DNA of 36,122 nucleotides from the NCBI GenBank assembly GCA_016839605.1, contig JAEOTX010000170.1, positions 1 through 36,122 of the forward strand, read 5' to 3'. Source of the DNA: Candidatus Thorarchaeota archaeon (GTDB lineage: Archaea; Asgardarchaeota; Thorarchaeia; Thorarchaeales; Thorarchaeaceae). Of the stretch, positions 1-36,122 are shown one piece after another (the stretch's first letter is position 1; each line of letters begins with the position of its first letter). The translations under genes and the position numbers were made by a program. Under the pieces are notes generated by a model that searched no databases, was not told the origin of the DNA, and was given only the letters and a program-made list of their open reading frames with translations.

Positions 1-1037
1 ACACCGGCAGGCGTGATGAGTTTCACCTCGACATCACGACCTAGAAGAGATGCTCCTGCAAGCTCTGAGAGGCTTCTATCCAGTTCGTTGGGTGTCACAT
101 AGTACATTGTGCCTCCAGTAGCCTCAGGTAACAGACCCAGTGTCTTGAGTTCCATTGCTCCTCCAGATGCGATGCCTACAACATCAAGTGATGCACCTAT
201 CTTTCTGAACTCGTCTCCGAGATTCTCGTAAAACTTGGCCGCTGGAGTCACCTGGTACCCCTCAAGGGCGCCAATTCCCTCATTTGCTAGTCCATCCGTA
301 AGGAGGACAATTCGGCCAACCTCTCGGTGCTTAGCAATGGTATACGCCATTCCAACGGCGGGACCAAGTGCAGTTCCACCCTGGTCTCGCAGAGCAGCAA
401 CGTGGCGTTTCAGGTCTGATGACTTATCACCAACCTTCACCATCTTGATCTTGTCCAACAGGCGTTTTGTCGAGTTCTTGATATCATCAATATTCTGGAA
501 GGACTCTCTTGGGAGTTCGATAGCTTCTCCAGTCTCCAGGTTCCTGCAGACTACAGTACTCTCAAACTCAATTAGACCAAACATTGTGTCCGGAGTGTTG
601 GCTGCCAGACTGTCAATCGATGTGTTTAAGCTACGCTTGACAGCGGCTAAGTTCTCACCAGCCATGGATCCGGAAACATCTATCAGCGCTAAGAATGACC
701 GGCCGCCTGTCGAGATTGTTTCAGTACCGGTCTCTATCTCTTGTGGTGGCTTCACTACGAAGTCGGTATCATCGCCTGCGACGACAATCTCGCCTTCGAT
801 TACGTTCAGTGTACTACAGAATGGACAGACAAAGTGCTTTCCGACTTTGTCGTTCTCTTGTATCTGATCTACACTGAGAAGGAAGCCATTGCATTTGTGG
901 CAAGCAATTGGCTTACCAACAATCTTGGTAACGTCTCGTGCCAAGTCTCCAAATTCAACTCGCAGGACGTATGGGAGGTCTTTCATTACATCCTTTGATG
1001 AAGGAAAAGCCTCCGAAGTAGTTCTCAGCATAGGCAT
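1..1037 (-). CDS. Sec23/Sec24-like zinc finger + vWA domain protein (3' end runs off the window)
   Basis: Absent from the ORF track because there is no stop in the window. Manual translation from ATG 1037 gives MPMLRTTSEAF...KPIACHKCNGFLL...HFVCPFCSTLN (CxxC..CxxC Sec23/24-type Zn finger), then FLALIDVSGSM (MIDAS DxSxS), GGTALGPA and IVLLTDGLANEG. Confidence 0.8.
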   Translation of the reverse strand, partial: MPMLRTTSEAFPSSKDVMKDLPYVLRVEFGDLARDVTKIVGKPIACHKCNGFLLSVDQIQENDKVGKHFVCPFCSTLNVIEGEIVVAGDDTDFVVKPPQEIETGTETISTGGRSFLALIDVSGSMAGENLAAVKRSLNTSIDSLAANTPDTMFGLIEFESTVVCRNLETGEAIELPRESFQNIDDIKNSTKRLLDKIKMVKVGDKSSDLKRHVAALRDQGGTALGPAVGMAYTIAKHREVGRIVLLTDGLANEGIGALEGYQVTPAAKFYENLGDEFRKIGASLDVVGIASGGAMELKTLGLLPEATGGTMYYVTPNELDRSLSELAGASLLGRDVEVKLITPAG

Positions 1038-1147
1038 ATAATTCGACTCCAAAAGTCTTGGGGCTAGGTTCACATTTGCGGTATTAAACTCTTTTAGAAT
1101 TTCAAGCGCTTGCTTAGCACTTGGGAATGAAGTAAACCTTTAATGAT

Positions 1148-1939
1148 TTGAACCATTATAGAAGATTGAAAGTGGAATTGGGTGGAATTTTGGTGTCTGG
1201 TATAGATTCAGAGGCTTCGTATAGTACCCAAACCGCTGTGCAGTCCTATCTAACATTTACTTTCATGTACTGTCTGGCCATCGTTGCAGCAATCCTACTA
1301 GGTGCTCAGGGCGGATTGATTCCTGCAAGCTTCTACTGGTTCTGGATTACGAGCCCGATTATCTATCACGTGTCAAGCATTGCCCTCGGCATATTCATTT
1401 CATTCTTACCGTTGCTCATTGTATTCAATCTGAACTTCATGTGGTTTAGAGGAATTGTCAACAACAGACCTCCGTCACAAAGCATTATCGTTACAGGAAC
1501 AATATTTGGAACAGTCATCGCGTTGCCGTTGTTGATGATAATGGTATACCTTGTTATAGTTGCTCAAGAGGTGACTTGGGGCCTCTGGGAAGCAATTCCG
1601 TACTATCTGTCAATTCTTTGTGCTATTGTTCTAATCTACGTGCTTCTAATCTCTGTCCATTCGGTTGAAAACAAGAGGCGCCACCTTACTTCCAGTATTC
1701 TTAATCCTCGCTTATGGGCTGCATACTTTCTGGTTTTTCTGCTGCTACTACTGCCTGTTGCCGCCATCCTCCGACCCTTCTCCAGAGGATATTTTCATTA
1801 CATTCCGTTAGCTGATGTACCAGATCTTTTTCTGAGGGCATTCCTAGTAGCTCTAGTTTTACCAGCATTATCACTTGCATTCGTTTTCAATGTCAAGCCA
1901 AACTATAACAAGTCTGGAGCATCTGAATTCGAAACGTAG
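1148..1939 (+). CDS. Hypothetical multi-pass membrane protein (true start may be slightly downstream)
   Basis: Long ORF with about 7 hydrophobic segments and no recognisable motif. Confidence 0.65.
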   Translation: MNHYRRLKVELGGILVSGIDSEASYSTQTAVQSYLTFTFMYCLAIVAAILLGAQGGLIPASFYWFWITSPIIYHVSSIALGIFISFLPLLIVFNLNFMWFRGIVNNRPPSQSIIVTGTIFGTVIALPLLMIMVYLVIVAQEVTWGLWEAIPYYLSILCAIVLIYVLLISVHSVENKRRHLTSSILNPRLWAAYFLVFLLLLLPVAAILRPFSRGYFHYIPLADVPDLFLRAFLVALVLPALSLAFVFNVKPNYNKSGASEFET

Positions 1940-2220
1940 TGATAGATTTTTGGCTTTTGCCAGAAGCTAGTGAGGAGCTTGCAGAGTAGTATTTCCATTT
2001 TCACGTGTTTGTTCAACACATAGCCTTACAGATTCATAGCTACAGTCTTCAAGTGCTATCCAATCGTCTTGATTTCCTGCATTAGGCGTCTTTTTTGAAG
2101 TGCGTATTTAACCTAAGCTACGAAAATTATCCCCAAAGGAAATACTCCCATTTATAGCAGAAATGGTTTTTAGAAGAATAACAACACTGAGAGAGTCAGT
2201 GCCCACGGAGAGTAGTCAAA

Positions 2221-2583
2221 GTGGATGAAGCAAAGGTAAAACAAGTAATCGCCGATACAATGGCTGCTAATGAGAACTTAGAGGGCATAGTGGTATGCGA
2301 TGCAAAAGGGAAAGTGATATTCGGTCATACTATCAGTGGGGCCATCAAACATTCAGACGTCGCAAATCTTGCTGTCAAGATTGCTGGTAACTCCTCGCAG
2401 CTATCAAGCGGACTAGACAAAGGAGGACTGAAAGAGGTTTCAGTCGCGGCTGACCATGGCTTCATTGTGATTCTGGGCGATGTGAAGGTTGTTCTCGCTG
2501 GAATTGCTGGAGACGGTGCCCGCGAGTCCATGGGACTGCTGAGAATGGCTCTAAAGCGTGCCTTGATGACGATGGTGTCCTGA
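2221..2583 (+). CDS. Roadblock/LC7 (MglB/LAMTOR-like) domain protein
   Basis: 120 aa with Roadblock pattern: LEGIVVCDAKGKVI...GGLKEVSVAADHGFIVI...MGLLRMALKR. SD-like GGAG upstream of GTG. Confidence 0.8.
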   Translation: MDEAKVKQVIADTMAANENLEGIVVCDAKGKVIFGHTISGAIKHSDVANLAVKIAGNSSQLSSGLDKGGLKEVSVAADHGFIVILGDVKVVLAGIAGDGARESMGLLRMALKRALMTMVS

Positions 2584-2669
2584 ATTTCAATCCAATGTGC
2601 CGCAGAGTTACCTTTTTGAGTGGATATTTTGCTAATCGAAGATGCACTGGCATACCTGAATAAGGCCCA

Positions 2670-2689
2670 GGTAATACCTAGGTAGTACC
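2670..2689. promoter_or_regulatory. 20-bp near-perfect palindrome upstream of smc
   Basis: GGTAATACCTAGGTAGTACC, one mismatched pair, next to an AT-rich TATA-like CATATTTA. Confidence 0.4.
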
Positions 2690-2776
2690 AATCATATTTA
2701 GGGCCGTGCAATATCAAGGCTGTACAACAGACACGCCTATCACCTGAGAATCGTCTTTAGCCGGGAAGGGAGCGTC

Positions 2777-5700
2777 TTGGTCCACATAGAGAAGCTAGTA
2801 TGCAAGGGCTTCAAGTCATTTGGACGAGACAGCATCACCATCAGGCTCAACGAGGGCTTCACATGTATTGTTGGACCTAATGGGTCCGGCAAATCAAATG
2901 TCATCGATGCGGTGTTGTTTGTACTTGGACAGCTCAGTGCAAAGACACTTCGAGCAAACGTATTCTCAGACCTTCTTTATTCCCCACCAAAACCGGATAT
3001 GCCTCCAAAGGCCAAGACTGCCACCGTAGAGCTTCACTTTGATAACAAGGATAGGAAGCTGCAGGTAGAATCAGACAAAGTTGTGATTGAGAGAGAACTT
3101 GATGATTCCGGCAAGTCTACGTGTCGTATCAATGGCAAGGTAGTAACAAGAACTCAGGTCATTGAGGTCTTGGGGGCAATTGGTGTCGATCCCAACGGAT
3201 ACAATCTGGTCCTGCAAGGAGAAATAGCGCAAATTGTGAAGGTGAGCCCCACCGATAGACGCAAACTGATAGAAGAGATTGCAGGAATTTCTGCTTACGA
3301 TGAGCAAAAGGAACGTGCTCTCAAGAGACTGGCTGAGAGTGAAACAAATCTTGGAAAAGTGGAGATGCAGCTTCAGGAGCGAAGGCGCCAGCTGGAGAAG
3401 CTAGAGGAGGAGATGACTGACGCACTCAGACATCAGAATCTCCACAAGCAAATAGAACAGGTTAGAGTTGACAGTATCGCATGGCGGACCATCAAGGGTA
3501 AAAGCAGAATCGACACTATCCATGAAACTCTGGCTGAGAGAGTGGAGGAGGCAGAGAATCTCTCCAGAGAGCTTGTAGAAGTGGAGAAGGGTGTTAGCGA
3601 CACAGAAATTGAGATTGAGAGCATAGATGGAGAGATTGACCAGATAACCGGTGGAGACTCGGCTAGAGTTTCGGAGCAATACGGAGTTGTTTCAGCAGCG
3701 GTCGACCATGCCAAGGCAGACCTTGAACGAGTGCAGGGTGAGTACGACACAAATATGGAAGAGCGAAACTCGGTCGAGGTTGAGATTCAGTCAATCCAAG
3801 AACAAGTGAGTGGATCAAAGGGTCTCGTCAAGGAAAAAGATCAAGAATTAGCCAGGTTGGATGAGGAGATACAAAGCTGCTCCAACAAAATCAGCGGCCT
3901 AGAAGAGCGAATAGAGAAGGAGCAGGCAACGTCATTTGAGGTTACCCTTCGATTGCAAGATCTAAACAATCAAATGCGGGCACTCGATGAAGGTGTGTCT
4001 GAAGTTAGATCAACTATAAAGACGGACAATAAAGAACTTGGAATGACCTATGAGGAGCTCCGTGATTCGACTGAATTGATGGAGAAGACGGAGGAGGAAC
4101 TCACAGATCTCCGCAGAGTTATACCTGAAAGACGTGAGAGTCTTAAGCAGGCGGAAGAGCATGAAGAGAGTAAGAGGACCGAAGTAGAAAGAATAGAGAA
4201 CACGCTCAAAACTGCGGAGGCCGAGGTTCGAGAGTCAGCACAGATAGTTGAGAAGACGAAAGAAGAGCTAATTCGCGTACAGGCCAGACAGGATGCGCTG
4301 AGAGAGGCAGAAGAGGCGTTCCTAAAGAGACGACGTGCCATCCGCCGAATTCTAGAGTTGCGCGACTCGAAAACGGTGAAAGGCATCTATGGAACAGTGG
4401 CAGAACTGGGCACCATTGACCCTGAGTATGCATCAGCCATGGAAATCGCTGGAGGAAATAGGCTTACTCATATCGTTGTCGAAAATGACGACGTTGCCAC
4501 TAAATGTGTGAACATACTGAAGATTGAGAAGGTAGGTCGAGCTTCTTTCATCCCGCTCAATAGAATTAGCACAAAAAAGCCAGGAAAGATCCCACGGGAC
4601 AGGGGAGTCATAGGTCTGGCAATTGAACTGGTGAAATTCGATGAGAGAGTGCGTCCAGCATTCGAGTTCGTCTTTCAGGACACATTGGTCACAGAGGACT
4701 TTGAAACAGCAAAAGCAATGGGATTCAAAGGGCGTAGAGCCGTTTCACTTGAGGGCGACCTGGTTGAACGATCAGGTCTGATAACAGGTGGACACTATCA
4801 CAAACTCGCAGCCGGACTCTCCCTCCAAGTGGAAGACATAAGTCCAGAGATAGTCGAGCGTCTCAAGGGACTCAGTGAGATATTGTCTGGGCTGCGCAGT
4901 CAGCGAGATGATCTTCGAAAGCAGAAGAGTAAGCTGGACTTGGAGATTCAGGACCTGTCGAAGAACAACTATCGGGCAAAGCTTGAATTGGAGGGGCTTG
5001 AAGAGCGCATGGAAGAGAAAGAGAACAGGACAGCGCTTCTCAAGGATAAGATCAGCAAGGCACAAATCACAATAAAGGAGCTGGAAACTCAGATTTCCGA
5101 GCTTCAAGAACGGGACTCGGAGCTGTCAGAGCAGAGGGAGAGAGTCAGAGGACAGAGAGATGATGCCAATGAAACCCTAGCCACTTCTGACACCGCTAAG
5201 CTGACTCAATACTTGAAAGACCTCAAGGAAGTTCTGAATCATCACAATCAGGAACGCGAGGTTCTTACTAGTGAGATTACCGGCCTCAAAGTAGCCCTAG
5301 ATGAACGCCTCAAACCAAAGCTCTCTGAGCTAGATGTACGTCTGAAAGCAGTGCAAAAGGGCATTCCAACCCTTGAAGAGCGTGTAAATACGCTGCAATC
5401 TGATGTGACGGAAAAGGAGCAGGACTTCGAGAAACTAAAGGCTGAACGCGAAAAGATAGACGAGGCGGTGAAGGACAAGCGAGTACGTCAGCTTGAGTTG
5501 AAAGAGCATCTTCGAAACCTCAGATTCCGTCAAGAGGAAATTCGTGAGGAACAGACAGCAAATGAGAAAGCAGTATATAGGCTCCAGACTGAACAATCGC
5601 GCCTCGAAACCGATTTGGTTGGCCTAACTGCTGAACTGAATGAACTGGCAGATGCCAGTGAGGAGATGGCCAAAAGGTCGAAAGAACGGGAACTGACCTA

Positions 5701-6367
5701 CAAGGAGATTGATGCCTTCGATGACAAGGTAAAAGAATTCGAGAGAGAGCTCGATGTTCTTGGGCCTGTCAACTTGAAGGCCCTTACAGACTATGATATC
5801 GAGAAAGACCAGTACGAAGAGATTGTAGACAAGAAGACTCGGCTTGAAGAGGAGCATAAAGAGATTCTCACATTTATGGAAGAGATTGAGGCTGAGAAGA
5901 CCAGGAAGTTTCTGCAGGTGTACAATGATATTGCAGATAACTTTGCAAAGGTCTTTGCAAAGCTCTCGCCTGGTGGCGAAGCAACACTCATGCTTGAGAA
6001 TCCAGAACATCCCTTGATGGGAGGTATCACAGTTAGGTCCAAACCAAGAGGAAAAGAGCTTGTCACACTGGATGCAATGAGTGGCGGTGAAAAGACTATC
6101 ACTGGTCTTGCGCTCATATTTGCCATCCAGATGTTTAATCCAGCAAGCTTCTATGTATTCGATGAGATCGATGCTGCGTTAGATGACGTCAATGCCCATA
6201 ATGTAGCCCTTCTTATCGCAGAGATGGCAAAGTCTTCTCAGTTCATTGTTGTGTCATTAAGAACGACCACCGTTAGAAAAGCAGACCTTCTAGTTGGCGT
6301 TTCAAATCAGGACGGCATATCAAGAATCGTCAAACTCGACTTAGAGGAGGTGGCGGAAGTAGCATGA
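2777..6367 (+). CDS. smc: Chromosome segregation protein SMC
   Basis: Walker A GPNGSGKSN, Q-loop LVLQGE, coiled coils, hinge (GIYGTVAELG...GLITGG), signature MSGGE, Walker B/D-loop YVFDEIDAALD. Confidence 0.98.
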   Translation: MVHIEKLVCKGFKSFGRDSITIRLNEGFTCIVGPNGSGKSNVIDAVLFVLGQLSAKTLRANVFSDLLYSPPKPDMPPKAKTATVELHFDNKDRKLQVESDKVVIERELDDSGKSTCRINGKVVTRTQVIEVLGAIGVDPNGYNLVLQGEIAQIVKVSPTDRRKLIEEIAGISAYDEQKERALKRLAESETNLGKVEMQLQERRRQLEKLEEEMTDALRHQNLHKQIEQVRVDSIAWRTIKGKSRIDTIHETLAERVEEAENLSRELVEVEKGVSDTEIEIESIDGEIDQITGGDSARVSEQYGVVSAAVDHAKADLERVQGEYDTNMEERNSVEVEIQSIQEQVSGSKGLVKEKDQELARLDEEIQSCSNKISGLEERIEKEQATSFEVTLRLQDLNNQMRALDEGVSEVRSTIKTDNKELGMTYEELRDSTELMEKTEEELTDLRRVIPERRESLKQAEEHEESKRTEVERIENTLKTAEAEVRESAQIVEKTKEELIRVQARQDALREAEEAFLKRRRAIRRILELRDSKTVKGIYGTVAELGTIDPEYASAMEIAGGNRLTHIVVENDDVATKCVNILKIEKVGRASFIPLNRISTKKPGKIPRDRGVIGLAIELVKFDERVRPAFEFVFQDTLVTEDFETAKAMGFKGRRAVSLEGDLVERSGLITGGHYHKLAAGLSLQVEDISPEIVERLKGLSEILSGLRSQRDDLRKQKSKLDLEIQDLSKNNYRAKLELEGLEERMEEKENRTALLKDKISKAQITIKELETQISELQERDSELSEQRERVRGQRDDANETLATSDTAKLTQYLKDLKEVLNHHNQEREVLTSEITGLKVALDERLKPKLSELDVRLKAVQKGIPTLEERVNTLQSDVTEKEQDFEKLKAEREKIDEAVKDKRVRQLELKEHLRNLRFRQEEIREEQTANEKAVYRLQTEQSRLETDLVGLTAELNELADASEEMAKRSKERELTYKEIDAFDDKVKEFERELDVLGPVNLKALTDYDIEKDQYEEIVDKKTRLEEEHKEILTFMEEIEAEKTRKFLQVYNDIADNFAKVFAKLSPGGEATLMLENPEHPLMGGITVRSKPRGKELVTLDAMSGGEKTITGLALIFAIQMFNPASFYVFDEIDAALDDVNAHNVALLIAEMAKSSQFIVVSLRTTTVRKADLLVGVSNQDGISRIVKLDLEEVAEVA

Positions 6368-7080
6368 GTGATGAAGACAGCTCACCGTTCTGGGCTTCTC
6401 CGCCGTACATTCTCCTCACTGATGTACTTCAATTGGATAAGATTAAACCATGGAATGTTGATGTTGGCAAGCTTGTTGCTGGATTCATTCGTGAGATGAA
6501 GCGGCTTGGGGACATTGACTTCAGAATCTCTGGAAGTGCATTATATTCGGCTTCTGTCATCTTCATGAAGAAGACCCGTGAGCTTGTTGAGCTTGGAATT
6601 CTTCCTCCGGAATCAGTCGGTGACGATGATGAACTCGTTATTCCTCTAATTAGACCTCCATTCAGAGTAAGCAACCAACGGGTCACTCTTCAAGAATTGC
6701 TGATAGCGATGGATAGAATGCTCAGCAAAGATCCTCGTCCACGCCCTGTTCCTCGTAAGAAAAGGTATCGGCCCAGCATAGAACCTATGGATTTCAAAAT
6801 GGAAACAACACGGGCAGACGTGGAGGAGAACATAACTGAGGTCTACGATGACCTCTTGAAAATAATGGAGATTGGTGAAACGGCAAAGTTCGTTGATATT
6901 CTTATGAACAATACAAGAAGGGAGATTGTCCGTGTCTTCTTCGCCTTACTTCACCTCTATGGTCGTGCGTTCATTGACATCTGGATGGATGATGAGGATA
7001 TCATCTGGGTGAAGATGCTCACACCCCCGCCACCTTCGGAAGAGGAGGAAGAGATACATCCATCTATTGAAACGAAGTGA
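6364..7080 (+). CDS. scpA: Segregation/condensation protein A (kleisin)
   Basis: KPWNVDV...ALYSASVIFMKK N-terminal motif, C-terminal IVRVFFALLHL winged helix; overlaps the smc stop (ATGA). Confidence 0.9.
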   Translation: MSDEDSSPFWASPPYILLTDVLQLDKIKPWNVDVGKLVAGFIREMKRLGDIDFRISGSALYSASVIFMKKTRELVELGILPPESVGDDDELVIPLIRPPFRVSNQRVTLQELLIAMDRMLSKDPRPRPVPRKKRYRPSIEPMDFKMETTRADVEENITEVYDDLLKIMEIGETAKFVDILMNNTRREIVRVFFALLHLYGRAFIDIWMDDEDIIWVKMLTPPPPSEEEEEIHPSIETK

Positions 7081-7649
7081 TTTCCATGGATGATGACAAG
7101 GTGAAATTGGAAGCGGCTCTATATGTAGCAGGCAGGCCCATCTCAATAGAAGAACTGGCTGCTGTCATCGGGAAAGCTGAGTCTTCCACAAAACGGGTGC
7201 TGGAAGAGATTGGCCACGCGTACAACAAGCGAAAAGGAGCTCTTGAGGTTGTAGAGCTTCCTCGAGAGCGATGGGTGATGCAACTCAGACCCGAATTGAC
7301 CCCTCATGTTGCAAAGCTAATTCCAGGCGGACTCCTATCATTCGCCACACTTCAGACTCTGGTATATGTCGCCCTGAAGCAGCCCATCCTTCAATCAAAG
7401 CTTGTTTCTGAAAGGGGAACTCATTGCTATGACCATATCAAAGAACTGACTGAAAAGAAATTCATTGATGCCGTGCCTGAAGGGCGGAGTAAACTGCTAA
7501 AGACTACAACCCTCTTTGCTGATTACTTCGGTCTTGACCATGATCGAATCAAGCTCAAAGCGCAACTTCGTCATCAAATGAAGAAGATTCTACAGGATCA
7601 GCAAGAGCTTGAAGCCAGAGCGGACTTAGGATTTAATGCACGTACTTGA
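7077..7649 (+). CDS. scpB: SMC-Scp complex subunit ScpB (kite)
   Basis: LEAALYVAGRPIS, LQTLVYVALKQPI, TTTLFADYFGL motifs; overlaps the scpA stop. Confidence 0.93.
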   Translation: MISMDDDKVKLEAALYVAGRPISIEELAAVIGKAESSTKRVLEEIGHAYNKRKGALEVVELPRERWVMQLRPELTPHVAKLIPGGLLSFATLQTLVYVALKQPILQSKLVSERGTHCYDHIKELTEKKFIDAVPEGRSKLLKTTTLFADYFGLDHDRIKLKAQLRHQMKKILQDQQELEARADLGFNART

Positions 7650-7711
7650 GAATCATGCTATATCATTATGAAGCTAAAAACACCGCAGGTATTTCTACGG
7701 TATATTGGGGG

Positions 7712-7758
7712 TTAAAATGGAAAGCAGGGGGGACCGCTCAAAGTGAGTGATCCACCCT
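7712..7758 (-). terminator. Stem-loop plus T-rich tract downstream of the 7772-7861 microORF
   Basis: Minus strand AGGGTGGATCACTCA-CTT-TGAGCGGTCCCCCCT followed by GCTTTCCATTTTAA. Confidence 0.55.
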
Positions 7759-7771
7759 AGAGATGCTGTCC

Positions 7772-7861
7772 TTACCAGGGTTCTGGAGGAGGTGTAAAGG
7801 GATTATCGGTGGTCCAGGGCTCTGGTGGGGGTGTGAACGGATTGTCTTGGTGTATTGTCAT
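7772..7861 (-). CDS. Unannotated 29-aa tandem-core peptide MTIHQDNPFTPPPEPWTTDNPFTPPPEPW
   Basis: Two identical 11-aa units encoded with 6 synonymous and 0 non-synonymous differences. TAA follows the final Trp directly. An alternative in-frame GTG lies at 7921. Confidence 0.8.
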   Translation of the reverse strand: MTIHQDNPFTPPPEPWTTDNPFTPPPEPW

Positions 7862-8056
7862 TATAATCAAAATGACACTCTGGTTTCCATGGCAGAAATT
7901 CCTTCTACAGCTTCTGTACACTCAATATGTATTCCTTTGTCGAGTACTAGCTGATGCACATTCCGAAACCAGTACACAATGAATAGGACTTAAAATAGTG
8001 CAACAGCCATCCTGTTTTGGCAGTTCCACTCAGTCGAATTCCATTCAAGCATACTC

Positions 8057-9070
8057 TTAGCAAACTCGTGGAATTGGCTCTCCGTATGGGACCTGCACTA
8101 TCTTTTTCCCGCCAATCTCCGTCTTCATAACAACTCGAGGCGTGCCTTCAGTGACGCTTCCAATAATACGGCATTCATTTGTTGCCCTGTGTTTTCGCAG
8201 AGCTTCTAGAATGTCATCGGTATTGGAGGAGTCAACAGCCATAACCGCAGTCCCCTCACAGCTCATGTGTAGAGCATCGAGTCCAAGAATCTCGCACAAT
8301 GAAACAACTGCAGGTCGTACTGGAATATGACTTTCTTGAATCTCAAATTCCACTCCGGACTTGGATGCAACCTCATTCAATGCAACTGCTGTACCTCCAC
8401 GTGTGGGGTCCTTCATTGCATGCACCCCTCCCGTATCTAGGCAGGCACGGATTGGTTCCCAGAGTGGTGCAACATCACTGGTGAGGTCGGTGTCGAACTC
8501 AAGACCCTCTCTATGAGCAAGTAATGATGTTCCATGGTCACCTATTGGTCCCGTCACGATGATGTCATCACCGGGTTGTGCACCGCTGTCTGCTACTGGT
8601 TTATCTCCGTAGATAACACCAATGCCAGTGGTAGACATAACAAGACTGTCAAGTGTGCCTTTGGGCATGACCTTTGTGTCACCAGCAATCATCGCCACGC
8701 CAATTGGTTCAATCACATCGTTTAGCGACTTGAGGATACTCTGCAAGGTGTCAATCTCAAAGCCCTCTTCCACAATGACTGTGTTCGTCATAGCTACCGG
8801 TTGCGCACCCATAACTGCAAGGTCGTTCACTGTGCCACAAGCTGTTAGTGTTCCGATATTACCTCCAGGGAAGAACAATGGATGGACAGTATGAGCATCA
8901 GTACAGACAATGAACCTTGCGTCATTAAGTTGGAATGTGGCACCATCATCCATCTCATCGAGACCTATTGATCCGAGTTTCCTGTGACTGAATGAAGGAA
9001 TTATCACATCCTCTAGTAGGCGTTGCATCACCCTTCCGCCCGCGCCATGTGCGGTCTCTATTCGAGTCAT
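8057..9070 (-). CDS. hypE: Hydrogenase maturation carbamoyl dehydratase HypE
   Basis: AHGAGG, DAHTVHPLFFPGGNIG, GDTKV, MKDPTRGG and C-terminal PRVC. Start placed at ATG 9070 after GGAGG. Confidence 0.95.
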   Translation of the reverse strand: MTRIETAHGAGGRVMQRLLEDVIIPSFSHRKLGSIGLDEMDDGATFQLNDARFIVCTDAHTVHPLFFPGGNIGTLTACGTVNDLAVMGAQPVAMTNTVIVEEGFEIDTLQSILKSLNDVIEPIGVAMIAGDTKVMPKGTLDSLVMSTTGIGVIYGDKPVADSGAQPGDDIIVTGPIGDHGTSLLAHREGLEFDTDLTSDVAPLWEPIRACLDTGGVHAMKDPTRGGTAVALNEVASKSGVEFEIQESHIPVRPAVVSLCEILGLDALHMSCEGTAVMAVDSSNTDDILEALRKHRATNECRIIGSVTEGTPRVVMKTEIGGKKIVQVPYGEPIPRVC

Positions 9071-9220
9071 TCTTTTGCCTCCGCTCAGGTTATCATCGCC
9101 CATAGTCGTATTTGAACCGGACTGTTTGGACGGTCATTGGTCACTATAACTTGGCCAGTAAGTAAGACTTAAAACCACTCTGCAGTGAGCGACAGTGACC
9201 CAACTAAGAGGTAGTCAGAA

Positions 9221-9598
9221 ATGGGTGTCTGGCATAGACGATCAGGTCGCACAAAGACAGGTGCAAGGCTCAAGCGGTTCAGAGGGAAGAGAAAGCATCA
9301 GATGGGCCGCACTCCCACTGAAACAGTGATAGGAGATACCAAGAGGACGCTCATTGAGAGCAAGGGTATGAAGACCAAGAGCCCAGCTCTTAGAGTCACT
9401 ATGGTGAATATCACAGACCCGAAAAAGAAAGAGACCTATCGTGTAGAAATTCAGGATGTAGAGATGAACCCTGCCAGCATGGACTACCAACGCCGGAAGG
9501 TCATCACGAGAGGCACTATTATCAAGACTGAGAAGGGTCGCGCTAAAGTCACTAGCAGACCTGGACAGGATGGAATTCTTAACGCAGTCCTGATTTAA
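9221..9598 (+). CDS. rps8e: 30S ribosomal protein S8e
   Basis: MGVWHRRSGRTKTG...RKHQMGR...ITRGTIIKTEKGRAKVTSRPGQDGILNAVLI. Confidence 0.97.
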   Translation: MGVWHRRSGRTKTGARLKRFRGKRKHQMGRTPTETVIGDTKRTLIESKGMKTKSPALRVTMVNITDPKKKETYRVEIQDVEMNPASMDYQRRKVITRGTIIKTEKGRAKVTSRPGQDGILNAVLI

Positions 9599-9638
9599 CT
9601 GACGGCATTAGGCTGCAGCAGTTTTATCCAAGTCGAAT

Positions 9639-10409
9639 TCAGGCTTCCACAAACAATTCGTTCCTGAAAGCAGTGAACAGCACACCTGCAATGATTGCAC
9701 TGATGATTACTGATGCAGTCCGTTCGAGTAGCATGACTGGGAAAATCACAGTCCCGAAGAGAAAAGCGTCAAGCCCGAGGAGGTAGACGGATCCCAGTGT
9801 CATCATCGAGAAGTCTGCCAACGATCCGATGAGGGTCAATGGTAGTATTTGGATGGGGATTCTTGAGAAGGAAGCAGCTGAGTCAAAGCGGAACTTGAAA
9901 GCCTGAAGAACTATTGCTACCAGTGCGGTTAGTGCATATGGTAGGATAAACCACCATGCTTCGTATAATGGTAGCAAGTATAGCAAAATAACAAGCAAGA
10001 TGTAGACTGCAGTTATCAAGGGTCCAGGCACTTTGATCCCCTGAAACTCTGTGATTGGCCGTAGACACAGTCCTGTCAACAGACCAGAGATAGCGGGGCC
10101 TAAGATTATTGTCGGGATTGCAAGATATAGTCCTGCAAATTGGATGGAAACTATTGTTGCCAAGAAACCTGCGATTCCCCCAAAGACAAAGCCATAACGA
10201 GGGCCAAGTACCAGGCCAAACAGGGGTGCAATGCATATAGCGAAGCTCAAAATGCTTCCCGACCCCGCAGGACCTATAAACTGACTCATAGGAAGAACAA
10301 CTGCAATTGCATAAACTGCCGATAGTATGGCACCAACTGCGATAATCTTGGACGAACTAGTCGACCTGAAGGATTCAAGTTCAATCGTTTCGGACTGATC
10401 TTCATTCAT
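9639..10409 (-). CDS. ECF transporter S-component-like membrane protein
   Basis: AILSAVYA...IAPLFGLVLGPRYGFVFG motif, multi-TM, C-terminal ER in MLLERT. Confidence 0.7.
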   Translation of the reverse strand: MNEDQSETIELESFRSTSSSKIIAVGAILSAVYAIAVVLPMSQFIGPAGSGSILSFAICIAPLFGLVLGPRYGFVFGGIAGFLATIVSIQFAGLYLAIPTIILGPAISGLLTGLCLRPITEFQGIKVPGPLITAVYILLVILLYLLPLYEAWWFILPYALTALVAIVLQAFKFRFDSAASFSRIPIQILPLTLIGSLADFSMMTLGSVYLLGLDAFLFGTVIFPVMLLERTASVIISAIIAGVLFTAFRNELFVEA

Positions 10410-10494
10410 ATGTTGACTCCCTCGTATAGCCTATCGGCGGCACTTTGTATGCTTTTCGTGTGTTTGTATCAATGTAATAGAACACATCTAAAGC

Positions 10495-10881
10495 CTATGG
10501 AGCTACGACCTCAGCTTCAATATTCGTAATGACAAAGTCCTTGCCGCCCGTAATCATAGTTGCACTGCTTTGACATTTTGGACACTTCATTGGGGCAAAC
10601 ATGGCAACCTGCGAAGGTATTTCATCCTGTACCTGGGCCTCACCTTCATGGCGGCATTGCTGACATTTGATGCGCCCCCTCACTTTCTTGATGTTCAACC
10701 TAGCACCCTCAAGTATCGTCTTCTTGCTCGCTATCTCAAAGTTGAACTCCAGCTGTTCAGGTATTAGAAAAGTGAACTCGCCCACCTCGACGTTAACAGC
10801 GGTCACCCTCTTCACATCGTGAGTTTCAGCTGCCTGGACTGCGGCCTCTACGATTGAACACGCGGCTGAGAACTCGTGCAT
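10495..10881 (-). CDS. hypA: Hydrogenase nickel metallochaperone HypA
   Basis: MHEFS N-terminus, VGEFT, CQQC...CPKC Zn site, GGKDF. Confidence 0.96.
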   Translation of the reverse strand: MHEFSAACSIVEAAVQAAETHDVKRVTAVNVEVGEFTFLIPEQLEFNFEIASKKTILEGARLNIKKVRGRIKCQQCRHEGEAQVQDEIPSQVAMFAPMKCPKCQSSATMITGGKDFVITNIEAEVVAP

Positions 10882-10965
10882 GCTATGATACTCCTGTCTT
10901 CGGACTGTTTGCTGATTGTTAAGGCGTTTTTGATGTGGTAGGTTCAGTCAAAACAGTCAAGTAGG

Positions 10966-11586
10966 ATGTTCCGCACCAGAAATCATCACCTCAGGGGAAT
11001 GGAGAGAGTGTCCAAAGCTTCTAAGTCCAAGAAGACAACTAAGAAGAAAGCAACAAAGACGGGTACATCGAAGCAGAAGAAGAGCGCAGCAAGCACAAAG
11101 ACAAAGAAGACTGAGAAGAAAACTGCAGCGAAGAAGAAGCCTACTCCCAAGAAAGCCAAAGCAACCAAGAAGAAAGCTGCCAAAAAACCTACTAAGAAAG
11201 TGAGGAAGAAGACTGCAAAGAAGGATTCATCCATTTTGGACGAACTGGCAAAAGAAATCCAGAGCAATGACGAACAAATAGCTATGGGAGCAATCGAACG
11301 TCTAGGGACACTTCAAGACAAGCGTGCCACTGGAGTGCTTGTACAGGCACTTGGCGATTCACGGTATATGGTACGGATACACGTAGCAGCACAACTTGGC
11401 GAGCGTAGGGATAAGACATCAGTAGGTCCACTGATTGATGCACTTAAAGACAAGTCGTTGTTTGTTAGGCAGACTGTGGCAGGAGCCCTAGAGAATATAG
11501 GTGGCAAGAAGGCTACTGATGCCGTGAAGACTGCAGAGTCTAAAGGCATGCTACTAGACGAATTACCTGAAGGTGTTCGGCTATAG
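10966..11586 (+). CDS. HEAT (PBS-lyase-like) repeat protein with a Lys/Ala/Thr-rich N-terminal tail (start probably 10999 or 11008)
   Basis: About 70 residues of KKTAAKKKPTPKKAK-type sequence, then 3 HEAT units (LVQALGDSRYMVRIHVAAQLG; LIDALKDKSLFVRQTVAGALE). Confidence 0.8.
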   Translation: MFRTRNHHLRGMERVSKASKSKKTTKKKATKTGTSKQKKSAASTKTKKTEKKTAAKKKPTPKKAKATKKKAAKKPTKKVRKKTAKKDSSILDELAKEIQSNDEQIAMGAIERLGTLQDKRATGVLVQALGDSRYMVRIHVAAQLGERRDKTSVGPLIDALKDKSLFVRQTVAGALENIGGKKATDAVKTAESKGMLLDELPEGVRL

Positions 11587-11672
11587 AAACGAGATGGGGG
11601 ATTTGAGCGAATTTCGCTTATATTGAATGGTCATATCTGAAAAGATGCGCATAACACGGAGCGATTTAGGAA

Positions 11673-12188
11673 ATGAATGACCCTGATGAGATTAAGAAGA
11701 TAGAAATTGCGATCAAGGAATTAGACCTTGACTTTATGCGCGGATTGCTGTCTGAAGATGAATACAATAGAAAGACTGGCAATCTAAGAGTACAGTTGAG
11801 AGAGGCAGGAGGAGTACCTACAGGTCTCTCAGAGGCACGTGAAGCACTTACACCTACACCTTCCATAAAGCCCGCAATGACGGACCCGGTCACTGCAGTC
11901 AAGAAGACCGTTCAGGCAATGCGCCGAATCTCAATAGAACGAATCGCTCAGGATTCGGGTATCAGCGCCATGAACGTCACGCGTATCCTAAGTGACCTCT
12001 TGGATGGACGCGAATTGTCTGGCAGGATTGACCATGATGCAGGAGACTTCGTTCTTGGGACTGGGACTGGCCCACCTCCGAAGACAATTGGTGCTTGTCC
12101 CTACTGCAAGAGCGATTTGGAACGAATTGCAGTGAAGGGAGAAACAATCACCTGTACCATGTGCCGAGAGTCATTCATCGTGTCTTAG
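11673..12188 (+). CDS. PCI-type winged-helix + C-terminal Zn-ribbon protein
   Basis: RISIERIAQDSGISAMNVTRILSDLLDGRELSGRIDHDAG fits the PCI winged-helix pattern; CPYC...CTMC. Confidence 0.65.
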   Translation: MNDPDEIKKIEIAIKELDLDFMRGLLSEDEYNRKTGNLRVQLREAGGVPTGLSEAREALTPTPSIKPAMTDPVTAVKKTVQAMRRISIERIAQDSGISAMNVTRILSDLLDGRELSGRIDHDAGDFVLGTGTGPPPKTIGACPYCKSDLERIAVKGETITCTMCRESFIVS

Positions 12189-12263
12189 ATGAAGGGTATT
12201 GGAATCAATGGATTTCTGAAGAGATAAGTGCGTTAGAGCTATATCCAATTCAGGTGTTTCTAG

Positions 12264-13532
12264 ATGACTCTCTTCAAGGCGTGTTTGACTGGTGATGAGC
12301 CTGGAGCAGCATCCCATGTCAGCGAGATGGTGTCGAAGAGTCAGCCATCAGCCATCTGGGCGATTTTAATGCATGCCGCTGCCTGGAATGAACAACGCGA
12401 CTTTGATACTCCTCACTCTACTATCATAACTCACTCAATTCACCGAATGATTCAGGAACTTGGACCCAATCCTGATGTCTTAGCAGTAAAGCCTCCCACT
12501 CCCAAGCTTAAGACACCGAATGACCTTGTCGAACCTCTGCAAAAGGCACTCCTCGAACGCCTGGCATTGCATCTAGCAGCAATTGATCACTGGATTAAGG
12601 ACCGTGGACCCAGATACAATGTTGACACTAGACTCGATTCTTTAGATATGACCATGCGCAACTACACTCAGTCGGTCAGGAAACAAGCACACATGAGTGC
12701 ACTCAGTTTTGCACTACGACTTGGAAGCCGTGATGATCCTATTCGACTCCGACGTACGACCGCATCTCTAGCAGCAGAAGACGCCGATAACATTGGGCAC
12801 GCCTTCATCATGCCAGTTTCTCTAGTTACCGAACTCCCACAATCTAACTACAAACTCCCGTATCAGGCGGCTTTATGGCATCTAACAGAGTTTCTTGTCA
12901 GAAAGGTGCCAAGAAAGCAACCTGATGGGTTCAAAGTAGATGATCAGATGGAGAAGATGGCCTCACCGACGAGCCTATCGAAGCATAAGAACCTCGTGGC
13001 CACATCCATTGTTGAGTACGGAATTCTTGGGCACAACGGGATTTTGGCACAAAGAATAGCCTCTGCAGCAGAAACAGGGCTTGTACATAGTTACACTGTT
13101 GATTGGTTGCTAGATAGATTGAAGCAGAACGTCAAAACGAAGCCTCTAACCACACAGCAATTATCTGTTGATAAAATCATAAAGAAGAAATCAGGGACTG
13201 ACTGGGACCAGCTACCGAGTGGCATAGACCTGCCGAACTCAGGAAAGGTCAGACTATGGCTGGTCAAGAACGCCACTGACTACTGGGACAAAATGATGGA
13301 ATTGAAGTCAGATGTCTTTGAGAAGATAATCCCTGATATATCAAAGAAGGACTGGCCCGTTGTGAGAGCAGCGCAGTATGCTATGTCTGCCCTTAACGGA
13401 TCACCTAGAGCATCACATGTCATCATCTTCACTCAGGCAGTCTGGTCATTAGCCGAACAGGGACTGATTGACAACTCTCTTGCTGCTCTTCAGGTTCACA
13501 GAATGCTGAAGCAATATCTCAAGGGCAGGTAG
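12264..13532 (+). CDS. Hypothetical alpha-helical protein with repeated HxxI motifs
   Basis: 422-aa ORF with PHSTII, IGHAFI, LGHNGI and ASHVII. Confidence 0.7.
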   Translation: MTLFKACLTGDEPGAASHVSEMVSKSQPSAIWAILMHAAAWNEQRDFDTPHSTIITHSIHRMIQELGPNPDVLAVKPPTPKLKTPNDLVEPLQKALLERLALHLAAIDHWIKDRGPRYNVDTRLDSLDMTMRNYTQSVRKQAHMSALSFALRLGSRDDPIRLRRTTASLAAEDADNIGHAFIMPVSLVTELPQSNYKLPYQAALWHLTEFLVRKVPRKQPDGFKVDDQMEKMASPTSLSKHKNLVATSIVEYGILGHNGILAQRIASAAETGLVHSYTVDWLLDRLKQNVKTKPLTTQQLSVDKIIKKKSGTDWDQLPSGIDLPNSGKVRLWLVKNATDYWDKMMELKSDVFEKIIPDISKKDWPVVRAAQYAMSALNGSPRASHVIIFTQAVWSLAEQGLIDNSLAALQVHRMLKQYLKGR

Positions 13533-13537
13533 TGTTG

Positions 13538-14089
13538 TCAGACCTTCTCGTATTGGAGCACATTCTCCTCTTGAAGAATGAGTCTGAACAGACCTGACTT
13601 CTCAACCGTCGCCTTACATCCCTCAGGAGAGGCATGATCAATGAGGAAGACTAGTTTTCCTGAAGGCTGCAATGTCCTGTGCATTTCCTTCATAAGGCCG
13701 ATCTTATCATCTATCCATGTGTACACATCGATGAGAAGCGCAAAGTCAAGATGATTATCAGGAAGACCTGTAGCCAGATCAGATTCAATTGTTTCAACGT
13801 TTGAGAGACCTTCTTTCTTGGCTCGTTCCTTGACCCGTTCAATGGCGAGGGGATGAATATCTAGTGCATAGACCCTTCCAGACTCTCCGACAAGCCTTGC
13901 TGTGGGGACGGTGTAGCTTCCAATGCCGCATCCATAATCCAAGACATGATGCCCGTCCTCAATTCCAAGCGCACTTACGAATTCTGCAGGTTTCCTGAAT
14001 CTTTCACGAAACCGAAGATACCATGCCATCACGCGATAGCTTGTGTTCGACGTGTGCGGTCGATTTGTGGCTGTACTCATTGTTTTCAC
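13538..14089 (-). CDS. Class I SAM-dependent methyltransferase
   Basis: Motif I VLDYGCGIG, VYALDIHP, LQPSGKL. Confidence 0.92.
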   Translation of the reverse strand: MKTMSTATNRPHTSNTSYRVMAWYLRFRERFRKPAEFVSALGIEDGHHVLDYGCGIGSYTVPTARLVGESGRVYALDIHPLAIERVKERAKKEGLSNVETIESDLATGLPDNHLDFALLIDVYTWIDDKIGLMKEMHRTLQPSGKLVFLIDHASPEGCKATVEKSGLFRLILQEENVLQYEKV

Positions 14090-14137
14090 TATATAATACT
14101 TTAAAATCTGAAGTATTTAAGTTTCAAAGTGTGAAGC

Positions 14138-14154
14138 TGGAAAGTCACTTTCCA
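14138..14154. promoter_or_regulatory. Perfect inverted repeat TGGAAAGT-C-ACTTTCCA upstream of the methyltransferase promoter
   Basis: 8-bp arms with a 1-nt spacer, about 17 bp upstream of a minus-strand CTTAAATA box. Confidence 0.45.
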
Positions 14155-14175
14155 AATATGAAGTAATAGAAATCA

Positions 14176-14207
14176 GAGAAAAGAAGGGAGAGGACTCTAG
14201 CCTCTCC
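14176..14207 (-). terminator. Putative terminator of tfrAB
   Basis: GGAGAGG/CCTCTCC stem (14187-14207) followed on the minus strand by CTTCTTTTCTC. Confidence 0.55.
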
Positions 14208-14214
14208 TCAATCT

Positions 14215-15780
14215 CTATGCATCGCCCTTTCTGTAAGACTCAGCCAGAAGATCAGGGATGTAGCGGACTTTCATCCCAGTCGAGCTTTCCTTCATCATGT
14301 CGTTGAGCTGAATAGTGCAGAACGGGCACTCGGTCGTGACCATGTCAGCACCTGTGGCCTCTATGTACTCCTTCCTTGTAGTGGCAATCTTTTGAGAGAG
14401 CTCACGTTGTCCTGCACGGACTCCACCACCAGCACCACAACATCGATTCTTGTATGGATCCTCAATGTATTCCACACCTGGAATCAGTTTGAGAACCTCA
14501 ATAGGCTCATCAAAAACATGCTGACCCCTACCCAAGTGGCAGGGCTCATGATAGGTGACTTTCATCTTGATTTCACCCTTTGGTGGAACTATATTCTCCT
14601 TACCGATCACATGAATCATGTACTCAGCCATATCATATACCTTGTATAGGGGTGGTTCACCACGCTCTTCCTCAATGAAAGGGCGATGGTCTTCACGTAG
14701 TGTTTTACCACATCCAGCACATGCAACAACTACTGTGTCACAGTCATACTTCTTACAGGCCTCCTCAAAAATCTCAGTGACTCTTCGCGCTGCAGCATGA
14801 GCGGTATTGAGATCACCAGTCCTGAAGGCTGGACTCGCACAACACCATTGTTCCTTTGGAACGACTACATCAATGTTGTTTCTATTGAGGACGTCAATCA
14901 ATGCTTTTCCAGTATTCTGCATCCTGTAGTCAATAAGACATCCTGTGAAGAAAGCAACTCGACCATTTGGGTTATCAACAAAGAATTCTTCGGTTTCGAT
15001 GGCTTTCAATAGTGGAGGATTCTTTTCAGGTACTGCTCTACCCGTCTTGTTGATTTGATCGACAAATCCTTGTTGACCCTCAGCCAGCGGATAGCCTGCT
15101 TCAACGGCCTTTGCCCGTAGAAGCTCGACTGCCAAGGCGGGGATTTTGATTTTCTTTGGGCAGATGTCCTCACACATCTTGCAAGTGGTACAGCTGTAGA
15201 TTGACTCGTTCATGGCCATAGCCACACGGTCTTCAACATCACGTGGGTCAAGCTCGAGCCTAGCAAGCTGACGAATTATCATTGGTCCCGGATAGTCCCA
15301 TGTTTCGTGAACAATTGGGCAATTTGACAAGCACGCACTACATTCGATACATTTGCGTATCTCTCGAACCTTCTCAATCTCTTCAGCATGAATAATCTCA
15401 GGTCGCTCTGGCTTCTTGTCACGTGCAACATAGGGTCGGATTCGCCTAAGTCTGAATGTGGTCTGTGCCATGTCAACGACCAGATCCTTGATGACGGGCA
15501 TCTTCTCCAAGGGCTCTAGAACTAGCTCTTCGTCTGGTTCGACCTTGGTTCTGCAGGCAATCCGTGCAATGGTGTTCACCTTTACTGCGCAAGAACCACA
15601 CTGGCCACCTCTACACTCCCAACGGAAAGCCAGGCTGGAGTCAAACTTGTCCTGAATGAAAAGCAGAGCATCTAGGACTGTCATTCCAGGCTCATACTCG
15701 ACATCGAAGTCTTGGAAATAGGGCTCATTGTCAGAATCCGGGTTATATCTTAGAACCTTTGTCTTGATTGTCTTTGTCAA
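14215..15780 (-). CDS. tfrB: Thiol:fumarate reductase subunit B (SdhB-like Fe-S domain fused to HdrD-like CCG domains)
   Basis: 2Fe-2S motif CRGGQCGSC...C, two 4Fe-4S motifs (CIECSACLSNCP, CTTCKMCEDICP), CCG motifs (WCCAS, RCCGAGGG, CPFC). TTG start at 15780 after GGAGGTG. Confidence 0.85.
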   Translation of the reverse strand: MTKTIKTKVLRYNPDSDNEPYFQDFDVEYEPGMTVLDALLFIQDKFDSSLAFRWECRGGQCGSCAVKVNTIARIACRTKVEPDEELVLEPLEKMPVIKDLVVDMAQTTFRLRRIRPYVARDKKPERPEIIHAEEIEKVREIRKCIECSACLSNCPIVHETWDYPGPMIIRQLARLELDPRDVEDRVAMAMNESIYSCTTCKMCEDICPKKIKIPALAVELLRAKAVEAGYPLAEGQQGFVDQINKTGRAVPEKNPPLLKAIETEEFFVDNPNGRVAFFTGCLIDYRMQNTGKALIDVLNRNNIDVVVPKEQWCCASPAFRTGDLNTAHAAARRVTEIFEEACKKYDCDTVVVACAGCGKTLREDHRPFIEEERGEPPLYKVYDMAEYMIHVIGKENIVPPKGEIKMKVTYHEPCHLGRGQHVFDEPIEVLKLIPGVEYIEDPYKNRCCGAGGGVRAGQRELSQKIATTRKEYIEATGADMVTTECPFCTIQLNDMMKESSTGMKVRYIPDLLAESYRKGDA

Positions 15781-15793
15781 TTCTTGGCACCTC

Positions 15794-17482
15794 CTATGGG
15801 GGTATGATCTTGGTGATAACGAGGTCTTCCTTTCGAAGTTCCATCTTGCCGTCTTCGCCCTTCCGAATGACGATATTGTAATAGCCCTTATCATTGGGGT
15901 CGGCGTCCACACGGTAGTGTGCGCCCCTACTGCCCTTACGTATCACTGCAGCTTCGGCCACCATTCGAGCTGTCATCACCATATGCTCGAACTCCATCGC
16001 CTGATGCCACCCCGGGTTGAACCGTTTGACTCGCACGTCTACCTTGATGTTTGGAACGACATCCTTCTCAATTCGACGGAGCTCCTTGACCGCGTATTGC
16101 ATGTCTTCTTCTTTTCTGAAGATTTGGACCTTCTCCCACATCAGCTTCGTTAGTTCATCTCTCGCGTCTGCTGGGGATATACCTTCCTTGCGTTCTAGCA
16201 TGGCCTCCAGTTTCTCAAACTCTTTTACAATCACATCTTGATTGATGCCTGTGTGGGTGTTCTCCTTTGCAAAATTGGCTGCACTCTCACCAGAGAGGGC
16301 GCCATAGACTTGAGTGTCAGCCAGAGCGTTACCACCTAGTCTGTTTCCGCCATGCACTCCACCAGTGCACTCACCTGACGCGTATAAGCCAGGAATGTTG
16401 GTTCCAGACTCCTCGTCTATCTTGATGCCGCCCATGAAGTGGTGGCATGTCGGTGACACCTGCATTGGCTCCTCCCGGATGTCCACTCCAGCATCCTCGA
16501 ACTGCTCAATCATGCTCTCAAGTCGAAACTCCACTATGGACTTCGGGAGGTGTGCTATGCTCAGGTAGACTCCGCCATCTGGTGAGCCTCGGCCTTCAAC
16601 GACTTCGGTCATGATGGAACGTGCTACTTGGTCTCTTCCAGCCAGCTCCATGACTTCGGGGTAGTAGTTCTTCATGAAACGTTCACCCTTATTGTTTAGG
16701 AGAATTCCGCCTTCACCTCTTACAGCTTCAGTGACAAGTCGTCCTTTCGCGGATGGTGGTGCGCATTGTCCCGTCGGATGGAATTGTATCATTTCCATGT
16801 CGATGAGTTCACAGCCGGCTTCGTAGGCCATTCCATAACCATCACCTACATCCAGCTGAGCGTTGCTTGTGACCTCGTAGATTCGTCCCGCTCCACCGGT
16901 CGCCATGACCACAGACTTGGCACGGAACACAAGATAGTCACCGTATTTCAGATCGATAGCGGTGACCCCTGCCACCCTTCCTTCCTCAACCAGAATCTTG
17001 GTGGCAAACACCTCATCGAAGACACGAACTGAGGTCTTCCTTATGGCCTCTGTCAGTGTAACCATGATTTCAGAACCAGTCCTGTCTGAGGCATATGCTG
17101 TGCGCCTCCATGACTGCTTGCCGAAGGGTCTCTGAGCAATCTTCCCCTCAGGGGTCCTGTCAAAAACTGCGCCATATTCCTCAAGGTCGAAAACTCTCTC
17201 AGAGGCATCGCGTACCAGAATCTCAGCGAGTTTCTGATTATTCAGGTAATTGCCTCCTACGATTGTGTCCTTGAAGTGGGTCTCAGGATTGTCGTCAGGG
17301 TCCACATTCCCAAGTGATACATTATAGCCACCCTCGGCCATAGCTGTATGAGCCTTACCGAGGAGCTCCTTACTCAGCATGATAACATCCAGATTGTGCG
17401 AGGCTGCCTCAATGGCTGCACGGCATCCTGCACCGCCAGCACCAACAACGAGAACATCGCACATAATCGTCTTGTAGTTCAA
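15794..17482 (-). CDS. tfrA: Thiol:fumarate reductase flavoprotein subunit A
   Basis: FAD motif VVGAGGAG, AHTAMAEGG, QFHPTG, TEAVRGEG, HHFMGG, HGGNRLGGNAL, SRGAHYR. Confidence 0.88.
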   Translation of the reverse strand: MNYKTIMCDVLVVGAGGAGCRAAIEAASHNLDVIMLSKELLGKAHTAMAEGGYNVSLGNVDPDDNPETHFKDTIVGGNYLNNQKLAEILVRDASERVFDLEEYGAVFDRTPEGKIAQRPFGKQSWRRTAYASDRTGSEIMVTLTEAIRKTSVRVFDEVFATKILVEEGRVAGVTAIDLKYGDYLVFRAKSVVMATGGAGRIYEVTSNAQLDVGDGYGMAYEAGCELIDMEMIQFHPTGQCAPPSAKGRLVTEAVRGEGGILLNNKGERFMKNYYPEVMELAGRDQVARSIMTEVVEGRGSPDGGVYLSIAHLPKSIVEFRLESMIEQFEDAGVDIREEPMQVSPTCHHFMGGIKIDEESGTNIPGLYASGECTGGVHGGNRLGGNALADTQVYGALSGESAANFAKENTHTGINQDVIVKEFEKLEAMLERKEGISPADARDELTKLMWEKVQIFRKEEDMQYAVKELRRIEKDVVPNIKVDVRVKRFNPGWHQAMEFEHMVMTARMVAEAAVIRKGSRGAHYRVDADPNDKGYYNIVIRKGEDGKMELRKEDLVITKIIPP

Positions 17483-17520
17483 CTACAGTCCTCCGATGGA
17501 AAGGGCTCTCCGAGCCTGAC

Positions 17521-17540
17521 CGGTCGGCACGTGGCGACCG
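17521..17540. promoter_or_regulatory. 20-bp palindrome between the TATA box and RBS of tfrA
   Basis: CGGTCGGCACGTGGCGACCG, one mismatched pair, abutting the minus-strand AAGTCTTAAA promoter box. Confidence 0.5.
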
Positions 17541-17717
17541 TTTAAGACTTACTGTTGGGGTTAGTGAGGAAACATCCCGTGTAAGAATCCAATTTTGGAT
17601 AGAGAGGATTCATTAGTTGGCTTGGCGCCTATCAGCTGTGCAAGAAATCACACAAGTTACTCGAAAAGTAACCACTATATGTGAATAATACATACTGCTT
17701 GAAGTCATCAGGGGTGC

Positions 17718-17825
17718 ATGAGAATGGATTCGGAGGATCTCCTTCTAGTCATCGCGATGCTGGTGATACTAGTGGTGGCACTCTACGGAATTTCAGTGCC
17801 AATAATCGCAGCATTGGGGACATAA
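17718..17825 (+). CDS. Unannotated 35-aa single-TM microprotein MRMDSEDLLLVIAMLVILVVALYGISVPIIAALGT
   Basis: GGGGTG SD-like motif before ATG, 28-residue hydrophobic run, fills an otherwise empty intergenic gap. Confidence 0.6.
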   Translation: MRMDSEDLLLVIAMLVILVVALYGISVPIIAALGT

Positions 17826-17909
17826 TCTAGGAAACAGAATGAGGGCGAGGATTCAATGAAAAGGCCACCCACCGTCTGTGGCGCTTTAGAATATCACGCA
17901 AAGCCCCAA

Positions 17910-18236
17910 CTACTTCGGGTCTTCAACTACTTCTCCTGTTTGTGTCAAGTATATGACATCGAGCGAACGAATGTATTGGTCGGGTAGCATTCTGAGTGCG
18001 TTCATGAACCCATGCCAGTCCGTGAGCGTCTTTGGGTCGTCGAACTCGATTCCCTTCAAGAGCTTCGATATGTTTTCTACCTCAGCATGATGACTTGGAT
18101 GGATATATCGAATTCTGTATTCTGTGCTTTCGGGATAATAGAGAGCAACATCAAGTGTGAGCTCGGGATTTGCATTATACACAATCTGGACGATTTTCCT
18201 CAATGAGAGACCTCGCTGAAACCCAACTATTAACAT
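17910..18236 (-). CDS. Hypothetical protein
   Basis: 108-aa ORF with plausible globular composition downstream of the fumarate hydratase genes. Confidence 0.6.
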   Translation of the reverse strand: MLIVGFQRGLSLRKIVQIVYNANPELTLDVALYYPESTEYRIRYIHPSHHAEVENISKLLKGIEFDDPKTLTDWHGFMNALRMLPDQYIRSLDVIYLTQTGEVVEDPK

Positions 18237-18293
18237 CTACATTGTGGGGAATATGTGTTTCCAATGTAAAAGCCCTTGCCATAATGCCATTGC

Positions 18294-18902
18294 TTAGTCC
18301 TTTATGCCAATCTTAGCATAGACTTCTGCTTTGCGCGCTGACACTCTATCATCCATTACCTTGTGTAAGCTCCCACCATGAGAGTCCATCGTAACAAGCA
18401 ATGGACCAAACTTCTCTGCGGTTATGACCCAAAGAGCCTCTGGCATGCCTAGGTCGCTCCACTCGTAGGCGCGTACTTCTTTCAGTCCCTTTGCAGCAAG
18501 AGCACCACACCCACCGGTGAAGCTGCAATAGACTGCACCAACCTCCTTGAGTGCTGCGAGTGTCTTCTCACCCATACCTCCCTTCCCAATGATGACTCGG
18601 GCTTTGTACTTTCGGAGAAATTCGTCCTCAAAGAGTTCCATTCTGATGCTTGTGGTGGGGCCAGCAGAAACTATCTGCCACTTGCCGCCCTTCTGCCATG
18701 CCACAGGTCCTACATGATAGACAACACTGCCCTCAAAGTCCACAGGAGGTGCTTCTCCTTTCTCATACATGTGTAGGGCACGCTCATGGGCCTCATCACG
18801 TGCGGTGTAAACATGCTCACCACTGACGTAAATCACATCACCGACTTTGAGCTTCCGTGCGTCTTCTTCCGAGATTGGTGTCGTAAAGTGATATTCAGCC
18901 AT
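18294..18902 (-). CDS. Fe-S type fumarate hydratase beta subunit (FumA C-terminal/TtdB family)
   Basis: YTARDEAH, SAGPTTSIRM, IGKGGM, DLGMPEA, MDSHG. Confidence 0.93.
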   Translation of the reverse strand: MAEYHFTTPISEEDARKLKVGDVIYVSGEHVYTARDEAHERALHMYEKGEAPPVDFEGSVVYHVGPVAWQKGGKWQIVSAGPTTSIRMELFEDEFLRKYKARVIIGKGGMGEKTLAALKEVGAVYCSFTGGCGALAAKGLKEVRAYEWSDLGMPEALWVITAEKFGPLLVTMDSHGGSLHKVMDDRVSARKAEVYAKIGIKD

Positions 18903-18903
18903 T

Positions 18904-19791
18904 TCACTCGCCCTCCAGTGGGTGTGTCACATACGTGACTCCTAGATCCTTTGATATCACTGCTTTGCTGTGCCTTGCAGCCCAGCACTGAACGGCAACT
19001 CCCACGGGTAGACTTGCAGGATGACGCATGGCATAGTCGACCTTCACTGCTAGAACTGTTGTCTTGCCTCCAAGACCCATTGGACCAATATCTGTGGCAT
19101 TAATTGCATCCATGAGTTCCTGCTCAATCTTGGCCACTTCAGGCTCAGGATGTTTGTCATCGAGTGGTCGCAGCAACTGCTGCTTAGCAATCTTGATTGA
19201 AATATCTGCACCACCGCCAATTCCCACACCGATGATGTTTGGAGCGCATGCCTTGCCCATATAGCTCATTGCATTATCTACAACCAGTTTCTTGACGCCT
19301 GTTAATCCAACTCCGGGTTTGAGCATGCCAACAATGGACACGTTCTCACTACCTCCACCCTTAGGATATGCGATTATTTCCAGTGAATCACCAGGCACAA
19401 CATCCCAGTTAATCCAAGGGATTTTCACACCAGTATTATCACCCGAGTTACCACCTACAATCGGATTCACTGCATTTGGTCGGATTGGTACTTCCGCTGT
19501 AGCCTTTCTCGTGGCTTTGGTGAGGGCTTCTTTAATCTCATCCATAAATGGAAACTTGCTGCCGACTTTGACATAGAAGATTATTATGCCCGTGTCTTGG
19601 CACATTGGAACTCCAGTATCTGCAATATCCATATTCTGAATGATTGCTGAGAGCTGGGTCTTGGCGGTTTCGTTATCCTCGCGATCACGAGCCGCCCTCA
19701 ATACATCTTCAACATCCTTAGGCAGTTTTGTCACAGCCATCTTGAGAAGACGAAAAGTAGTGTCTTCAATGACTTGCATTGGATCCTTCAT
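18904..19791 (-). CDS. Fe-S type fumarate hydratase alpha subunit (FumA N-terminal/TtdA family)
   Basis: PMCQDTG, KGGGSEN, ACAP, GPMGLGGKTT, HPASLPV, QCWAARH. Start placed at MKDPM. Confidence 0.93.
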   Translation of the reverse strand: MKDPMQVIEDTTFRLLKMAVTKLPKDVEDVLRAARDREDNETAKTQLSAIIQNMDIADTGVPMCQDTGIIIFYVKVGSKFPFMDEIKEALTKATRKATAEVPIRPNAVNPIVGGNSGDNTGVKIPWINWDVVPGDSLEIIAYPKGGGSENVSIVGMLKPGVGLTGVKKLVVDNAMSYMGKACAPNIIGVGIGGGADISIKIAKQQLLRPLDDKHPEPEVAKIEQELMDAINATDIGPMGLGGKTTVLAVKVDYAMRHPASLPVGVAVQCWAARHSKAVISKDLGVTYVTHPLEGE

Positions 19792-19946
19792 TGTATCAGC
19801 TTCTTGGAATTGCTGTTGAAGAGGCAAATGATTTACCCCTTGCACGGACTCGCAGCCAATTACCTACCTAATCTTTCTTACTGTTTGGATATATTGTAGG
19901 ACTATATACATTAGAAGAGGACGCTTCTGTGTGAGATGATGACTTC

Positions 19947-20432
19947 ATGACACTAGACCTGACCTTGACATCTATAATCTCCTTTGTCACCGCCCTCGCT
20001 ATTCTCATAGTATTCAGTATGATGGACATTCGTGAGAGAAAGGTATCCAATCACTATGTGCTAGTAGGAGGCGTGATTGGCTTAGTCATTGTATTTCTCT
20101 CGGGACATTTGATTCAAAACCCAGTGCAGCATTTAACGGCACCAATCTTTGTGATTGTACTCTCCTATGTTCTCTTTCATATCAAGGCCATTGGTGGTGC
20201 TGATTTCAAAGCGTTGGTCATCTTGAGCATCATCAGTCCCGGGATAGAATTAGCCGTGTGGATAGACCCGATTCTTGAAGCAGTTATTGGAGGCGGTCTT
20301 GAGATGTTAATTATGTTGACCTTTGGTTATGCGTACTCTAATTGGTCAAGGAAAGACAATGAAAGAGGCACGCCACTGATTCCCTTTCTTAGCGTGGCCT
20401 ATGTTCTGATCCAGGTATTGGCACTTTTTTAG
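19947..20432 (+). CDS. Peptidase A24 (prepilin/prearchaellin peptidase-like)
   Basis: MMDIRERKVSN and IGGADFK catalytic Asp motifs; PLIPFL. Confidence 0.88.
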   Translation: MTLDLTLTSIISFVTALAILIVFSMMDIRERKVSNHYVLVGGVIGLVIVFLSGHLIQNPVQHLTAPIFVIVLSYVLFHIKAIGGADFKALVILSIISPGIELAVWIDPILEAVIGGGLEMLIMLTFGYAYSNWSRKDNERGTPLIPFLSVAYVLIQVLALF

Positions 20433-20776
20433 AGCACGGCCGCCGGAAGGGAAAAGGTATAGAGTAGGGTCCAGACAAGCACCCATAGCAATAGAAACGT
20501 AGGTAGACCAGCTGTAACGAGCTTTTGTCGACCTCCAATCTCTTTGGGATCTATCTCTAACAGGTAAACAACAACGTACAGAGTTAGCGCATACATAAGC
20601 AGGCCAAAAATCAGACCTCTTGAGCCACGAAAAGCAGGTCCAGCAAGTCCACAGATTAGCGCGGTGATTAATGCGAAGAATATCTTAACATAGGTCTGTT
20701 GTTCGTCTGCAGAGTCAGCCCATCTACTGAAAAGACGTTTGAAGATATTCTGGAGAGGCTCTATCACTGATGACAT
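20429..20776 (-). CDS. EMC6/Rab5ip-like three-TM protein
   Basis: YVKIFFALITALICG...GLIFGLLMY...GLPTFLLLWVLVWTLLY matches the EMC6 family pattern as recalled. Confidence 0.65.
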   Translation of the reverse strand: MSSVIEPLQNIFKRLFSRWADSADEQQTYVKIFFALITALICGLAGPAFRGSRGLIFGLLMYALTLYVVVYLLEIDPKEIGGRQKLVTAGLPTFLLLWVLVWTLLYTFSLPAAVL

Positions 20777-20847
20777 AGTGTGACACCTGCCGGAGTTATG
20801 CGTCTGTCAATCGACTAGGTTATAACAATATCGGACTGGAGTGGCGC

Positions 20848-22875
20848 TTGACAATGAAAGAAACGATGAGCAATATTGACATTCGGCTGATTCTGCCAGA
20901 GCTAAAGGAGTCCGCAGAAGGTGCATTCATCAAGAATGTATACCAATATGGAGATGTCTTCGTACTCAAACTCTACCAGCCCGCAGGAGGCACGTCACAT
21001 CTTCTGTTCGAAGTCGGTCGTCGAGTTCATCTCACAGAATATCGTCGAGTTGCTCCTAGGATCCCACCGAAATTCTGTACAGCACTCAGGAAATACCTCC
21101 GGGACCGAAGAGTCATGTCAGTCGATCAACACGATTTGGACCGAATTGTGGTGATAGAAATCGGTGATGAATCAAGTTCACACAAATTAGTCGTGGAGCT
21201 TTTTGGCAATGGTAATGTCCTTCTTCTCGATCCAGAAGACACGATATTCGTTGCAATGCGTTACAGGAGAATGAAGGACCGTGATGTCATTCCCAAGGCA
21301 AAGTACGAATTTCCGCCTCCGCGCGGCATGGATGTCATGAACCTAGAGGCGGATGCACTAGTAGGGGTTCTCTCTGAGTCGAAAGCAAACGTGGTTCGAA
21401 CTCTAGCAAGCAGGCTAAACCTTGACTCCCTTAGCTGTGAGGAGATATGCGCCCTTGGAGGAGTGAATCCTCAAGCAAAGGTCCCTGATTTGGATGAGCA
21501 AGCAGTAAAGGACCTTTCAGGTGGACTCTCTCGCTTTATCGAGAAACTCAAGAATGGAATTAGCGAGCCTCGAATAGTCATAGATGATGAAGACGAGGAG
21601 GAACAAGTTGCATTCGTTCCCTTCATGTTGGAGGTCTATAACGGCTTGCCCACCACGGTATTCCCTACATTCAGTCAGGCTATTGACAACTTCTATGGCA
21701 TATCTGACATGGAACTTGAAGATGAGGAGATTCTCGAGGCTCATGACAAAGAACGCATGCGCCTTGAGAGGATTATTGAGAAACAGAAAGAAGGGATTAC
21801 ACGATTAGAAACCAAGGCTGTCAATTTAAGGCTGGCAGGAGAAGCCATCTACAACCACTTTCAAATGGTACATGAGGTTCTTGAAACAATCTCAAGTGCA
21901 AGAGCAGGTGGTCTATCCTGGGCAGAGATTTCATCTAGGGTCGAAGAAGGTAAAGAGAAGGGTATGCCATCTGCAGTTATCATTGAAAGAATAATTCCTT
22001 CTCAGGGCAAGATCTTAGTGAAGCTTGCAGATGTCGATGTGAGCCTCGATATCAGAAAGAGTGCACAAGACAATGCATCACTGGCATATGAACAGGCCAA
22101 GAAATCTGAGGCAAAGACCAAGGGAGCGCAGAAGCAAATCGATAAGACAATCGCAAAACTAAAGGAACTAGAGGAAAAGGCAGTCAAACCTGATACAAAG
22201 GTGAAAGTCCCGGTCAGAATCAGGAAAAAGCGGTGGTATGAGAAGTTTCGATGGTTTCTGTCCTCAGAGGGTCATCTTGTCATTGGAGGAAGAGATGCAA
22301 AGACCAATGAAAGACTCGCAAAGCGACAGATGGAGTCAAACGATGTGTTTCTCCATGCCGCTCTGCACGGTGCACCCTACATAGTTGTCAAGGTTTCAGG
22401 AGATCCACCAGGAGAACAGACTCTCACTGAAGCTGCACAGTTCGCCGTTACCTTCTCTCGAGCGTGGCAAGACGGTCTGTCATCAGGTGATGCCTATTGG
22501 GTTGACCCCGAGCAGGTCAGTTTCACTCCGCCTTCTGGAGAGTATCTCCCATCAGGGGCAGTTATGATCTACGGCTCAAAGAACTACATTCGAAGAGTTC
22601 CGCTGGAACTTGCTGTGGGCGTGATGATTGAGGATGATGATGCGATTCCGGTATCTGGACCACCCTCGGCACTATCAGCTCACACACAGTACACTGTAAG
22701 GGTTGCTCCAGGCAAAGGAAAGAAAGGCAAGCTTGTGAAGGAAATTCTCAACCAGCTGAAGAAATTGGTGCCAGAGGATAAGAAGCATTTGATCGACCAG
22801 ATACCTCAAGAAGACATGATGCGCGTCCTGCCTGGGGGTGGAGGCGAATTGGTCTCTCGTGACTCAAGAGGTTGA
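20848..22875 (+). CDS. rqcH: Ribosome rescue/quality control protein RqcH (NEMF/NFACT family)
   Basis: F-x-x-x-LRK, DR motif, VELFGNGN, WYEKFRWF, GGRDAKTNE, FLHAALHGAP, GEYLPSGA. Confidence 0.93.
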   Translation: MTMKETMSNIDIRLILPELKESAEGAFIKNVYQYGDVFVLKLYQPAGGTSHLLFEVGRRVHLTEYRRVAPRIPPKFCTALRKYLRDRRVMSVDQHDLDRIVVIEIGDESSSHKLVVELFGNGNVLLLDPEDTIFVAMRYRRMKDRDVIPKAKYEFPPPRGMDVMNLEADALVGVLSESKANVVRTLASRLNLDSLSCEEICALGGVNPQAKVPDLDEQAVKDLSGGLSRFIEKLKNGISEPRIVIDDEDEEEQVAFVPFMLEVYNGLPTTVFPTFSQAIDNFYGISDMELEDEEILEAHDKERMRLERIIEKQKEGITRLETKAVNLRLAGEAIYNHFQMVHEVLETISSARAGGLSWAEISSRVEEGKEKGMPSAVIIERIIPSQGKILVKLADVDVSLDIRKSAQDNASLAYEQAKKSEAKTKGAQKQIDKTIAKLKELEEKAVKPDTKVKVPVRIRKKRWYEKFRWFLSSEGHLVIGGRDAKTNERLAKRQMESNDVFLHAALHGAPYIVVKVSGDPPGEQTLTEAAQFAVTFSRAWQDGLSSGDAYWVDPEQVSFTPPSGEYLPSGAVMIYGSKNYIRRVPLELAVGVMIEDDDAIPVSGPPSALSAHTQYTVRVAPGKGKKGKLVKEILNQLKKLVPEDKKHLIDQIPQEDMMRVLPGGGGELVSRDSRG

Positions 22876-23013
22876 TTATGATTTATTGAAACGGTCAGAC
22901 AATACAGACATGTTTAAATTCCAACTAGGTTGAGTCAGTCAAGAAGGCACCCTGAAGCCTAGATGCTCTGGGTGGTTATTAACCAGCTTTCTGATGCGCC
23001 GAGGTATTAACTG

Positions 23014-23580
23014 ATGTCTGACCCTTCACAATCAATGTCTGTGAGAGAAATCATGTCTGTCAATGTAGTGACGATGCCACCAGATGCTAGTGTGCGTGAG
23101 GTGGCACGCTCAATGAGCGAGATGGACATAGGATCGATAGTAATCTCTGATAAGGGTCGGCCACTAGGAATCATAACAGAGTCTGATATCGTTAGAAGAG
23201 TGGTGTCAGAGGATAAGGATCCAAAGGATGCTAAAGCCAAAGATATTATGAGCTCACCTCTTGTTCATGTCACACCAAATACCGCCCTAACTGAAGCCAT
23301 GAGAATAATGGCTCGCGGCAATATTCGCAGAGTGGCAGTGCTAAAGAACAACTCTTTGGCAGGAATAATCACTTCAAGAGACATTCTGCGTTGGTCACCC
23401 GAACTCATTGACGTGCTCATGGAATCTTTGAAGCTCCGTTCTGAGATTGCAGATAGATCCGATGAAGAGGAGGAAGACGAACTGATCGCGTATGGTGGAA
23501 CTTGTGACAGCTGCGGAGAGTACTCTACTGAATTGGCACTTGTTGATGGAAGATATCTCTGTGATGTGTGTCGGAGCTAG
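23014..23580 (+). CDS. CBS-pair protein with C-terminal Zn ribbon
   Basis: GIITESDI and GIITSRDI; CDSC...CDVC. Confidence 0.9.
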   Translation: MSDPSQSMSVREIMSVNVVTMPPDASVREVARSMSEMDIGSIVISDKGRPLGIITESDIVRRVVSEDKDPKDAKAKDIMSSPLVHVTPNTALTEAMRIMARGNIRRVAVLKNNSLAGIITSRDILRWSPELIDVLMESLKLRSEIADRSDEEEEDELIAYGGTCDSCGEYSTELALVDGRYLCDVCRS

Positions 23581-23636
23581 TTGGTCAAACTAAAGGAGTG
23601 CATTCAGTTCGGTAAGCACGGTGATAGGAGGATTGC

Positions 23637-24458
23637 ATGTTGGAAGTAAGTCAAATTATGGCAGAACCAGTCACTATCGACAAAGATCAGAGACTATCAT
23701 ACGCTCTTGAGCTTCTTGACAAGAAGCGTGTGGATAGACTAATTGTTACTCAGAATGGTACCGTAACAGGTATTCTCACGTATGCAGACATCGCAGACAG
23801 GCTTAGTGTTAGTAAGGTAGTTGCCGTTTCAATCGGAAGACTACATGTTTCAAGCGCGATGACTGATACCGTAATTACCGTATCTCCGGATGACGACGTC
23901 ACCGAAGTTGCTCAGCTCATGGTGGATAGAGGTATGAGCGGATGTCCCGTTGTTGATAAGAATGACAAACTCGTTGGTGTAATCTCGAAGACAGAGCTTT
24001 GCTCTCTTGTGACCAAGTTTGAGGACATCAAGGTGGAAGACCTAATGACAACAAAAGATATCCTTGTCGTCAATCCCGTAGAGCGTCTGGTGAAGGCGAG
24101 GAGTGAAATGCTCGATAAAGGATACTCGGGACTTCCAGTTACAGATGGTCCAAGGGTTTTAGGATTACTCACTGAGAGAGCTGTTGCAGAAGCGATGGCG
24201 AGATTCAGTGTGGAGGTCCCTGATAAGCACCGCAGAAACCAAGTTAGACAGATACGAGTTGTAGATGCCATGATAAGGGAGCCTCCATTAGTATCTCCAG
24301 GAGAGCCCCTTGCTGTAGCTATTGAGAAGATGACGAAAGCAAATCTGAACACACTTCCTGTGGTGGGTAAGGGAAACAAACTCTTGGGTATTATCAGTGC
24401 AACTGATCTAACCCGTTTCGTTGCTAACAAGTTTAAGGTCCCAGAATCAGAAGAATAG
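23637..24458 (+). CDS. Four-CBS-domain protein
   Basis: GILTYAD, GVISKTE, GLLTERA, GIISATD. Confidence 0.9.
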   Translation: MLEVSQIMAEPVTIDKDQRLSYALELLDKKRVDRLIVTQNGTVTGILTYADIADRLSVSKVVAVSIGRLHVSSAMTDTVITVSPDDDVTEVAQLMVDRGMSGCPVVDKNDKLVGVISKTELCSLVTKFEDIKVEDLMTTKDILVVNPVERLVKARSEMLDKGYSGLPVTDGPRVLGLLTERAVAEAMARFSVEVPDKHRRNQVRQIRVVDAMIREPPLVSPGEPLAVAIEKMTKANLNTLPVVGKGNKLLGIISATDLTRFVANKFKVPESEE

Positions 24459-24502
24459 CCCTTGGCGACAAAATCATATCGTGCCGTGACACAGAAGTAG
24501 CT

Positions 24503-25822
24503 ATGCCTGTAGACCGCATCCTAGAAAGAGGGATTGTGATAGTGGACGGAATAGAAGTTGTCCGTTCAGTCACAATAGATGCAGGCATAATTGAGGGTAT
24601 TTACGAACCTGGCTCTGAGCCCCCTGCATCTGAGAGAATCAGTTGCGAGGGACTATACATTCTACCTGGAGTAATCGATATCCATGTTCATATGAGGGAT
24701 CTAGAGCAAGATGACAAAGAAGAGTTCTCTACGGGAACTATGGCTGCTGCTGCAGGCGGTGTGACTACTGTAGTAGATATGCCAAACTCAGTCCCACCGA
24801 CTATAACCCATAAGGATCTTGAGGAGAAAATAGCCATAGCTACGGAAAAACGATACGTCAACGTGGGATTCTACGCTGGTATTCCGAGCAAAATCAGGCA
24901 TGTGGAGGAGCGTCTGATACCCCAGATTCTGGGATTCAAGGTCTACCCACACACTCCATTAACAGAAGGCACACACTATACCAAAGAGCGCCTAAGGGAA
25001 TGTATGAAACTATCAGCCGAGTATGGCATACCTCTGCTGTTTCACCCCGCCTCAGCTGAGATTGACGCAAAGCCAAAAACTCATGATGACTTCTTTCAGC
25101 TCCACAGCTGTGAAAACGAGGTAGAGTCTCTAAAGCAATTTCTGGAAATCAAGGCAGAATTCTATGAGAGCAGATTGCATGTCTGTCATGTCAGCTGTGG
25201 TACAACTGCGCGAATACTATTGGAACATCGTGCAGAAGATACACTGACTGCAGAGGTCACACCGCATCATCTCTTCCTAACTGGGGGAGAATTCTCACAC
25301 GATGACGGTCGAGCTAAAATGCTTCCTCCATTACGGTCGCCCTATGATAATGAAGCGCTTCTACAAGGGCTTAGTTCAACCTGTGGCATTGATTGTGTTG
25401 TGTCAGATCATGCACCTCATGAGACCTTCGAAAAGAGACTCCCGTTTAGGGATGCAGAATCAGGCATACCTGGACTTGAAACATTATTGCCCCTAATGCT
25501 GACAGCAGTCTTTGAGGACAAGATATCTTGGCTAGATTATCTCAGAGTCTGCAGCTCAGGTCCTGCTAGAATTCTTGGCATTACAGGCAAGGGAGTTATT
25601 GCCAAAGGGTATGATGCAGACATCACCGTCGTTTCAAGAGAGAACTGGGAGATTCGTGGTAGAGATTTCCACTCCAAGGCTAAGATTACTCCATTTGAAG
25701 GACAGAACGTTAAGGCACGTCCTGTCATTACAATCGTTGGCGGCGAGGTGGTCTACAGCTATGGGGGATTCTTTGCTGACCCAGGAGTGGTTGGTAGAGT
25801 GCCTTTGCGGCGTTTACGATAG
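24503..25822 (+). CDS. pyrC: Dihydroorotase (amidohydrolase family)
   Basis: PGVIDIHVHMR, AAAGGVTTVVDMPN, HVCHVS, EVTPHHL, SDHAPH. Confidence 0.85.
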   Translation: MPVDRILERGIVIVDGIEVVRSVTIDAGIIEGIYEPGSEPPASERISCEGLYILPGVIDIHVHMRDLEQDDKEEFSTGTMAAAAGGVTTVVDMPNSVPPTITHKDLEEKIAIATEKRYVNVGFYAGIPSKIRHVEERLIPQILGFKVYPHTPLTEGTHYTKERLRECMKLSAEYGIPLLFHPASAEIDAKPKTHDDFFQLHSCENEVESLKQFLEIKAEFYESRLHVCHVSCGTTARILLEHRAEDTLTAEVTPHHLFLTGGEFSHDDGRAKMLPPLRSPYDNEALLQGLSSTCGIDCVVSDHAPHETFEKRLPFRDAESGIPGLETLLPLMLTAVFEDKISWLDYLRVCSSGPARILGITGKGVIAKGYDADITVVSRENWEIRGRDFHSKAKITPFEGQNVKARPVITIVGGEVVYSYGGFFADPGVVGRVPLRRLR

Positions 25823-25874
25823 CTGCGAAAAGCATAACCGGTATCATGTGTTGAGAAATGTCGGTGGACATGGA

Positions 25875-26504
25875 TTGGACTACGCATATTCTGACGATGA
25901 AGGAACGCTTCTTGTGAAACTTGCAAGACAGACTGTTGACAGTTATGTGCTAGACAAGACTAAGCCCAGTCCTCCAGATGATGCACCTCCCAAATTATGG
26001 GAGAAGTCGGGCGTGTTTGTAACTCTCAACCTTCTGGAAGAGGGCCATGTTAGACTTAGGGGGTGTATTGGTCGTCCATATCCAACGCAACCATTGATAG
26101 AGGCCACAATTGATTCCGCTGTAGATTCTGCGGTAAATGACCCCCGCTTCAGGCCAGTGAGCCCAAATGAAATTGATTCTATCATCGTTGATCTAAGCGT
26201 TCTCACTCCTCCGCGCAAATTGGAATATGACAGCCCTGACGAGCTCTTCAATCTTGTGCAGGTTGGAAGAGATGGACTCATAGTCAGTAGAGGAATGATG
26301 CGTGGGCTTCTACTTCCGCAAGTCCCTGTGCAGTATGGATGGGACACGAAGACATTTTTGGAACACACTTGCCAAAAGGCAGGACTTCCGAGCGACCTAT
26401 GGCGAGCTCCTGATGTGGAGTTCATGTCATTTCGAGCCGAGATCTTTGGTGAAACTGCCCCCAGAGAGGAGATTGTAAGAAACCCAGAGCATCCCCGATG
26501 TTAG
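25875..26504 (+). CDS. AMMECR1-domain protein (TIGR00296-like)
   Basis: GVFVTL, LRGCIG, DPRF, GRDGL, GLLLPQV, CQKAGL. Start placed at TTG 25875, not 25575. Confidence 0.92.
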   Translation: MDYAYSDDEGTLLVKLARQTVDSYVLDKTKPSPPDDAPPKLWEKSGVFVTLNLLEEGHVRLRGCIGRPYPTQPLIEATIDSAVDSAVNDPRFRPVSPNEIDSIIVDLSVLTPPRKLEYDSPDELFNLVQVGRDGLIVSRGMMRGLLLPQVPVQYGWDTKTFLEHTCQKAGLPSDLWRAPDVEFMSFRAEIFGETAPREEIVRNPEHPRC

Positions 26505-27376
26505 AGGAGAATGATACCGTGAACGACTTGCCATCAGCTGTGATTGAAACCCTCAAGGAGTATTTGAAAGAAGATATCAGAACAGGAGACCTGACCTCCA
26601 ATGTTACAGTGCCTGACGATGCAATAGGATCTGCAACAGTCTATGCAAAGAGTAAGGCTGTACTGGCCGGAGTAAAGGAATTGACCGCCATAGCAGAACT
26701 CACAGGGCTTGATTACGAGGTTTTTGCCTTCGAGGGAAATTGGGTGGGACCGCAAGAGCCCATAGTGGGTCTGAGAGGGCTTGCACGCACTCTTCTGGGA
26801 GTGGAACGAGTCTGTCTCAACATCATCCAACGGATGAGTGGGATAGCAACAAAGACCTATAGAATGGTTCAAGCTGCAAGAGAAATGAACCCAAATGTAC
26901 GTGTGGCGGCCACAAGAAAAACAACTCCAGGCTTCAGATACTTCGAGAAGAGAGCAGTCCAGGTAGGCGGTGGAGACCCTCATCGTTATGCACTTGATGA
27001 CATGGTCTTGATCAAGAACAACCATATCGCTGTTGTTGGAGGAGCAGGTGATGCCGTCAAGGCTGCCAGAGAGGGGGTATCGTTTAGTAAGAAGATATCA
27101 TGTGAAGTTCGTACGCTTCAAGAGGCTATAGAGGCTATAGAAGCGGGTGCTGACATTGTACTGCTGGACAACTTCACTGCTCAAGATGTAGGGGGAGTCC
27201 ATGAGGTTCTTACTCAACGAGAGATGCGGCATAAAGTCTTGCTGGAGGCATCAGGAGGAATTAATGAGGACAATATCAAGGACTATGCGCAGAGTGGAGT
27301 GGACATCATCTCTTCTGGAGCATTGACTCACTCATACGACTCAGCAGACTTCAATATGCTCCTGTCATTTACATAG
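26498..27376 (+). CDS. nadC: Nicotinate-nucleotide diphosphorylase (carboxylating)
   Basis: EDIRTGDLTS, MSGIAT, ATRKTTPG, GGGDPHR, LIKNNH, LLDN, EASGGI, SSGALTH. Confidence 0.96.
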   Translation: MLEENDTVNDLPSAVIETLKEYLKEDIRTGDLTSNVTVPDDAIGSATVYAKSKAVLAGVKELTAIAELTGLDYEVFAFEGNWVGPQEPIVGLRGLARTLLGVERVCLNIIQRMSGIATKTYRMVQAAREMNPNVRVAATRKTTPGFRYFEKRAVQVGGGDPHRYALDDMVLIKNNHIAVVGGAGDAVKAAREGVSFSKKISCEVRTLQEAIEAIEAGADIVLLDNFTAQDVGGVHEVLTQREMRHKVLLEASGGINEDNIKDYAQSGVDIISSGALTHSYDSADFNMLLSFT

Positions 27377-27391
27377 GGAGTTTCAGAAAGG

Positions 27392-27420
27392 TGGTGCCCC
27401 GACCGGGATTTGAACCCGGG
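27392..27420 (-). repeat. att-like duplication of the 3' 29 nt of tRNA-Glu (T-arm, acceptor strand, CCA)
   Basis: TGGTGCCCCGACCGGGATTTGAACCCGGG vs 35889-35917 TGGTGCCCCGGCCGGGATTCGAACCCGGG (27/29 identical). Confidence 0.92.
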
Positions 27421-27506
27421 ATTGTCATACAAAAACAGACAGATAAAACTAGAGGACTTCAAGATTGGTACAATAGAGAGGGATGAATTACTTATTTCGA
27501 ATAACG

Positions 27507-27591
27507 TGCAAGACTGGTGGTTTTGGAGAAACGGTCCAAAACGCAGCCCTCATAATGCTTATTTCGGCGAAAAGGGCTATAAAGAATGGCG
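27507..27591 (+). promoter_or_regulatory. CRISPR leader 1
   Basis: 27548-27591 is 41/44 identical to 34891-34934, with weaker similarity further upstream; contains CTTATTT and CGAAAAGGGCTATAAA (BRE/TATA-like). Confidence 0.85.
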
Positions 27592-27825
27592 GTATGAATC
27601 GAACTACAAGTAGGATTGAAGAAGGTAATAGAAGAACGGCAGGAAATCCGCAAGAGTGAGTATGAATCGAACTACAAGTAGGATTGAAGCTAGAACGTGT
27701 CGTCGTCGATTGCAGTTATCTGAACTGTATGAATCGAACTACATGTAGGATTGAAACTACACCCACACAATAACACCGACGACAGACGGCTCTCGCATGA
27801 ATCGAACTATATCTAGGATTAGGAT
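27592..27825 (+). CRISPR. CRISPR mini-array 1: 4 repeats (last degenerate), 3 spacers
   Basis: 31-nt consensus GTATGAATCGAACTACAWGTAGGATTGAAAC at 27592, 27660, 27727 and 27795; spacers of 37, 36 and 37 nt. Confidence 0.95.
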
Positions 27826-30272
27826 TGCGACACATTAAGACCCGTATCCGGTGAATAAACATCTTGATCTCTATTCATGTATATTATACCAAATAATAGA
27901 CGTCCCTCGTGGTCACAAACACTTTCTATCTTGCCTCTGAGGTCTTCATAATGCCTGCTGCTTAGATCAATGCTATATCTATAGAATGCAGAAGGTATGC
28001 TCAGCTTCTTCTCAATTAACTTGCTATCTATCTCGGTCAAAATTGATTCAGATTTATTGTCGCAGTTGATGAAAATCTGGCATGCAGACTCGTTTCTATC
28101 AATGAGTCTGAACTTTCGTCCAAGGTCATCCCACTCTAGATGTTCTGCATGATTGAGTGCCACATTCGTTACCTTTCGCTCCCGAATATCAACAAAATAC
28201 TGAGAGAGCCTTTCTCTTAGTTTCTCCTCACTGTATGAGTTTCCTCCCTGCTCTTGTAAGACCTCTCTGGTCATCTCAAGGTCTACTTCGTCATAGACAC
28301 TCTGTGCATACCCTCGATTCGTTTCAGGATCGAATACACATCTCACATTGACGATGCCAAGTTGTTCATGTTCCCAGTTTCTGTTACAGCGGCCTGCAAC
28401 CTGAATGATTGAGTCCAGTGGTGCTAGATCTCTAAAAGCGATGTCAAAAGAAACATCTACACCTGCCTCAATCACTTGAGTACAGACTAGGATGACACGC
28501 GACTTGCGTGATTTGAGTGACTCTCTAAGTGAAACAATTGTCTGCCTTCTATGGACTGGAGCAACCCAACCTGAGAGGAAATAGATTATATCATTTGGAC
28601 CAAGGCAGCTCTGAATTTTCGAGTACACAGAGGCAGCAGCAGCTTTTGTGTTTAGCACCACCAACACATTCGAGGCGGGGTTCTCTCCTAGCCCCTCAAT
28701 GACCTCCTGAGTGAACTCTTCAAGAGGTATACGGGTCGAGTCATATTGCACCTGGTACCTATTGACTCCGGTCCCATCCACAATTGTAGTTAGCATTTCC
28801 TCAGGTTTGAGAATTGTAGGCATAGTTGCAGTTGCAAGCAGAACATGACAGCCAAGGTTTCTAGTGAGTGCTCGTATCGTTTCAGCAATGATGTCCCAAT
28901 ATTTTACAGGGAAGGATTGTACCTCGTCCATCAGGATTATCGAGCGTGCAAGCCTATTGAAGCGGATAGAGTCCCGCTTGGATGAACCCAAAATAGTTTC
29001 ACATAGCCGCACTGTTGTCGTGATGATGATATCAGAACGCCACCTGTCCACAAAGACACTGATGCTCTTTGGGTCGTAATACTCACCTTCAGAACGCCAC
29101 TTCATCTCGCTCAACGAGTGATGCACCGTGAGGAGGGCATCATTCTCCTCATGGTCTATGTCAAAGATGTCCCTGACGAGGTTCTCAACTTGTTCTGCAA
29201 TAGAGATGAATGGTAATGCATAGATGATTCTTGGTGTGAAACTCTCTTGTCTGCGGATTTTTTCACGTATCCTGATTGCGTATGACATCATTGCAAGCGT
29301 CTTTCCAGACCCTGTTGGTGCCTGTAGGGATAAGATTCGAGAAGTTGAACTTAATGCCTCATTTGTGAGATGATATGTGTCCTCTCTCAAGTGTTTGATG
29401 CGTTCCTCTCGTTCATTGGTTGGCGACCGCCAGACACCACTCTGGATTTGTCGCGTCCGATAGAGGTCAATGACATTCTCCTTGATTGTGCTCCTAGGCA
29501 AATCACGCACCACTGAGTGTTTGCCAGTATCTCCAAGAGAGAATCCCGCGTCGTACTCGTCCATGTCACATAGAATGGAGTAGAGAAATCGGTAGAGAAT
29601 GTAATCATCAAGTGATGAGTTCTTTCGATATACTTCAAGGACGTCTTCAATGTCATCTAAAAGACACAGCAAACCGTTATGGTCGAGTCCTAGGAGTTCA
29701 TTGACCGAATCTAATATTGCAAAACTGCTCTGTGGGAAGACAGAATCTGTCAATTGTGGGTCCTCTTTGAAAAGCTCTCTCAGAAGGCTAAGAATCTGAG
29801 ATGTATTGTCGACCTCCTCTCGCAGCATTTCGATTAATGACACTGCTGAGTCCTTTGTTGGCAATGGATTGATGGCCTGAGGGGAGTGATGTTGAAGGAT
29901 TGCTAACATTGCAAATCCAGATAGACAGAATCTGACATCTTCAGGGATATCTGAAAACAACTGCCTTGTTGCCAAGAACCCGAGGAGTGAACCAACATGT
30001 GTATGATAAGACAGAGGAATTTCAGCAGTAGGAATGATTTCATCATTCACCTTGCGCTGAAAGACTGGGGAAGACTTGCCAAAGTCATGGCAATACGCGA
30101 TTGTTTGGACAAGTTGTTCGAGTCGCTTTTGTGTTTCCCTATCTCCAAGAAATGATTCAAGTCTTTCATAATGTGGATGAACATCTTTGAGAATTGCTAG
30201 GGTTCCAGATGCAACTACATCGTTATGTGTCCTAAGCGATTGATGCGGTCGTGCCTTCGACCTGTCCATCAA
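27819..30272 (-). CDS. cas3: CRISPR-associated helicase/nuclease Cas3 (HD + SF2)
   Basis: HD motif CHDFGK, QHH, D-x-D; APTGSGKT, MDEVQ, TAT, TQVIEAGVD, QVAGRCNR. Confidence 0.96.
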   Translation of the reverse strand: MMDRSKARPHQSLRTHNDVVASGTLAILKDVHPHYERLESFLGDRETQKRLEQLVQTIAYCHDFGKSSPVFQRKVNDEIIPTAEIPLSYHTHVGSLLGFLATRQLFSDIPEDVRFCLSGFAMLAILQHHSPQAINPLPTKDSAVSLIEMLREEVDNTSQILSLLRELFKEDPQLTDSVFPQSSFAILDSVNELLGLDHNGLLCLLDDIEDVLEVYRKNSSLDDYILYRFLYSILCDMDEYDAGFSLGDTGKHSVVRDLPRSTIKENVIDLYRTRQIQSGVWRSPTNEREERIKHLREDTYHLTNEALSSTSRILSLQAPTGSGKTLAMMSYAIRIREKIRRQESFTPRIIYALPFISIAEQVENLVRDIFDIDHEENDALLTVHHSLSEMKWRSEGEYYDPKSISVFVDRWRSDIIITTTVRLCETILGSSKRDSIRFNRLARSIILMDEVQSFPVKYWDIIAETIRALTRNLGCHVLLATATMPTILKPEEMLTTIVDGTGVNRYQVQYDSTRIPLEEFTQEVIEGLGENPASNVLVVLNTKAAAASVYSKIQSCLGPNDIIYFLSGWVAPVHRRQTIVSLRESLKSRKSRVILVCTQVIEAGVDVSFDIAFRDLAPLDSIIQVAGRCNRNWEHEQLGIVNVRCVFDPETNRGYAQSVYDEVDLEMTREVLQEQGGNSYSEEKLRERLSQYFVDIRERKVTNVALNHAEHLEWDDLGRKFRLIDRNESACQIFINCDNKSESILTEIDSKLIEKKLSIPSAFYRYSIDLSSRHYEDLRGKIESVCDHEGRLLFGIIYMNRDQDVYSPDTGLNVSQS

Positions 30273-31087
30273 GAACCACCTAAGGGACCAACGGGAAGAG
30301 GTACCACAAACGTATCTGGTGTGGCTTCAACAAGAGCAACAACACCATGTTTCTTCGTCTTTACTACGATTGGACGTTCTTGATCTTTGATTTGATATGC
30401 AACGGAATCAACCAAGTCGGCACTACCAAATGGATGGACATAATCCCCGTATAATTCGACAGGGGTAGTCTTCATTGACATTGGAACACCATGAACAAGT
30501 ACAAAGTCTCCAGTCATTCTCATACGACGATCAACTGAGAGAGAAACAATGCTTGAAACAGAGTGTTCTCCTGAATCAAGAGGTTTGTATTGGCTCCGAG
30601 AGATGAACTCCACCTCAGCTAGCATATTTGCATGTCCAAGATACGGGGGGTATGTGAAGAGATGGTTTCGTAGTGCATTCTCCAATTCATCCATCATATC
30701 ATCATCATTCAAGCCGACATAAAATCTGAATCTTGGTTCAACAAGAAGGTCAAGTCGCTGCTGAGTGTTCATACCACGTTGTGTTTCAGGGTCTGAGGGT
30801 ATTGGTATCATCATCTCTCCGATTCTAGTCGGAAACTTGGTCTGTGTGAAATTAACAGTCATTCCAAGCTTATGACTTGGTTGTAGAACCTCTACCGCGA
30901 TAACTGAGTTTCTAAATGGATTTGCCAGATCCCAATAGGAGTTCCTCGGAAGACCAAGGATTGCTCCAATGAGTCCAATGATTGCAGTCCTAGGTGGAAA
31001 TGGAAAGGTAAGAGCACTTCGCGTGGTTTCAGGAGTCTTGAAGGTTGCATATCTTCCTGATACATCGAAGACCAAGAACTCGGTCAT
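30269..31087 (-). CDS. cas5: Type I-B Cas5 (Cas5h)
   Basis: LVFDVSGRYATFK...LTFPFPPRTAIIGLIGAILG; YPPYLG. Confidence 0.93.
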   Translation of the reverse strand: MTEFLVFDVSGRYATFKTPETTRSALTFPFPPRTAIIGLIGAILGLPRNSYWDLANPFRNSVIAVEVLQPSHKLGMTVNFTQTKFPTRIGEMMIPIPSDPETQRGMNTQQRLDLLVEPRFRFYVGLNDDDMMDELENALRNHLFTYPPYLGHANMLAEVEFISRSQYKPLDSGEHSVSSIVSLSVDRRMRMTGDFVLVHGVPMSMKTTPVELYGDYVHPFGSADLVDSVAYQIKDQERPIVVKTKKHGVVALVEATPDTFVVPLPVGPLGGS

Positions 31088-31098
31088 CTCGCAGACTC

Positions 31099-32079
31099 CT
31101 ACATACCTATCATACCAGTGCGTATCCCTGTCTTTGATAGGAACCCTTCAAGGTCTGTTGATTGCTCATCCTCGTACCTGAAGGTTGTTTGTCCGTCAGA
31201 GTAGTACTCAATCCGATCAATGTGTTCGATGTTCTCCTCAAGCCGGGTCACCAAGGCGGTGATATCGATGATAGCATCATCGATTCTTAAGACTCCATCC
31301 TCCTTGTCAATCATAACATGACGCCATAAATCACCAATCTGGAACTTTGCCTTCTTTGATACAGCTGAAACAATAAAGCGGGGTATCTGTTGAGATTTAG
31401 ACCTAGTATTGAGAGCCTTAGTTCCCCACCACAGTCCTCGATATACCTCTAACATATCCTCTTCCGTCATTCCTGTTATCTTTGCACTACGTTCACAAGC
31501 TATACCATGGAAAAGGATTAAGGAGTAATCCACAACATGAAACTCACCAAGAGTGCCAGCGCCTTTCTCCTCTCCAGAGGATAGACTTGCACTCAGTCCA
31601 TATGTTATAACATTGGGTTTGTTCAATGATCTACCAATGTTGAACTGAACAGGACCAACAATTGATGTATTAGCGGACTCAAGAGTCACTGCAGCACCAA
31701 AACATCGCACATCAATGAACTCCTTTGGAAACTTGTCCATGATTGTCTTTCGTACTTTCTTCCCCTCACTCTTGCTAATCTTTTTGAGTCCGAGTTTTTC
31801 GAGTGCAAGATGAGCCATAGACATTACATAGCCCTCGGGACTGTATTTTTGCTTCACTAGGATATCCATATGCTTCGTACCATGATGTACAGTATCCCAG
31901 TAATCGCGTATTGTACGTTTCAACCTTAGGTCTGTTACAATATTATAGCCCTCATCATCCACCCTAGGTAGGTTTCCACTATCAGGATCACCATTTGGGT
32001 TAGAGTCCTTAACCTCATAGGCAAAGAGTATCTCTCGCCTGTTTTCCAGTTCGCCGTCTGTTTTTCGTTTCTTACTCAT
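31099..32079 (-). CDS. cas7: Type I-B Cas7 (Csh2)
   Basis: NRREILFAYEVKDSNPNGDP...PR...VTDLRLKRTIRDY; IDVRCFGA; GPVQF; TRSK. Confidence 0.95.
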   Translation of the reverse strand: MSKKRKTDGELENRREILFAYEVKDSNPNGDPDSGNLPRVDDEGYNIVTDLRLKRTIRDYWDTVHHGTKHMDILVKQKYSPEGYVMSMAHLALEKLGLKKISKSEGKKVRKTIMDKFPKEFIDVRCFGAAVTLESANTSIVGPVQFNIGRSLNKPNVITYGLSASLSSGEEKGAGTLGEFHVVDYSLILFHGIACERSAKITGMTEEDMLEVYRGLWWGTKALNTRSKSQQIPRFIVSAVSKKAKFQIGDLWRHVMIDKEDGVLRIDDAIIDITALVTRLEENIEHIDRIEYYSDGQTTFRYEDEQSTDLEGFLSKTGIRTGMIGM

Positions 32080-32494
32080 TTCTTTCACCTCTTACTCTGT
32101 TGAAAGAATCATATCCATATACAAATGCAATCTGCAGCTCCTCTGGTCTACTAGTCCACTCTGCTTGAGTTAGAAGCTCAGATGCAAATGCTCTATGTTT
32201 CCAACTCACTCTTCCCTCTGCTCTGCTTTGAACTTTGAATATCAGAGAGCTGGCTTCTGCCATCATGCTCTCCAGTCTTTTTCGGTCAAGATGGTCGAAT
32301 GACCTTGCTACAGCTTTTGCAAGCCCTTTTGTTCGGAACTCAGTTTCCTGAAGGTAGACTGCATAACTCAAGAATGCACCAGTTGCGCACGCCGCTCTCA
32401 CATCTGTCTTCTTATAGAAATGCGAATTGAAAGACTTGCTCATGTCCTCAATCACATTGTCAACAATTGATTTCTCGTCTTGATTTTCTGTCAT
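32072..32494 (-). CDS. cas11: Cas11-like small subunit (equivalent to the C-terminal helical domain of Cas8b/Csh1)
   Basis: 140-aa helical ORF between cas8b and cas7 with G-x6-Q (TGAFLSYAVYLQ) and W..E..F..G (EWTSRPEELQIAFVYG) motifs typical of the Cas8b tail; TAATG overlap with cas8b. Confidence 0.7.
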   Translation of the reverse strand: MTENQDEKSIVDNVIEDMSKSFNSHFYKKTDVRAACATGAFLSYAVYLQETEFRTKGLAKAVARSFDHLDRKRLESMMAEASSLIFKVQSRAEGRVSWKHRAFASELLTQAEWTSRPEELQIAFVYGYDSFNRVRGERNE

Positions 32495-33942
32495 TATTTT
32501 TTACCCCCTAGTAAATCATGATTGTAAAGAGTGTCGTACAGGGTTAGAAGGTCTCGCACTCTGCGTCCCACGAATCTCTGAGTCTGTAACTTTCTCTTGC
32601 CATCCTTCTCACGTATCATGTCCAGAAACATGTGTCTGATAGTGTCCTCTCTGTCATCAGGTCGATACGTAGCTCCAGCTCTTAGAAGTAATCGTCTATC
32701 CACACGTGTGCCAAGAAAGAGTGCGCCAAGGAATGCTGGGAGGACCTTTGGTCCCATGATGTGAAACAGTCGCTGAGTCTTGATTTCAGTCATTCTTGAT
32801 AGACCAAACCCACGCGAGATATCTTCCAGAATGGATGTAATCTCCCTCAAGCGTGTTCCAGGAAAGAAATATGAACCAACCATATTCTTCATCCTGGATT
32901 GGGCTGACTCGTAATAGAAGGCCACAGTATACGACAACCTGTGAGGGAGAACTGATAGGGCCTCAGCAAGGTCTACATTTTCCCGTCGACGTTCGACCTT
33001 TTCCAAAGCGTCCTTGATAGATTGAACAGCACGAGCTTGTCCTCTTCTTGAAACATTGATGAGTGCTCTTACGCACTGTTCCAGGCTTGTCTTGTTCTCT
33101 GTATTAGGAATAATCTGATATCTGACAGGAGTCGTTCCACGACCTCTTCGTACAGAGTAGGCATAGAACGTCATCTCAGACTCAATTATGTTCAAACCAA
33201 CGGTGGCCTGAGTAGTACACTCCTCACAGAGGGGAAACTGCGTAGAATTATTGGGATTGAACCCAATAGAATATCCTACCTGATCGAGTGTGAACATCTT
33301 CGCTGCTGCAAAGCTTGAAACTGAATTCCTTCTCTTACCACATCCATGACACACGACTCCTGAGTCCTCAACAATGGAGCTACTAGTGAATGAATTGACA
33401 AAGAGTTGTCTTAGCTGTTCCAATTCGCCAGGCCAACGATAAGCGCCATCTTCAGGAGCATCAAGTATTCTTAGAATCAGCCACTTTGGTGCGGTATTGG
33501 AAGTGAATTCGTTGGATATGAACAAGTATTCGGAAACAACATCATAGATCCTTTCAAGATTATGCGATAGCCATTGATTCAGCTGTGACACTAGAACGTC
33601 ATTCGTCCCTCTTGTTCGAGTCACAATCCGTCCTAGCTGACTCTTTTTCTTTAGGTTCATAGATTGATTCTCGTCATCCCTTGCCGCCTCCCACTTACGA
33701 AAATCAATTGGATGACAGATGGATGGGAGGGAGTTGCCAGGGGCATATCCAAGAGCATAGAGGGCCTTTTCTTCGTCTTTGAACTCGTAAGACTTGGGAA
33801 CCAAAGGTGAGTCGTTATCCCATATATTGCAGTCTAACACAGCCAGTAGTTTTATGCGGCCTTTATAGCTCTGTTCTATCAGGGCACTATAATAATCTGT
33901 ATCCACAAGTGCTCCAATACGTACAAGCTGTTGAATGATCAT
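32494..33942 (-). CDS. cas8b: Type I-B large subunit Cas8b (Csh1/TM1802-like), lacking the C-terminal domain
   Basis: MIIQQLVRIG start, CHGCG...FTLDQVGY...FPLCEEC Zn finger, YQIIP; position between cas6 and cas7. Confidence 0.8.
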   Translation of the reverse strand: MIIQQLVRIGALVDTDYYSALIEQSYKGRIKLLAVLDCNIWDNDSPLVPKSYEFKDEEKALYALGYAPGNSLPSICHPIDFRKWEAARDDENQSMNLKKKSQLGRIVTRTRGTNDVLVSQLNQWLSHNLERIYDVVSEYLFISNEFTSNTAPKWLILRILDAPEDGAYRWPGELEQLRQLFVNSFTSSSIVEDSGVVCHGCGKRRNSVSSFAAAKMFTLDQVGYSIGFNPNNSTQFPLCEECTTQATVGLNIIESEMTFYAYSVRRGRGTTPVRYQIIPNTENKTSLEQCVRALINVSRRGQARAVQSIKDALEKVERRRENVDLAEALSVLPHRLSYTVAFYYESAQSRMKNMVGSYFFPGTRLREITSILEDISRGFGLSRMTEIKTQRLFHIMGPKVLPAFLGALFLGTRVDRRLLLRAGATYRPDDREDTIRHMFLDMIREKDGKRKLQTQRFVGRRVRDLLTLYDTLYNHDLLGGKK

Positions 33943-34703
33943 CTCACAGTCCCCTTAAGATGTTCTAAGGTCTGAATCGGAATGCCATCCAGAATTGACC
34001 GGACCATTCCGAAACCCATGCTGTTCTTCTCACCCAAGCCGCAGTCATATGCGAAGTCAATGAGCTGCGGGTCGCCTCTCAGTCTGATTTTGTAATAGTA
34101 GGAGCGGTGCCAGATGTCCACGATGCGTACCATTTTCCGCTGAACATCCCAAATCGACACAACTTCAAGGTCACCAGGTTCTTCCTTCTTGAACTCTGAG
34201 TACTTCCTCCTTAGTTTCTCTACAAGCAGCTCTGCATAATCCATATCGTCTGGTCCAATCTCCCATTGTTTGGTCTGTCCGTCCTTCTGGATGATTGTCC
34301 TCACGAGCGTGGGTGACATTGAGATTAACGTGTCCTCACCTCTACTGTTGGAATACTCATAGGGCTCGGAAACAGATAAGACTCTGAAGGGAACTCCCTG
34401 AATGCTGATTGAATCAACATCATTCAGAGATGAGATCATCACATCTAACAGGTTATTGTCAGGTGTGCTATACCAAAGAGTCGCGCCCCCAAGGGCTTTT
34501 ATCCCATTCTTCCGTGTCTGTATCGAATCGATGTATAGCCGAGAGAATGAGAAGAATTTGTAAGATTTCTGATCGTGAAGAGCGTCATATTCTGTCCCTT
34601 TGAGCAAGCTAAACAGAGCTGATGCTACTGAATGCTGATAATTGTAGTCGATGACACACGGTCCAGATGTCATCTCTGGAATAATGACCAAACGAATTCT
34701 CGT
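33939..34703 (-). CDS. cas6: CRISPR endoribonuclease Cas6 (start ACG 34703 or TTG 34691)
   Basis: YNYQH, LHD..YKFFSFS, SP motif, C-terminal G-loop YDCGLGEKNSMGFGMV. Confidence 0.95.
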   Translation of the reverse strand, partial: TRIRLVIIPEMTSGPCVIDYNYQHSVASALFSLLKGTEYDALHDQKSYKFFSFSRLYIDSIQTRKNGIKALGGATLWYSTPDNNLLDVMISSLNDVDSISIQGVPFRVLSVSEPYEYSNSRGEDTLISMSPTLVRTIIQKDGQTKQWEIGPDDMDYAELLVEKLRRKYSEFKKEEPGDLEVVSIWDVQRKMVRIVDIWHRSYYYKIRLRGDPQLIDFAYDCGLGEKNSMGFGMVRSILDGIPIQTLEHLKGTVR

Positions 34704-34849
34704 TTCCTCTACCCCCAGTACCTCCTATGAGCGTGCGTGAGTGACGCGCATGTAGCTAGAACTCTGTGCGCTAATAAGAGGTTCTCTCAAATTCTCTGAG
34801 AAATGTTCACTCTTTAGATAACCAAAGACTGTGAACACTCTGAGGTTCT

Positions 34850-34934
34850 TGCAGAACTGGAGGTTTTCAGAAACTGCTTGAAGAAAGGGGCCTCATAATG
34901 CTTATTTTGGCGAAAAGGGCTATAAGAAATGGCG
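34850..34934 (+). promoter_or_regulatory. CRISPR leader 2, divergent from cas6
   Basis: Near-copy of leader 1. Confidence 0.85.
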
Positions 34935-35100
34935 GTATGAATCGAACTACAAGTAGGATTGAAACAAGTATTGCCCAGAGGCCCAACCCGCTAGATTTAC
35001 CTGTATGAATCGAACTACATGTAGGATTGAAACCACATCGGCGGGGATGCCAACACAGCAGGAACTGTGGTATGAATCGAACTATAAATGGGGTTGAAAC
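34935..35100 (+). CRISPR. CRISPR mini-array 2: 3 repeats (last degenerate), 2 spacers
   Basis: Same repeat at 34935, 35003 and 35070; spacers of 37 and 36 nt. Confidence 0.95.
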
Positions 35101-35142
35101 CCCTATGTAGAAAGCCAATCAGTAACTCGGTCATTACCAAAG

Positions 35143-35877
35143 ATGAGGAATGGAACTCGTGATTTATGGATGCCCACAGTAATCGATAAGATGATTCGGT
35201 TAGCTGGAATTCCACCTGGTGATCGAACAATTTTGAACTATGGTTTGCCAGAACTTAGCATGACTTGGTCAATACCTGCAATCTGTGAATACTTCAAACA
35301 AATGATTGCACAAGAGAGTAAAATCGATTCCAATGGTCGCATTGTTTGGGGCCGCACTAATGCTTTATATGCTGGAAAGAAGACTCAAGCCTACAACTTC
35401 AAATCACAAATTTCTGTAGATGCTTACAATTTCCTGAAGACATCTGGACAAATGAGGGAGTTAAAGAAAGCCAAAGGTTACGAGAAAATCAGAGAGAGAT
35501 ACATAGCTTTGGGACGACTTGCTGATTTGAAGAATAACAGACACTCAAAAGAATCAGTTATAGCTGCGGAATTGATTGAGGTCATCGAACACAATCGAAA
35601 TAGGTTAATTGATGATAAAACTAATCTTCTGAAGAAACTCGGATTTTCTGTTAGTGTTGCACCACGTAGACTTTCCTACCACAAGAACAGTGAGAGAGTC
35701 ACCGTAAGCTGGAGTGCTAACATCAATAGTATTTCCTCTAAAATCATGGTTGCACTAGTTATGTTTCCAAGACATCCTACTAAATCTCTGCGCTTGAAAA
35801 ACTGGTTACAAAGCAGGTCGAAGGATGAAATCGACACTGCAATTGGGAATCTCAGGAAAAGAGGATTCACATTATAG
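35143..35877 (+). CDS. Hypothetical basic protein, LAGLIDADG-like fold, probably N-terminally truncated
   Basis: GIPPGDRT..N..LP followed by EYFKQMIAQESKI resembles a degenerate second LAGLIDADG motif; later LLKKLGFSV. Visibly AT-richer than host genes. Confidence 0.5.
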   Translation: MRNGTRDLWMPTVIDKMIRLAGIPPGDRTILNYGLPELSMTWSIPAICEYFKQMIAQESKIDSNGRIVWGRTNALYAGKKTQAYNFKSQISVDAYNFLKTSGQMRELKKAKGYEKIRERYIALGRLADLKNNRHSKESVIAAELIEVIEHNRNRLIDDKTNLLKKLGFSVSVAPRRLSYHKNSERVTVSWSANINSISSKIMVALVMFPRHPTKSLRLKNWLQSRSKDEIDTAIGNLRKRGFTL

Positions 35878-35888
35878 AATAAAGAAAA

Positions 35889-35966
35889 TGGTGCCCCGGC
35901 CGGGATTCGAACCCGGGTCGTTGACTCGAAAGGCCAAAATGCTGGGCCGGGCTACACTACCGGGGC
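35889..35966 (-). tRNA. tRNA-Glu (anticodon TTC), CCA encoded, intronless
   Basis: GCCCCGG/CCGGGGC acceptor stem, anticodon arm TTGGC-CTTTCGA-GTCAA, T-arm CCGGG-TTCGAAT-CCCGG, ACCA end; CTTAATAA box upstream. Confidence 0.98.
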
Positions 35967-36028
35967 ATTGGAGCATCGGACTCGAACATGCTGTTATTAA
36001 GATTGCGCAGCAGTCCCTGATAGTTAAC

Positions 36029-36121
36029 TCATTTAGCGGAAGCCGTCAGAGGCTTCACCACAGAAGTCCTCAACAGAGCTCGAAGCTCAAACTTCCTTGG
36101 TGCAGAACGAATTGCTTTCGC
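36029..36121 (-). CDS. 3' end of an unidentified gene entering from the right edge
   Basis: Open frame AKAIRSAPRKFELRALLRTSVVKPLTASAK* ending just upstream of the tRNA promoter. Confidence 0.35.
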   Translation of the reverse strand, partial: AKAIRSAPRKFELRALLRTSVVKPLTASAK

Positions 36122-36122
36122 T

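Follow-up and report, generated by a model that had tools for sequence, protein, structure and literature searches.

A micropeptide gene with tandem proline-rich cores in the scpB-hypE gap of a Thorarchaeota archaeon, and its candidate partner with a predicted Lrp/AsnC-type fold

In the RRNPPA systems (Rap-Phr, PlcR-PapR, Rgg-SHP and AimR-AimP), peptides and receptors form allele-specific pairs, and some of these systems have repeated cores or solo peptide genes. To our knowledge, no regulator under peptide control has been described in Asgard archaea, and what Lrp/AsnC proteins are known to sense is amino acids rather than encoded peptides. The RRNPPA receptors contain five or nine TPRs, and their peptides are secreted (PMC12700828). 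Here, we analyzed a 36,122-nt stretch of DNA from a Thorarchaeota genome (G000), referred to as the window. Sequence comparison indicates that it holds a real member of an undescribed Thorarchaeota module, for which we infer a function, made of a very small peptide gene and a partner gene, P670. A literature search found no published account of this peptide-P670 module.

The gene occupies 29 codons on the minus strand (7861-7772) and comprises a 5-residue leader, an 11-residue core ending in E-P-W (core 1, 7846-7814), a linker of two threonines, a second core of identical peptide sequence (core 2, 7807-7775), and a stop codon directly after it. Between the two units of 33 nt there are six differences, all at third positions and all synonymous, for which the chance probability is 1.2e-4 to 3.3e-4 (synonymous-site fraction 0.22-0.26); the ORF, its units and the six differences are exactly those listed in the initial annotation. 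A single synonymous change separates core 1 from the corresponding core of a second copy in the same genome, on contig C197, and the four cores of G000 encode one peptide, with synonymous differences only.

An overlapping plus-strand ORF (7763-7954, 63 aa), already suspected of masking the gene, has 6 of 11 residues altered between the units and is, judged from this comparison, spurious. The exact antisense register of the units has only 1 of 10 residues altered, because its third positions are shared with the minus frame; it is the start, stop and SD-like signals of the homologues that identify the minus frame as the coding one. The gene is flanked by scpB (7077-7649, plus strand; Pfam SMC_ScpB) and hypE (8057-9103, minus strand; Pfam AIRS and AIRS_C), both outside the module; we take the C-terminal PRVC of the latter as the mark of HypE. 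Since hypE is intact to its end at 8057, the segment is not the eroded tail of a longer gene, a possibility raised at the outset. Together with the homologues, these comparisons support a real gene under purifying selection.

Rfam matches in the window were limited to a tRNA. Positions 27392-35966 hold a type I-B-like CRISPR-Cas island (cas6, a TM1802-type cas8, a 140-aa gene, cas7, cas5 and cas3), in which no cas1, cas2 or cas4 was seen. Mini-arrays lie on both sides of the island, one with 4 repeats and one with 3, and their 80-nt leader is duplicated; the island is bounded by a duplicated 29-nt piece of the tRNA at 35892-35966, which looks like an integration site.

The alignment with the C197 copy indicates that the micropeptide gene is a recent duplicate of promoter, leader and ORF (7772-8006, minus strand; 78% identical to G000:C197:9793-10027), inserted between scpB and hypE. 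The homology extends over 236 nt, from just before a TATA-like box to the stop codon exactly. The scpB-hypE gap (7650-8056), marked by this recent insertion, spans ~400 nt in both G000 and its sister genome G001, and ~20-100 nt in most relatives with both genes adjacent. The C197 source copy precedes a 667-aa gene, P670, whereas the window copy is an orphan with no P670 beside it. The earlier remark that no receptor lies nearby is thus right for the orphan but not for the family, in which P670 is the fixed genomic partner, as beside the C197 source copy.

The TATA-like box, expected near 7990-7996, was located at 7997-7989 (minus strand), at the start of the stretch common to both copies; it is kept in the C197 copy and in genus homologues and is a candidate promoter. 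Between box and gene lies a dyad, AGAA-N5-TTCT (7908-7892, minus strand, 45 nt before the ATG), that is kept only in this allele clade and is weak as an RNA hairpin in folding. It resembles the Lrp consensus sites of E. coli (quoted from PMC5554404). The family as a whole does not share the dyad, and G000 contains 15 looser versions of it. A search with the leader-dyad pattern yielded nothing beyond chance matches in metagenomes; in genomes, it found five loci on four Thorarchaeota-type contigs, alongside chance matches. The dyad might possibly serve as an operator and is treated as a lead only. On the 3' side, a strong hairpin directly follows the stop (7771-7719, minus strand; -23.9 kcal/mol, z -4.1) and is probably a 3'-end or terminator element. 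The T-tract at first assigned to this hairpin belongs instead to a second, terminator-like one, recognized from sequence and folding (7703-7676, minus strand).

To place the gene in a family, we compared the DNA around P670 genes. A short ORF ending near E/D-P-W/F was present in 58 of 88 regions upstream of P670, against 2 of 88 in the antisense control; among the 58, one or two resemble chance occurrences. Two more genera contribute members with related x-P-W endings. For about a quarter of the P670 genes, a group made up mainly of the most divergent ones, no peptide was found in the flanking DNA fetched. The exact core pattern had no match in a genome contig search. The homologue check proposed in the initial annotation yielded homologues with 1-4 tandem cores, mostly synonymous change and a P670 neighbor. 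The pair is kept together where other neighbors differ (G003). In four genomes (G047, G048, G057 and G023), the peptide gene lies downstream of P670 or in convergent orientation to it.

The family peptides are 12-86 residues long, many of them only 12-15 residues in all. Most are single-core, and 18 of 65 carry tandem cores. Their N-termini and linkers are unconserved; the conserved part is the C-terminal E-P-W/F, with the stop directly after the aromatic residue in 52 of 65. The set was chosen by this C-terminal motif, which makes the frequency of the motif circular; no such circularity affects the scarcity of NPF (3/65) and PPP (6/65). Neither the EH-domain ligand nor the ribosome-stalling peptide first suggested on account of these two motifs agrees with such counts. 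Between near-identical tandem cores, 43 synonymous changes stand against 1 non-synonymous change family-wide, so that selection acts on the peptide and not on the DNA, as proposed from the window gene. SD-like words at -15 to -4 were found in 31 of 63 members, compared with 4-12 of 63 in control windows. A hairpin with z < -2 follows the stop in 48% of 64 members, compared with 6% of upstream controls, its position being kept family-wide and its sequence unconserved. A scan of the 65 peptides found no credible signal region: a hydrophobic 8-mer occurs in two, both probably from a wrong start.

Three further loci were noted. G000 has a second pair, in which a single-core peptide gene (L156:1963-2010, contig C207) lies upstream of a slowly evolving P670 paralogue; the C207 peptide is identical in G001. 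In G011 (L071, contig C100), a peptide gene upstream of P670 has at least four cores and an assembly gap inside, and core number may therefore be under-counted in assemblies. A fourth P-E-P-W-ended micro-ORF of G000 (L177:735-800, contig C111, minus strand), with a 41-aa ORF before it, is divergent from two wHTH/AsnC-type proteins of 391 and 490 aa, for which no relationship to P670 was detected; peptides ending in P-W were present at all 11 genus loci of this type with enough flanking DNA.

Of 86 genomes of the family, 75 encode P670, with 1-3 copies each; elsewhere in the phylum, it was found in only 1 of 224 sampled genomes. This sole match outside the Thorarchaeota family (G300:C292:110-2125) is as close as in-family members are, and its contig is probably mis-binned. 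Among 1.8 billion representatives, 165 P670 matches were found. No match was obtained with Pfam, AsnC/Lrp profiles included, at E 0.05 (42 members), or with PDB sequences at E 1, and Pfam scans of 42 and 88 members revealed no TPR family.

The AlphaFold2 model of P670 (pLDDT 88.5) is predicted to be beta-rich with a tandem wHTH-RAM. In fold searches, this Lrp/AsnC fold was assigned to residues 326-661 of the predicted model, with NirDL as the best solved match (Foldseek E 2.5e-5, Z 10.7, rmsd 5.6, 267 aligned), and the Atlas neighbors of P670 were archaeal multi-domain HTH_AsnC proteins. NirDL is a siroheme decarboxylase. As the Lrp fold serves both regulators and enzymes (PMC3942049), it does not settle the function of P670. 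The N-terminal half (325 residues) reached pLDDT 91.5 when folded alone and had no convincing match in fold searches; an Atlas feature search with residues 90-325 gave no usable match. Within this half, residues 112-185 form three strands followed by helices, with no PqqD/RRE among the fold matches listed; an RRE identity for them obtained no match in these searches, absence there not being proof. Residues 187-325 weakly resemble zincin peptidases, with Z up to 4.1, below the tool's meaningful level, and lack HExxH in the alignment. P670 has near-invariant polar and aromatic residues (E149, D249, R363, W396, H400, N448, R640 and Q658), and its HTH helices are not among its most conserved parts. 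No column of the alignment co-varied clearly with the W/F ending of the peptide. A complex prediction for P670 and the peptide of the window gene, lengthened to 30 residues with one additional in-frame codon, scored 0.14, the mark being 0.32, and counts neither way.

The annotated neighbors of the peptide copies are rubrerythrin, a flavodiiron protein, an Ig-like surface protein, scpB and hypE. In most genus members, the flavodiiron protein and rubrerythrin lie upstream of the locus-1 P670, and a very large surface protein with Ig-like repeats (up to ~2600 aa; L059:12197-17140 and homologues) is convergent to it.

The comparison of G000 with G001 revealed an exchange of alleles. The two genomes are 97% identical in ScpB, 97.5% in rubrerythrin, 91% in the second P670 paralogue and 99% in promoters, whereas their locus-1 P670s are only 43% identical. 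The two belong to separate clades, each with full support, and the AU test rejects their sisterhood (p 1.7e-87). The switch from 97-99% to low identity takes place ~40 nt before the ATG of the peptide gene, indicating that the exchange involved peptide and P670 together, as a single cassette; as the switch lies inside single contigs, mis-binning is an unlikely cause of the mismatch. The orphan copies of the two genomes have orthologous flanks (99-100% identical upstream, 88% downstream), and in each genome the core type of the orphan is that of its own cassette: the P-F type in G000 and the P-H type in G001. Gene conversion is the likely route of this match. The conversion tract does not extend beyond the coding part, and later core changes are synonymous only, which suggests that selection kept the orphan peptide matched to the resident P670. 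This match rests on one event in two genomes.

We propose that the peptide is an intracellular, allele-specific ligand of P670 that acts in trans, a reading to which we give about an even chance (~0.5). In its favor we count the selection on the peptide, the SD-like words, the genomic coupling to P670, the variable position of the peptide gene, the allele swap with its matching orphans, the predicted fold of P670, the dyad of this clade, and the P-W-ended peptides divergent from the other wHTH/AsnC-type pair at C111. Less favorable are the P670 genes with no peptide in the DNA fetched, the lack of a P670 column that clearly co-varies with the W/F ending, HTH helices that are not the most conserved parts of P670, the use of the Lrp fold by enzymes as well, and a dyad restricted to one clade. 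The window gene would be translated into a short cytoplasmic peptide, its working part being the proline-rich core ending in E-P-W, and this core would bind the cognate allele of P670, a Thorarchaeota-specific protein of ~670 residues. P670 would in turn bind DNA and regulate an output in one direction or the other. The normal cassette would be read in the order promoter, peptide, hairpin and P670; the hairpin probably lets the peptide mRNA exceed the P670 mRNA, setting the stoichiometry, and tandem cores might raise dose or avidity. The orphan of the window would then be an additional source of peptide, acting in trans on the P670 of C197. That an orphan copy follows the allele of its partner is the best genetic argument we found for trans action, although the match may also come from neutral gene conversion. 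A wider view, tentative and on balance doubtful, is that Thorarchaeota possess allele-specific peptide signaling on an Lrp-fold receptor unrelated to the bacterial TPR receptors, with cassettes swapped like pherotypes and orphans kept in step.

The usual layout, in which peptide, hairpin and P670 follow one another within 100-230 nt, would also suit a cis-acting leader or arrest peptide, in which a ribosome pause at E-P-W near the stop governs the hairpin and read-through into P670; in this view, the window copy would have arisen as a side effect of duplication and stayed similar through gene conversion. The long 5' leader of the peptide gene and the frequent stop directly after the aromatic residue point the same way. 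However, cores in internal positions of a tandem, distant from any stop, are no less strictly conserved, PPP is rare, and the orphan has no gene to control and yet shows synonymous changes only and follows the P670 allele. The convergent, downstream and orphan placements are not explicable by a cis leader, and the interchange of W and F in the ending speaks against Trp sensing. We consider this explanation unlikely.

Quite unlikely, in our estimate, is a RiPP-like pair, with P670 as a new Lrp-fold modifying or processing enzyme and the tandem cores as its substrates. The initial annotation had compared the gene with a PatE-like RiPP precursor, and the comparison finds no support, as no conserved leader, known modifying enzyme or RRE match was found; many members, moreover, are 12-15 residues in all. 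No known RiPP enzyme, protease or exporter is among the annotated neighbors, and the zincin-like part of P670 is devoid of HExxH. A pairing of this kind would nevertheless agree with the multi-core minority of the peptides, with an Lrp-fold enzyme being the best solved match, with the near-invariant polar and aromatic residues of P670, and with its weak likeness to zincins.

The pherotype-like swap between sister genomes could suggest an exported quorum or kin-recognition pheromone acting between cells, with P670 as its intracellular receptor. Leaderless peptides whose export route is not known do exist among RRNPPA systems (PMC12700828) and offer a precedent. Against this, the family peptides are without a hydrophobic signal region and so have no evident export route for a cell-to-cell signal, and no transporter or protease travels with the peptide-P670 pair, making such a role very improbable.

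Proline-rich aromatic cores resemble ligands of EH, SH3, EVH1 or WW-type domains, and the window peptide contains NPF and P-P-x-x-W, but an adaptor for another cytoplasmic domain of this kind, linked to P670 by co-regulation only, is scarcely credible even with the weak PH-like matches of the P670 N-terminus (Rpn13 PRU, Z 3.4, 55 aligned, below the tool's meaningful level), as NPF is rare, P-P-x-x-W/F occurs in 10 of 65 members, and the peptide changes with the P670 allele and not with the species. A Homer-type P-P-x-x-F ligand was dropped on the same motif count.

Returning to the preferred reading of an allele-specific ligand acting in trans, the two natural P670 alleles and ligands of 10-11 residues make cognate versus non-cognate binding testable without culture. 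The module shares features with several described systems and coincides with none of them. Like leader and arrest peptides of the TnaC and SecM type, it has a short upstream ORF, a hairpin, a downstream gene and conserved residues beside the stop; unlike them, it has tandem cores, convergent and orphan placements, and an allele tracking that is not expected of a cis element. As in multi-core RiPP precursors of the cyanobactin PatE type, a short leader precedes tandem identical cores under purifying selection, whereas the leader and recognition sequences are unconserved, no known maturation enzymes or RRE were found, and most members are single-core.

P670 is like Lrp/AsnC regulators and the siroheme decarboxylases NirDL/AhbAB in the tandem wHTH-RAM fold predicted for residues 326-661, and like the former in the dyad similar to the E. 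coli Lrp consensus that precedes the peptide gene in this clade. It differs from both in having no Pfam or PDB sequence match, in its 325 extra N-terminal residues, and in its presumed ligand, which would be an encoded peptide and not a free amino acid or tetrapyrrole. With RRNPPA, the module has in common a tiny peptide gene beside a cognate regulator-type gene, a presumed active part at the C-terminus, and allele-specific pairing. The adjoining of peptide and receptor genes, a criterion for RRNPPA systems, is found at the C197 source copy and not at the orphan copy of the window. The differences are that P670 has a predicted tandem Lrp/AsnC fold and lacks TPRs, that a signal region is missing from the peptide, and that the module occurs in an Asgard archaeon; the peptide-P670 module is hence analogous, not homologous, to the RRNPPA systems.

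What the first reader, a model, noticed from the sequence alone, without database searches (positions are those of the whole stretch)
27392..35966. tRNA-Glu-integrated, integrase-less island that is essentially only an adaptation-less type I-B CRISPR-Cas module
Seen: a 29-bp copy of the tRNA-Glu 3' end lies 8,497 bp from the tRNA. Between them are only cas6-cas8b-cas11-cas7-cas5-cas3, two tiny arrays (5 spacers in total) and one orphan ORF; there is no cas1/cas2/cas4, integrase or Tn7 gene. Cas3 keeps its HD and helicase motifs, so it looks cleavage-competent, unlike CAST systems. Established: tRNA 3'-end duplications mark tyrosine-integrase insertion, and MGE-borne Cas modules with mini-arrays act in inter-element competition. 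Inference: a compact defence cassette mobilised in trans (satellite-like), or a domesticated remnant of a larger element, in an Asgard archaeon.
Basis: partly seen in the sequence, partly recalled or inferred. Interest (0 to 1): 0.8.

Follow-up and report, generated by a model that had tools for sequence, protein, structure and literature searches.

The report
CRISPR cargo on integrase-free tRNA island
An 8.5-kb piece of foreign DNA holding only a CRISPR "search-and-destroy" module sits in the glutamate-tRNA gene of an Asgard archaeon. Its one "orphan" gene is the broken half of a DNA-cutting (LAGLIDADG) enzyme that marks a whole family of islands entering tRNA genes without an integrase, so this looks like a stranded copy of that element carrying an immune system as cargo.

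Summary
The 29-bp copy of the tRNA-Glu 3' end, the six type I-B genes (cas6-cas8b-cas11-cas7-cas5-cas3), two mini-arrays with five spacers and one extra ORF are all where stated. The nearest sister species (G001) has the exact empty site, so window 27421-35888 is an 8,468-bp insertion. No cas1, cas2, cas4 or tyrosine integrase was found in the island or in the 80%-complete MAG.

The "orphan ORF" is not an orphan. It is the C-terminal 244 residues of a multicopy HTH + two-motif LAGLIDADG protein family. Full-length members are the last gene, or the only gene, of other islands at this same nadC/tRNA-Glu site, and others abut the 3' ends of other tRNAs. The window copy lacks the HTH part and the first catalytic motif.

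My reading: the island belongs to an integrase-free, homing-endonuclease-type element that brings a replacement tRNA end. The interference-only I-B cassette is its cargo, the nuclease is broken, and this copy is probably stranded. Mobilisation by a helper integrase is not supported.

The insertion and the gene identities are shown. The homing mechanism is inferred. Other stretches of this genome and other genomes in this scan gave the same nuclease family. I found no paper describing it.

The parts
26498..27376 (+). nadC (quinolinate phosphoribosyltransferase); conserved chromosomal left flank
   Evidence: TIGR00078 at 301.6 bits, cut-off 198.4. The CBS-DHOase-AMMECR1-nadC order is shared with relatives.
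27392..27420 (-). attL: displaced native 3' end of tRNA-Glu (T-arm, acceptor strand, CCA), 29 nt
   Evidence: 29/29 identical to the tRNA-Glu 3' end of sister species G001 and at the same distance from nadC. 27/29 identical to the working copy.
27421..27547 (.). 127 bp of island DNA with no recognised feature
   Evidence: The overlapping 67-aa ORF has no family match. No similarity to other islands at this site.
27548..27591 (+). CRISPR leader core, copy 1
   Evidence: 80-nt repeat (leader plus first repeat), 93% identical to 34891-34970. The core is conserved upstream of the array in metagenome relative L039.
27592..27825 (+). CRISPR array 1: 4 repeats (the last degenerate, overlapping the cas3 stop) and 3 spacers (27623-27659, 27691-27726, 27758-27794)
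   Evidence: Repeats end ATTGAA(A/G)N on the + strand, as in type I-B.
27819..30272 (-). cas3 (HD nuclease + SF2 helicase), 817 aa
   Evidence: TIGR01587 at 126 bits (cut-off 102) and TIGR01596 at 53.5 bits (cut-off 43). HD and helicase motifs I, II and VI intact.
30269..31087 (-). cas5b
   Evidence: TIGR02592 at 123.2 bits, cut-off 97.
31099..32088 (-). cas7 (Csh2)
   Evidence: TIGR02590 at 194.1 bits, cut-off 171.55.
32072..32494 (-). cas11-like small subunit, 140 aa
   Evidence: Weak match to the C-terminal part of Cas8b/Csh1 (TIGR02591, E 4e-4). Kept as a separate 140-aa ORF, 77-81% identical, in G057 and L039.
32494..33942 (-). cas8b, 482 aa
   Evidence: PF09484 at 60.9 bits, cut-off 25.1.
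33939..34691 (-). cas6
   Evidence: TIGR01877 at 111.9 bits, cut-off 58.65.
34891..34934 (+). CRISPR leader core, copy 2; diverges from the cas6 promoter region
34935..35100 (+). CRISPR array 2: 3 repeats (the last degenerate) and 2 spacers (34966-35002, 35034-35069)
35143..35877 (+). 5'-truncated LAGLIDADG nuclease gene (the 'orphan ORF'). Homology starts at 35131. It covers only the second LAGLIDADG domain and the C-terminal part.
   Evidence: 53-55% identical to residues 256-503 of P0009 and 306-544 of P0010. 242 family hits, nearly all as the C-terminus of 450-1,300-aa proteins. AF2 model pLDDT 92. The best 22 PDB matches are all LAGLIDADG enzymes or WhiA, led by PI-PfuI at Z 11.3. Motif 1 is absent.
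35889..35966 (-). working tRNA-Glu(UUC). Its 3' 29 nt (35889-35917, attR) differ at 2 positions from the displaced native end and begin 11 nt after the nuclease stop codon.
   Evidence: Other islands at this site show the same layout: stop codon, about 11 nt, then the tRNA 3' end.

Best explanation
Shown:
- Window 27421-35888 is an 8,468-bp insertion into the 3' part of the chromosomal tRNA-Glu(UUC) gene just downstream of nadC.
- The insert supplies the tRNA's present 3' end. The original end is left as a 29-nt stub beside nadC.
- The insert holds a compact type I-B cassette: leader and mini-array, cas3-cas5-cas7-cas11-cas8b-cas6, then a second leader and mini-array.
- Abutting the tRNA is the 3' half of a gene for an HTH + two-motif LAGLIDADG protein.
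- Full-length members of that protein family are the constant gene, sometimes the only gene, of other inserts at this same site. Others lie against the 3' ends of other tRNA genes.

Inferred:
- The island belongs to an integrase-free element family that spreads by homing. The nuclease cuts the intact tRNA gene of a naive chromosome. Repair from an occupied allele then copies in the nuclease gene, any cargo and a replacement tRNA end.
- The I-B cassette is cargo. It probably came from a related Asgard element: its nearest relatives lie among unknown genes in metagenome contigs, again without cas1, cas2 or cas4.
- In this copy the nuclease gene has lost its HTH region and first catalytic motif. 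The island can therefore no longer move by itself and is a stranded, possibly domesticated, defence cassette.
- If expressed, Cas6 would cut the five-spacer transcripts, Cascade (Cas8b, Cas11, Cas7, Cas5) would bind matching DNA and Cas3 would degrade it. New spacers cannot be added unless an adaptation module exists in the unassembled 20% of the genome.
For: 1. Exact empty site in sister species G001. The displaced stub is 29/29 identical to G001's tRNA end, while the working end differs at 2 positions. This is the pattern reported for endonuclease 'mobile ORFs' that carry a replacement gene end (PMC3630166).
2. The ORF equals the C-terminal half of P0009 and P0010, at 53-55% identity.
3. P0010 is the only gene of a 1,953-bp insert at the same nadC/tRNA-Glu site. 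That insert is absent from related genome G018.
4. P0009 closes a 4.7-kb insert at the same site, with an internal third att copy.
5. In contig L091 a still shorter remnant at the same site is 80% identical in DNA to window 35462-35893, while the host flanks are only 65-68% identical.
6. The family occurs in 53 of 87 genomes of the order, with up to 11 matches per genome. In at least 9 of 28 loci read, the reverse complement of a tRNA 3' end starts 6-47 nt after the stop codon. ARAGORN calls tRNA-Lys, -Ser and -Arg among them.
7. LAGLIDADG fold: Z 11.3, 10.0 and 8.8. The acidic residue of both motifs is conserved across the family, and motif 1 is missing from the window copy.
8. No tyrosine integrase (PF00589) in the MAG and none in any island at this site.
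9. Close Cas8b homologues occur in 2 of 87 genomes of the order and 2 of 400 of the phylum. The same six-gene operon with arrays of 14 or more and about 26 repeats appears in G057 and in contig L039, with no adjacent cas1, cas2 or cas4.
10. All six cas ORFs are intact and the Cas3 motifs are present.
Against: - No nuclease activity, target site or homing event has been shown for any member. The link to mobility is positional only.
- The working tRNA is intact, so the presumed target must be protected by its two substitutions, by changes further into the tRNA, or not at all. This was not tested.
- About half of the family loci read showed no adjacent tRNA end.
- The order of events is unknown. 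The cassette may have arrived with the element or entered an already resident island.
- The truncated ORF is still open over 244 codons, which could mean a retained function rather than decay.
- The MAG is 80% complete, so cas1, cas2, cas4 or an integrase may be unassembled. A scan note reports a divergent Cas1-like gene elsewhere in this genome that PF01867 did not pick up.
- The contig ends 156 bp after the tRNA, and the junctions were not checked with reads.
Confidence: 0.68

Rival explanations
1. A satellite-like cassette is integrated and excised in trans by a tyrosine integrase encoded by a helper element that targets tRNA-Glu.
For: The layout (intact tRNA, island, direct repeat of the tRNA 3' end) is the one tyrosine integrases leave. 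The MAG lacks 20% of the genome.
Against: - PF00589 finds no integrase anywhere in the MAG, while 14 of 14 control genomes match.
- Four other inserts at this site (L044/L045, L046, L091) also lack an integrase, yet all carry the LAGLIDADG gene or its remnant beside the tRNA.
- The duplicated length differs between islands, about 24 to 29 nt.
Confidence: 0.1
2. Same element family, different order of events. A small nuclease-only island already sat in tRNA-Glu. The I-B cassette, bounded by its own two leader-array units, entered it later by illegitimate or repeat-mediated recombination and destroyed the 5' half of the nuclease gene. The nuclease therefore never carried the cassette.
For: - The nuclease homology starts only about 30 bp after the last degenerate repeat of array 2.
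- The cassette ends in leader-array units on both sides, as in its relatives.
- The site accumulates successive inserts: a third att copy in L046 and nested pieces in L091.
Against: - No trace of the 5' half of the nuclease gene lies on the other side of the cassette.
- No relative shows the cassette beside an intact nuclease gene or in any other tRNA island, so neither order is documented.
Confidence: 0.2
3. An ancestral, vertically inherited CRISPR locus that relatives lost by precise deletion; or an assembly chimera joined at the tRNA repeat.
For: Several relatives' contigs break within about 1-2 kb downstream of nadC. The island lies at a contig end.
Against: - The empty sites are exact. 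The stub is identical to the sister's functional tRNA end.
- The module is present in 2 of 400 genomes of the phylum.
- Both flanks are chromosomal and adjacent in G001, so a chimera would need two independent false joins at a 29-bp repeat.
Confidence: 0.03

Closest known systems
[quoted passage not shown]
   Same: A type I-B interference module without adaptation genes, carried on an integrated mobile element in an archaeal chromosome and spread horizontally.
   Different: - There the carrier is a recognisable provirus, and a complete I-B system on a co-resident megaplasmid can supply spacers.
- Here the carrier has no viral genes and no integrase, only a nuclease remnant.
- No adaptation module was found in the MAG, and the arrays hold 3 and 2 spacers.
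Mobile endonuclease ORFs (mORFs) of fungal mitochondria that carry a replacement 3' end of the invaded gene: Allomyces atp6; Glomus atp6, atp9, cox2 and nad3 (PMC3630166)
   Same: - The order is gene core, foreign replacement end, LAGLIDADG endonuclease gene, displaced native end.
- The native end matches the sister species, while the working end is the divergent one.
   Different: - The target here is a tRNA gene in an archaeal chromosome.
- The nuclease is fused to HTH domains and converges on the tRNA.
- Kilobases of cargo, a whole CRISPR-Cas operon, lie between the nuclease gene and the displaced end.
- Endonuclease activity is untested here.
tRNA-integrating genomic islands and proviruses with tyrosine integrases (bacterial and archaeal)
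   Same: Insertion in the T-arm-to-3'-end part of a tRNA gene, a direct repeat of that part, variable cargo, and repeated use of one site.
   Different: No integrase gene in this island, in the other four islands at the same site, or in the MAG.
Monomeric two-motif archaeal LAGLIDADG homing endonucleases: I-DmoI, I-Tsp061I, and the endonuclease domain of PI-PfuI
   Same: The fold of the retained domain (Z 7.8-11.3). Full-length family members have two motifs with conserved acidic residues.
   Different: - Free-standing, not in an intron or intein.
- Long N-terminal HTH extensions.
- The window copy has only the second domain.
CRISPR-associated transposons (Tn7-like elements with type I-F or I-B modules)
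   Same: An adaptation-less type I module with a short array on a mobile element.
   Different: Cas3 is present and looks intact. No tnsA, tnsB, tnsC or tniQ genes. The insertion is inside a tRNA gene and not downstream of a guide-matched site.

Membership tests
Type I-B CRISPR-Cas (Csh/Hmari-type) | Cas8b large subunit | tested here: met
   PF09484 at 60.9 bits, cut-off 25.1. The NCBIfam equivalog scores below its cut-off.
Type I-B CRISPR-Cas (Csh/Hmari-type) | Cas7 (Csh2) and Cas5b | tested here: met
   TIGR02590 at 194.1 (cut-off 171.55). TIGR02592 at 123.2 (cut-off 97).
Type I-B CRISPR-Cas (Csh/Hmari-type) | Cas3 with HD nuclease and helicase | tested here: met
   TIGR01587 and TIGR01596 score above their cut-offs. 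Motifs read in the sequence.
Type I-B CRISPR-Cas (Csh/Hmari-type) | Cas6 and a CRISPR array whose repeats end in an ATTGAAAC-type handle | tested here: met
   TIGR01877 at 111.9. Seven repeats in two arrays.
Type I-B CRISPR-Cas (Csh/Hmari-type) | Adaptation module cas1-cas2-cas4 | tested here: not met
   PF01867, PF09827 and PF01930 give no match in the MAG. tblastn with the Cas1, Cas2 and Cas4 of G057 finds nothing. The MAG is 80% complete. This makes the system an interference-only I-B variant, not a different type.
Tyrosine-integrase tRNA island | Direct repeat of the tRNA 3' part bounding the insert, with an empty site in relatives | tested here: met
Tyrosine-integrase tRNA island | Integrase gene of the tyrosine recombinase family in the island | tested here: not met
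   No PF00589 match in the island ORFs or in the MAG. None in the related islands.
LAGLIDADG homing endonuclease | LAGLIDADG alpha-beta-beta-alpha-beta-beta-alpha core fold | tested here: met
   AF2 model pLDDT 92. PI-PfuI Z 11.3, rmsd 3.1 over 132 residues. TliVMA Z 10.0. I-CreI Z 8.8. The top 22 rows are all of this fold. Foldseek alone was not significant.
LAGLIDADG homing endonuclease | Two motifs, each with a catalytic acidic residue | tested here: not met
   Full-length relatives have both: SD[CG]H in motif 1 and Q[ED]G in motif 2. The window ORF starts after motif 1 and keeps only motif 2, as AQES. It is therefore a fragment of a member, not a whole enzyme.
LAGLIDADG homing endonuclease | Site-specific double-strand cleavage of the insert-free allele | not testable with these tools
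   Needs biochemistry.
CRISPR-associated transposon (CAST) | Tn7-type transposition genes (tnsA/B/C, tniQ) and loss of Cas3 | tested here: not met
   Every island ORF of 60 aa or more was scanned and none matched a transposase family. Cas3 is present and intact.
Provirus-borne CRISPR-Cas | Viral hallmark genes in the same element | tested here: not met
   The island has no room for them: six cas genes, two arrays and the nuclease remnant fill all but about 0.5 kb of it.

The most novel reading that the evidence does not exclude
An undescribed class of archaeal mobile element uses an HTH-LAGLIDADG nuclease instead of an integrase to home into tRNA genes, re-supplying the tRNA end it displaces. 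This class can carry whole defence systems between Asgard lineages. The island here would be the first case of a CRISPR-Cas interference module moved in this way, caught after its nuclease decayed. A bolder version: the retained half-nuclease, or the mini-arrays, still serve the element by guarding the tRNA-Glu site against rival elements.
Probability: 0.45. Interest if true: 0.8.

Novelty: new variant of a known kind. Interest (0 to 1): 0.68.

Why it matters
Mobile elements that carry CRISPR-Cas without an adaptation module are known from plasmids, viruses, Tn7-like transposons and haloarchaeal proviruses. Here the carrier appears to be of a different kind. It is an integrase-free island tied to a homing-type nuclease, and it repairs the tRNA gene it enters.

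If the mechanism holds, it would:
- explain why tRNA-flanked islands in Asgard genomes lack integrases;
- offer a selective reason for the odd introns and stubs seen in their tRNA genes.

It also yields simple experiments: a nuclease to purify, a defined 78-nt candidate target, and natural empty and occupied alleles.

Tried and rejected
- Spacer targets: no match in the MAG with up to 9 mismatches. No match in IMG/VR with 26-nt seed patterns for all five spacers. No match in the 87 genomes of the order. The best candidate, 21 of 22 nt of spacer 2 in G004 and G008, has 12 mismatches over the full spacer.
- Other arrays: no other CRISPR array in the MAG by a k-mer spacing scan.
- Cas8b in genome contigs by the search for related loci: nothing confirmed.
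- Single-sequence AlphaFold of the ORF: unusable, pLDDT 44. Foldseek against the PDB on the good model: no row below E 0.09. VIA-align was needed.
- Families: Pfam, NCBIfam and PHROGs give nothing for the ORF or for full-length P0009 and P0010.
- SSV-type split integrase: rejected. The ORF ends with its own stop codon 11 nt before the att core, and no matching N-terminal piece lies at the other island end.
- Helper nuclease in the same genome: the three other family copies (C150, C207, C125) are only 25-34% identical and not next to a tRNA-Glu.
- The third 29-mer-like site on C205 is the 3' end of an intron-bearing tRNA-Glu(CUC), not another att site.
- Flanks of the nearest cas relative (L039): no homologues in this MAG and no Pfam or PHROG families, so its carrier stays unknown.
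- Papers: no paper found on LAGLIDADG-linked tRNA islands in archaea.

Full report
**1. Observation**

ARAGORN and Rfam place one tRNA-Glu(UUC) at 35889-35966 on the - strand. Its 3' 29 nt recur at 27392-27420 in the same orientation with 27/29 identity, 8,497 bp away.

Between the two copies lie six - strand genes. Pfam and NCBIfam identify them as cas3, cas5b, cas7 (Csh2), a cas11-like small ORF, cas8b and cas6. Cas7 and Cas5b exceed the curated type I-B cut-offs.

Two short arrays flank the operon and are read on the + strand. Array 1 has four repeats and three spacers, array 2 has three repeats and two spacers. Each follows a copy of the same leader core. That core is also conserved in front of the array of a metagenome relative.

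Cas3 keeps its HD motif and helicase motifs I, II and VI. The left neighbour is nadC.

The window is a whole contig of an 80%-complete MAG and ends 156 bp past the tRNA. The rest of the contig is ordinary chromosome: SMC, succinate dehydrogenase, fumarase, NFACT, DHOase and AMMECR1. It also holds a Sec23/24-trunk protein, which fits an Asgard host.

**2. It is an insertion**

I searched 40 relatives with NadC and fetched the loci. In most of them tRNA-Glu lies about 20 bp after nadC on the opposite strand, followed by tRNA-Met.

In the closest species, G001 (NadC 96% identical), the window's left and right flanks are contiguous. L002 1454-3013 matches window 27420-25861 at 90%. L002 1249-1489 matches window 36122-35883 at 95%. 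The two alignments overlap only in the att core. Window 27421-35888 (8,468 bp) is therefore extra DNA.

The stub beside nadC is 29/29 identical to G001's functional tRNA end. The end now used by the tRNA differs at two positions. The stub is thus the displaced native end, and the insert brought the working end. One exchange within the last 9 nt of the repeat explains both copies; this step is inference.

**3. The cas module is rare and travels**

Close Cas8b homologues occur in only 2 of 87 genomes of the order and 2 of 400 of the phylum.
- The other genome, G057, is in a different genus. It has the same six-gene operon (64-77% identity) followed by an array of at least 14 repeats that runs off an 8-kb contig. 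G057 also has cas4-cas1-cas2 with a second type I system on another contig.
- In the 5.8-billion-protein collection the nearest Cas8b (72%) lies on a 24.5-kb metagenome contig (L039). That contig carries the same operon and about 26 repeats. It shows no cas1, cas2 or cas4 in the 17 kb read. Its neighbours match no Pfam or PHROG family and have no homologue in this MAG.

An operon without adjacent adaptation genes is therefore a trait of this small I-B clade. What is special here is the tiny arrays, together with the absence of cas1, cas2 and cas4 from the whole MAG. No second array exists in the MAG.

**4. The 'orphan ORF'**

The 244-aa ORF at 35143-35877 has no Pfam or NCBIfam match and no close homologue by word search. 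An exhaustive HMMER search found 242 relatives. In almost all of them the match is the C-terminal 230-240 residues of a protein of 450-1,300 aa.

With an alignment of 45 of these, AlphaFold gave a confident model (pLDDT 92). VIA-align placed 22 LAGLIDADG enzymes or WhiA at the top:
- PI-PfuI, Z 11.3
- TliVMA intein endonuclease, Z 10.0
- I-CreI, Z 8.8
- I-DmoI, Z 7.8

A language-model search with full-length P0010 also returned LAGLIDADG clusters.

An alignment of the region upstream shows a first motif (ARhIGxxVSD[CG]H) and a second motif (xQ[ED]G), each with a conserved acidic residue. Some members carry HTH domains before these motifs. The window ORF begins just after motif 1, at residue 256 of P0009. 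It is half a nuclease. No trace of the missing half lies elsewhere in the window.

**5. The family marks islands at this very site**

- *L044/L045.* The nearest full-length member, P0010 (546 aa), lies in an NCBI assembly. The order is nadC, a degenerate 29-nt tRNA stub, P0010, about 11 nt, then tRNA-Glu. Against the related genome G018 this is a clean 1,953-bp insertion. It holds only that gene, the new tRNA end and a 31-nt insert in the tRNA at the junction.
- *L046.* P0009 (503 aa) closes a 4.7-kb insert at the same site behind SnoaL and LRR genes, with a third att copy inside.
- *L091.* In this 86-kb contig the same site holds a still shorter remnant. It is 80% identical in DNA to window 35462-35893, while the flanks are only 65-68% identical. 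The element is more alike than its hosts.

Across the order the family is multicopy: 53 of 87 genomes, with up to 11 matches each. In at least 9 of the 28 loci I read, the reverse complement of a tRNA 3' end starts 6-47 nt after the stop codon. tRNA-Lys, -Ser and -Arg are called by ARAGORN. None of these islands, nor the MAG, has a tyrosine integrase.

**6. Mechanism (inferred)**

The order 'gene core, foreign replacement end, LAGLIDADG gene, displaced native end that matches the sister species' is that of the endonuclease mobile ORFs of fungal mitochondria. According to the paper I read (PMC3630166), the endonuclease has been shown biochemically to drive the mobility of such an element.

I therefore read the window island as a member of an integrase-free, homing-type element family. 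The I-B cassette is its cargo, and it is now immobile because the nuclease gene is truncated. The other family copies in this MAG are only 25-34% identical, so a helper is not evident.

Three points remain open:
- whether the cassette rode in with the element or entered a resident island later;
- whether the still-open 244-codon fragment has a function;
- whether the module is expressed.

No spacer target was found, so its present role is untested.

**7. Comparison and novelty**

The closest described case for the cargo is the proviral, adaptation-less I-B of haloarchaea (PMC12596717). For the carrier, the closest are the fungal mORFs (PMC3630166). I found no paper on LAGLIDADG-linked tRNA islands in archaea or on Asgard CRISPR modules in such islands.

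Other agents of this scan reported the same nuclease family at tRNA-Trp and rps19 in this genome and at tRNAs in other Asgard genomes. I reached it independently from this locus, and I list those notes. I file the finding as a new variant of a known kind, namely a mobile-element-borne, adaptation-less CRISPR-Cas. The carrier itself may be a new kind of element.

Noticed in passing
L021 3195-3255 and 4496-4602 (G009); same layout in G014, G015, G011: In a subclade of the genus, a different 1.3-kb insert fills the nadC/tRNA-Glu site: one DUF362 gene, with no nuclease. The tRNA-Glu there carries a 28-nt insert in the T-loop, and the degenerate stub beside nadC contains a copy of that insert too.
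   Followed up: partly
L044 5019-5125; L091 11358-11464: tRNA-Glu genes next to these nuclease islands carry an extra stretch of about 30 nt exactly at the point where the duplicated 29-mer ends. In L044 it is part of the inserted DNA. It could shield the tRNA gene from the nuclease.
   Followed up: partly
L046 2365-2393, about 2876-2902 and 7056-7084: Three copies of the tRNA-Glu 3' end occur in one locus, so at least two successive inserts are stacked at the same site.
   Followed up: partly
G000 contig C205:36960-37035 (L034): tRNA-Glu(CUC) with a long intron near its 5' end. ARAGORN misses it or miscalls it as tRNA-Arg. ARAGORN finds only 13 tRNAs in the whole MAG.
   Followed up: partly
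whole MAG G000: No PF00589 tyrosine recombinase at all, not even a XerA-type one, although all 14 control genomes match. This may reflect incompleteness or a real trait of the lineage.
   Followed up: no
G004 (L027 14689-15987), G006 (L023), G008 (L008), G020 (L028): Further relatives have 1.1-3.3 kb of unidentified DNA between nadC and tRNA-Glu, or a contig break there. The site is a hotspot with many occupancy states.
   Followed up: no
L051, L059, L066, L073-L076 (downstream of the nuclease stop codon): In a subgroup of the nuclease family, a conserved small gene follows the nuclease gene in place of the tRNA end. Its N-terminus is similar across genomes. In L073 and L074 a tRNA-Asn lies 0.5-0.7 kb away; L064, which lacks this gene, also has one at that distance.
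   Followed up: no
window 27548-27627 and 34891-34970: Leader plus first repeat is duplicated at 93% identity on both sides of the cas operon in direct orientation. Recombination between the two copies could delete the whole operon.
   Followed up: no
window 3-1073 (-): Sec23/Sec24 trunk + vWA protein (PF04811, 51.5 bits) at the contig start. This is a eukaryote-signature protein.
   Followed up: partly
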